Program-made: the position numbers and the translations under genes
Notes under the pieces: model-generated
The model's input: the letters and a program-made list of their open reading frames with translations, nothing else
Database searches by the model: none
Told to the model about the DNA's origin: nothing
Assembly: GCA_035761085.1 (NCBI GenBank)
Contig: DASTRT010000089.1
Coordinates: forward strand, 1-25,223
DNA from: Methylophilaceae bacterium
GTDB taxonomy: Bacteria > Pseudomonadota > Gammaproteobacteria > Burkholderiales > Methylophilaceae
Direction: 5' to 3'
DNA length: 25,223 nt
Part shown: positions 1 through 25,223 of the stretch, piece after piece
Numbering within the stretch: the first letter of the stretch is position 1
Layout: each line of letters opens with the position of its first letter

Positions 1-1
1 A

Positions 2-349
2 ATCAAGCTGATCGAGAACACCTTGAATGCCGGCAAGCCTGTCGCTCTCGTTTGCCATGCACCCGGCGTGCTGCGGCACGTCCGCAATCCGGATGGCAGC
101 CCTTTGGTGAAGGGCAAGAAGGTGACGGGTTTTACCAACACCGAAGAGGAAGCGGTCGGCCTGACTGATGTCGTGCCTTTCCTGGTGGAAGACGCGCTCA
201 AGAAGAACGGCGGCCAGTTCTCCAAGATGGCCGACTGGCAGCCTTATGCGATACGCGACGGCTTGTTGATTACGGGTCAGAACCCTGCTTCGTCCAAGAC
301 TGCAGCCGAAAATCTGCTCGACCTGCTCAGGGCGAAAGGGCAAGCGTAA
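2..349 (+). CDS. DJ-1/PfpI (type 1 glutamine amidotransferase-like, Hsp31/glyoxalase III-like) protein, 5' truncated by window edge
   Basis: The frame is open from base 2 (IKLIENTLNAGK...). It carries the nucleophile-elbow motif VALVCHAPGVL plus GKKVTGFTNTEE and LITGQNPASS, typical of this family. Confidence 0.9.
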   Translation: MKLIENTLNAGKPVALVCHAPGVLRHVRNPDGSPLVKGKKVTGFTNTEEEAVGLTDVVPFLVEDALKKNGGQFSKMADWQPYAIRDGLLITGQNPASSKTAAENLLDLLRAKGQA

Positions 350-363
350 CGGGGAGACCGCCT

Positions 364-636
364 TTAGTGCGGTTTGCTCGTACTGTTATCCGGGGCCGGG
401 CCGCCTTGCTGATTCGGCAGACCCTCGGCTGGGATATCCGGCGGCACGATCACGCTATCCCTATCTGCAGGGACAGGCTCTTTCGGTTTCACCCTGCGAT
501 GATAGGGCTCGCAGGGTTTTCCTGAGTTTTTCGCGGAGTCGCAGGCAGGCTTGCTGTCCTCCATGCGCTGGGGCTCGGCCTGGGCAATAGCGGGCGCAAG
601 GCCAAGTACGAGCAGTGCCAATATCAGTTTGCGCAT
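364..636 (-). CDS. Small secreted Pro-rich hypothetical protein (90 aa)
   Basis: The ATG at 636 follows GGGAG. It starts with a signal peptide (MRKLILALLVLGLAPAIAQA-E), then a Cys pair and a Pro-rich tail. The ORF-track start at 702 is probably too long. Confidence 0.7.
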   Translation of the reverse strand: MRKLILALLVLGLAPAIAQAEPQRMEDSKPACDSAKNSGKPCEPYHRRVKPKEPVPADRDSVIVPPDIPAEGLPNQQGGPAPDNSTSKPH

Positions 637-744
637 GGTTCGCTCCCTTCCGGCAGGTTGCAAATTTGCAATCAGATTATTTGAACAGAACGCCGGCCCC
701 ACAATCTGTGGTTTGCCTCACCTTGGCATGGAAGTGCGATTTAT

Positions 745-775
745 TTGTAGCTTTAATTCCCACACTCCGTATAAT
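745..775 (+). promoter_or_regulatory. Candidate sigma70 promoter for rhlE
   Basis: Perfect TATAAT at 770-775. The best -35 (TTGTAG, 745-750) has a long 19-bp spacer, so support is weak. Confidence 0.35.
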
Positions 776-908
776 GCCCCCATCCCTACACGAACCAATC
801 TGCGTAGCGGCCTCTAGAATTACTTCCCGTTTTTTTCGTCTGTCTCGATTGGTACTGCCTCAAACTCTTATTAGCAGTTGGCCGACATAACTCCACCTGG
901 AGATTATT

Positions 909-2498
909 TTGTCTATTGAAACAAGCACGACCCCTGGCTTTAACGAGCTCGGGCTGATTGAACCCTTGCTGCGCGCGATTAACGACGCCGGCTACACCAC
1001 GCCTACGCCGATTCAACAAAAGGCGATTCCACAAGTATTGAATGGCGGCGACCTCATGGCCGGCGCCCAAACCGGCACCGGCAAGACCGCTGGCTTCACG
1101 CTACCCATCCTGCAGCTCTTGAGCCAGAAGAAGGCCAATGGCTCGACCGTGGGTCGGCCGCGCTGCCTGATCCTCTCGCCGACACGTGAACTCGCAGCGC
1201 AGATCGAGGAATCAGTGCAGACCTATGGCAAATATCTGCCCCTCAAGTCCTACGTGATTTTCGGCGGCGTGAACATCAACCCGCAAACAGCGCGCTTCAA
1301 GAAGCCGCTGGATATCCTGGTGGCAACACCTGGCCGTCTGCTCGACCACGCAGGCCAGAATACGATTGATTTGTCAGGCGTTGAAATCCTGGTGCTGGAC
1401 GAAGCCGACCGCATGCTGGACATGGGCTTTATCCGCGATATCAAGAAAATTCTCGCGCTGCTGCCCAAGCAACGGCAGAACCTGCTGTTCTCGGCGACCT
1501 TCTCCGATGAGATAAAGGCGCTGGCAGATGGCCTGCTGCATAACCCGGGCTTTGTCGAGGTGGCACGCCGCAACACGGCATCCGAGCTCGTGGAGCAGAC
1601 CGTGCATCTGGTGAGCCAGAAGCAGAAGCGCGACTTCATGAGCCATCTCATTCAGCTGCATGACTGGCAGCAGGTACTGATTTTCACGCGCACCAAACAC
1701 GGCGCAAATCGCCTGGCCGAGAAGCTCGGTAAGGACGGCATCACCGCCGCCGCAATCCATGGCAACAAGAGCCAGGGCGCGCGCACCAAGGCGCTGGCGG
1801 ATTTCAAGAGCGGCTCCGTACGCGCATTGGTAGCTACCGACATCGCCGCACGCGGGCTGGATATCGACCAGTTACCGCAAGTGGTGAATTTTGAATTGCC
1901 TAACGTACCGGAAGACTACGTGCATCGCATCGGCCGTACTGGCCGTGCGGGTTCCACGGGCGCCGCGATTTCGCTGGTAGATCACGAAGAGCTCAAGCTG
2001 CTCAAGGATATCGAGCGCCTGATCAAGCGCGAACTGCCCAAGGTGACGGTGGATGGCTTCATCCCCAACGCCAATCCGGAACCGGAAGCACCGCGCCCTC
2101 CTCGCCAGCAACAACAGCGCAGGCCGCAAGGTGTCAAAGCGGAAGGTCAGCGTCAGGGACAGGGCCAACGCCAAAGGCAGGCGCAAGGGCAAGGCCAGCG
2201 CCAGAGCCAGGCAAATGGCCAAAAGCCCAATGGCCAGAAGAAGAGTGCCAACGGACAGGCACAACGTAATGGCCAGCCCGGCAATGGTGAGAATCGTAAC
2301 CAGTCGAGCAACAACCGCTCACGCAATAGCCAGGCACGCGGCCAAGGCAACCAGACTGGCAACAAGCCGGCCCAGAAGAGCAATTCAGGCAAGCCGATGT
2401 CCGAAGCTGCCCGTCATCAGGCACAGCCGCAGGAGTCTTTCCTCGCCCGAAGCCTGGGCACGCTAGGCAAGATGGCCAGAGGCAAATTCTCGTTCTGA
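909..2498 (+). CDS. rhlE: DEAD-box ATP-dependent RNA helicase RhlE with a long Q/G/N/R-rich C-terminal tail
   Basis: Q motif (TPTPIQ), [36 protein letters not shown] and [10 protein letters not shown] are all present. TTG start after GGAG. Confidence 0.93.
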
Positions 2499-2551
2499 GC
2501 AATACAAACCGTTCTTCGCACTCGCCGGAGAGCGGCTTTATCAGTCAGCTT

Positions 2552-2628
2552 AGTTATACTAAGAATACAATTGCCTTAGTATAACTTGCTTGGTTATACT
2601 AAATTTATAAATATTTTAGTATAACCAA
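2552..2628. repeat. Two tandem palindromes, GTTATACTAA-N13-TTAGTATAAC, with 40-bp period; probable operator
   Basis: Unit 1: AGTTATACTAAG (2552-2563) / CTTAGTATAACT (2575-2586), a perfect 12-bp inverted repeat. Unit 2: TTGGTTATACTAAA (2590-2603) / TTTAGTATAACCAA (2615-2628), a perfect 14-bp inverted repeat. Both have 11-nt spacers that differ in sequence. The confidence refers to the repeat; the operator role is inferred. Confidence 0.9.
2571..2600 (+). promoter_or_regulatory. Candidate sigma70 promoter embedded in the tandem palindromes
   Basis: TTGCCT (2571-2576), 18 bp, TATACT (2595-2600), in an AT-rich stretch 28 bp before the ATG at 2629. Confidence 0.5.
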
Positions 2629-3681
2629 ATGGAAATGGAACCCTTCTTTACTGAGCTGACTTCTACCGCGCAGACCTCCTACGCGCAGTTGGTGGATGCT
2701 GCGCTTGTTGCAGAGCACATGCGATCAGTAGCTGATTTGTCAGGCTCTTTTTCCCATAAAATCGTGAAAGGCCGCAAATACTGGTATTACCAATATAGCG
2801 AGCCTTCCGGCAAGCTGAAGCAGGTATTTGTGGGACCGGATAATGAAGCGGTACGAGGTCTGATGGCACTCAAGAATAAGCCTCCCGTGACCAGGAATCT
2901 GGCTCCCTTGGCTGCCTCTGCAGTGGCATTGGGTTGCGCTGATATCCTGCCGCGTCATTTGCGCGTGATCCTGCGGCTCTCTGAATACGGGTTTTTTCGT
3001 GCCGGCGGAGTGCTTATTGGCACACATGCTTTTCTCGCTTACGGCAATATGCTTGGCGTCCGCTGGGGCGAATCCTCGCGTACCCAAGATATTGATTTCG
3101 CCCATTCCGGCAAAAGTGTTGCACTAGCCCTGCCTTCAAATATAGAAGTCCAGACGCGGGATGCGATTGAATCACTGCAGATGGGTTTTTTGCCCGTTTC
3201 TGGCTTATCGAACAGGGGTGGCGCAAGCTATCTAATTCCACAGGATCCCGGTTTTCGGCTGGATTTCCTTACCACCCTGCATCGAGGCGGAGAGGAACCT
3301 TATGAACATCCCCTGCTGCACGTGACATTGCAGCCGCTCAAATTCATGGAGTATTCACTGGTGGATGTGCAGCAAGCGGTGCTATTCAATCGGGATGGTG
3401 CGGTAATGGTCAATATCCCCCATCCCGCGCGCTTCGCCCTGCACAAGCTGATCGTATTTGGTGAACGCACTGGATCCTTCGCCGCCAAAACGAACAAGGA
3501 CCTGTTGCAGGCTGCATCATTACTTGCCTTTTACAAGCAGAATCGCCCATGGGAGATGGAGGCAGCGCTAGAAGATTTGACCCGGCGGGGCAAAGGCTGG
3601 GTGAGCCGGCTGGAGCGCGGCCTCAACGCTTTGGCGCAAAATTACCCGGAACTTTCCATCAAAGAGTGGCTTCAGGCATGA
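2629..3681 (+). CDS. GSU2403-family nucleotidyltransferase-fold protein (NTP_transf_8-like)
   Basis: N-terminal [17 protein letters not shown]...KQVFVGPD module, Pol-beta-type signature VLIGTHAF...RTQDIDF, and C-terminal [11 protein letters not shown]...KDLLQA. The family was recognised from motifs, not from a search. Confidence 0.8.
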
Positions 3682-4139
3682 ATCAGAATATTCGCATTTG
3701 GGTCGACGCCGACGCCTGCCCCGTAGTCATTAAAGAAATCCTTTTTCGCGCGGCGGAGCGAACGAAAATCGAAACCATCCTGGTCGCCAACAAGATGCTG
3801 CGCGTGCCGCCCTCGCCTTACATCCGCGCCAGGCAGGTACCCGGCGGTTTCGACGTGGCGGATAACGAGATCGTGCTTAAAACCGAACCCGGCGATCTCG
3901 TGATTACTGCAGACATTCCACTTGCGGCGCAGATCGTCGAAAAAGGCGCACATGCCCTGAATCCTCGTGGCGAGATGTACACCCCGCACAACATCAAGGA
4001 ACGGCTGGCGATGCGCAATTTCATGGAGGGGCTTCGCAGCAGCGGCGTGGAGTCAGGCGGGCCGAATGCCATGAACAACAGCGACCGGCAGGCCTTTGCC
4101 GCGGCGCTGGATAAATTCCTGGCTGGCCAGATTCGCTAG
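3678..4139 (+). CDS. yaiI: YaiI/YqxD (UPF0178) family protein
   Basis: [28 protein letters not shown] and ALNPRGE motifs. The start at 3678 overlaps the upstream stop (ATGA); the ORF-track start at 3549 is too long. Confidence 0.9.
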
Positions 4140-4239
4140 GTCGGTTGAAGTTACGAATTTCCGGAACAGTACTCCCCGGCTTGAGGTAAAGTCTCCCTGA
4201 GCTGTCGCCTGACGACAGTCACTGTCATAGGAGCCAAGC

Positions 4240-4638
4240 ATGACGATAGTTCCGATGTACGCAGCCTTACTGGCCCTGCTCTTCCTGCTGTTGAGCAAGC
4301 GGGTCATCAACACACGGCGCAAGGTTCGGGTCGCAGTGGGCGACGGCGGCAACGCCGAGCTCACCCGCGCCATCGCCGTGCACAACAACTTCGCTCAATA
4401 CGTGCCGCTGGCCTTGCTGCTGCTGGCCTTCATGGAACTGCAGCGCGCGCAGCCGATGCTGCTGCATGTGCTGGGAATCATCCTGCTGCTGGCGCGGGTC
4501 ATCCACGCTTACGGCGTGAGCCAGATGCAGGAGCCATTCCGTCTGCGTACAGTGGCCGTGGGAATGACTTTCGGTGTCATTGCCACAGCGTCCGCCTACC
4601 TGCTGCTAGGAGCAATGCTGCGTTCGTATTACAGCTAA
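4240..4638 (+). CDS. MAPEG family membrane protein
   Basis: AGGAG RBS, hydrophobic helices, VGDGGN...RAIAVHNNFAQYVP and ARVIHAYG motifs. Confidence 0.88.
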   Translation: MTIVPMYAALLALLFLLLSKRVINTRRKVRVAVGDGGNAELTRAIAVHNNFAQYVPLALLLLAFMELQRAQPMLLHVLGIILLLARVIHAYGVSQMQEPFRLRTVAVGMTFGVIATASAYLLLGAMLRSYYS

Positions 4639-4713
4639 TTGCGCCATCGCACAAAGACCAGCTGCATCAAGGCGTAGCATTCTCCTACAGCCAGCGCATT
4701 CAAAGGAGGCATC

Positions 4714-5199
4714 ATGCATCTCGAAGGCTCATGCCATTGCGGCGCCGTCCATTTCAGCCTGGAAAGCCACACGCCCTACCCCTACCAGCGCTGCTACTGC
4801 TCGATCTGCCGCAAGACCCAGGGTGGCGGCGGTTACGCCATCAATATCGGCGGCGACGCGAACAGCATGCAGGTGCAAGGCCGCGAGCACATCACGATCT
4901 ACCACGCCAAGATCAGAAACCCAGGCCAGCCGGAGGAAATCAGCACCGCAGAGCGGCATTTCTGCAAGCACTGCGGCAGCGCGCTGTGGCTTTTCAGCCC
5001 GGAATGGCCTGAGCTAATCCATCCTTTCGCTTCGGCCATCGATACGCCGCTCCCGACGCCGCCGGAACACACGCACCTGATGCTGGAATTCAAGGCACCA
5101 TGGGTGGAAGTGCAGAAAGGTCCGCGCGACAAGCTGTTCGACATCTATCCCGAAGAATCGCTGGCCGACTGGCACGACCGGCTGCACCTCACTCGCTAA
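4714..5199 (+). CDS. GFA/CENP-V family zinc protein (glutathione-dependent formaldehyde-activating enzyme-like)
   Basis: GGAGG RBS; zinc ligand motifs GSCHCGAV, CYCSICRK and RHFCKHCGS. Confidence 0.88.
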   Translation: MHLEGSCHCGAVHFSLESHTPYPYQRCYCSICRKTQGGGGYAINIGGDANSMQVQGREHITIYHAKIRNPGQPEEISTAERHFCKHCGSALWLFSPEWPELIHPFASAIDTPLPTPPEHTHLMLEFKAPWVEVQKGPRDKLFDIYPEESLADWHDRLHLTR

Positions 5200-5283
5200 C
5201 GATGGCAAAAGGGTGATTAATGGCCCTTATGTCACTAGCCCCACAGAAGGGGTGCCTGTGCATTCCTTACCCTGAAAGTTCTT

Positions 5284-5316
5284 AACCCCTTGTCCGGTTG
5301 GGCTGGACAGGGGCTT
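5284..5316. other. GC-rich stem-loop between the GFA and GlcG genes (terminator or 5' leader structure)
   Basis: CCCC-T-TGTCC (5286-5295) pairs with GGACA-GGGG (5305-5313). There is no clear U-tract on +, so the function is uncertain. Confidence 0.35.
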
Positions 5317-5343
5317 CAGCATATTCGAAAGGAGTGACACCAA

Positions 5344-5778
5344 ATGCATGTCAATTATGAACAGGCCGAACGCATCATCGACGCCGCAATTGCCCACGCC
5401 AAGCAGATCGGCGTGGCCGACTGTATTGCCGTCGTGGACTCGGGCGGCAATCTCAAGGCTTTCCGCCGCATGGACAATGCCTGGGTAGGCAGCATAGACG
5501 TGGCCATCAAGAAGGCCAAGACGTCCTGCTATTTCGCCATGCCGACCGGCCAGCTCGGCAAGTTATCGCAGCCCGGCAAGCCGCTTTACAGCATCGAGCA
5601 TTCCAACGAAGGGCTGATCACTTTCCCCGGCGGTGTGCCCATCGTGGACCAGAACGGTGAGCTGATCGGCGCGATCGGCGTGAGCGGCGACACCGTGGAT
5701 AACGACCATGAGGTGGCGGAGGCCGGCGTAAAGGCCGTGGGCGTGACCGATCTGCCCAAGCACCCGTGGCGCACATAG
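5344..5778 (+). CDS. GlcG/HbpS family heme-binding protein (DUF336)
   Basis: AAGGAG RBS; [15 protein letters not shown]...AIKKAKT and FPGGVPI...IGAIGVSG...DHEVA motifs. Confidence 0.9.
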
Positions 5779-5835
5779 CGAGATTCATGATTTTCGCTAT
5801 TGCCTGGCAATCCCGGGCCTAATACATTAGGCCCG

Positions 5836-6369
5836 ATGATGATGAAGCTTGTATTCCTGCTGTTAACCGCCAGCCTGCTGGCATCCTGCAAACAACTGCC
5901 CGATGGTATTGAGGCGGTCGACCATGTGGACCCGGCCAAGTATGTGGGCACATGGTATGAGATCGTGCGGCTGGACCATGATTTCGAACATGGGCTGCAG
6001 AAGGTCAGCGCGACCTACACCAAGCGCAAGGATGGCGGGCTGGATGTGCTTAACCGCGGCCAGGACCCGAAGACCGGGGAGTGGAAGGAAGCGCATGGCA
6101 AGGCCTATTTCGTCGAGCCGCCGAATGCCGACGGCACCTATCCAGGCAAGCTCGAAGTGTCGTTCTTCGGGCCTTTCTACGCAGCCTACAACATCATTGC
6201 GCTGGACAAGCCCTACTACAACTACGTCATGCTGACCGGCTCGGATCGCTCGTACTTCTGGATCCTGTCGCGCACGCCGCAATTGCCCTACCCGATCAAG
6301 GCCCAGCTGCTGGCCAAGGCGAAGGAACTGGGCTTCGACACCAACAAGTTCATCTACGTGGAACAGTAG
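5836..6369 (+). CDS. blc: Outer-membrane lipoprotein lipocalin Blc
   Basis: Lipobox LLAS-C after a hydrophobic stretch; lipocalin motifs YVGTWYEIVRLD, LEVSFFGPFY and YFWILSRTP. The start is one of the ATGs at 5836-5842. Confidence 0.9.
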   Translation: MMMKLVFLLLTASLLASCKQLPDGIEAVDHVDPAKYVGTWYEIVRLDHDFEHGLQKVSATYTKRKDGGLDVLNRGQDPKTGEWKEAHGKAYFVEPPNADGTYPGKLEVSFFGPFYAAYNIIALDKPYYNYVMLTGSDRSYFWILSRTPQLPYPIKAQLLAKAKELGFDTNKFIYVEQ

Positions 6370-6463
6370 TAATCGGATGCACAATAGCAACGGCGCGGGA
6401 TTCCGCGCTGTTATGTTCGCTGCAACACGGACTTTCGGCGGCGCCGGCCCTAGATTTACCCGC

Positions 6464-6817
6464 ATGGAGTATCCTTCGACCAGCGACCCCGGACTGCAGA
6501 CCTGCATCGACATTACGACGCGCTGCCATCAGATGTGCCTGCAGACGGCCCTCAACCATTGCCTGGAACAGGGCGACAAATACGTCGAACCCGAGCATTT
6601 CAGGCTCATGATCAACTGCTCCGAGATCTGCCAGGCCTGCACCAACTTCCTGCTGGGCGCTTCCACCTTCACTGAGGAAATCTGCACCGTGTGCGCAGAC
6701 ATCTGCGAAGCCTGCGCCATGAGCTGCGAGATGGTCGGCGACATGGAAGATTGCGTACGCATCTGCCGCGAATGCTCGGTAAGCTGCCGCAACATTGCCC
6801 AGGCGGCCGACGCCTGA
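6464..6817 (+). CDS. Four-helix-bundle copper storage protein (Csp3/DUF326-like), cytosolic
   Basis: 16 Cys in 117 aa in CxxC/CxxxC repeats, with no Tat signal. The likely start is the ATG at 6464 rather than 6377. Confidence 0.85.
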   Translation: MEYPSTSDPGLQTCIDITTRCHQMCLQTALNHCLEQGDKYVEPEHFRLMINCSEICQACTNFLLGASTFTEEICTVCADICEACAMSCEMVGDMEDCVRICRECSVSCRNIAQAADA

Positions 6818-6843
6818 GCCTTTTCCATTTCTATTTCAGATAA

Positions 6844-7350
6844 TCAGTTGAGCGTGATCTTGCCGTGGGCGCTGGGGCCCCTCTGAGGCGGGTGACCGGT
6901 GACCATGGCCTTGGCCAGCTTGAAGAGCTGCAGCATCTTGTTGGCATCGGTATCCCAGTATTCAGCAGCGTGGATATTCACCTTGATGAGCGACAGGTGC
7001 GGGTCATCCTCGCCATCAGGAAACCAGGCGCCGACGAGCGGCGACCACATCTCCTTGATCTTCTGGTGATCCTTGACTTCCTCGGCACGGCCGCTGACCG
7101 AGACATAGAGGTTTTCGTCGTGACGCACGAAGCTGATGTTGACTTCGGGATTCAGGGAAATATTGTGGGCAATGGCGGATTGATCGGAGGCAAAAAACCA
7201 CAGTACGCCGTCGCGGTCGATCTGCTGGTTGGTCATGGGGTGACTGATCAGGTGCCCATGTTCATCCTGGGTGGTGAACATGCCGATATGGGCGCGCTGG
7301 ATCTTGGGCCAAAGGACGGAAGGATTTTCCTGGGTGGCAGTCGGGGGCAT
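6844..7350 (-). CDS. Pyridoxamine 5'-phosphate oxidase-like general stress protein (YdaG/GSP26-like)
   Basis: GMFTT...SHPMT...LWFF, YVSVSG, WSPLVGAWFPDGEDDP and AEYWD motifs. GGAG RBS before the ATG at 7350. Confidence 0.87.
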   Translation of the reverse strand: MPPTATQENPSVLWPKIQRAHIGMFTTQDEHGHLISHPMTNQQIDRDGVLWFFASDQSAIAHNISLNPEVNISFVRHDENLYVSVSGRAEEVKDHQKIKEMWSPLVGAWFPDGEDDPHLSLIKVNIHAAEYWDTDANKMLQLFKLAKAMVTGHPPQRGPSAHGKITLN

Positions 7351-7417
7351 TGATGTCTCCAAGCTTCAAATCAAAACAACCATTTCACTGCGGCCAGGCC
7401 AACCCTTCCGTTATGCA

Positions 7418-8167
7418 TTACACAGTAGCGGCGGCTTTTTTCTTGCGCAGGCGGCTACCCAGACCAGCAATGCCGACCATCATCATGGCCATGGTGGTTG
7501 GTTCAGGAACCGGTGCGGCAAGATGCGCAGTGCTACTGGCCAGTGTGACATTGGCCTGGCCAAGCACATCGACGTAGAGCGCGTCAGTGGTGATCGCGCA
7601 GTCGAAGCTCGAGCAGGCGGAAGTCTGGCGATTGGCGATGACTTCAATGCCTGCCAGATTCAGCAGGGTCTGGTTGGGAGCGCCGGTGATCGTGATGCCA
7701 TTCAAGCCGGACAGCAGCCCGAAACCTGTCAGATTGACGATGGAAGAATTGCCCGTTGCGGAAAAGCTGCCCGCATCGCCAGTGACACTCGAGTTGGAAG
7801 AAATGACGTCAAACGACAGGCCCATCAGGTGGTTCAGCGCAAAGTCGACGTCCAGGATGGAGGCTGAGGAAGAGGCTTCCTTCGGGCCAGGGCTGCCATC
7901 CACGTTGCTGAATGCGCTGCTGTTAAGTGCCCCGACATGCAAGGGGCCCGCTGAGACATCCAGGATGGAGTCGGAATCGGAGCCGCTGCCGCTGACGGAT
8001 GAATAAGGCAGAGGCCCGATGACAGGTGAGCCCAGGATATCGCCCTGGACCGCATAGGCGCTGGCATCGCCCTGGGTTACGGTAGCGTTGGCGGGCAATG
8101 CAGTACCCAGGCCTAGCGTCAGTGCGACGCCGGAAAGGCCGTAGAGGAAAGTTCTTAACTTCTTCAT
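7418..8167 (-). CDS. PEP-CTERM sorting-domain exoprotein (Ser/Gly-rich body, possibly choice-of-anchor P-like)
   Basis: Signal peptide ending PANA; C-terminal VPEP, a hydrophobic helix and a basic tail RLRKKK. GGGAG RBS. Confidence 0.9.
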   Translation of the reverse strand: MKKLRTFLYGLSGVALTLGLGTALPANATVTQGDASAYAVQGDILGSPVIGPLPYSSVSGSGSDSDSILDVSAGPLHVGALNSSAFSNVDGSPGPKEASSSASILDVDFALNHLMGLSFDVISSNSSVTGDAGSFSATGNSSIVNLTGFGLLSGLNGITITGAPNQTLLNLAGIEVIANRQTSACSSFDCAITTDALYVDVLGQANVTLASSTAHLAAPVPEPTTMAMMMVGIAGLGSRLRKKKAAATV

Positions 8168-8415
8168 TGAATTTCTCCCATCAGAATGTGGAAAAGGAAA
8201 GGATTTACAGTCGGGACAGAGTGCCCCAAACCCAATCTACTTAAACTCAACGCGTCCTTATGTGCGCTTCCCCACTCAGGAGGAAACAATCCCAATCAGA
8301 ACATTTCGGCCAGACTCATGCTCTGCCGACCTGCACGAAGGCCATCTGGAGCGCATCAGCGATGAGCTCCCTCCGGCCTCGAACATGTAAACTATCCAAA
8401 AAGCTGGAGCTGAAA

Positions 8416-8898
8416 ATGAAACTGGAAACCTGGGAACTGCTGAGCTACATCGTCACCGTATTCGGCCTGCCGCTGGCCATCGTCTCTTTCATCCTCGAGC
8501 AGCGCAAGGAGCGCGAGAACGAGGAGGAAGAGGTCTACCAGATGCTGTCCGATGCCTATACCGACTTCCTCAAGCTGGTAATCGACAACCCCGACCTCAA
8601 GTTGCGCTCGCAGTGCCAGATCAATGGCCTCAACGGCGAGCAGCAGGAACGCATCCACGTACTGTTCGAAATCCTCATTTCGCTGTTCGAGCGCGCCTAC
8701 CTGCTGGCCTACGACGAAAACATGAAGGGCAAACAGCTGAGGCGCTGGCGCTCGTGGGAGGACTACATGCGCGAATGGTGCGAACGGCCGGATTTCCGCG
8801 ACCTGCTGCCGCGCCTGCTGCACGGCGAGGACCCGGATTTTGCCGCCTACATCCGGCGGCTGGCGGAAGAAGTGGCGCCGGCTAGAGCCGGTGCATGA
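8416..8898 (+). CDS. Hypothetical single-pass membrane protein (160 aa)
   Basis: GGAG RBS before the ATG at 8416; N-terminal TM segment (LLSYIVTVFGLPLAIVSFIL), then an acidic/helical domain. Codon usage matches host genes. Confidence 0.8.
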   Translation: MKLETWELLSYIVTVFGLPLAIVSFILEQRKERENEEEEVYQMLSDAYTDFLKLVIDNPDLKLRSQCQINGLNGEQQERIHVLFEILISLFERAYLLAYDENMKGKQLRRWRSWEDYMREWCERPDFRDLLPRLLHGEDPDFAAYIRRLAEEVAPARAGA

Positions 8899-11464
8899 AG
8901 GCCGTCAACGGCAGCGGCTCGGAGAACAGGAAACCCTGGCCGTAGTCGCAGCCGGCTTCCACCAGCACTTCATGCTGCTCCTGGGTTTCGATGCCTTCCG
9001 CCACCACCTTGAGGTCCAGCTCGTGTGCCATGGCGATGATGGAGCGCGCAATGGCGCTGCTGCTCGGGTTGGTGTTGATGTCGCGGATGAAGGACTGATC
9101 GATCTTCAGGTAATCGATATCGAACTCCTTGAGATAAGCCATGGAGGAGTAGCCGGTGCCGAAGTCGTCAATCGCCACCTGGATGCCGGCATCGCGATAC
9201 TGCAGCAGCGTGTCGATCACCTTGGGCGTGGCATCCACCAGCATGCCTTCGGTAATCTCCACGGAAATGGAGTTCTTCTCCACGCCGCGGTTCCTTAGAT
9301 AGTCCGCCCAGTTGAGTTCGTCGCCCATGCCCTGGAATTGCATTGCCGAGCGATTGACGCTGATTTCGAAGCCGGTGCCGGATTGCCGGCTGAGTTCCAG
9401 GGAAGCCCACACCGCTTCCTTGAACACCCAGTCGCCGATCTCGTTGATGATGCCGGACTCTTCTGCGAGCGGGATGAACCTGTCCGGGTTGATGTTGCCC
9501 ATACGCGGATGGTGCCAGCGCAGCAGCGCCTCGGCCTTGCTGATCTTGCCCGTGGCCAGCTCGATGATCGGCTGGTAGACCACCTGGAACTGCCTGTAGG
9601 CCAAAGCCTCCTTGAGCTCGCCGATCAGCTTGAGACGCGCATAGGCTTCGTCCTGCATGGACCTGGTAAAGTAACTGAACTGGTTGCGCCCCGACTTCTT
9701 GGCGTTATACATGGCCTGGTCGGCATTGCGAATCAGCGCTTCCGCAGTCGGCGCGTCGGTCGGATAAAGCGTGATGCCGATGCTGGCTGAAATGCTGGCC
9801 TGCTCTTCGCGCAGCGTGAAGCCGGCAGTCAATGTTCCCAACAGCTTGTTGGCGACCTCTTCCACATGCAGCTTTTCCTCGAAATCGGTCAGGATCACGG
9901 TGAATTCGTCGCCGCCCAGGCGCGCCACCGTATCCGAAGCCCGCACGCAGCTCTGTATGCGGCGTGCCGCCTCGATCAGCAACAGGTCGCCGGTATCGTG
10001 TCCCCACAGGTCGTTGACTTCCTTGAAGCGATCCAGATCGATGAACAGCAGTGCAACGCACTGGCCGAAGCGGTCAGCCTTTTTCATCTCCTGCTCAAGC
10101 CGATCGCGGAACAGCCGGCGGTTGGGCAGATCGGTCAGGTTATCGTAATTGGCCTCGTACCAGATCTTCTGCTCGATGGACTTGCTCTCGGTGATATCGG
10201 TGACCGTACCCACCATGCGGCTGGGTACGCCATTTTCATCTAGCTCTACCACGGCGCCGCGTGCCAATACCCAGACCCACGCGCCGGACTTGGTCATTAC
10301 GCGGTATTCACAGGCGTAGGTCTTGGTCTTGCCCTCCAGGTGAAGATCCAAACGTGCCATCAGTTGCGGCAAGTCCTCCGGGTGGACCAAGCGCTGCCAT
10401 TCGTCTTCGTGAATGAAGGAAGAGTTGTCTTCGTAACCCAGCGTAGTCGCCCAGGGATAGGGGTAGTAAATCTCGCCGCTCGCGAGGTCCCAATCCCACA
10501 CGCCGTTACCCGTGGCTTCGAGCGCCAGTTTCCAGCGCTCGTCGTGACGGCGCAGGTCATCCTCGATACGCTTGGTATCGGTAATGTCCAGACCCTGCCC
10601 GCAGATGCCGATGATGCGGCCCTCCCGGTCGCGGATGGGCTCATACACCAGGTCCATGTAGCGCAATTCCAGCGGTCCGTCTTTCGTACGCCGCAGGAAA
10701 ATGGGCGCCCCCTTGTTGACGTAGGGCTTACCGGTGCGGAACACCTCGTCGTGCAGCTCAAAAAAGCCCTGCGGCGCCACTTCGGGAAAGGTGTCGCGTA
10801 TGGGTTTGCCAATTACGTCACGACGTCCGACCAAAGCATAGAAGGCTTCATTTGCCTGCTCCATGACGTGCTCGGGACCATGCGTGAAGTAGACGAAGCC
10901 GGGGGAACGGTCGAACAAATGCCGCAAGCGGTCGCGCTCCTCACTGAGCGCCTTGTTGAGTTCCTGCACCGCCTGGGCGCGAGTGAAGACGTTGGCTTCC
11001 AGGTTTGAATCTGCACCGGAGTCCTGGTCATAGGCCTTGAGCCGCTTCCGCGCGTTGACCAGCTCGGTGACATCGATAGTGGAATGCGAAATGCAAAGCA
11101 GCTCGCCCTGGGCGTCAAAGATGGGCGTACTGACTGCGCTCCAGTAACGCTCCTCGAAATAGGGCTCGCCTTGTTCCGGGTAGACCTTGATGGGGTAACG
11201 CTGGAAAGGCAGCGCATCGGCCTTGCGCGTTTCCACTGCTCGCTCGAGGGACGCCTGCAGCACCCTGATCCCATTGTCTTCACTATCGGTAGGGTCAGCT
11301 GCGAATACGTCGAACAGGTGATAGCCGACCAGCTGCTCGCGCTTGCGCCCTGAAGCCTTGAGAAAGGCTTCATTGACATCGAGGATGACGAGTTCCGGCG
11401 ATAGCAGATAGCTACCAATGGAAGAGTTGTCGAATACGGACTTGTAGACAGCAGGCGGAAGCAT
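8882..11464 (-). CDS. Cytoplasmic multi-PAS diguanylate cyclase/phosphodiesterase (PAS x3-GGDEF-EAL)
   Basis: PAS/PAC repeats (GNGVWDWD...VHPED), YDNLTDLPNR, RASD..RLGGDEF, KAEALLRW, IDDFGTGYSS and VVAEGIET. Confidence 0.95.
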   Translation of the reverse strand: MLPPAVYKSVFDNSSIGSYLLSPELVILDVNEAFLKASGRKREQLVGYHLFDVFAADPTDSEDNGIRVLQASLERAVETRKADALPFQRYPIKVYPEQGEPYFEERYWSAVSTPIFDAQGELLCISHSTIDVTELVNARKRLKAYDQDSGADSNLEANVFTRAQAVQELNKALSEERDRLRHLFDRSPGFVYFTHGPEHVMEQANEAFYALVGRRDVIGKPIRDTFPEVAPQGFFELHDEVFRTGKPYVNKGAPIFLRRTKDGPLELRYMDLVYEPIRDREGRIIGICGQGLDITDTKRIEDDLRRHDERWKLALEATGNGVWDWDLASGEIYYPYPWATTLGYEDNSSFIHEDEWQRLVHPEDLPQLMARLDLHLEGKTKTYACEYRVMTKSGAWVWVLARGAVVELDENGVPSRMVGTVTDITESKSIEQKIWYEANYDNLTDLPNRRLFRDRLEQEMKKADRFGQCVALLFIDLDRFKEVNDLWGHDTGDLLLIEAARRIQSCVRASDTVARLGGDEFTVILTDFEEKLHVEEVANKLLGTLTAGFTLREEQASISASIGITLYPTDAPTAEALIRNADQAMYNAKKSGRNQFSYFTRSMQDEAYARLKLIGELKEALAYRQFQVVYQPIIELATGKISKAEALLRWHHPRMGNINPDRFIPLAEESGIINEIGDWVFKEAVWASLELSRQSGTGFEISVNRSAMQFQGMGDELNWADYLRNRGVEKNSISVEITEGMLVDATPKVIDTLLQYRDAGIQVAIDDFGTGYSSMAYLKEFDIDYLKIDQSFIRDINTNPSSSAIARSIIAMAHELDLKVVAEGIETQEQHEVLVEAGCDYGQGFLFSEPLPLTAFMHRL

Positions 11465-11471
11465 GGAGGAG

Positions 11472-11625
11472 TGCCGGTAGAACGCTACCCGGCAGATACC
11501 GGGAATAAAATTAAGCTTATAGCTGGAACTGAGTTACGGCTCTGTGCGGACCGTAACCGATATGTGCTGTCAGGTAGCAGGGCTTGCGCGGCTGGAGTTA
11601 GTGCCAGTATGGCCGCTGCCCTGCT
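11472..11625 (-). other. Cluster of three stem-loops upstream of the PAS-GGDEF-EAL gene
   Basis: Stems at 11472-11494 (9 bp, one bulge), 11533-11557 (GTTACGG/CCGTAAC) and 11576-11625 (AGCAGGGC/GCCCTGCT with inner GCGGC/GCCGC and TGG/CCA). Confidence 0.4.
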
Positions 11626-11691
11626 TTATATCCTGGATGCAACAATTTGACCAAGATGGAGATGGTGTAATGAACTGCTGATACTCACCGC

Positions 11692-11913
11692 TCAATCTAC
11701 CTCATCGGACACGGAGCTCACCGGCGTCTTAGAAGCGCCTTCGAGCTCGAAGCCCTGACTTTCCATGCGCTTTCTATATTCACAGGAAGGCAGATGGCCT
11801 TCCAGCTTGCCGTTGATGGTCGTCGTGATGACCTTGCAATAGGCGCAGCGATAAGTGAAGGCATGGCCTTCAACATGTTCCTGCGGGTAGTCGATATAAA
11901 ACAATCTTTTCAT
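11692..11913 (-). CDS. Small hypothetical protein with CxxC...HxxxC putative zinc site
   Basis: 73 aa with RCAYC-x13-HLPSC and a purine-rich RBS (AGGAATGAG). It fills the gap between two genes on the same strand. Confidence 0.7.
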   Translation of the reverse strand: MKRLFYIDYPQEHVEGHAFTYRCAYCKVITTTINGKLEGHLPSCEYRKRMESQGFELEGASKTPVSSVSDEVD

Positions 11914-12017
11914 TTAACTCATTCCTGATTACCGGTTGACTGATGCTTGCTGCCTCGGCAGGCAACAGCCGTGAGTCTAACAGGCTTGTCGCTATCCAGG
12001 GTTGGGGAAGGCTTGGT

Positions 12018-12884
12018 TTAGCGCGTGACCGCCACCTTGTAACCGGCCTTGCGCAAACGCCCAAGAATGCCGTCAGCGCCTGCCAAATGAGCGGCACCTA
12101 CGGCGACAAACAGCCGGGAGGAAGCCGCTCTTTCGGCGATACGTTTCGCCATCACGGCATTGCGCTCGTCGATCAACCTTGTGCGGATCTTCTGCCATAG
12201 CGCGGGCGGCAATTCGTTACTGGTGGTCTTCTCATCGATGCGTGCAATGTCATCCGCATTGCCCGCCACGTAAGCCTTTAGCAGGGCTTCGTAATCGTGC
12301 GTCTTTTCTTCGGGGCTGTGGTCGAGCACGGTACGCAGAATAGTGAGCTGCTCGGCACGACTCAAGCTATCGAGCATGGTGAAGTGCGCAGCCGGGTCTT
12401 CCAGCCCCTCTACACTCTTGCCCAACTCGCCTGCCTTGGCGTAAAGCAGCACATCCTGCGTCAGTGGCGATTGCGGTTCAGGCAGGTCGAACAACATGGC
12501 CAGCAGCCAGGGCTTCATGTGCAGCAGGGTGTCCTCGTGCATGGCGTGCTGCTCCGCGAGCTGGCGCGCCTTTTCCCACATGTCGTCGGAAAGCTCGGCG
12601 CGCAGGTTGTAGTCCTTGAGAAAATACAGGGAGGGATCGGAAGGCGGAAGCGTTTCCATCATAAAAACCTCGCTGCCCTCCAGCGCCTTGAGCACGGCGG
12701 GTGAAAATTGTGTAACGCGCGGATCGTCCACATGAATGGTGCCGAAGAGGTGGCTGACGGTGCCATTGGGTGAAGTGACCTTCCACAACAGACCGGTCTC
12801 GGCAGCCTGAGGTGCCGACAGAAAGCCCATCAGGGCGAGCGCCGCCAGGCCGCGCCAGAGATTCAGAAAATTGGATGAGCGCAT
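12018..12884 (-). CDS. TraB/GumN (Tiki-like) family periplasmic protein
   Basis: Signal peptide, LLWKV...HLFGTIH, LIDERN..MA and LFVAVGAAHL motifs. Confidence 0.9.
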   Translation of the reverse strand: MRSSNFLNLWRGLAALALMGFLSAPQAAETGLLWKVTSPNGTVSHLFGTIHVDDPRVTQFSPAVLKALEGSEVFMMETLPPSDPSLYFLKDYNLRAELSDDMWEKARQLAEQHAMHEDTLLHMKPWLLAMLFDLPEPQSPLTQDVLLYAKAGELGKSVEGLEDPAAHFTMLDSLSRAEQLTILRTVLDHSPEEKTHDYEALLKAYVAGNADDIARIDEKTTSNELPPALWQKIRTRLIDERNAVMAKRIAERAASSRLFVAVGAAHLAGADGILGRLRKAGYKVAVTR

Positions 12885-12964
12885 GCAGTCCTTAATAATT
12901 CACAGCAAACGCTGCTTCGACACTGCATGGACTTTGGCAGTTCGCCGCGGCCGGCAGGAAGCAC

Positions 12965-13972
12965 CTAACGGCGGTAGAACGACTGGTACCAGTCCACAAA
13001 ACGTGCGATGCCGGTCTCGATGGAGGTTGCGGGCTTGAAGCCGACATCTCGCATGAGGTCATCGACATCGGCAAACGTCGCCGGTACATCGCCAGGCTGC
13101 ATGGGCAGGTAATTCTTCACCGCAGGCTTGCCCAGATTTTGCTCCAGCAGCGAGATCAGCTGCATCAGCGGCACCGGCGCGCTATTGCCGATGTTGTAGA
13201 TCTTGTAAGGCGCGCGCGAACTGCCGGGATCGGGATGGTCTCCACTCCAATGCGGGTTTCCTTGCGGCACGCGGTCGAGCACGCGCAACACGCCCTCGAC
13301 GATGTCGTCGATGTAGGTGAAATCGCGCTGCATCTCGCCGTGGTTGAACACATCAATTGGGCGCCCTTCCATGATCGCCTTGGCGAAAAGGAAATACGCC
13401 ATGTCCGGGCGCCCCCATGGACCGTAGACGGTGAAGAAGCGCAGCCCGGTGACCGGCAGCCGGTAGAGATGGCTGTAGCTATGCGCCATCAGCTCATTGG
13501 CCTTCTTGGTGGCGGCGTACAGACTCAGCGGATGGTCGACATTGTCGTGTACCGAGAAGGGCATCTTGCTGTTGGCGCCGTAGACCGAGCTCGACGAGGC
13601 AAAGACCAGATGCTCGACCTCATTATGGCGGCAGCCTTCCAGAATGTTGAGAAACCCCTGTAGGTTGGAATCTGCATAAGCTTGCGGATTAACCAGCGAA
13701 TAGCGCACGCCGGCCTGCGCCGCAAGATGGACGACGCGTTGCGGACGATGCTCGGCAAACAGGCGCTGCATGGTTTCGCGGTCATGCACATCGGCACGGA
13801 TATTGGTAAACAGGGGACGATCCTTGATCCGGGCCAGGCGAGCCTCTTTCAGGCGCACATCGTAATAATCGTTGAGGTTATCCACGCCGATGACGGTATC
13901 GCCGCGTTCCAGCAGGCGCTGTGCGAGGAAATTGCCGATAAATCCGGCAGTGCCGGTAACAAGTATTTTCAT
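12965..13972 (-). CDS. NAD-dependent epimerase, UDP-glucuronate 4-epimerase type (LpsL/WbnF/CapI-like)
   Basis: [48 protein letters not shown] and [10 protein letters not shown]. The start is the ATG at 13972. Confidence 0.9.
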
Positions 13973-13988
13973 TAGCGGAACGTTTCCA

Positions 13989-15431
13989 TCAGCTTGTGCC
14001 CTGGGCCGCAGGGCATGCAGTGCCAAGACCGTACACCGTCAGGGCTTTACGCGATTTCAGGTAAGGGTTGAATTCCACGATCGTACAATTTACAGAAAGC
14101 GCAGGCGCCGCTTTCGCGTCATGTTCCACCAGCAGGTAAGCCGAGGTTCCGCGTTTCGAGAGCTGCTGCAACGCCGCATCGTCCAACAGCGGAATATTCT
14201 GACCGGCGTAATACAGAAGCCGTTCGTCCAGATGTCGATAGCCATACAGCGGCAATTCGCGATGTGCCTGGTGCCAGGTCTGGAATCCCTGCAAGGCGAC
14301 ATAACGATAATCGAACACCCGCGCTTCAGCCACGGCATAGAAGGCACCATATCCGGCGAGAAGCAGAAAGCTCAGGGCCATGAGCACGCGTTGCCAGCGC
14401 GCTTGCACCGCTTCACACACTTCGGCCAGCCGCTTGCCGAGCAGGATGGCAATCCAGGGATAAGTAGGCAGCAGGTACTTGGCATGCTTGTCACTGAAAA
14501 GCGTGTACAGCACGAACGGCAGTGCAATCGCCAGCACCACAGGCAGCAGTGTTGTGGACGCCTGCCGCCATCTGCGCCAGGTCGCCACGGGAGCCACAAA
14601 CAACAGCAGACTGGCCGGGAAAAAGTCCGACAGATACCACAGGAAATAATTGTAGAAGGGCTCTCCGGCATGCCCGTACATCTTGGCCAGCATGTCGTGC
14701 CGCACGGTGGTGCGCCAAATGTCCATGCCCTCCTGCCAGGTCACGGCGAAAAACCACGATCCGCCGACTGCCACAAATATCAGCCAGCCGAGCGGGTCGC
14801 GCAGTGCCTGCCAGGTCCGCGTATCACGACGGAAGAATGCCAGCACCAGCAACGGCAGCGTGACAAAAATCAGCACCAGCGGACCCTTGGTCAACACCCC
14901 CAGGCCCAGCAGGAAATAGCTCAGCCACAGCCAATAACGCCTGCCCTCCTCCAGCACGTAATGCAGCGCCGCCAGCAGCGAGGCGAAGCACAGGGTGGCA
15001 AGCAGCATCTCGATCTCGGCACGCCGGGCGAACAGGGCAAAGCTGGCATTGGCCAGCAGCAACTGCAAGGTAAACAGGGCCGCCCAAATGCCAAAGTGGC
15101 GATGCGCGAAGCGGTAGGCGAGTATGGCAGTCACCGCTGCCGCCATCGCTGAAGGCAGACGCAGCGTCCATTCATTGACCGAGCCGGCCACCAGCGAGGC
15201 GCTGGCTTCCAGCCAGTAGAACAGCGGAGGTTTGGTCAGGTAGAGCTCGCCATTGAGACGCGGCAGCAACCAGTCACCGCTAGTGAACATGGAAGCGGTG
15301 GACAGTGCACGACGCGCCTCATTGTAGGAAAGCAAGGGGATGCTGCCCAGCCCCCATAGCAGCAGGATGGCGGCTAACAGCACGCTGGCGACGAGAAGGA
15401 TGCGGTAGGTTTTCAACTGCTCAGTGGGCAT
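13989..15431 (-). CDS. ArnT/GT83-like (GT-C fold) polyprenyl-phosphate-sugar transferase, paralog 1
   Basis: Polytopic membrane protein with [41 protein letters not shown] and KYLLPTYP. Confidence 0.88.
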
Positions 15432-16404
15432 GGGTTTGTTTCAAGCAGCTTTCTACCCCGGAAGTGCAATTTCTGTCCATATGGAATGCAGCCTGCAGAT
15501 GGTCGCCGGAATCCAGGTAGCTGATGTTGACACCGGCCGCATCCAGCGCAACTCGCACAAACCCATGCTCGGCAGCCGAAAATCGCAGGTCGGAAGCTCC
15601 CGTTTTCACGGCATAGAGCTTCCCTCCGCCGCCACCGCTGACGACATGAATGGGCTCGCCCTCGCGCACAATCAACTGCTGGTTGTGGTCATGCGCAGCA
15701 ATATAAAGATCGACATTGGCGGCCTGCATGGCAGAGATCAAGGGATTGTTTGCGCCCTCGCCTTCCTGATGGTGCTTGCCGTAAGTGCGGATAGCGTGGT
15801 GAGCGATCACGATTTTCCAGATAGGGTGATTGCCCTGTGAAAACTGTTGCTTGAGATATTCGGCCTCGCCACGGGGATCCTGATTGGTATCGAGAAACAC
15901 GATCTGCACCAAAGGCTGCCCGTTCACGCGGCCGAAAACCTCACTGTAATGCCGTCCCGGCATGCGCCAGCGGTTGGAGCCCAGGTGACGGCTGGCATAA
16001 TCCAACTCGGCTTGTACCGAACCCGGGTAATCGTGGTTGCCCAATACGGCGTAAAAGGGAATGGCATCGAGATATTTACCCGTGTACATGTGCTCGAATG
16101 CACGCATCCAGGCTGACGACTCCGTGGTCATATTGTCTTCGATATAGAAGTTGTCGCCCAGCAGCACGGTGAAATCCAGCCCGCCATCCTTTTGCGCCTG
16201 CGTCTCCATGGCGCCGGCCACCGCTCTCTGTTCGCTATTCGCCTTGCCCTGGTCACCGAGCGCGTAGAACGTAATGTGCGTGGTTTCATCAGGAGAGGAA
16301 GGAATGCGCGGCAGGTAATCATTGAAGCCGCGATAAAAGCCAAGGGCCACGATGACCAGCAAGGCCGGCAGGATAAGTTTGACGAGGCGGGATTTTTTCA
16401 GCAT
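15421..16404 (-). CDS. Membrane-anchored/exported calcineurin-like metallophosphoesterase, purple acid phosphatase type
   Basis: N-terminal hydrophobic helix. All five PAP-type motifs are present: GDQG, GDNFY, GNHD, VIAHH and AHDH (variant of GHxH). Confidence 0.88.
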   Translation of the reverse strand: MLKKSRLVKLILPALLVIVALGFYRGFNDYLPRIPSSPDETTHITFYALGDQGKANSEQRAVAGAMETQAQKDGGLDFTVLLGDNFYIEDNMTTESSAWMRAFEHMYTGKYLDAIPFYAVLGNHDYPGSVQAELDYASRHLGSNRWRMPGRHYSEVFGRVNGQPLVQIVFLDTNQDPRGEAEYLKQQFSQGNHPIWKIVIAHHAIRTYGKHHQEGEGANNPLISAMQAANVDLYIAAHDHNQQLIVREGEPIHVVSGGGGGKLYAVKTGASDLRFSAAEHGFVRVALDAAGVNISYLDSGDHLQAAFHMDRNCTSGVESCLKQTHAH

Positions 16405-16419
16405 AGCGTCATCATTGGC

Positions 16420-18150
16420 CTAATGCCCGGAGGTTAACGGCCTGCTGCCGGGGCGACCGCAATTGGCAGGGTGAGCGCTGCACCAGGTTTCCCACTGCGC
16501 GTTATCGACCACACCTACCTGCATCTTCAGGTAATCCTGCAGAAACTCCAGATCGAGGCCGTCCAGTGGGTTCTTGCGGTTGAAATAGATCACCGCCCGA
16601 CCTTCCGGATGCTCGGCGAACCATTGAGAAAGATGCGGTCGGTCCAGCACTTGCGGCGATTGCTGCAGACGGCCGATGAAATCGTAGATACCGGGGTACG
16701 GACCAGCATGCGCCAGCGGTACGCCGATCTGCTCCAGATGCTCGAGATGATGGGCAATAGGCCGCACATCATAGGCCGTACCCGCAGCGCGAATAACGCC
16801 CAGATGAATGACTCCAGCCAGCAGCATGCTGACCAGCGCCAGCGCCCACAGCTTGGCCTGCAACCGGTTACGGAAACCGAACCACAGGCCCGCACTGCCT
16901 GCAATCAGAAGCAAAGGTGTCCAGGTAGGGATATGCACGACCCAGGCCGTGGCCGGATGGTCTTCTACCCATGCAGGAGGATGCAGCAGCAGGATGGCGA
17001 GTCCAACGATCACCAGCAGTACCGGCAGACCCTGTCGATGCTGCACCTTCGGCGTTTCTTGCAGCACACGGGCGGCAAGTAAAGCAAATGCCGGCAGCAG
17101 CGGCAGCAGATAATGGATCTGCTTGCCGCTGACCAGTGAAAACAGTACAAACGTCGACCCCAGCCAGCTCAGGCAAAACCGCGTGCCTTCATCCAGACCG
17201 TTTTTGCGCATGCTGACGGCAGCTTTCCAAAGCGCCCCCCACAGCAGCCACGGGAAGAACAGGATGGGCAGCAGCGGCAGATACCACCAGACCTCGCGCT
17301 GGTGCGCAAAGGCGTTCACCAGGCGATGGGCGCTCTGTCCCCATAGAATCGCCTGTGCGTAGTGCTCACCGCCATGCAGTGCGGCCGGGATCGCCCACAA
17401 CAGGGCGAGCGAAATACCGATAGCCGAAGCAGCGCCCGCACCGGCATACCAATAGCGCCAGTTCATGGCCCTGCTGCGCAACCACCAGGGTGCCAGCAGC
17501 ATGGCCGGCAGCACATGCAGGAATATGGCCGGGCCTTTGGCCAGCAGGCCGCCGGCAATGGCCATGGCAAACAAGGCCCAACCGGCTCGGATGCGATCTT
17601 GCATGGCCATAACGAGACCCAGCATGCCGAGCAGCGTAAACAAGGCCAGCAGCATGTCGAACATGACGGCAGTTCCGAGTGCCGCCCACAAGGCGGTGCC
17701 GGAGAGCATCAATGCCGCGTGCATCGGGGTTTGTTGCAGCTGCGGCCACAGGCGGCGAGCCAGCAGCATGATAAGCCAGGCATTTCCCAAAGCGACGAGA
17801 CAGGTCAGCAGGCGCGGCCACCAGTCACTGACGCCGAAGACGCTCCACCCCAGATTGATCAGCCAGAACAGCAAGGGCGGTTTGTCGCTGTAGGGCATGC
17901 CATTGAGCATGGGCACCAGGAAATCGCCGCTGAGATGCATGTTCCAGGCGACGGTCACGTAGCGCGTTTCGTCCACCGGGATAAAGGAGCGGCCGAACAG
18001 CTCAATCAAGGCGAGCAGCAGCCAGATCGAAGCCAGAACCAGGAATTGCCAGTTGAACAGGCGTTGCGATTGGATGCCGGCAAATGTTCTGCCGCCGAGG
18101 ACGGCGGGTTCGGATATGACGTGCGGCTTGGTTAGCGTGTTAGCTGCCAT
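16420..18150 (-). CDS. ArnT/GT83-like polyprenyl-phosphate-sugar transferase, paralog 2
   Basis: PVDETRY, PMLNGMPYSDKPPLLFW, VMFDMLL, LAKGP and SGKQIHYLLPL motifs; many TM helices. Confidence 0.9.
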   Translation of the reverse strand: MAANTLTKPHVISEPAVLGGRTFAGIQSQRLFNWQFLVLASIWLLLALIELFGRSFIPVDETRYVTVAWNMHLSGDFLVPMLNGMPYSDKPPLLFWLINLGWSVFGVSDWWPRLLTCLVALGNAWLIMLLARRLWPQLQQTPMHAALMLSGTALWAALGTAVMFDMLLALFTLLGMLGLVMAMQDRIRAGWALFAMAIAGGLLAKGPAIFLHVLPAMLLAPWWLRSRAMNWRYWYAGAGAASAIGISLALLWAIPAALHGGEHYAQAILWGQSAHRLVNAFAHQREVWWYLPLLPILFFPWLLWGALWKAAVSMRKNGLDEGTRFCLSWLGSTFVLFSLVSGKQIHYLLPLLPAFALLAARVLQETPKVQHRQGLPVLLVIVGLAILLLHPPAWVEDHPATAWVVHIPTWTPLLLIAGSAGLWFGFRNRLQAKLWALALVSMLLAGVIHLGVIRAAGTAYDVRPIAHHLEHLEQIGVPLAHAGPYPGIYDFIGRLQQSPQVLDRPHLSQWFAEHPEGRAVIYFNRKNPLDGLDLEFLQDYLKMQVGVVDNAQWETWCSAHPANCGRPGSRPLTSGH

Positions 18151-18505
18151 GTTCCAGCATTTCCGTTGTACGACGGGCCTGTTCGCGCCGGATCAGCATC
18201 AGGTTGCGGGTGTAGACGATAGTGCCGGGGAGCTGCCCCAGGATGATGACCGGCTCGGCATTACGAATGCCGTAGGCCAGCACGGTGAGCCCGCCGATCA
18301 GCGACAGATACCAGAAGCTCACAGGAATGACGCTTTTCTGGTGGCGCTCGCTGTGTATCCATTGCACGATGAAGCGCATCATGAACATGGTCTGACCCAG
18401 CAGGCCAATCACCAGCCAGACGATATCCACCGAACCCAGGCCGGCGAGGTAATCCTGCCAGCGATGCGCGAGATGGTTCAGGTAAAAGATGAAACTGTGG
18501 TGCAT
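18140..18505 (-). CDS. Lipid-A-disaccharide synthase N-terminal domain (LAB_N) small membrane protein
   Basis: IGLLGQTMFMMRFIVQWIHSER...SVIPVSFWYLSLIGG...EPVIILGQ...YTRNL is the LAB_N pattern, with three TM segments. Confidence 0.88.
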   Translation of the reverse strand: MHHSFIFYLNHLAHRWQDYLAGLGSVDIVWLVIGLLGQTMFMMRFIVQWIHSERHQKSVIPVSFWYLSLIGGLTVLAYGIRNAEPVIILGQLPGTIVYTRNLMLIRREQARRTTEMLEHGS

Positions 18506-19234
18506 TTAGTCTTCCCTGACTTGTGGTTGTTTTGCGCGCCGCAGCAGCCAGGCGACGCCGAACAGGTCGACGATGCCGACCAGCAGGCGATCGATGGTGC
18601 CGTAATTGGACTTGCCACGTTCACGCGGGCGGTGGTTGACGGGTATTGAGCGGATCTTGCCGCCGCTGCGTAATACCAGCGCCGGCAGGAAGCGATGCAT
18701 GTGGTCGAAATATGGCAGATCAAGGAAAACATCGCGCCGTATCAGCTTGAGGCCGCAGCCGGTGTCAGGCGTGCTGTCCTTCAGCAGGCGGGAGCGCACG
18801 CCATTGGCGATGACGGAGGAAACGCGCTTGATCCAGCTGTCGCGCCGCGCATGGCGCCGGTTACCACCGACCATGACGACGCCCTCTTCCAGCCCGGCGA
18901 TCAGTTTGGGGATATCGGCCGGATCGTTCTGGCCGTCGCCATCCAGCGTGGCGATCCAGTCACCGCGCGCTGCCTTGACGCCGCTACGCACCGCGGTACT
19001 CTGGCCACAGCTTCTGGCGTGGTGCAGCACGCGCAACTGCGGATAGCGTGCTTTTGCCTCGAGCAGGACTTGAGCCGTGGCATCCGTACTGCCGTCGTCG
19101 ACATAGACGATCTCGTGCTGAACCACGCCTGACAATGCGGCATGAATTTCTGAAATAAGGGGTTCGATGTTGCCTTCTTCATTCCTGACAGGAACGACGA
19201 CGGAAAGCAGTGTAATGGTGGGGTTCACCGTCAT
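18506..19234 (-). CDS. GT2 polyprenol-phosphate glycosyltransferase (ArnC/RgtE/DPM1-like)
   Basis: SVVVPVRNEEGNI, YVDDGSTD, ATLDGDGQNDP, DTGCGLK and FDHMHRFLP. Its stop codon directly abuts the LAB_N ATG. Confidence 0.92.
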   Translation of the reverse strand: MTVNPTITLLSVVVPVRNEEGNIEPLISEIHAALSGVVQHEIVYVDDGSTDATAQVLLEAKARYPQLRVLHHARSCGQSTAVRSGVKAARGDWIATLDGDGQNDPADIPKLIAGLEEGVVMVGGNRRHARRDSWIKRVSSVIANGVRSRLLKDSTPDTGCGLKLIRRDVFLDLPYFDHMHRFLPALVLRSGGKIRSIPVNHRPRERGKSNYGTIDRLLVGIVDLFGVAWLLRRAKQPQVRED

Positions 19235-19310
19235 GAATGGTCAGCCTTTGTTCTGGAGCGCAATCTTCGAGCCCTGGTATTGGTGGCGGGAGCAATATTC
19301 AGGCCTATGC

Positions 19311-19326
19311 AGCACGAAACATGCCA
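19311..19326 (-). promoter_or_regulatory. Possible sigma54 -24/-12 promoter
   Basis: The minus strand reads TGGCATG-TTTC-GTGCT against consensus TGGCACG-N4-TTGCW, with GG and GC correctly spaced and two mismatches. Confidence 0.3.
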
Positions 19327-19410
19327 TGCTTGGTACGCGTTAGTACACCTGACCGAAGGACTGGCTTCTTTGATAAAGATCAAACAGTTGCGTAAAAGCA
19401 GGTGGGCAAG

Positions 19411-19444
19411 AGTCTAAAAGGCTTGCATTACAATTTGCTTACAT
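19411..19444 (-). promoter_or_regulatory. Pho-box-like direct repeat plus -10 hexamer upstream of the glycosylation operon
   Basis: The minus strand reads ATGTAAG-CAAA-TTGTAAT (19444-19427, 11-bp period), then a 10-nt spacer, then TAGACT (19416-19411). This is the geometry of PhoB-activated promoters such as phoA. Confidence 0.6.
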
Positions 19445-19521
19445 AGTGCAAATTTTGCATGCAACAGCATGCATAACCCGCAAAAGTTGCAAGTTACGCA
19501 GCAAAGGAGCAGGAAGCGGGA

Positions 19522-21663
19522 TTACCTGGCGCGGCGGAAGGGCTTCCTGGCTGAAGCTTCCGGATTTCTCGAGCGCGCAGGCGGCAGGGGTTTTGCAGTG
19601 GCGGGCTTGACAGCAATCGGTTGCCACGCCGGCACCAGATGCTTCTTGCCGTTGCCGATGAGGTCTTCGCGGCCCATGCGTTTTAGCGCTTCGCGCAGCA
19701 TTGGCCAGTTGTTGGGATCGTGATAGCGGATGAAGGCCTTGTGCAATCGGCGTACCCCGCCAGCCTTGGGAATGGGCACAGCTTCACTTTCGGTAGTGAC
19801 CTTGCGCAACGGATTCTTGCCCGAGTGATACATAGCCGTTGCCATTGCCATCGGCGTCGGCGTGAAGGTCTGCACCTGGTCCAGCTTGAAGTCGTATTTC
19901 TTGAGCCACAGCGCCAGGTTCAGCATGTCCTCGTCGGTCGTGCCCGGATGGGCGGCAATGAAATACGGGATCAGGTACTGTTCCTTGCCGGCTTCTTTCG
20001 AGAAGCGCTCGAACATTTCCTTGAACTTGTCGTAAGCGCCCATGCCCGGCTTCATCATCTTGGAGAGCACGTTTTCTTCCGAATGCTCCGGCGCAATCTT
20101 GAGATAGCCGCCAACGTGGTTCTGCACCAGCTCCTTGACGTATTCGGGCGACGTCACGGCGAGATCGTAGCGCAGACCGGAACCGACCAGTATCTTCTTC
20201 ACGCCGGGAATCGCCCGCGCTTTTCGATACAGCTGGATCAGGTCGGAATGATCGGTATTCAGGTTGTCGCAGATGCCGGGATAGACGCAGGAGAGCTTGC
20301 GGCAATTCTTCTCGATCTCCTTGCTCTTGCAGGCCATGCGGTACATGTTGGCCGTCGGTCCGCCCAGGTCGGAGACGATGCCGGTGAAACCTTCCACCTT
20401 GTCGCGGATTTCCTCGATCTCATGCAGGATGGATGCTTCCGAACGACTCTGTATGATGCGGCCTTCGTGCTCGGTGATGGAGCAGAAGGTACAGCCGCCG
20501 AAGCAGCCGCGCATGATGTTGACCGAGAAGCGGATCATCTCCCATGCCGGGATGCGCGCGCCCTTGTAGGCCGGGTGTGGCTTACGCGCGTACGGCAGGT
20601 CGTAGACGTAATCCATCTCCTTGGTGGTCAGCGGGATTGGCGGCGGATTGAGCCACACCTCGCGGTCGCCATGTCGTTGCGCCAGTGCTCGTGCATTGCC
20701 GGGGTTGGACTCCAGATGCAGCACACGCGAGGCGTGCGCGTACATCACCGGATTATTCGCCACTTCTTCATAGGCTGGCAGGCGTACCACTTGTAGCTCG
20801 CGCGGCACCTTTTCCTTGCGCACAATCTGGATCTGGTTCACGCCCGCAGGCAATACATCCGTGTTGCCCAGTTTGCTGTCACTTTCACAGCTGGACCCTG
20901 CACCCATTTTCATCTCATATGGGTCGGCATGCGCCTCCACTTTCCCGGGACGATCCAGCTTGGTTGAATCCACTTCCATCCAGCCTTCGGGAATCTGCTT
21001 GCGCAAAAAGGCCGTGCCGCGGATATCGGTAATGTCGCTGACCTTTTCACCCCTGGCGATGCGGTGACTGAGTTCCACCAGCGCCCGCTCGGCATTGCCG
21101 TAGATCAGGATATCGGCCTTGGAATCTACCAGCACCGAGCGGCGTACCTTGTCCGACCAGTAATCGTAGTGCGCAATGCGGCGCAGGCTGGCTTCGATGC
21201 TGCCGATGACCAGCGGCACGTCGGGATAGGCTTCGCGGCAGCGCTGGGAATAGACCAGCACGGCGCGATCCGGACGTTTTCCTGCTTCCGCGTTTGGCGT
21301 GTAGGCGTCGTCCGAGCGGATCTTGCGGTCGGCGGTATAGCGGTTGACCAGCGAATCCATATTGCCGGCGGTCACGCCGAAATACAGATTGGGCTTGCCC
21401 AGCGCCTTGAACGGGTCGGCGGATTGCCAATCCGGCTGGCTCAGGATGCCGACGCGGAAGCCTTGCGCTTCCAGCAGACGGCCCACCAGCGCCATGCCGA
21501 AGCTGGGATGGTCGATATAGGCGTCGCCCGTCACCAGGATGATGTCGCACGAATCCCAGCCGAGCGCATCCATCTCGGCGCGGCTCATCGGCAGGATGGG
21601 CGCAGTGCCGAAACGCTTGGCCCAATAGGGGCGATAACTGTATAGCGGGCGCGAAATTTCCAT
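19522..21663 (-). CDS. ygiQ: YgiQ family (UPF0313) radical SAM protein
   Basis: PMSRAEM...[19 protein letters not shown]-terminus and the CxxxCxxC motif [10 protein letters not shown]. The ORF-track ATG at 21675 overlaps a TAGAAT -10-like hexamer, so 21663 is preferred. Confidence 0.93.
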
Positions 21664-21797
21664 GAAGGCGCGCATTCTACTCTTAAATACCGGAATGACC
21701 GATTATGACGCCGTTGCCTTCCATCGGTTGCATTAGTCGGCAACAAAAATTTGTGACATGATGCCGGGCTTACCTAACCTACTGATGCAATGAAGAA

Positions 21798-23822
21798 ATG
21801 AAGCGAAACATTTCTATCATTCAGCGCTTCCTGTTGCCTGTGGCGGTCCTGATCATTATCAGCGCGGCGATCCTCGCCGAGCGTGAGACTGCCCAACAGA
21901 TGCGCAGCATCGAGAAACAGGCGCATCGGGAGACCCAGGCGCTGCTCCGACTGCTTGACGTTACCGAATCTCTGGTCAACGACCGCGTCTACTCTTCCAT
22001 CAGCATGCTGCGCATGCAGGGCAAGCTCATCGGACAACCGTCCATCCGTGGCAAGACCTTTGTCGGCGAGCGGGAAGTCCCCAATCTTGTGCTTGGCAAG
22101 ACGCCGCAAACCTATAACTTTCAGCTGGTAGACAGTATCAGCGAGCATTTCGGCGGCACCGCCACCCTCTTCGTCAAATCCGGCAACGATTTCGTCCGCG
22201 TCTCCACCAACCTGCGCAAGAGCGACGGCGAGCGCGCCGTTGGCACAGTGCTGGACCCGGAGGGCAAGGCGCTGGCCGCGCTGCGCCAGGGCGAAACCTT
22301 TTACGGCGTGGTGGATATTCTCGGCGAGCCCTACATCACCGGCTATGAGCCCATGCGCAACAACAAGGGAGAGATCATCGGCGCCTGGTACGTGGGCTAC
22401 AAGGCAGACCTGGAAGTGCTGCGTCAGGCGGTTCAGAAGACCCGTTACCTGAAGAACGGTTTCCTGGCGCTGCAGGATTACCGGGGACAGATCCGCTTCC
22501 TCTCTGACCATATCTCGATGAAGGACGCCGAGCATCTGCTGGCGCAGAAACCCAGGGGCTGGGTGATCAGCAGCGAAGAGATTCCGCAATGGGGCTACCG
22601 GGCCGTGATTGCCTACCCCAAGAGCGAGGCCAGGCTTAGCGGCCTCAGCAATTCACTCTACCTGATCCTCATCGGCACCCTGCTCGGCATCGCGCTGATC
22701 GCCATCATCATTACCCAATTGCGTCGGCTGATCCTGCGGCCGCTGGGCGGCGACCCTGCGGTGGCGGTTGAGCTGGTGCACCGCACTTCGATGGGCGATC
22801 TCTCCAATGATGAGAATGTGCAGGCCGATATCGGCACCCTGATGGCAGATATCCTCACTATGCGCCACAACCTGCGCGTGATGGTCAACACGCTGGAAAA
22901 GAATGCCGAGCGCCTGACCCTGTCGGCCAGCGTCTTCGAATATGCGCACGAAGGCATCTTCATCATGGACCCGCAACGCCGCATCGTAGACGTCAATCCC
23001 GCCTTTTCCGAATTGACGGGCTACTCCCGCGAGGATGCCTTCGAGCGCACGCCGCAGCAGCTGGGCTTCTTCTATCAGGAGCCGGACTTTTTCGACCGCC
23101 TGTGGAACGGCGAACAGCGGAACGACGAGTGGCGCGGCGAAGCCTGGAACAAACGCAAGGACGGCGACACCTACATAGCGCGGCTGGATCTTTTCGCCGT
23201 GCGCAGCATGTCGCAGGAAATCAGCCACTACGTCGGCATCTGCTCCGACATGACGCTGCTCAAGGAACAGCAGCAACGCCTGGAACGCATGGCCTACCAC
23301 GACCCACTGACGCAGCTGCCCAACCGCACCCTGTTCTTCGATTCGCTCAAGCAGGCGCTGGCGCGCACGCGGCGCAAGGACGAACTGCTGGCGGTCTGCT
23401 ATCTGGATCTCGACAACTTCAAGCCGGTCAACGATTCCATGGGGCACAAGGCGGGCGACCAGCTGCTGATCCAAATGGCAGAGCGCATTCGCAGCTCATT
23501 GCGGGCACATGACATCGTGGCACGGCTGGGCGGCGACGAGTTTGCCCTGCTGTTGAGCGGCCTGGAATCGCCCGCTGAAGTTGAGCACACGCTGGCCCGC
23601 CTATTGACCAGCATCAGCGCGCCTTATGAGCTGAACGGCAGGACCATTATGGTGGCCGCCAGCATCGGCTACACGATTTATCCCGAGGATGATGTGGAAC
23701 TCGACGAACTGCTGCAACACGCCGACAAGGCCATGTACCGCTCCAAGCTAAACGGCGGCAACAACTACCACCGTTACGATGCCATGGATGATAACCTGGT
23801 GCGCATGGTGAAAGACGCGTGA
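21798..23822 (+). CDS. Membrane diguanylate cyclase: Cache (Cache_3-Cache_2-like) sensor, HAMP-like linker, PAS, GGDEF
   Basis: Two TM helices flank ATLFVKSGNDFVRVSTNL...GTVLD...GEPYITGYEP...IIGAWYVG. These are followed by PAS, YHDPLTQLPNR and RAHD-x5-GGDEF (I-site intact). Confidence 0.93.
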   Translation: MKRNISIIQRFLLPVAVLIIISAAILAERETAQQMRSIEKQAHRETQALLRLLDVTESLVNDRVYSSISMLRMQGKLIGQPSIRGKTFVGEREVPNLVLGKTPQTYNFQLVDSISEHFGGTATLFVKSGNDFVRVSTNLRKSDGERAVGTVLDPEGKALAALRQGETFYGVVDILGEPYITGYEPMRNNKGEIIGAWYVGYKADLEVLRQAVQKTRYLKNGFLALQDYRGQIRFLSDHISMKDAEHLLAQKPRGWVISSEEIPQWGYRAVIAYPKSEARLSGLSNSLYLILIGTLLGIALIAIIITQLRRLILRPLGGDPAVAVELVHRTSMGDLSNDENVQADIGTLMADILTMRHNLRVMVNTLEKNAERLTLSASVFEYAHEGIFIMDPQRRIVDVNPAFSELTGYSREDAFERTPQQLGFFYQEPDFFDRLWNGEQRNDEWRGEAWNKRKDGDTYIARLDLFAVRSMSQEISHYVGICSDMTLLKEQQQRLERMAYHDPLTQLPNRTLFFDSLKQALARTRRKDELLAVCYLDLDNFKPVNDSMGHKAGDQLLIQMAERIRSSLRAHDIVARLGGDEFALLLSGLESPAEVEHTLARLLTSISAPYELNGRTIMVAASIGYTIYPEDDVELDELLQHADKAMYRSKLNGGNNYHRYDAMDDNLVRMVKDA

Positions 23823-23902
23823 ACCAGCTCTCCTCCCATACCGCACATACTTCCGCGCGAATTCCCGTCATACTGTTCATGCTTTCTTGATCAGGACAAG
23901 GT

Positions 23903-24334
23903 ATGCATCAGGATTACGTCTTTCTCTTGCCGGCGCCCAACGAAATCGAAGCGCTGCCGCACGCGCGCTATGTGGAGCTTGTGCAGGGCCGACTGGCGCT
24001 GCCGCAGTATGCTGGTCAGCAAATTCGCCTGGGTATCGTCTACGTCAGGATGAGAAACGGACAGCCCGCCCAGGCTGTCAACATGACCTTCAGCCTGCTC
24101 GATTTCGACGGAAGCGGCCATGCCCGGCCACATCCCGGTAAATTCAGCCTGGAGCAGAACCATGCCTTTTATGAAGCCGTCAGGAATTCGCCCTATGAGG
24201 ATGTCGACTACGACCCCGAGGTCCAAGCCCTGAGGCGCACCCTGCGCGACGAATTTGCCTGGACGCCTTCCGACAAGGAACAGCGCCTGATGCTCGACCA
24301 TATTTTTGGCGGCCCCCCACCTGCAGCCCAGTGA
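23903..24334 (+). CDS. Hypothetical protein (143 aa)
   Basis: AGGA RBS-like sequence before the ATG, host-like codon usage, and it fills the gap between two + strand genes. No motif recognised. Confidence 0.7.
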   Translation: MHQDYVFLLPAPNEIEALPHARYVELVQGRLALPQYAGQQIRLGIVYVRMRNGQPAQAVNMTFSLLDFDGSGHARPHPGKFSLEQNHAFYEAVRNSPYEDVDYDPEVQALRRTLRDEFAWTPSDKEQRLMLDHIFGGPPPAAQ

Positions 24335-24402
24335 ATTGTGGCAATATCGAAAACAGGGCAACGCATTCCCATAACCGCACTGGCATAACGATCAAGAACG
24401 CA

Positions 24403-25223
24403 ATGGATCACCCCGGGCAAGCACAAAGACTCAATCTTCTCAGACTCCGCCGCATCGGCATCGACACCTACCAGGAACCCGTCATCTACATGCGCAGCGA
24501 TTGCCACGTCTGCCGCGGCGAGGGGTTCGAGGCGCCATCGCGTGTCGAGGTCAGGCACAACGGCCGCAGTATCATTGCCACCCTTAACGTGCTCACCCAC
24601 GGGCTGCTCAGGGCCGACGAAGCCGGCCTTTCCGAAGTGGCCTGGCGCATGCTGGGCGCGAGGGAAGGCGAGCTGGTCATGCTGTCGCATCCACCGCTCA
24701 TCGATTCCCTGCACGAATTGCGCGCCAAGGTATATGGCCATACGCTGAGCGACGAGGCTATCCAGCACATCATCAATGATGTGGCAAAGGGCCGCTATTC
24801 CGACATTGAACTTGCCGCCTTCATCACCGCATGCGCCCAGGGCATGAACATGCAGGAAATCGTGGCGTTGACGCGTGCCATGGTCAACGCGGGCGAACGC
24901 ATTGACTGGGAACAGCCGCGTATCGTCGACAAGCACTGCATCGGCGGGCTGCCGGGCAACCGCACCACGCTGATCGTGGTACCCATCGTGGCAGCTTACG
25001 GGCTCATCATGCCCAAGACTTCCTCACGGGCAATCACCTCCCCCGCGGGCACGGCAGACGTCATGGAAACGCTGACGCGGGTCGAACTCGATGTGCCGGC
25101 CATGAAACGCGGGGTGGAGCGTGAAGGCGGCTGCATCATCTGGGGCGGCGCCATGCGGCTGAGCCCGGCCGACGATATCCTGATTCGCGTCGAGCGTCCG
25201 CTGGATATCGACAGCGAAGGGCA
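24403..25223 (+). CDS. Thymidine phosphorylase family protein, archaeal AMP-phosphorylase type; 3' truncated by window edge
   Basis: Not in the ORF track because it has no stop in the window. It translates as MDHPGQ...RIGIDTYQEPVIYMRSDCHVCRGEGF...VDKHCIGGLPGNRTT...MPKTSSRAITSPAGTAD...LSPADD, including the N-terminal extension typical of this subtype. Confidence 0.9.
   Translation, partial: MDHPGQAQRLNLLRLRRIGIDTYQEPVIYMRSDCHVCRGEGFEAPSRVEVRHNGRSIIATLNVLTHGLLRADEAGLSEVAWRMLGAREGELVMLSHPPLIDSLHELRAKVYGHTLSDEAIQHIINDVAKGRYSDIELAAFITACAQGMNMQEIVALTRAMVNAGERIDWEQPRIVDKHCIGGLPGNRTTLIVVPIVAAYGLIMPKTSSRAITSPAGTADVMETLTRVELDVPAMKRGVEREGGCIIWGGAMRLSPADDILIRVERPLDIDSEG

Follow-up and report, generated by a model that had tools for sequence, protein, structure and literature searches.

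Paired palindromes upstream of a GSU2403-family nucleotidyltransferase gene: putative operators, probably read by the enzyme's own N-terminal domain

AbiEi of Streptococcus agalactiae and Rv2827c of M. tuberculosis repress nucleotidyltransferase-toxin operons through inverted repeats that are arranged in pairs and extend as far as position -1 (PMC7319586). For Rv2827c there are two pairs of repeats, with a 13-bp gap within each pair, lying within -1 to -131 (PMC7319586). A preliminary description of the DNA analysed here, a contig of 25,223 nucleotides from a Methylophilaceae bacterium (the window, by which we mean the whole stretch), had likened two palindromes upstream of an orphan nucleotidyltransferase gene to the paired-repeat autoregulation of type IV AbiE/MenAT systems, and this likeness is accurate for AbiEi and Rv2827c (PMC7319586).

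The nucleotidyltransferase belongs to the PF12281 or 'GSU2403-type' proteins, which are widespread and unstudied. Our literature searches returned no papers on GSU2403-type proteins in this sense, on PF12281 or on DUF6788, and none on the operator, the N-terminal domain or the function of the PF12281 family. We assign a probability of about 0.75 to the reading that this nucleotidyltransferase represses its own gene through its N-terminal domain, without a partner protein. Judged from sequence comparison, what would be new is the autoregulation of a toxin-type nucleotidyltransferase by a fused and hitherto unrecognised binding domain that needs no partner.

Palindrome array and promoter region

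A search of the window found the 10-mer GTTATACTAA as exact matches at 2553-2562 (+), 2576-2585 (-), 2593-2602 (+) and 2616-2625 (-), which confirmed the four half-sites of alternating orientation that had been reported to start at 2553, 2576, 2593 and 2616. Together they make up two 33-bp palindromes, 2553-2585 and 2593-2625. The distal palindrome, which we call operator O2 (2552..2586, no strand assigned), has arms at 2552-2563 and 2575-2586 with GTTATACTAA cores at 2553 and 2576(-). The proximal palindrome, operator O1 (2590..2628, again without strand), has arms at 2590-2603 and 2615-2628 with cores at 2593 and 2616(-), and abuts the start codon. The two 33-bp palindromes therefore stand as first described, but their arms are longer than stated, being perfect over 12 nt in O2 and 14 nt in O1 with 11 nt between the arms in each. 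The spacers of O1 and O2 differ in sequence, and the start-to-start period from O2 to O1 is 40 nt. A perfect inverted repeat of the opposite (tail-to-tail) sense, with a 7-nt gap, is in addition made up by the two inner half-sites (2576-2585 with 2593-2602), and the four sites could thus pair in two registers.

When one mismatch was allowed, these four sites were the only matches to GTTATACTAA in the 25-kb window. Shuffled windows gave an expectation of 0.18 matches at one mismatch, and none of 100 shuffles reached four; chance does not explain the array. In the 1,997,336-base genome the 10-mer has four exact copies, all of them within this array, where the GC content is 23% compared to 58% for the genome.

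The nucleotidyltransferase open reading frame (2629..3681, plus strand) contains two in-frame ATGs at its 5' end, at 2629 and 2635. Its closest homologues are 348 amino acids long and start with MxPFFTEL or MxPLYTEL, their first residue matching ATG 2635. Translation therefore probably starts at 2635, 6-9 nt 3' of the palindrome, giving a protein of 348 residues rather than the 350 counted from ATG 2629; residue numbers below are those of the 350-residue form. The right arm of O1 stops at 2628, immediately 5' of ATG 2629, and the 33-bp core of O1 ends 3 nt 5' of ATG 2629 and 9 nt 5' of ATG 2635. No Shine-Dalgarno sequence of the GGAG/AGGA type was found 5' of the gene for either ATG, in agreement with the earlier observation that the array ends just before the start codon (2628/2629) and leaves no such sequence.

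A consensus scan identified a candidate sigma-70 promoter at 2571..2600 on the plus strand, with a -35 element TTGCCT (2571-2576), an 18-nt spacer and a -10 element TATACT (2595-2600), matching 9 of 12 consensus positions. The candidate -10 element is the core of the left arm of O1, and the candidate promoter lies within the array. The claim that the array covers a candidate -35/-10 holds in that this 9/12 match falls inside it, but a -35 element at the expected spacing was weakly enriched at homologous loci (mean of 2.73 vs about 2.4 of 6 positions), and we place the promoter at 2571-2600 provisionally. Were the -10 element instead TAGTAT (2617-2622) or TATAAC (2620-2625), the mRNA would be nearly leaderless.

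Palindromes of this kind could also act as RNA. They might be 5'-leader hairpins that block the start codon, or that stabilise or attenuate transcripts reading through from the upstream helicase gene; alternatively, the N-terminal domain of the enzyme might bind the hairpins, or the hairpins might be a substrate-like decoy for the nucleotidyltransferase. Two hairpins were indeed predicted, at -30.5 kcal/mol and with a z score of -6.0 relative to shuffles, and the proximal stem reaches the start codon of a gene with no Shine-Dalgarno sequence. Against such a role, if the -10 element is TATACT of the left arm then the gene's own transcript would be devoid of that arm, and no family in Rfam 15 was matched, the best hits (E = 0.23 and 0.54) falling far below the gathering scores.

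Linkage of the palindrome to one gene family

We collected 185 homologous loci from several proteobacterial lineages and from metagenomes, encoding homologues of 30-93% identity. An exact TATAC-N19-21-GTATA was present within 130 nt of the start in 160 of them, and variant palindromes were seen at the equivalent upstream position in other homologous loci. Among 80 betaproteobacterial loci (homologues of 57-73% identity), 76 carried GTTATACT-N-AGTATAAC palindromes 5' of the start, one in 47 loci and two in 29, and in 66 of these 76 no more than 12 nt separated the proximal palindrome from the start codon. Homologues of 30-50% identity, which came from other orders, from metagenome assemblies and from Shinella and Agrobacterium plasmids, were preceded by a 29-37-bp palindrome that abutted the start codon and was usually TATAC-N19-21-GTATA; a few subfamilies used other words (TTGCTAnAC, GTTAACCTACA and TTTGTGGGA). 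The suggestion that paired palindromes might be general upstream of GSU2403-family genes was thus borne out for the palindrome, present in nearly all homologues, but not for the pairing, as most loci have a single copy. The spacing of 40 bp, close to four helical turns, had also been remarked upon. It applies to this locus, but in the 29 two-palindrome loci the offset varied from 37 to 52 bp, with clusters near 39 and 44 that are about half a turn apart, so that 40-bp phasing is not conserved.

Conservation resides in the arms. Across the homologues the arms were conserved and the spacers, 75% AT, carried no information, which extends to the family the contrast between conserved arms and differing spacers first noted for O1 and O2. 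Changes in the arms were compensatory across the family, as expected if the palindromes formed RNA stems. However, the outer seven arm bases were nearly invariant even across homologues of 30% identity, which pairing alone does not demand, and at mismatched arm positions, read on the sense strand, G.U pairs (32) were not commoner than A.C pairs (43).

The distribution of the motif was then compared with that of the gene. Of the 201 genomes searched within the order, nine contain the motif. The gene is present in eight of the nine, each time immediately 3' of the motif, and the homologues concerned include some of 38% and 48% identity. The match in the ninth genome was asymmetric and due to chance. 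A site for a global regulator was considered and rejected, since the four half-sites in 2.0 Mb are all located here and the 200 other genomes gave this gene and the one chance match. The gene itself is patchy, being present in 17 of the 201 sampled Burkholderiales genomes. The PF12281-type family is represented in 439 plasmid records and by thousands of metagenomic proteins, and no relatives were found in phage records. Plasmid homologues in Shinella (L210) and Agrobacterium pusense (L211), named 'GSU2403 family nucleotidyltransferase fold protein', have upstream palindromes, and in the Agrobacterium plasmid locus GTTATAAG-N-CTTATAAC is present twice, at a distance of about 38 nt. No DNA similarity to plasmids was detected for the operator region of the window. 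As far as comparison of these loci can tell, the palindromes are a control element by which the gene family is accompanied across bacteria.

The gene is flanked by a DEAD-box helicase gene and by yaiI. No neighbour gene was conserved, the largest neighbour family being common to 7 of 80 loci, which upholds, for this locus and beyond it, the earlier remark that no antitoxin or regulator gene is adjacent. The C-terminal tail of the RhlE-like helicase (909-2498), which begins near residue 395 and is about 130 residues long, is of low complexity, with much Gln, Gly, Asn and Arg. One divergent homologue (L114/L115 1762-2253) adjoins a convergent PIN / PhdYeFM toxin-antitoxin pair, which suggests that in some genomes the gene resides in islands rich in toxin-antitoxin systems.

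Comparison with the genome of a family member lacking the gene (G127) showed that flank homology stops at 2432 and restarts at 3696. The operators and the gene are therefore part of a 1.26-kb insertion (2433..3695, plus strand), which comprises a new end for the helicase gene, both operators, the gene for the nucleotidyltransferase and the initial codons of yaiI. The GC content of the nucleotidyltransferase gene is 0.53-0.54, compared to 0.58-0.62 in the flanks. In the same-family genome without the gene, the helicase gene is followed directly by yaiI with an ATGA overlap (L125 1380-1540). The insertion replaces the last 21 residues of the helicase, and the nucleotidyltransferase stop codon now forms the ATGA overlap with the start of the yaiI/DUF188 gene (3678..4139, plus strand), a local neighbour that may consequently have come under the control of the operators. 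We rejected yaiI as a partner, since it was found beside the gene in none of the 80 other loci and is beside the helicase gene in the relative that does not have the nucleotidyltransferase.

That the unit is an insertion here, and that the family is frequent on plasmids, would be in keeping with palindromes that are recombination or mobility sites, such as the ends or attachment sites of an inserted cassette, and have no part in regulation. Yet both palindromes are on the 5' side of the gene, at least 115 nt inside the left junction at 2433, with none on the 3' side; what is conserved is their position relative to the start codon; and no recombinase travels with the gene. We consider this reading extremely unlikely, and the end of a mobile element was rejected as the main role of the palindromes because they are inside the junction and on the 5' side only.

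Regulators encoded elsewhere in the genome are common, and the palindromes could be bound by a different protein, an unlinked transcription factor that serves this gene alone, leaving some other role to the N-terminal domain of the enzyme. The linkage data argue against such a factor. The motif is confined to this gene, and the gene is patchy (17/201) and enters unrelated contexts as a unit of one gene, so that the factor would have to be acquired, and to co-vary with the gene, every time.

The two domains of the protein and co-variation at residue 63

The AF2 (AlphaFold) model of the full protein (pLDDT of 88.5) consists of two parts. The C-terminal part contains a Pol-beta-type nucleotidyltransferase domain (residues 111-316; 2959..3576, plus strand), identified by Pfam, conserved columns and fold matches. 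The PF12281 NTP_transf_8 profile matched residues 111-316 with an E value of 7e-48 and 163.8 bits against a cut-off of 26.3, and was the sole Pfam family at E 0.01 or better; the protein does not belong to DUF1814/PF08843. A homologue of 69% identity is named 'GSU2403 family nucleotidyltransferase fold protein' by NCBI, as are the plasmid homologues. The catalytic residues of the GG...DxD...D pattern are G125-G126, D154-x-D156 and D212, and in an alignment of 53 sequences G126, D154, D156 and D212 were nearly invariant. The G[GS], the DxD, the third acidic residue and the fold are those of the Pol-beta-fold nucleotidyltransferase superfamily. A sequence search found no solved relative of the protein. 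Fold comparison of residues 108-338 matched MenT1 (Z 9.5), the NTase-like 5uvd (Z 8.7), TglT/MenT3 (Z 7.9) and ANT(2'') (Z 7.9), and further MenT4 (Z 6.7), AbiEi (Z 6.6) and TM1012. The model thus points to a MenT-fold enzyme whose function would be toxin-like.

The N-terminal domain (residues 1-106; 2629..2946, plus strand), which we propose as the DNA-binding module, was modelled with a pLDDT of 93.7 as a helix (12-30), a three-stranded sheet (40-70) and further helices (73-100). The sheet is basic and aromatic, being rich in Lys, Arg, Tyr and Trp. A search of 1.84 billion representative proteins gave 276 matches to the domain, located at the N-terminus of proteins of the same kind or of fragments, apart from one chance match to a fibronectin-repeat protein. 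In the PDB, searches with Foldseek and VIA-align (wide) gave no convincing solved DNA-binding fold, the best match having a Z of 5.1 and the matches being helical only, and a fold search of Swiss-Prot models with the domain gave nothing convincing. Matches in AlphaFold clusters were mostly unnamed, and included a few N-termini of integrases or transposases at E about 0.01. Two profiles stayed below threshold on the domain, namely the integrase Arm DNA-binding domain PF13356 (12.9 bits against a cut-off of 27, E = 0.13) and the SSV1 D-335 Pfam profile (E = 0.05). Profile searches for PADLOC 2.0 defence systems and PHROGs phage families also gave no match.

The nearest folds in the ESM Atlas were DUF6788 clusters (TM 0.68), which in the Atlas stand alone or precede Fic, HipA_C or AAA_14 domains, these fusions being in Bacillota. 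The PF20586 (DUF6788) profile, with a cut-off of 27.2 bits, did not match residues 1-110 at E 10 or better and had no match in the organism's own genome; some homologues carry a weak or faint precomputed PF20586 match. In Pseudomonadota, true PF20586 genes were found in one genome, where they have a CxxC insert and one forms the start of a 581-residue protein, and no palindromes were detected upstream of the true DUF6788 genes of this proteobacterial genome.

We then asked which residues of the protein accompany changes in the operator. Immediately inward of the invariant TATAC the arm bases depend on the subfamily and are TA, TC, TG, GC, GT, GG, CT, CG, CC or AA. According to the protein tree, the TC variant arose independently at least two times within the TA-type clade, in a Thiobacillus group and in a Rhodocyclales group, and each TC group is sister to TA-type genes. 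A scan of all 350 alignment columns for residues that set the two TC groups apart from the TA type gave three, all of them in the N-terminal domain, and the only one with the same change in both groups was Leu63 to Arg; the sister groups of both TC clades retain Leu63. In the window the Leu63 codon is at 2815..2817 (plus strand), and the residue, which is number 61 if translation starts at 2635, is located at the start of beta-strand 3 and co-varies with arm position 9.

The residue-63 column was chosen on the first 93 rows, and 80 further and more distant loci were fetched afterwards by a metagenome scan. The final count covered 156 distinct proteins. All 112 proteins with A at arm position 9 had L, V, I or A as residue 63. 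With C at position 9 the residue was R in 22 proteins, K in 4 and T in 1; with G it was N in 5, R in 2 and K in 1; and with T it was Q in 5 and H, T, K and L in 1 each. Thus, 43 of the 44 proteins with a position 9 other than A had R, K, N, Q, H or T at residue 63, and the odd cases were a TC-type operator with Thr63 and a TT-type operator with Leu63. All 63 rows fetched after the choice of the column were concordant. The normalised mutual information between residue 63 and position 9 was 0.83, the top value of any column, the next best being 0.47.

A first test with 96 rows had provided four independent contrasts (p = 0.125), and the sample was enlarged before the test was repeated. On well-supported branches of a tree of the C-terminal domain, all six independent contrasts then agreed (6/6, sign test p = 0.031), the statistical support being these six contrasts for a column picked from a 350-column scan. 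The proposal that the palindromes would co-vary with the N-terminal domain is therefore upheld at position 9 and residue 63. Arg or Lys opposite G:C and an aliphatic residue opposite A:T are the usual look of direct readout in the major groove. In two genomes, paralogues have different operator words, GTTATACTAG versus GTTATACAAC in one and GTTATACTA versus TTATACCTA in the other (G045, with L094 and L103, and G191, with L087 and L097). Different words for each paralogue are, on these sequences, as expected for insulated repressor-operator pairs.

The co-variation bears on both of the regulatory alternatives. An N-terminal domain with no recognised DNA-binding fold leaves room for the unlinked transcription factor, but such a factor does not account for different operators at paralogues within one genome, or for an operator position that tracks a residue of the enzyme itself, and we judge it very unlikely. 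Like the mobility-site reading, it fits the data poorly. For RNA hairpins the position is different, as a domain that bound an RNA stem would give identical co-variation, and the MenT relatives of the enzyme act on RNA, their reported targets being tRNA acceptor stems (PMC10435456, PMC7450476). The pairing of an aliphatic residue with A:T would, on the other hand, fit a contact to the methyl group of thymine, which is absent in RNA. None of the points against RNA hairpins is decisive, and we regard that reading as unlikely.

Self-repression and comparison with known systems

As the arm sequence changes with a residue of the N-terminal domain, the gene is most likely repressed by the enzyme that it encodes. 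Binding by the protein itself is the most economical explanation because the nucleotidyltransferase gene is the sole constant companion of the palindromes and residue 63 tracks the arm base. The preliminary description had arrived at a downstream protein that binds its own operator, and this gains support, at the level of sequence, from linkage, from uniqueness in the genome, from the lack of a partner and from the co-variation of residue 63. We infer the act of binding, repression rather than activation, the stoichiometry, and DNA rather than RNA as the target.

In the model that we propose, the two palindromes would be the operators of a one-gene, self-regulated unit, and the N-terminal domain (1-106) would be the enzyme's own sequence-specific nucleic-acid-binding module. 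Two copies of the domain, in a dimer or as two cooperating monomers as in AbiEi, would read both arms of a palindrome. Conserved residues would read the outer GTTATAC, and residue 63, where strand 3 begins, would read arm position 9. Occupancy of O1 would hide the TATACT that resembles a -10 element, the probable start of transcription and the landing site of the ribosome, while occupancy of O2 would hide the -35 region, and occupancy of both would shut the gene off. A toxin-like enzyme of the MenT fold could thereby be kept low and self-limited without a separate antitoxin or regulator.

A more tentative extension, which we consider possible and not probable, is that the N-terminal domain represents an undescribed sheet-based DNA-binding fold, with residue 63 reading position 9 in what is nearly a match of one residue to one base, and that the gene is a one-gene addiction or defence module in which the enzyme on its operator serves at once as repressor and as a store of toxin, with related modules controlling Fic, HipA or AAA effectors in the same manner. 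A loss of binding, on plasmid loss, phage attack or DNA damage, would then derepress the gene and free the MenT-like enzyme.

If self-repression is correct, a toxin-antitoxin-like unit would be reduced to one gene with a fused DNA-binding domain of a new type, and solitary 'toxin' genes in genome annotation would have to be read differently. The match between operator and residue 63 defines a precise swap, L63R together with A9C, for which the model predicts a change of preference from GTTATACTA to GTTATACTC. The clean specificity classes also make the N-terminal domain a candidate source of orthogonal repressor-operator pairs. If self-repression is false, the conserved palindrome would still point to a control element, peculiar to one gene family, that calls for an explanation.

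Several known systems share features with this locus. The protein is a member of the uncharacterised PF12281 / GSU2403 family. MenT1 and MenT3 (TglT) match residues 108-338 best in structure and have the GG...DxD catalytic motif in common with the protein; unlike the present protein, MenT toxins have no N-terminal domain and possess cognate antitoxin genes, and their sequence similarity to it is undetectable. DUF6788 (PF20586) resembles residues 1-106 with a TM of 0.68, but its profile does not score the protein and the DUF6788 genes examined have no palindromes. The sheet-type integrase Arm domains (PF13356) gave weak profile hints, far below threshold. CapRel(SJ46), a single-chain fused toxin-antitoxin, likewise unites a toxin-type enzyme and its own control domain in one polypeptide. 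Its control is allosteric and triggered by a phage protein, and CapRel(SJ46) is not known to act by operator binding.

The AbiE-type systems offer a parallel as well. AbiEi/AbiEii and Rv2827c/Rv2826c have, as here, an effector of the NTase fold and paired inverted repeats over the promoter up to the start codon. In AbiEi and Rv2827c a separate antitoxin with two domains, one of them a winged helix-turn-helix, binds 23-bp repeats, whereas here there is no second gene. The module proposed here is, in contrast to AbiEi, fused to the enzyme and sheet-based, with half-sites of about 10 bp and cores 19-21 bp apart, and the enzyme belongs to PF12281 and not, like AbiEii, to DUF1814/PF08843. The repeats and their position are thus like those of an AbiE-type autoregulated operon, and the support for binding by the locus's own protein comes from the co-variation.

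Follow-up and report, generated by a model that had tools for sequence, protein, structure and literature searches.

The closest described systems to the gene analysed here are AbiE, known from S. agalactiae and L. lactis and recently reclassified as type VII, in which an AbiEi antitoxin is paired with an AbiEii toxin, and the MenAT systems of M. tuberculosis, in which MenA antitoxins are paired with the toxins MenT1, MenT3 (TglT) and MenT4. AbiEi joins a DNA-binding domain to a nucleotidyltransferase-like domain and binds inverted repeats in its own promoter (PMC7319586). Antitoxins switch the toxins off through a phosphoacceptor residue, which is T65 in AbiEii, T39 in MenT1 and S78 in MenT3 (bioRxiv 10.64898/2026.01.19.700257). 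Here, we describe a single gene from a Methylophilaceae bacterium, located in a stretch of DNA of 25,223 nt that was analysed as a whole and is called the window below. The gene was horizontally acquired and travels with palindromes of its own, and we propose, at a probability of roughly 45%, that it is an autonomous one-gene module, namely a single-chain AbiE/MenAT-like addiction or abortive-infection module.

An acquired solo gene between rhlE and yaiI

The gene is an open frame on the forward strand, from ATG to TGA (2629-3681), and encodes 350 residues. The two motifs by which the original prediction had characterised the protein, one ending in ...KLKQVFVGP (the 12 protein letters before it not shown) and the other GTHAF...RTQDIDF, are located at residues 44-70 and 131-157. 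Its surroundings in the window are the following.

909-2498: DEAD-box helicase gene rhlE, the 5' neighbour, with its stop codon at 2496-2498
2499-3677, + strand: inserted segment of 1.18 kb (candidate operators and ORF) between the rhlE stop codon and the yaiI start (3678), low in GC and GC3
3678-4139, + strand: yaiI (DUF188), a host gene and context outside the module, with an ATGA overlap with the nucleotidyltransferase stop codon
4240-5199: a MAPEG-family gene and a GFA (glutathione-dependent formaldehyde-activating enzyme family) gene, ordinary genes downstream

The ATG at 3678 corrects the yaiI start given earlier. In 14 genera of this family rhlE directly adjoins yaiI, the stop and start being separated by 0-5 nt, and the segment 2499-3677 is therefore a 1.18-kb insert that consists of one ORF and its upstream region. 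Its composition differs from that of its surroundings: the ORF has 53.5% GC and a GC3 of 56.7%, against 58-61% and 71-79% for rhlE, yaiI and the MAPEG and GFA genes, and a GC content as low as that of the ORF occurs in just 2.7% of 1053-nt segments across the 25 kb. The distribution is patchy as well. Searches with the protein detected homologues in one of 24 further genera of the Methylophilaceae and in none of 16 genomes from other families of the order. A member of the protein family is present in 41-49 of the 401 Pseudomonadota genomes sampled (about one in ten); the whole family, PF12281, comprises some 1,600 clusters at 50% identity. The closest homologues (88% identity) share the rhlE-yaiI context, those at about 70% identity are flanked by quite different housekeeping genes, and one relative (G024) has an intact rhlE-yaiI junction together with a 46%-identical copy elsewhere in its genome. 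Empty sites, GC3 deficit and patchy distribution establish that the gene was horizontally acquired. This had been suggested on the basis of a GC content below that of the neighbours in small samples, and both the composition and the acquisition hold; a comparison of the junction among relatives, proposed at the same time, finds it without the gene in 14 genera and so rules out universal vertical conservation.

Homologues also occur on 439 plasmid records, mostly from Rhizobium, Sinorhizobium, Pseudosulfitobacter, Agrobacterium and Paracoccus, and on both plasmids inspected (n=2) the gene is again solo; none was found on any phage record. Some genomes carry two copies, and decayed copies exist. 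Plasmid carriage, several copies per genome and decay are typical of TA-like genes, degraded copies being typical of dispensable and selfish genes as well. Truncated, frameshifted or stop-containing copies are fairly common (L183 3001-3363; P0360; matches in G306, G342, G399 and G447). The short family matches that were examined run off a contig end, are interrupted by an assembly gap or represent fused genes in decay, and a split form with a small N-domain protein and a short nucleotidyltransferase was not found among them.

Is there a partner gene? The 89 flanking ORFs collected from 45 loci contain 96 different Pfam families, none of them in more than 5 ORFs, a number reached by the commonest, the sugar epimerase/dehydratase families. 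No cognate antitoxin gene, either AbiEi/COG5340 or MenA, recurs as a neighbour in the 45 loci or in the contexts examined individually, so that the prediction of a solo gene between rhlE and yaiI stands. The enrichment in defence islands that had been proposed as a check is not seen: the immediate neighbours are not defence genes, the protein itself matched none of the families of PADLOC-DB 2.0 at E <= 1, and in a PADLOC scan of the 89 flanking ORFs each defence family listed was matched by one ORF, and the listed families are nearly all helicase models. Our literature search found no paper that mentions PF12281, NTP_transf_8 or DUF6788 or that characterises the family, and a single mention of GSU2403, in a paper on IHF in Geobacter. 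It likewise found none on a substrate of the family, in agreement with the earlier statement that no substrate had been characterised.

Several observations concern the borders of the insert. No target duplication is seen at the insertion. The last ~20 residues of RhlE read ...[21 protein letters not shown] in the insert-carrying lineage and ...AALFSPKPVYRGGNRGR in relatives (window 2430-2498; L001 4700-4794), and the insertion may have altered the 3' end of rhlE. In the 88%-identical relative (L001 4795-4900), rhlE and the palindromes are separated by a terminator-like G+C hairpin with a T run and by a further 100 nt or so; these are missing from the window, so that members of the lineage differ at the left border of the insert. 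In relatives, translation of yaiI is coupled to that of rhlE, with 0-5 nt from stop to start; at the right border here, the coupling is to the insert instead (window 3676-3681, 2496-2498). Expression of yaiI may therefore depend on the nucleotidyltransferase promoter and on its repression. For a solo toxin gene, such coupling to a housekeeping gene would be a risk if the product were strongly toxic, a point against the toxin reading.

Palindromes that belong to the gene

The 130 nt upstream of the gene have a GC content of 34.6% and contain, within 2552-2628, two tandem perfect palindromes of the form GGTTATACTAA-N11-TTAGTATAACC that lie 40 nt apart.

2552-2586: distal palindrome O1, candidate operator; arms 2552-2563 (AGTTATACTAAG) and 2575-2586 (CTTAGTATAACT), 100% complementary, with 11 nt between them
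2590-2628: proximal palindrome O2, candidate operator; arms 2590-2603 (TTGGTTATACTAAA) and 2615-2628 (TTTAGTATAACCAA), with 11 nt between them, ending at the base before the ATG
2571-2600, + strand: sigma-70-like promoter match; -35 TTGCCT (2571-2576, in O1), 18-nt spacer, -10 TATACT (2595-2600, inside the left arm of O2)

The putative promoter is a match to the consensus, the sole one in the region scanned, where one is expected by chance. No Shine-Dalgarno sequence is visible for the ORF. In a search for RNA evidence, the sole run retrieved was of DNA and contained 5% of the sampled words.

The pattern GTTATACTAA-N(9-13)-TTAGTATAAC has no second occurrence in the 2.0-Mb genome, and the same motif precedes homologues at unrelated loci, in hosts from different orders and classes. 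Between -90 and +10, an inverted repeat with arms of 10 nt or more is present in 71 of the 75 close homologues and in 22 of the 26 distant homologues, compared with 7% of random 100-nt control segments from the same loci; in most homologues listed, 0-4 nt separate the end of the proximal arm from the ATG. The close clade contributes 98 non-redundant palindromes, in which the core G-T-T-A-T-A-C-T hardly varies; 83 of them have 19 nt between the cores, and the inner spacer has an A+T content of 77.5%. The half-sites vary with protein lineage (GTTATACTAA, GTTATACTCC, GTTGCTAAACA, GTTGTACATG, TACCCCACAAA, GTTATGGTCAC, ATTATCCCTC and others; GGTTATACTCC...GGAGTATAACC in a clade centred on Thiobacillus). 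Distant members, plasmid copies included, keep the position of the palindrome and a similar geometry with another sequence (GTTGCTAAACA, GTTGTACATG, TACCCCACAAA, GTTATAAGA, GTTATGGTCAC, ATTATCCCTC, TTATCTATAA). The palindromes of two paralogues that share a genome (G120) differ from each other, and a 46%-identical copy in a genome of the same family with an intact rhlE-yaiI junction (L012 1492-2541, - strand; upstream region 2542-2620) has its own 11-N11-11 palindrome, GTTGCTAAACA...TGTTTAGCAAC.

The palindromes thus belong to the gene and not to the host, as they are unique in the genome, accompany homologues to unrelated loci and plasmids, and track the protein lineage in sequence while their geometry is kept. 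As a sequence pattern they are the signature of a DNA operator, presumably one that is recognised by the adjacent encoded protein. The N-terminal, DUF6788-like domain described below very probably binds them and would thereby repress its own promoter and translation start, a conclusion drawn from the co-variation of private palindromes with the protein lineage. The self-regulation originally predicted is, on this basis, supported at the level of transcription.

Other readings of the repeats deserve consideration. They might instead work in the transcript, as hairpins of the 5' leader that serve as a translational operator or a type III-like RNA antitoxin, given that each of the two tandem 40-nt units is able to form an 11-14-bp hairpin, ending at the start codon, and that inner arm positions co-vary between lineages. 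Conservation extends beyond mere pairing to the arm sequence itself, however, and the loops are variable, A+T-rich and of fixed length. Nor is there a G:U bias for one strand: among mismatches in the 98 palindromes, those of G:U type, which pair in the sense RNA, are no commoner than those of A:C type (71 versus 72). Moreover, as the sole promoter-like -10 lies inside O2, a transcript starting from it would hold at most half of this proximal palindrome, and we regard a hairpin function as highly improbable.

Equally improbable is that a host factor binds the palindromes, or that the protein is a conventional transcription factor whose regulon is wider and whose enzyme domain is sensor-like. 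DNA binding by the protein is itself a prediction from sequence, which leaves room for such a factor; yet the motif occurs at this gene alone in the genome, follows the gene across host orders and classes, and differs between paralogues within one host, and the catalytic residues of the enzyme domain are conserved.

Two further candidates were rejected. Integron attC sites do not fit, the repeats being upstream of the gene and their core unlike GTTRRRY, and a leaderless mRNA from a -10 element in the right arm does not fit either, the distance of 0-4 nt from arm to ATG being too short for a transcript start.

A predicted DNA-binding domain joined to a Pol-beta-fold enzyme

Profile matches, conservation and AlphaFold2 models divide the protein into three parts.

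2629-2988, + strand: N-terminal domain, probable DNA-binding module, DUF6788-like (residues 1-120; AF2 models with pLDDT 90-94, conservation)
2989-3417, + strand: predicted Pol-beta-fold catalytic core (residues 121-263), with G131-T132, T152-x-D154-x-D156 (3082-3096) and D212 (3262-3264)
3418-3681, + strand: predicted C-terminal helical domain and stop codon (residues 264-350), with near-invariant P264, P266, R268, H272, K273, R280, K287, K290, D291 and Q294

The first ~110 residues lie outside the Pfam model and are nonetheless conserved in the family down to about 30% identity. In the model, the N-terminal domain consists of one helix, a three-stranded antiparallel sheet (residues 40-70) that carries K44, G48, Y51, Y53, Q55, Q65 and G69, and three further helices. 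Modelled in isolation (pLDDT 94), it has no significant match in the PDB; weak matches are to Arm-DNA-bind_3 and the N-terminal domain of SSV1 integrase in Pfam, and to integrase, AP2-like and Arm domains in AFDB. Its neighbours in the ESM Atlas are DUF6788 domains located N-terminal to Fic, HipA_C and AAA_14 proteins (TM 0.4-0.53), and precomputed matches to PF20586 (PF20586.4) exist for some family members, one of them marked weak. The assignment to DUF6788 remains a lead, because our protein is not matched by the PF20586.3 model and its alignment by hhalign with three DUF6788 sequences does not reach significance.

DUF6788 occurs in another Pseudomonadota genome as the N-terminus of a 581-aa DDE transposase (DUF772 and DDE_Tnp_1; L151 58-1803, - strand), which fits a DNA-binding role of the domain. 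The same genome has it as two short ORFs (L150 1387-1800, - strand; L152 197-592, + strand), and the upstream regions of L150 and L151 are nearly identical. DUF6788 of the transposase type has a CxxC insert that our protein lacks. Most likely, the N-terminal module of our protein binds nucleic acid, and specifically the DNA of its own predicted operator. The original prediction of a beta-rich, plausibly nucleic acid-binding module gains indirect support from this, with a three-stranded sheet in the model and a probable target next to the gene.

A domain of this kind could instead resemble the end-binding domain of a transposase or integrase, with the palindromes as recombination or mobility sites and the protein moving its own cassette. 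Such a role would agree with precise insertion at many unrelated sites without any other mobility gene, with DUF6788 at the head of a DDE transposase and with the weak fold matches to Arm and AP2 integrase DNA-binding domains. The repeats, however, are confined to one end, yaiI follows the 3' end immediately, no target duplication is seen, and the palindromes overlap the promoter-like site and start codon in the manner of operators. To our knowledge, no Pol-beta-fold enzyme catalyses strand transfer. We consider mobility sites very unlikely, and prefer the reading of the palindromes as operators of the gene.

The remainder of the protein matches PF12281, NTP_transf_8, over residues 111-316 (E 7e-48, 163.8 bits against a cut-off of 26.3), and homologues carry the corresponding NCBI name "GSU2403 family nucleotidyltransferase fold protein". 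It has the architecture typical of this family, whose representatives align over residues ~6-345 down to 30% identity and nearly all of whose matches in Pseudomonadota lie in frames of 315-410 aa. Some longer members have extra C-terminal parts, either DUF1488 or about 150 aa without a Pfam match above cut-off (P0223, 455 aa; P0123 and P0124, ~495 aa); these putative fusions and tails give no functional clue. An NCBIfam scan of the protein returned nothing, and a sequence-profile search of the PDB with the family alignment gave no hits at E <= 10.

The full AlphaFold2 model (100 sequences; pLDDT 90, pTM 0.89) places the Pol-beta core at residues 128-263 and a C-terminal helical bundle at 266-349, and its sole segment with pLDDT below 50 is the T152-D156 loop. 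Conservation is high at G131 (98%), T152 (95%), D154 (93%), D156 (94%), D/E212 (96%), K273 (95%) and D291 (96%). The protein has the hG[GS] motif of the Pol-beta superfamily, its [DE]h[DE]h metal-binding pair and the third carboxylate on the core sheet. Judged by profile match, predicted fold and these residues, the C-terminal part is, as had been predicted, a nucleotidyltransferase of the Pol-beta fold, and every catalytic residue is conserved in it.

An exhaustive structural search ranked MenT1 first (10.3), followed by the fungal nucleotidyltransferase-like protein 5UVD (10.0), TglT/MenT3 (9.0), ANT(2'') (8.9), MenT4 (8.2), JHP933 (7.8), LnuA (7.8), the AbiEi antitoxin (7.4) and Rv2827c (5.2); with Foldseek, the full model matched 5UVD alone in the PDB. 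By the predicted model, the nearest solved folds are therefore those of the MenT tRNA-nucleotidylating toxins. The relatives proposed originally were AbiEii/MenT toxins and CD-NTases: the MenT toxins indeed come out best and the AbiEi antitoxin is matched, but no CD-NTase is among the best 50 matches listed. The CD-NTase reading also finds no profile support, no PADLOC match and no CBASS-type effector neighbour, and we reject it.

Like the AbiEii fold, the protein has a C-terminal helical domain with a conserved Lys and Asp. PF08843 (AbiEii/DUF1814, which includes the MenT toxins) does not match it at E <= 0.01, and in an hhalign comparison the family alignment and 17 AbiEii sequences match over 22 columns at the DxD loop alone (E 0.047, probability 1%). 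By sequence profile, the PF12281 family is not AbiEii. Within that short match T152 is aligned with the Thr of the AbiEii T-x-D-x-D motif, and the C-terminal K/D pattern seems to parallel the invariant K and D of an AbiEii alignment.

The main rival explanation concerns this enzyme. It may be a non-toxic, detoxifying "trigger enzyme" that senses its substrate, nucleotidylylating a small molecule, for instance an antibiotic, as ANT(2'') and LnuA do, with autorepression relieved when the substrate binds and frees the protein from the operator. A protein of this kind is not toxic and so needs no antitoxin. Against it, the best fold matches are MenT toxins, no resistance-gene context was seen, and the near-invariant Thr of T-x-D-x-D together with the C-terminal K/D pair parallels AbiEii and MenT. 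We regard this explanation as unlikely, and the mobility-site, RNA-hairpin and host-factor readings as less likely still.

A proposed single-chain module and its relation to known systems

How could a toxin-type enzyme persist as a solo gene? In the single-chain module that we favour, a 1.18-kb segment that contains nothing but two palindromes and one ORF has entered between rhlE and yaiI, and the palindromes travel with the gene, changing in sequence with the protein lineage while keeping position and geometry. One subunit would probably occupy each half-site, with a spacing of about two helical turns between half-sites and about four between the operators, and binding by the N-terminal domain would repress the gene's own promoter and translation start, as AbiEi and Rv2827c do via inverted repeats in their promoters. 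The C-terminal part, a Pol-beta-fold nucleotidyltransferase with a MenT-like fold, would when active add nucleotides to an RNA, most likely to tRNA 3' ends, and arrest growth. This activity would be held in check in cis, plausibly by low, autorepressed expression and by autophosphorylation of T152, the residue that may correspond to AbiEii T65, MenT1 T39 and MenT3 S78. A growth-arresting RNA or tRNA nucleotidyltransferase kept silent in cis is a tentative proposal, as is a role of the gene as toxin or in defence.

A more far-reaching version, which we consider doubtful, would make PF12281 a single-chain type VII (AbiE/MenAT-like) toxin-antitoxin family, in which a DUF6788-type beta-sheet head sits on a private, lineage-specific double operator, the gene is self-repressed, and autophosphorylation of T152 silences a MenT-like tRNA nucleotidyltransferase in cis until a trigger (such as DNA loss, phage infection or dephosphorylation) frees the activity. 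DUF6788 might then be a general autoregulatory head for solo toxin-type enzymes, including Fic proteins, HipA-like kinases, AAA_14 proteins and nucleotidyltransferases.

If the single-chain reading is right, a MenT/AbiEii-type toxin can exist without a separate antitoxin gene, and the AbiEi architecture of a DNA binder and a nucleotidyltransferase-like domain gains a catalytically intact relative, which bears on the origin of the AbiEi pseudo-enzyme antitoxins. Since the pairs of operator and protein are numerous and diverse with a fixed geometry, they also offer ready material for working out the recognition code of a DNA-binding domain that has yet to be characterised.

Solo genes of comparable design are known in other enzyme classes. 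CapRel-SJ46 and HipH/YjjJ each combine, in one gene, a toxin-type enzyme with a regulatory or neutralising domain of its own, HipH having a fused DNA-binding domain without a HipB partner. Their enzymes, a RelA/SpoT-like pyrophosphokinase (CapRel-SJ46) and a Ser/Thr kinase (HipH/YjjJ), are unrelated to the nucleotidyltransferases. We know of no report of a private double palindrome of this kind for these two or for EzeT. EzeT likewise combines both functions in one gene, with an enzyme of another unrelated class, a UNAG kinase (PMC4826407).

Among nucleotidyltransferases, ANT(2'')-Ia, LnuA, JHP933 and 5UVD align with the enzyme part of the model alone (from about residue 103) and none covers the N-terminal domain; the resistance context of the antibiotic nucleotidyltransferases ANT(2'')-Ia and LnuA is not seen at this gene. 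The MenT toxins, with about 8-13% identity to our protein over aligned residues, belong to a Pfam family other than PF12281 and have separate antitoxin genes. An autoregulator of the AbiEi type combines a DNA-binding domain, a nucleotidyltransferase-like domain and inverted repeats in its own promoter. At our locus the repeats are present and the domain order is similar, with DNA binding as a prediction, but the N-terminal domain is modelled as a helix and three-stranded, DUF6788-like sheet where AbiEi has a winged helix. AbiE, finally, distributes its functions over two genes where this locus has one, and in the latter the predicted DNA-binding protein itself retains the catalytic residues. 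What would be new, then, is a nucleotidyltransferase module of the AbiE/MenAT type that is fused into one self-regulating gene.

Follow-up and report, generated by a model that had tools for sequence, protein, structure and literature searches.

In rhizobia (Rhizobium leguminosarum, Mesorhizobium loti), galacturonic acid (GalA) is added to lipid A and core by a pathway that involves LpsL, RgtE, RgtA-D, RgtF and the PAP2 phosphatases LpxE/LpxF, and a pathway of this type is also predicted in Aquifex, Caulobacter and Oligotropha (PMC7663294, PMC9393093). Aquifex has rgtD/E/F homologs with no lpxE/lpxF (PMC7663294), thus other phosphatase types are expected. Caulobacter uses a non-PAP2 phosphatase homolog, CtpA, which was proposed to dephosphorylate lipid A before GalA addition (PMC9393093). 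Bordetella LgmABCD and Francisella FlmF/FlmK, which combine an ArnC-like and ArnT-like pair with small accessory membrane proteins, modify lipid A phosphates under a two-component regulator; GlcN or GalN is added to the phosphate and a deacetylase is needed (PMC4993483). In the Ara4N pathway (E. coli, Salmonella and Cupriavidus metallidurans, the source of the ArnT structure 5ezm), which uses ArnC and ArnT, it is ArnT that places a cationic sugar onto phosphate, and a phosphatase is not needed.

We analysed a contig from a Methylophilaceae metagenome-assembled genome (MAG; 2.0 Mb, 402 contigs, 95%-complete); the window, meaning the whole stretch of DNA under analysis, is 25,223 nucleotides long. 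Six minus-strand genes follow each other in the order GT2, LAB_N, ArnT-like (576 aa, hereafter ArnT1), metallophosphoesterase (MPE), ArnT-like (480 aa, ArnT2) and SDR epimerase, with junctions of 0, -11, +15, -11 and +16 bp (Table 1). This string had been described in an earlier note on the sequence, and both its families and its junctions were borne out by the ORF coordinates and by Pfam, NCBIfam and PDB searches. Synteny also extends across genomes: the identical six-gene order is found in two more metagenomic lineages (L100/L101 and L152), and Methylotenera mobilis 13 and Methylotenera sp. N17 have a homologous cluster. Of 80 beta- and gammaproteobacterial loci, 41 have an ArnT-family ORF at most 500 bp from the MPE gene, and this adjacency spans Methylophilaceae to Pseudomonas. 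Co-transcription of the downstream TraB/PrgY/GumN-family gene is conceivable, as no terminator-like site was found in the 80-bp gap that separates it from the epimerase gene; it has no homolog in the related clusters examined, which places it outside the conserved cluster. On balance, we think it probable that the operon codes for an inducible pathway in which LPS (lipid A and/or inner core) receives a uronic acid, most likely GalA, and loses a phosphate in the same series of steps.

Table 1. Features of the operon, its promoter region and the downstream gene.
Feature	Position	Strand	Remarks
TraB/PrgY/GumN-family gene	12018..12884	-	PF01963, E 7e-50; 80 bp downstream of operon
SDR epimerase, probable UDP-glucuronate 4-epimerase, 335 aa	12965..13972	-	E 4.8e-146 vs 5u4q; ATG at 13972
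ArnT-family GT-C transferase, type 2 (ArnT2), 480 aa	13989..15431	-	PMT_2/PMT; 5ezm E 1e-16
MPE, membrane-anchored periplasmic purple-acid-phosphatase-type metallophosphoesterase, 327 aa	15421..16404	-	PF00149
ArnT-family GT-C transferase, type 1 (ArnT1), 576 aa	16420..18150	-	PMT_2; ArnT 5ezm E 5e-15
LAB_N small membrane protein, 121 aa	18140..18505	-	PF07578, E 1e-31
GT2, ArnC/GtrB/DPMS-type polyprenyl-phosphate glycosyltransferase, 242 aa	18506..19234	-	PF00535, E 5e-31
Sigma-54-type promoter TGGCATGTTTCGTGCT, -24 GG / -12 GC	19311..19326	-	~66 nt before GT2 start codon
IHF-like site GATCAAACAGTTG	19378..19390	+	Read from sequence; between palindromes and sigma-54 element
-10-like hexamer TAGACT	19411..19416	-	10 nt after Pho-box-like site; TACACT in L100
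Pho-box-like direct repeat ATGTAAG-CAAA-TTGTAAT	19427..19444	-	8.7 bits on family Pho-box matrix
Upstream palindrome 2, TGCAAAATTTGCA, perfect	19447..19459	.	Centre ~153 bp upstream of predicted sigma-54 start
Upstream palindrome 1, TGCAACTTTTGCG (read on minus strand), candidate activator site	19479..19491	.	Pattern match; conserved in L100/L101

The operon GT2 and both GT-C enzymes are homologs of ArnC and ArnT, and the two transferases keep the first-loop motif and the equivalents of the K/Y residues that bind undecaprenyl phosphate (Und-P). Their scores, however, fall well short of the equivalog cut-offs (115 vs 529 bits for ArnC, 118 and 60 vs 567 bits for ArnT), the genome gave no ArnA match above cut-off, and the operon lacks arnB/D/E/F. 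The earlier view that this is not the Ara4N pathway is thus upheld; moreover, the operon has a phosphatase. It likewise departs from the Lgm and Flm systems in carrying an epimerase and a phosphatase in place of a deacetylase. The closest likeness is to the rhizobial pathway and is one of logic: a UDP-GlcA 4-epimerase, a GalA-loading GT2, periplasmic transferases of the ArnT kind and a phosphatase to free the acceptor position (PMC7663294, PMC9393093). Here, however, the GT2 lacks membrane helices and is partnered by LAB_N, and the genes form one operon with a sigma-54-type promoter in a betaproteobacterial methylotroph. Since the MPE is of the Metallophos/purple-acid type and not homologous to the PAP2 enzymes LpxE/LpxF, the rhizobial analogy drawn in the earlier note holds for the pathway logic and is functional only. 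CtpA sets a precedent for a non-PAP2 phosphatase, but it is a tyrosine-phosphatase-type protein with a fold unrelated to that of the MPE.

The GT2 aligned with ArnC structures (E 1e-30) only over residues 7-219 of 322, and its C-terminal membrane helices are missing. It is 69-80% identical across Methylophilaceae, always followed by LAB_N, whose first base comes directly after the GT2 stop and which was paired with GT2 in every cluster examined. No solved structural relative of LAB_N was found, and MtN3/PQ-loop families are co-hit in atlas clusters neighbouring it; we propose that it is a membrane subunit of the GT2 and/or a flippase. The pair is joined to a UDP-glucose-dehydrogenase-type gene and this epimerase, or to the epimerase alone, in G002, G003, G005, G013, G018, G019, G034 and Methylotenera. 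Because it is invariant and often found in this company, it probably makes polyprenyl-phosphate galacturonate, and the GT2 is our proposed Und-P-GalA synthase. The MAG contains only one such pair, so that both ArnTs should share one donor.

The epimerase is about 66% identical to Klebsiella pneumoniae 5u4q (counted by hand from the alignment). The second-best structure was 6zl6 (E 2e-49), the UDP-GlcA 4-epimerase of Bacillus cereus, with which SSS...YxxxK and a second stretch of 15 residues align. The protein is thus a probable UDP-glucuronate 4-epimerase. Contrary to the earlier note, the operon is not self-contained: UDP-glucose 6-dehydrogenase (ugd) is absent from it and none was found in the MAG, whose sole nucleotide-sugar dehydrogenase candidate is TviB-like, the UDP-GlcNAc 6-dehydrogenase type. 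The transferred sugar could therefore be GalNAcA made from UDP-GlcNAcA, or another 4-epimer, and the epimerase scores on TviC too; ugd may also be unassembled, given the fragmentation of the MAG. A sugar other than GalA seems improbable to us, as many family genomes have an epimerase ortholog directly beside GT2-LAB_N and a gene of the UDP-glucose-dehydrogenase type. The dehydrogenase beside these orthologs (61-80% identity) is of the general nucleotide-sugar type (441-449 aa), and in Methylotenera an E. coli-type Ugd (663 bits on PRK15057) adjoins the ortholog. Moreover, the residues that bind the carboxylate in the B. cereus UDP-GlcA 4-epimerase are retained.

The MPE resembles mammalian purple acid phosphatases (E 4e-17). 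With these and with tartrate-resistant acid phosphatase type 5 (1qhw, 1war, 1ute) it shares a five-motif, seven-ligand metal site (GDQG / GDNFY / GNHD / AHH / AHDHN), including the GDxxY tyrosine. In a 31-sequence alignment, six of the seven metal ligands were invariant and the seventh (H203) nearly so; a Cys pair is conserved at the C-terminus. Compared with those enzymes, the MPE is bacterial, anchored in the membrane by its N-terminus, predicted to be periplasmic and genetically tied to ArnT, eptA and PAP2 genes; it is an unusual phosphatase of the purple-acid type. We propose that it acts as an LPS (lipid A or core) phosphatase.

ArnT1 carries the first-loop motif DETRY...YSDKP. Its orthologs (47-51% identity) belong to a GT2-LAB_N-ArnT1 trio in many family genomes, and in L153 the ortholog is paired with eptA. 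ArnT2, which overlaps the MPE stop by 11 nt, has the motif NEARRA...YLTKP, with E38, R40, K67, K315 and Y319 invariant in 22 homologs. The MPE-ArnT2 order is kept in Methylotenera, Methylophilus, Methylobacillus and Azonexus loci, and eptA adjoins the module in L001, L004 and L022-L026. ArnT2-type orthologs are also found in five family genomes without any MPE (G004, G009, G013, G019, G063), hence the phosphatase is not obligatory for this clade. The presence of eptA beside both ArnT types in relatives points to LPS as the acceptor of both transferases. The LPS context is also seen in L039, where the MPE is fused to a DUF3413-sulfatase (YejM/pEtN-transferase-like) protein followed by PAP2. Alternatively, the acceptors might be periplasmic glucans, exopolysaccharide or proteins, and the phosphatase might trim a phosphorylated glycan or scavenge phosphate. 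Protein mannosyltransferases do belong to the PMT_2/GT-C family, and about half of the MPE homologs have no adjoining ArnT gene and lie among unrelated neighbours; some of the homologs are named acid phosphatase. The sulfatase-fold partners of the MPE in L032 and L039 could be glucan-modifying OpgB/OpgE-like enzymes. We nevertheless judge non-LPS acceptors unlikely: ArnT (5ezm) is the sole solved-structure match of the ArnT-like proteins, which have the ArnT-type first-loop motif, eptA is adjacent in several arrangements, and an 11-nt overlap with an ArnT gene inside one operon would be surprising for a generic scavenger.

We found no sigma-70 consensus promoter upstream of the operon, and the elements present are of the activator-dependent type, so that the operon appears inducible, as had been claimed. 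A relaxed sigma-54 pattern matches the genome 23 times over both strands, the element of the operon included. L100/L101 (TGGCATGTTCCGTGCT), L004 and L022 conserve this sigma-54-type element, and looser forms of it occur in L027, L001, L025 and L039. Upstream of it are two palindromes of the TGCAAA-N-TTTGCA type, 32 bp apart, a pairing also seen in L004, L022 and L027. The stricter pattern TGCAA[AC]-N-[TG]TTGC[AG] occurs at four loci in the genome, namely these two palindromes and two places inside coding regions; a broader pattern gave 7 matches on the + strand vs 3.5 expected. Palindrome 2 is the only exact TGCAAA-N-TTTGCA in the genome, and it is found again ahead of MPE/eptA clusters of Methylotenera, Methylophilus and Methylobacillus. 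At the aligned place of the IHF-like site, L100 has TATCAATGCGTTG; the IHF consensus is WATCAANNNNTTR. The genome encodes rpoN and at least 7 enhancer-binding proteins.

Across lineages with MPE-containing clusters, the features kept are the sigma-54 element and the paired palindromes, both of which are absent from 14 MPE-less GT2-LAB_N clusters. They suggest that the pathway may serve to remodel outer-membrane charge and stability under envelope, metal or cationic-peptide stress, with a two-component sigma-54 activator rather than phosphate as the switch; we give this reading a nearly even chance. PmrAB/ColRS-type control of arn and eptA offers a parallel. Among the neighbours of related clusters are eptA, a CpxP/ZraP-like gene, RND metal-efflux genes and two-component systems of the OmpR or NtrC type. 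In L032 and L039, a dCache kinase and an enhancer-binding protein, 59-63% identical to the one on contig C176 of this genome, adjoin the MPE. However, activators of the C176 type are widespread in family genomes without an MPE, no palindrome was found near its genes in family genomes, and the gain against cationic agents would be modest because GalA keeps the negative charge.

The same enzymology could instead belong to a PhoB-controlled response to phosphate starvation, in which phosphate is recovered from LPS and the negative charge is kept, a possibility that we regard as tentative. We scored the Pho-box-like site with a matrix that combines 16 pstS/phoB boxes of Methylophilaceae. It ranked 71st of 4.0 million genome positions (p ~1.8e-5 per position), and chance alone would put only ~0.01 sites of this quality in the 287-bp spacer. 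Its 7-4-7 layout and the 10 nt to the -10 hexamer are exactly those of the genome's own pstS (TATGAT) and phoB (TATAGT) boxes; the site is nonetheless weak, 13-22 bits below the family pstS/phoB boxes (22-31 bits). The C of GTCAT is missing from both half-sites, as it is in only two half-sites of the training boxes (TGTAAT, G036 and G064 pstS), although TGTAAT/TGTAAC half-sites do occur in genuine family boxes (these two and this genome's ppk). The L100 ortholog retains a better box at the same place (TTGTAAC-AGGA-TTGTCAT, 12.4 bits) while the spacers have diverged, but this is the only independent orthologous promoter available for comparison. The box is conserved only in the close lineage L100/L101, and the more distant clusters all lack it: nothing Pho-like lies ahead of the operon homologs in L001, L004, L023-L028, L102 and L103, and elsewhere only weak sites were seen (L022, 7.8 bits; G013; G019). 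Moreover, 48 of the 71 genome sites that score at least as high fall within coding sequence, and other OmpR-family regulators, of which the genome has three more, likewise bind 11-bp direct repeats. Envelope remodelling under Pho control does take place in this organism, to judge from the genome's third-best Pho box, which precedes a PAP2 gene and then a monoglucosyl-DAG-synthase-like gene. In Methylotenera, the homologous module is in one gene string with eptA, whose product adds a phosphate-containing group and thus spends phosphate; this argues against phosphate sparing, which the earlier note had taken to be the aim, as the general purpose of the module. All together, phosphate-starvation control of the operon itself is weakly suggested.

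The expected enzymology of a uronic acid pathway, with a polyprenyl-phosphate donor, two periplasmic ArnT-family transferases and a coupled phosphatase, is supported by comparative genomics. From the gene families, junctions, active-site residues, synteny and promoter motifs, we infer substrates, acceptor, sugar and inducing signal as follows. The epimerase would convert UDP-GlcA to UDP-GalA, and the truncated ArnC-like GT2, which its partner LAB_N would keep at the membrane, would load GalA onto undecaprenyl phosphate at the cytoplasmic face. The lipid-linked sugar would then be flipped, LAB_N being the only flippase candidate encoded in the operon. At the periplasmic face, the MPE would take phosphate off the LPS precursor, the translationally coupled ArnT2 would place GalA at or near the dephosphorylated position, and ArnT1, of the type widespread in the family, would add GalA at a second site. 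Transcription would start from an activator-dependent promoter. Its best supported part is the sigma-54 element, which the two palindromes upstream and an IHF-like bend would serve; just upstream of it lies a weak PhoB-type promoter that may add a phosphate input. The conserved control elements thus speak for a sigma-54 activator no less than for phosphate starvation.

The six minus-strand open reading frames follow one another with junctions of 0, -11, +15, -11 and +16 bp, as the earlier note had it, and Pfam and NCBIfam return the gene families that it had assigned. The host genome is a metagenome-assembled genome (MAG) of 2.0 Mb in 402 contigs, 95% complete. The upstream neighbour of the operon is a YgiQ-type radical SAM gene; downstream come a TraB/GumN-family gene, which is not conserved with the operon in the related clusters compared, and then a PAS-GGDEF-EAL gene. 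The operon region is flanked by two large PAS-GGDEF(-EAL) signalling genes, and a protein with a PEP-CTERM sorting motif is encoded elsewhere in the window. No two-component system was found within the window, and Rfam and tRNA scans of it gave no matches.

Features of the operon, its promoter region and its surroundings
Feature	Position	Strand	Remark
PEP-CTERM protein, 249 aa	7418-8167	-	sorting motif
PAS-GGDEF(-EAL) gene	8882-11464	-	
SDR epimerase	12965-13972	-	start at the ATG giving MKILVTG
ArnT-like type 2 (ArnT2), 480 aa	13989-15431	-	Pfam/NCBIfam
Metallophos protein (MPE), 327 aa	15421-16404	-	Pfam/NCBIfam
ArnT-like type 1 (ArnT1), 576 aa	16420-18150	-	Pfam/NCBIfam
LAB_N	18140-18505	-	first base directly follows the GT2 stop
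GT2	18506-19234	-	Pfam/NCBIfam
Sigma-54-type element	19311-19326		TGGCATGTTTCGTGCT
IHF-like site	19378-19390		
Pho-box-like repeat	19427-19444		
Palindrome	19447-19459		
Palindrome	19479-19491		
PAS-GGDEF(-EAL) gene	21798-23822	+	

The operon's metallophosphoesterase (MPE) has a positively charged N-terminus and one hydrophobic helix, followed by the motifs GDQG, GDNFY, GNHD, AHH and AHDHN. Purple acid phosphatases, a subgroup of the Metallophos proteins, carry GDxG, GDxxY, GNH(D/E), VxxH and GHxH, which supply seven metal ligands. The closest solved structures to MPE are mammalian purple acid phosphatases (E 4e-17). In an alignment of 31 homologs, six of the seven metal ligands never vary and the seventh (H203) hardly does, the VxxH ligand being either H202 or H203; residue by residue, D51, D84, Y87, N123, H202, H238 and H240 are invariant in these homologs, H124 and H203 nearly, and a C-terminal Cys pair is invariant as well. 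LpxE and LpxF are recognized by a PAP2 fold with KxxxxxxRP, PSGH and SRxxxxxHxxxD, and the operon phosphatase matches PF00149 only. By its motif set and its relatives, MPE is an enzyme of the purple-acid type and not a PAP2 protein, and its N-terminal anchor predicts that it is tethered to the membrane and faces the periplasm. A literature search for a metallophosphoesterase lipid A phosphatase returned nothing relevant.

MPE homologs number about 2200 in the protein collection and occupy 504 loci among GTDB species representatives. Among the best 80 of these 504 loci, 41 have an ArnT-family open reading frame at most 500 bp from MPE, and the rest show heterogeneous contexts. The 41 include pairs in Methylotenera, Methylophilus, Methylobacillus and Azonexus whose genes run in one direction and almost touch, and pairs in many Pseudomonas that mostly diverge; one Pseudomonas MAG contig (L046:8378-13641) carries the divergent pair in two tandem copies. 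Within the Methylophilaceae MPE is rare (one of 36 sampled genera). It was not found in five family genomes that carry ArnT2-type orthologs, which suggests that the phosphatase is accessory to the ArnT2 clade.

Members of the ArnT family (GT-C, GT83-like) share a first periplasmic loop of the form (D/N)E-x-R...Y-x-x-K-P-x4-W and the Lys and Tyr equivalents of the undecaprenyl-phosphate site in the ArnT structure 5ezm. ArnT1 has DETRYV...YSDKPPLLFW and ArnT2 has NEARRA...YLTKP; the TKG and SxK..Y..P blocks of both proteins align with 5ezm, their sole solved-structure match, and residues E38, R40, K67, K315 and Y319 of ArnT2 are invariant in 22 homologs. We take the roles of the loop and of the Lys and Tyr residues to be those described for 5ezm; a literature search on the motif returned nothing relevant. 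Neither protein is ArnT proper, since they score 118 and 59.6 bits with PRK13279 against an equivalog cut-off of 567. The best ArnA match in the genome reaches 161 bits against a cut-off of 777, over the formyltransferase part only, and with no ArnA in the genome the view that this is not the Ara4N pathway holds. ArnT proper attaches its sugar to the phosphate itself and does not depend on a phosphatase.

Enzymes of the ArnC/GtrB/DPMS type combine a GT-A catalytic domain and juxtamembrane helices with two C-terminal transmembrane helices. The catalytic part of the operon GT2 (alignment over residues 7-219) matches the cryo-EM structure of ArnC, 9hwj, at E 1e-30, GtrB at E 3e-20 and DPMS at E 1e-17, but the protein is without the two C-terminal membrane helices (242 aa vs 322). 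Directly after it comes LAB_N, a small protein in which we read three hydrophobic segments. A structure search found no solved relative of LAB_N, an atlas search returned LAB_N clusters only, with a faint MtN3/PQ-loop overlap (co-hits in neighbouring clusters), and a literature search on LAB_N gave nothing relevant.

An RgtE-type enzyme would take UDP-GalA as donor and be linked genetically to a UDP-GlcA 4-epimerase and to GalA transferases. Linkage of GT2-LAB_N to genes of these types is found in the window and in at least eight family genomes. The pair occurs in 14 of 40 genomes, at 69-80% identity, and only once in the MAG of the window, so both ArnT-like transferases should draw on one donor. 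It stands with ArnT1-type genes in Novimethylophilus and in four sampled Methylophilaceae genomes (G007, G012, G030, G064) and with ArnT2-type genes in three (G004, G009, G063); G013 has an ArnT2-type gene together with a UDP-glucose-dehydrogenase-type gene and an epimerase, and G019 an ArnT2-type gene and an epimerase alone. Elsewhere dehydrogenase and epimerase genes adjoin the pair directly (G003, G005, G018), or the epimerase gene alone does (G002, G034). Mainly because GT2-LAB_N repeatedly adjoins ugd (UDP-glucose 6-dehydrogenase) and epimerase genes, the donor would be a uronic acid on polyprenyl phosphate, with GalA as the simplest choice.

UDP-glucuronate 4-epimerases (LpsL, GlaKP, BcUGAepi) are extended SDR proteins with an S/T-Y-K catalytic set and a carboxylate-binding Thr/Arg, and would need a UDP-GlcA supply (ugd) in the genome. 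The operon epimerase matches the Klebsiella pneumoniae SDR protein 5u4q at E 4.8e-146, with about 66% identity by hand count of the alignment, and its second-best structure is the Bacillus cereus epimerase 6zl6 (E 2e-49); we take 5u4q to be Klebsiella Uge and 6zl6 to be a UDP-GlcA 4-epimerase. SSS...YxxxK and a second conserved block aligned with 6zl6 are kept, presumably in catalytic and carboxylate-binding roles. Orthologs in relatives adjoin ugd-type genes. In the MAG itself, which is 95% complete, ugd was not found, and the only nucleotide-sugar dehydrogenase is TviB-like; either ugd is unassembled or the transferred sugar differs.

The operon looks as if a trio found across the family, GT2-LAB_N-ArnT1, had merged with a module of MPE, ArnT2 and epimerase. 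Its six-gene order is also present in two other metagenomic lineages, at the homologous loci L100/L101 and, as far as the contig reaches, L152. In Methylotenera and Methylophilus the string reads eptA-EamA-ugd-epimerase-MPE-ArnT2-GT2-LAB_N; Methylotenera mobilis 13 and Methylotenera sp. N17, both cultured, carry a homologous cluster. Three arrangements favour LPS as the acceptor: eptA adjoins the MPE-ArnT2 module in two different ways; eptA and an ArnT1-type gene form a pair, 2 nt apart, at L153/L154; and at L039 MPE is fused to a DUF3413-sulfatase protein (YejM/pEtN-transferase-like) and followed by PAP2 and a second sulfatase-fold gene. The L039 fusion protein (L039:9899-12622, a Methylotenera MAG) is 907 aa long, and its gene is preceded by a palindrome and by an element of sigma-54-like type. 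The eptA-ArnT1 pairs (L153:3787-7085, L154:3547-6845) sit at the queG/tsaE/amiC locus, where other Methylophilaceae have GT2-LAB_N-ArnT1 in that place. In rhizobia, LpxF and LpxE first take off the phosphate, and only then do RgtD and RgtF act (PMC9393093); a phosphatase gene that overlaps an ArnT-type gene fits such a scheme of dephosphorylation followed by glycosylation. In Aquifex, homologs of rgtD/E/F occur without lpxE/lpxF (PMC7663294), and Caulobacter relies on CtpA, a protein resembling tyrosine phosphatases (PMC9393093), so that phosphatases of other types are conceivable. All together, synteny supports well the biochemical part of the earlier reading, in which LPS would be remodelled with uronic acid.

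A sigma-54 promoter was sought as -24 GG and -12 GC at exact spacing, with palindromic sites 100-200 bp upstream, in a genome with rpoN and enhancer-binding proteins. Such a promoter is predicted before the operon: the -24/-12 element is preceded by two palindromes centred at about -153 and -185, and the genome carries rpoN and at least seven enhancer-binding proteins. The palindromes, TGCAACTTTTGCG and TGCAAAATTTGCA, are 13 bp each and 32 bp apart, and both appear with the IHF-like site and the conserved -24/-12 element in the L100/L101 alignment. The exact palindrome occurs nowhere else in the genome, in which the relaxed sigma-54 pattern is matched 23 times; no sigma-70 consensus promoter was found. 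Other relaxed-palindrome matches that we inspected, on contigs C32 and C125 of the MAG, lie inside coding sequence.

The same architecture recurs at L100/L101 and at seven further loci, where paired palindromes and then a -24/-12 element precede GT2 (L004, L022, L027), eptA (L001, L025, L026; one site in L023) or MPE (L039). Neither 14 GT2-LAB_N clusters without MPE nor the two trio loci have it. Since the architecture accompanies MPE clusters and is absent from MPE-less ones, it is the phosphatase-containing versions that would be regulated, under a conserved control predicted to be sigma-54-dependent.

At L032 and L039 a dCache kinase and an activator, 59-63% identical to an activator on contig C176 of the MAG, stand beside MPE. 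We considered the C176-type protein as the cognate activator, but its orthologs are widespread in MPE-less genomes with no palindrome nearby. The first of these loci (L032:6053-13766, a proteobacterial MAG) comprises the dCache kinase, the NtrC-type activator (59% to C176), a sigma-54-like promoter, MPE, a palindrome TGCAAATTTTGCA, a sulfatase-fold gene and PAP2. In two Methylophilaceae MAGs (L004:3880-6586 and L022), GT2-LAB_N-MPE-ArnT2 comes directly after the genes of an OmpR-type regulator and a kinase, a pair that diverges from RND efflux genes and a CpxP/ZraP-like gene; the spacer before GT2 nonetheless has the palindrome pair and the sigma-54 element.

The earlier note had proposed control by phosphate starvation. 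A Pho box was taken as two 7-bp half-sites 11 bp apart that replace the -35 element, 10 nt before a -10, in a genome with PhoB, and was scored with a matrix built from 16 boxes of the family. The genome's own boxes are TAGTCAT-AAAA-CTGTCAT, 10 nt, TATGAT before pstS and TCGTCAT-CAAT-ATGTCAT, 10 nt, TATAGT before phoB. PhoB is encoded, and the operon site, ATGTAAG-CAAA-TTGTAAT, has the layout of these boxes and their 10-nt distance, here to TAGACT; half-sites TGTAAT/TGTAAC are present in true boxes (pstS of G036 and G064, and ppk of the MAG). The top matrix sites of the genome are Pho-type targets, at 22-31 bits for pstS and phoB, 19.5 for a PAP2 and glycosyl-DAG-synthase-like pair, 18.2 for a porin and 12.5 for ppk, against 8.7 bits for the operon site, which ranks 71 of 4.0 million positions (23 of the 71 sites are intergenic). 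The orthologous L100/L101 promoter has TTGTAAC-AGGA-TTGTCAT (12.4 bits) in the same place, before TACACT, in otherwise unconserved spacers; as a single independent comparison this gives the Pho site real but modest support. Beyond L100/L101, related GT2 or eptA promoters had no Pho boxes except weak ones in L022 (7.8 bits), G013 (11.1 bits) and G019 (9.5 bits). Geometry and the L100/L101 box thus speak for phosphate-starvation control, the low score and the weak or missing sites in more distant clusters against it; we regard this rationale as possible but rather doubtful, and not as the best-supported control. Moreover, eptA is co-operonic in Methylotenera, which argues against phosphate sparing as the general purpose of the module.

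The third-best Pho box of the genome (contig C135, L147:2-2140), TCTTCATTAATCTGTCAT, is followed after 42 nt by a PAP2 gene of 186 aa, and about 535 bp downstream of that gene is a GT4 enzyme with alpha-monoglucosyl-diacylglycerol synthase as best match; the two probably constitute a classical Pho-regulated swap of phospholipid for glycolipid. This PAP2 gene, the single one of the MAG, was considered as the missing LpxE for ArnT1 and is more likely half of that pair. The pstS gene is split over contig ends, its 5' part with the Pho box on C242 and its 3' part on C111 beside pstB and ppk, which is an assembly break and not a broken gene. If true, phosphate-starvation control of the operon would parallel the phospholipid-to-glycolipid swap, apparently also encoded in this genome.

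GalA in place of lipid A phosphate is known in rhizobia, Aquifex and Caulobacter. By analogy, the operon is a predicted functional counterpart of the rhizobial Rgt/LpxE/LpxF pathway, from which it departs in its non-homologous phosphatase, its apparently split GT2-LAB_N synthase and its conserved sigma-54 control region. To our knowledge, the phosphatases of several lineages that place GalA for phosphate are unconfirmed, and no known one is a metallophosphoesterase. We tentatively suggest, as a proposal that may well prove wrong, that the MPE family (about 500 loci in GTDB species representatives) is a new, non-PAP2 class of periplasmic LPS phosphatase, which acts on lipid A or core together with transferases of the ArnT family and, in some lineages, is joined in one protein to a pEtN-transferase-like part; that the truncated GT2 and the three-helix LAB_N protein are the two halves of a polyprenyl-phosphate sugar synthase, in which LAB_N would be either the membrane subunit or a flippase of SemiSWEET-like type; and that the promoter of this lineage integrates a sigma-54 activator and PhoB. 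Seen across Methylophilaceae, Rhodocyclaceae and many Pseudomonas, the coupling of MPE and ArnT provides a concrete candidate for the missing enzyme class, and also gives the LAB_N domain a first functional context. Because lipid A phosphates determine how polymyxin and metals bind and how innate immunity recognizes the cell, a new route for removing them would matter for envelope biology generally.

Follow-up and report, generated by a model that had tools for sequence, protein, structure and literature searches.

A putative purple acid phosphatase encoded between ArnT-like glycosyltransferases is probably a lipopolysaccharide phosphatase of an undescribed kind

What does a phosphatase of the purple acid type do among genes for ArnT-like glycosyltransferases? 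The question is raised by a 25,223-nucleotide contig of a Methylophilaceae bacterium (DASTRT010000089.1, analyzed whole and hereafter called the window), where a reverse-strand gene at positions 15421–16404 encodes a protein of 327 aa, P0001. Sequence, Pfam, an AlphaFold2 model, and a fold search identify it as a putative ACP5/TRAP-type purple acid phosphatase (metallophosphoesterase). Lipid A phosphates govern how stable the outer membrane is, how well cells resist cationic peptides, and how innate immunity recognizes them, and every proven lipid A phosphatase is, to our knowledge, a member of the PAP2 family. A search of the full-text literature found no published metallophosphoesterase, purple acid phosphatase, or calcineurin-like enzyme of such a kind linked to lipid A, ArnT, polymyxin, or lipopolysaccharide (LPS).

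Sequence comparison indicates that the open reading frame is a genuine conserved gene, since searches returned homologues at 88, 74, and 65% identity followed by thousands of remoter ones; some sources label homologues "acid phosphatase." As the original prediction stated, the gene overlaps its downstream neighbor by 11 nt, from its own stop (TGA, 15423–15421) to the start (ATG, 15431–15429) of a gene encoding a 480-aa ArnT-like protein. On the other side, the gene for a 576-aa ArnT-like protein stops 15 nt before the phosphatase ATG.

The catalytic domain (about residues 43–310; 15475–16278, reverse strand) was defined by alignment, AlphaFold2 modeling, and fold search. Purple acid phosphatases are recognized by a canonical set of five motifs (GDxG, GDxxY, GNH[D/E], a His, and GHxH), all of which are present in P0001, with the final Gly of the set replaced by Ala. 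The seven metal ligands (D51, D84, Y87, N123, H202, H238, and H240) align to the motifs of rat ACP5 and are invariant in 20 diverse homologues; together with the second-sphere residues H124 and H211, the set is invariant or nearly so in these proteins. The motif set had been claimed from the outset, including the GDxxY tyrosine, which is Y87. In Pfam, P0001 matches Metallophos (PF00149) only, at 47.3 bits against a gathering threshold of 21.5, and profile searches gave no match to any NCBIfam model. Among solved structures, ACP5 of rat, human, and pig is closest by sequence (E about 1e-17). The AlphaFold2 model (pLDDT 86.7) matches the ACP5 fold with an E-value of about 1e-23 and TM scores of 0.72–0.79, and its nine best fold matches in the PDB (TM 0.72–0.82) consist of eight ACP5 structures plus GAP50, which is ACP5-like. 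The ACP5/low-molecular-weight class is defined by a single sandwich domain of about 35 kDa, and the model likewise comprises a single beta-alpha-beta-alpha-beta sandwich without the plant N-terminal domain. Further marks of that class are an Fe(III)-tyrosinate chromophore and acid phosphomonoesterase activity. P0001 is a putative binuclear-metal phosphoesterase of the purple acid phosphatase type with an intact predicted active site, and the model assigns it the Tyr-ligand ACP5-type fold itself. ACP5-type enzymes are monoesterases of broad specificity.

The closest known class comprises the tartrate-resistant acid phosphatase type 5 known from mammalian bone (ACP5/TRAP; PDB 1qhw, 1ute, 1war, 2bq8) and the low-molecular-weight plant enzymes (Arabidopsis PAP3/4/7/8/17); fold, size, five motifs, seven ligands including Tyr, and second-sphere His are shared, although sequence identity is only 22–26%. 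Unlike these, the window's enzyme is bacterial, has a predicted N-terminal anchor and a family-specific C-x6-C pair, and is encoded in LPS-modification operons. LpxE and LpxF have a PAP2 domain (PF01569) and a polytopic topology, whereas P0001 has Metallophos only and one hydrophobic segment. LpxH and LpxG belong to the same superfamily as P0001 (calcineurin-like phosphoesterases) and have a lipid A precursor as their substrate, but they are cytoplasmic UDP-diacylglucosamine pyrophosphatases that lack the Tyr ligand and are not close to the phosphatase in either sequence or fold ranking.

The N-terminal membrane anchor or signal that had been proposed corresponds to one hydrophobic segment at residues 5–23 (16336–16392, reverse strand; hydropathy, alignment, and AlphaFold2). 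This segment has a mean Kyte-Doolittle value of 2.08, is preceded by four K/R residues, and falls within a helix that AlphaFold2 places at residues 3–27; by Kyte-Doolittle analysis, no second comparable segment occurs in the whole protein. The N-terminus contains no Cys, so the protein is not a lipoprotein. The hydrophobic stretch is longer in homologues, among which the membrane anchor is kept, and this favors a signal anchor over a cleaved signal peptide. Given the four K/R residues ahead of the segment, an N-in, C-out topology is predicted, supporting a catalytic domain that would face the periplasm. The only two cysteines of the protein, C313 and C320 (C313-x6-C320; 15445–15468, reverse strand), are invariant in the 20 homologues and would form a periplasmic disulfide.

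The reverse-strand operon runs in the order GT2, LAB_N, 576-aa GT-C, phosphatase, 480-aa GT-C, and a short-chain dehydrogenase/reductase (SDR) resembling UDP-GlcA 4-epimerases. Pfam, NCBIfam, and alignment with the 5ezm membrane domain (PDB) assign both the 480-aa protein (GT83/PMT_2; 13989–15431) and the 576-aa protein (16420–18150) to the GT-C/PMT_2 enzymes. The original prediction took them for two ArnT genes; the ArnT equivalog model NF009784 scores them at 59.6 and 118 bits, respectively, short of its 567-bit cut-off, and they are better described as ArnT-like GT-Cs. The 576-aa enzyme retains the D-E motif of ArnT and was seen only in the window and its closest relative (L002/L003), while the 480-aa enzyme has N-E in its place. 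The latter is predicted to be translationally coupled to the phosphatase through the 11-nt overlap, and in those Methylophilaceae and Azonexus loci that have the phosphatase gene, an orthologue of this GT-C always comes after it. Upstream in the operon lie an ArnC/GtrB-like GT2 of 242 aa (polyprenyl-phosphate glycosyltransferase; 18506–19234; Pfam, NCBIfam), which resembles ArnC but lacks its C-terminal membrane part, and a small LAB_N membrane protein (18140–18505; Pfam) whose first base directly follows the GT2 stop. At the other end is an SDR epimerase of 335 aa from its ATG (12965–13972), a candidate UDP-glucuronate 4-epimerase from Pfam and PDB matches. Its PDB matches 5u4q (E 5e-146) and the 6zl6/6zla group (E 2e-49) carry generic depositor names, and we take them to be UDP-GlcA 4-epimerases. 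In relatives, UDP-glucose 6-dehydrogenase (Ugd) adjoins the epimerase or lies in the same cluster, and a Ugd-like gene was found in this genome.

We surveyed the gene neighborhoods of 79 related beta- and gammaproteobacterial loci. A GT-C of the ArnT/PMT type directly adjoins the phosphatase in 40 of the 79 and lies within 3 kb in 45, an association far above chance. The adjacent GT-Cs belong to at least five clades, true ArnT among them, and the loci show several gene orders. Placement of the partner varies (co-directional, divergent, or upstream), and in the phosphatase tree a GT-C neighbor is found in 11 of the 12 rows of the window's clade. Other LPS-modification genes are also common, with PmrG, PAP2 lipid-A-phosphatase-like, EptA/CptA, or GT2/LAB_N genes within 3 kb in 59/79 loci; a PmrG orthologue lies at most 3 kb from a member of the phosphatase family in 20. 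The PmrG, EptA, and CptA neighbors scored above their model cut-offs and true ArnT reached 694 bits, while the PAP2 neighbors matched lipid-A-phosphatase models best, yet below those cut-offs. YejM-like sulfatase-family genes co-occur as well, and OmpR-type two-component systems are found near phosphatase loci. One locus from a metagenome-assembled genome (L020) contains an in-frame 907-aa open reading frame that joins the phosphatase domain to a DUF3413-sulfatase, but this candidate fusion is unreplicated and may be an assembly error; a search of 5.8 billion proteins for long ones with the phosphatase domain turned up no fusion, the hits being limited to three single-domain proteins about 500 aa long.

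This recurring company of GT-C and LPS-modification genes lends good support to a role in removing a phosphate from LPS. We regard some LPS-linked phosphate as the likely substrate, and the enzyme is probably an LPS phosphatase of an undescribed kind. In the scheme that we favor, the single N-terminal helix would hold the phosphatase on the inner membrane with its catalytic domain in the periplasm, where, as a binuclear-metal phosphomonoesterase, it would strip phosphate from nascent LPS. The target would most likely be the lipid A phosphate at position 1 or 4', and the hydroxyl so freed would then be glycosylated by the ArnT-like GT-C to which the phosphatase is translationally coupled. Galacturonic acid (GalA) is the probable sugar: the epimerase would convert UDP-GlcA to UDP-GalA, the GT2 and LAB_N proteins would load GalA onto polyprenyl phosphate, and the GT-C enzymes would hand it over at the periplasmic face. 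Here we infer which substrate is attacked and at which position (1, 4', or core), in what order the steps run, and which sugar is added. We give the central element, clearance of a lipid A 1- or 4'-phosphate for the GT-C, a probability of roughly 0.5. True ArnT requires a lipid A phosphate as its acceptor, so the four loci in which the phosphatase follows true ArnT count against such clearance. The broad specificity of ACP5-type enzymes was likewise counted against this reading.

The scheme would parallel the rhizobial pairs LpxF+RgtD or LpxE+RgtF, with a non-homologous phosphatase. In Rhizobium, Francisella, and Helicobacter, the 1-phosphatase LpxE and 4'-phosphatase LpxF do their work ahead of RgtF/RgtD or EptA; in rhizobia they precede RgtF and RgtD (PMC9393093). 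The proposed role is alike in that a lipid A phosphate would be removed at the periplasmic face and the freed position then used by a transferase, and the genomic company (GT-C, ArnC-like GT2, and UDP-GlcA epimerase) is also similar (PMC9393093, PMC7663294). LpxE and LpxF differ in being polytopic PAP2 proteins, whereas in the window's enzyme a lone anchor would carry a soluble domain with a binuclear metal center. Several bacteria that carry GalA in place of phosphate have no convincing 4'-phosphatase (PMC9393093, PMC7663294), and "unknown phosphatases" have been postulated for producers of GalA-lipid A (PMC7663294). Precedent for a non-PAP2 phosphatase implicated before GalA addition is provided by CtpA of Caulobacter, a tyrosine-phosphatase homologue implicated in lipid A dephosphorylation and needed for wild-type GalA-substituted lipid A in an organism with an lpxE-like gene and no lpxF (PMC9393093). 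CtpA differs in its Cys-based PTP fold and chemistry, as opposed to a binuclear metal center. A conserved, predicted periplasmic purple acid phosphatase family whose genes keep company with those for ArnT-like transferases, PmrG, EptA/CptA, and PAP2 enzymes is a candidate for a missing activity of this sort. If the reading is correct, it could explain lipid A dephosphorylation where no LpxE or LpxF suits the chemistry, give the bacterial ACP5-type fold a defined physiological substrate, and improve the annotation of thousands of genes labeled just "metallophosphoesterase." Only tentatively do we extend it to a third class of lipid A phosphatases, not homologous to the others, in which a binuclear-metal enzyme of the purple acid phosphatase fold on a single anchor and a GT-C would form a two-gene cassette that replaces a phosphate with a sugar and has spread horizontally across beta- and gammaproteobacteria.

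We also considered whether PAP2 enzymes account for the same activity. The window contains no LpxE/LpxF-type PAP2 gene, as predicted. The assembly as a whole yielded just one PAP2 match, which lies on contig C135 between glmM and dgkA. It is orthologous (61–67% identity) to the PAP2 kept beside glmM in Methylotenera and Methylophilus, and its best model is undecaprenyl-diphosphatase, with only 25.8 bits to the LpxE model. As to the concern that lpxE or lpxF elsewhere in the genome might explain dephosphorylation, this PAP2 gene is probably of the housekeeping type, though it may have a lipid A phosphatase role. The suggestion that the phosphatase occupies a slot where LpxE or LpxF would be expected is not supported as worded, as a PAP2 lipid-A-phosphatase-like gene usually accompanies it in relatives. 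The two genes share a cluster in Methylotenera and Methylophilus as well as in many Pseudomonas and further loci; the island of the cultured Methylotenera mobilis 13 (L007), for instance, runs Ugd, epimerase, phosphatase, GT-C, GT2, LAB_N, PAP2, CptA. This coexistence, as opposed to the replacement that the suggestion implies, indicates that the two enzymes are not simple substitutes. Moreover, about 19 of 25 sampled Methylophilaceae have an orthologous GT2-LAB_N-GT-C-(Ugd)-epimerase module without the phosphatase, the GT-Cs of these GalA modules being 38–58% identical. The enzyme is therefore an add-on rather than a required step of uronate addition, and the GT-C has no strict need of it. Non-orthologous displacement by PAP2 was found in none of these phosphatase-free clusters, where the slot is empty or filled by Ugd; two genomes with the module alone (G006 and G065) have a housekeeping-type PAP2 only.

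These observations bear on the strongest alternative, that the phosphatase trims another LPS phosphate in parallel with glycosylation and makes no acceptor for the GT-C. It would then be a further charge-remodeling activity of the island, acting on an inner-core heptose or Kdo phosphate (PmrG-like), on the lipid A 1-diphosphate, or, as a diesterase, on phosphoethanolamine. The presence of the GalA module without the phosphatase in most relatives agrees with this idea, as do the accompaniment rather than replacement of PAP2 and the co-occurrence of PmrG, EptA, CptA, YejM-like sulfatase, and even true ArnT genes. Eukaryotic metallophosphoesterases such as PGAP5 take ethanolamine-phosphate off a glycolipid, which was also counted in its favor. 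PmrG/Ais, an LPS core heptose(II)-phosphate phosphatase with a periplasmic soluble domain encoded beside arn genes, belongs to the histidine phosphatase family, another superfamily than the window's enzyme, and the co-occurrence of the two suggests different targets. Nevertheless, GT-Cs rather than phosphoethanolamine transferases are the tightest and oldest association, the window shows predicted translational coupling to a GT-C, and enzymes of the Tyr-ligand ACP5 type are known monoesterases. We consider parallel trimming rather unlikely.

It is improbable that the enzyme is a general periplasmic phosphate scavenger, merely co-regulated with envelope remodeling, for example under phosphate limitation. 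Broad ACP5-type specificity and the naming of homologues as acid phosphatases would suit such a role, and the non-coding region upstream of the operon (19235–19521, reverse strand) contains an 11-bp-spaced direct repeat, TGTAA-N6-TGTAA, at 19428–19443. In the window this pattern occurs once exactly and once more with a single mismatch, and it was absent from 11 related loci; pst/pho phosphate-uptake families were likewise absent from the recurring neighbor families in the subset of clusters that was annotated. Control by phosphate starvation, and with it a Pho-box reading of the repeat, is therefore unsupported by comparison. In loci of the P. nitroreducens type, the shared promoter region has a TTAAC-N6-TTAAC repeat, which is not a Pho box. 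The conserved membrane anchor and a GT-C adjacency that outlasts rearrangement across five GT-C clades also argue against scavenging. Still more doubtful is a role in recycling the carrier lipid of the GT2 and GT-C, with the enzyme acting as a phosphatase on polyprenyl diphosphate or phospholipid: the adjoining enzymes depend on polyprenyl phosphate, and LpxE-type enzymes can reportedly be multifunctional, with Und-PP among their substrates, but ArnT-type transfer yields polyprenyl monophosphate, so no phosphatase is needed, and the genome already has BacA besides the PAP2 that best matches undecaprenyl-diphosphatase. A non-catalytic partner that scaffolds the GT-C is highly improbable, for although GAP50 is a known pseudoenzyme with the same fold, none of the seven metal ligands varies among the 20 diverse homologues.

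The minus strand of the window carries a tandem run of six genes, encoding an ArnC/GtrB-like GT2 (242 aa; 19234–18506), a LAB_N membrane protein (121 aa; 18505–18140), an ArnT-like GT-C glycosyltransferase (576 aa; 18150–16420), the phosphatase (327 aa; 16404–15421), a second ArnT-like GT-C (480 aa; 15431–13989), and an SDR epimerase (13972–12965). Direct reading of the junctions confirmed the coordinates, gene order, and 11-nt overlap of the original prediction: the 576-aa GT-C ends in TAG (16422–16420), 15 nt ahead of the phosphatase ATG, and the phosphatase TGA (15423–15421) falls within the opening codons of the 480-aa GT-C. The underlying assembly comprises 2.0 Mb in 402 contigs, with an estimated completeness of 95%. 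Upstream of the operon is a direct repeat, TGTAA-N6-TGTAA (19428–19443), with one exact match and one further one-mismatch match in the window. It is absent from the 11 related loci examined, so comparison gives no support for a conserved Pho box.

The operon probably follows the logic of galacturonic acid (GalA) addition to LPS. Against the PDB, the epimerase matched 5u4q (E 5e-146) and the 6zl6/6zla group (2e-49), which carry generic depositor names and which we take to be UDP-glucuronate 4-epimerases; we infer the same activity for the SDR epimerase. Ugd (UDP-glucose 6-dehydrogenase) is part of the cluster in relatives, and a Ugd-like gene is located elsewhere in the window's genome. The GT2, which would load the sugar onto polyprenyl phosphate, aligns with ArnC residues 7–219 only and is missing the C-terminal membrane helices of ArnC. 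The LAB_N gene begins at the base right after it, and this GT2-LAB_N pair (18140–19234) is retained in most related Methylophilaceae clusters examined; instead of being a flippase, LAB_N may be the membrane portion of the GT2 in detached form, or its partner. By analogy, the operon would resemble the rhizobial LpsL/RgtE/RgtD-RgtF system, which puts GalA on LPS (PMC9393093, PMC7663294).

By fold and active site, the phosphatase is a member of the ACP5-type purple acid phosphatase (PAP) family and lies outside the PAP2 family of LpxE and LpxF. Pfam returned Metallophos alone (47 bits) and NCBIfam no model. The closest sequences of solved structure are the rat, human, and pig tartrate-resistant acid phosphatases type 5 (E ~1e-17), with which its GDxG, GDNFY, GNHD, and GHDH-type blocks align. 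Across an alignment of 20 homologues (38–73% identity to the window protein), all seven metal ligands (D51, D84, Y87, N123, H202, H238, H240) are invariant, as are H124, C313, and C320; the predicted PAP motif set is present, including its GDxxY tyrosine (Y87). An AlphaFold2 model built on this alignment was confident (pLDDT 86.7, pTM 0.85), and a fold search with it ranked ACP5 structures first (E ~1e-23, TM 0.72–0.79) and plant PAPs second. The membrane anchor or signal of the original prediction was also found: four K/R residues precede a single hydrophobic segment (residues 5–23, mean hydropathy 2.08) that is helical in the model and common to all 20 homologues, often at a length of 17–22 residues. 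We read this segment as an N-in/C-out signal anchor that would place the active site, which is of PAP type and intact, in the periplasm; it is possibly a cleaved signal peptide, and the domain is predicted to be exported in either case. C313 and C320, the sole cysteines, are read as a putative disulfide stabilising the C-terminal loop on the periplasmic side.

Relatives were sought by scanning a single genome for each GTDB species with a pattern, which yielded 393 stretches; the best 80 loci were examined with flanks of up to 9 kb, and among these the closest relatives of the locus belong to uncultured Methylophilaceae. Neighbouring genes were clustered by similarity, annotated with Pfam and NCBIfam, and counted over the 79 loci where tblastn re-found the phosphatase gene. 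Counting co-occurrence with paired ArnT genes had been proposed from the window alone. An ArnT/PMT-type GT-C lay within 300 bp of the phosphatase in 40 of the 79 loci and within 3 kb in 45. As the window's genome holds four PMT_2 genes per ~2 Mb, chance adjacency would be well below 1%. PAP2 genes occurred within 3 kb in 21/79 loci (top models 'PAP2 family lipid A phosphatase' and LpxF, scores below cut-offs), and an LPS core heptose(II)-phosphate phosphatase of PmrG type lay within 3 kb in 20/79 (its annotated representative, L064, scored 218.6 bits, with the cut-off at 170). EptA, CptA, YejM-like sulfatase-family enzymes, or OmpR-type two-component systems were found at several loci, and 59 of the 79 had at least one LPS-modification neighbour within 3 kb. 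On the phosphatase tree, a GT-C is adjacent in 11 of the 12 members making up the window's clade and across the whole P. nitroreducens clade; some Pseudomonas sublineages seem to have lost this adjacency. The fullest island, in Methylotenera mobilis 13, runs EptA, Ugd, epimerase, phosphatase, GT-C, GT2, LAB_N, PAP2, CptA.

A Methylotenera sp. MAG (L020:8899–11622) contains an in-frame 907-aa ORF joining the phosphatase domain to a YejM/EptA-like protein with DUF3413 and sulfatase domains; at L014 and L029 the phosphatase and this protein are encoded by separate adjoining genes. No such fusion occurred in the large protein collection searched, and the 907-aa ORF may therefore stem from misassembly. 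In Accumulibacter (L066:3136–4296; also L048 and L052), a PF04185 'Phosphoesterase family' gene (phospholipase C/AcpA-type) sits beside a different GT-C clade (573–661 aa), with the PAP-type phosphatase a few kb away; it is a second phosphoesterase type travelling with GT-C genes.

The GT-C partners of the phosphatase form five or more clearly distinct clades and are arranged co-directionally, upstream, or divergently. One clade is true ArnT (694 bits), with the gene order PmrG-ArnT-phosphatase in L064-type loci. The window GT-Cs align with the membrane domain of ArnT 5ezm, but against the ArnT equivalog model they score far under the cut-off. A D-E motif in the first periplasmic loop is present in ArnT and the 576-aa GT-C; the phosphatase-adjacent clades (loci L004–L010, L015–L047) have N-E (Methylophilaceae/Azonexus type, including the N-terminal loop of the 480-aa GT-C at 15290–15340) or T-E (Pseudomonas/Rhodocyclaceae type) at this position. 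We speculate that the neutral residue may suit an anionic sugar donor. Two Pseudomonas MAG loci (L032, L035) resemble the window in having a pair of GT-C genes after the phosphatase: one is of T-E type, and the other (598–612 aa, convergent) groups with the true-ArnT clade and precedes PmrG, a sulfatase-family gene, and a two-component system.

The original prediction placed the phosphatase where an LpxE or LpxF would be expected. The sole PAP2 gene of the assembly (186 aa) lies on another contig in a glmM-PAP2-dgkA-GT4 arrangement (C135; L001:1070–2745). It is orthologous (61–67% identity) to the PAP2 gene beside glmM in Methylotenera and Methylophilus, where the order glmM, PAP2, GT4 was re-found and dgkA was undetected at this site. 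Its top model is undecaprenyl-diphosphatase, with LpxE at just 25.8 bits, and it looks like a housekeeping enzyme; the neighbouring kinase gene, of DgkA type, points to recycling of the carrier lipid or of lipid phosphate, and BacA is encoded as well. This PAP2 may nevertheless have a lipid A role, since LpxE enzymes with multiple functions are reported (PMC6581854).

Phosphatase carriers usually have a second, cluster-type PAP2 beside the phosphatase (M. mobilis 13, Methylophilus, genomes G113, G115, and, twice, G060, many Pseudomonas, and loci L014, L020, and L029), so the two enzymes seem to complement each other, not to be alternatives. Unusually, the window's genome lacks the cluster PAP2 and has a second GT-C in its stead. 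Among 150 other Methylophilaceae genomes, 6 encode the phosphatase and 25 an orthologue of the 480-aa GT-C. Sixteen of these orthologue loci were fetched; the usual module there is GT2-LAB_N-GT-C-(Ugd)-epimerase, sometimes without one or more genes, and no cluster contains a phosphatase gene; in two such genomes (99% and 96% complete) the housekeeping PAP2 is the only PAP2. Since the GalA module occurs without it in this sample, the phosphatase is an accessory addition rather than an obligatory step. These findings on the sole PAP2, on the cluster PAP2, and on the module qualify the idea that the phosphatase replaces LpxE/LpxF.

The phosphatase, anchored to the inner membrane on its periplasmic side, would hydrolyse an LPS phosphomonoester after MsbA flipping, and the substrate is likely an LPS-linked phosphate of some kind. 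In the best single reading (probability about 0.5), it would take the 1- or 4'-phosphate off lipid A and leave a hydroxyl that the coupled GT-C glycosylates; where there is a cluster PAP2, the remaining position would fall to it. The main rival, held less likely, is that the phosphatase trims a different LPS phosphate in parallel (core heptose or Kdo phosphate, lipid A 1-diphosphate, or a PEtN diester), which fits with GT-Cs managing without the phosphatase and with the phosphatase also adjoining true ArnT. Phosphate scavenging is unlikely, and no pst/pho-type uptake families were found among the recurring neighbour families annotated (a subset of the clusters); carrier-lipid recycling is doubtful to a greater degree, and a pseudoenzyme role, set beside the invariant metal ligands, is highly improbable. 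As a remover of lipid A phosphate, the enzyme would work like LpxE/LpxF with an unrelated fold. Genomic context makes it a candidate LPS/lipid A phosphatase. A full-text literature search found nothing linking PAP-type metallophosphoesterases to LPS modification, and the only precedent for a non-PAP2 enzyme in such a role in the literature searched was Caulobacter CtpA, which is implicated in lipid A dephosphorylation and putative at substrate level (PMC9393093).

In the P. nitroreducens group (L015, L016, L023), a direct repeat, GTTAAC-N5-ATTAAC, is conserved in the shared promoter region (84–115 bp) between the divergent GT-C and phosphatase genes. The repeat resembles what we take to be the PmrA box pattern (xTTAAx-N5-xTTAAx). 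Loci of the P. mandelii group have TGTGAAC-N4-GTGTGATC in common in its place.
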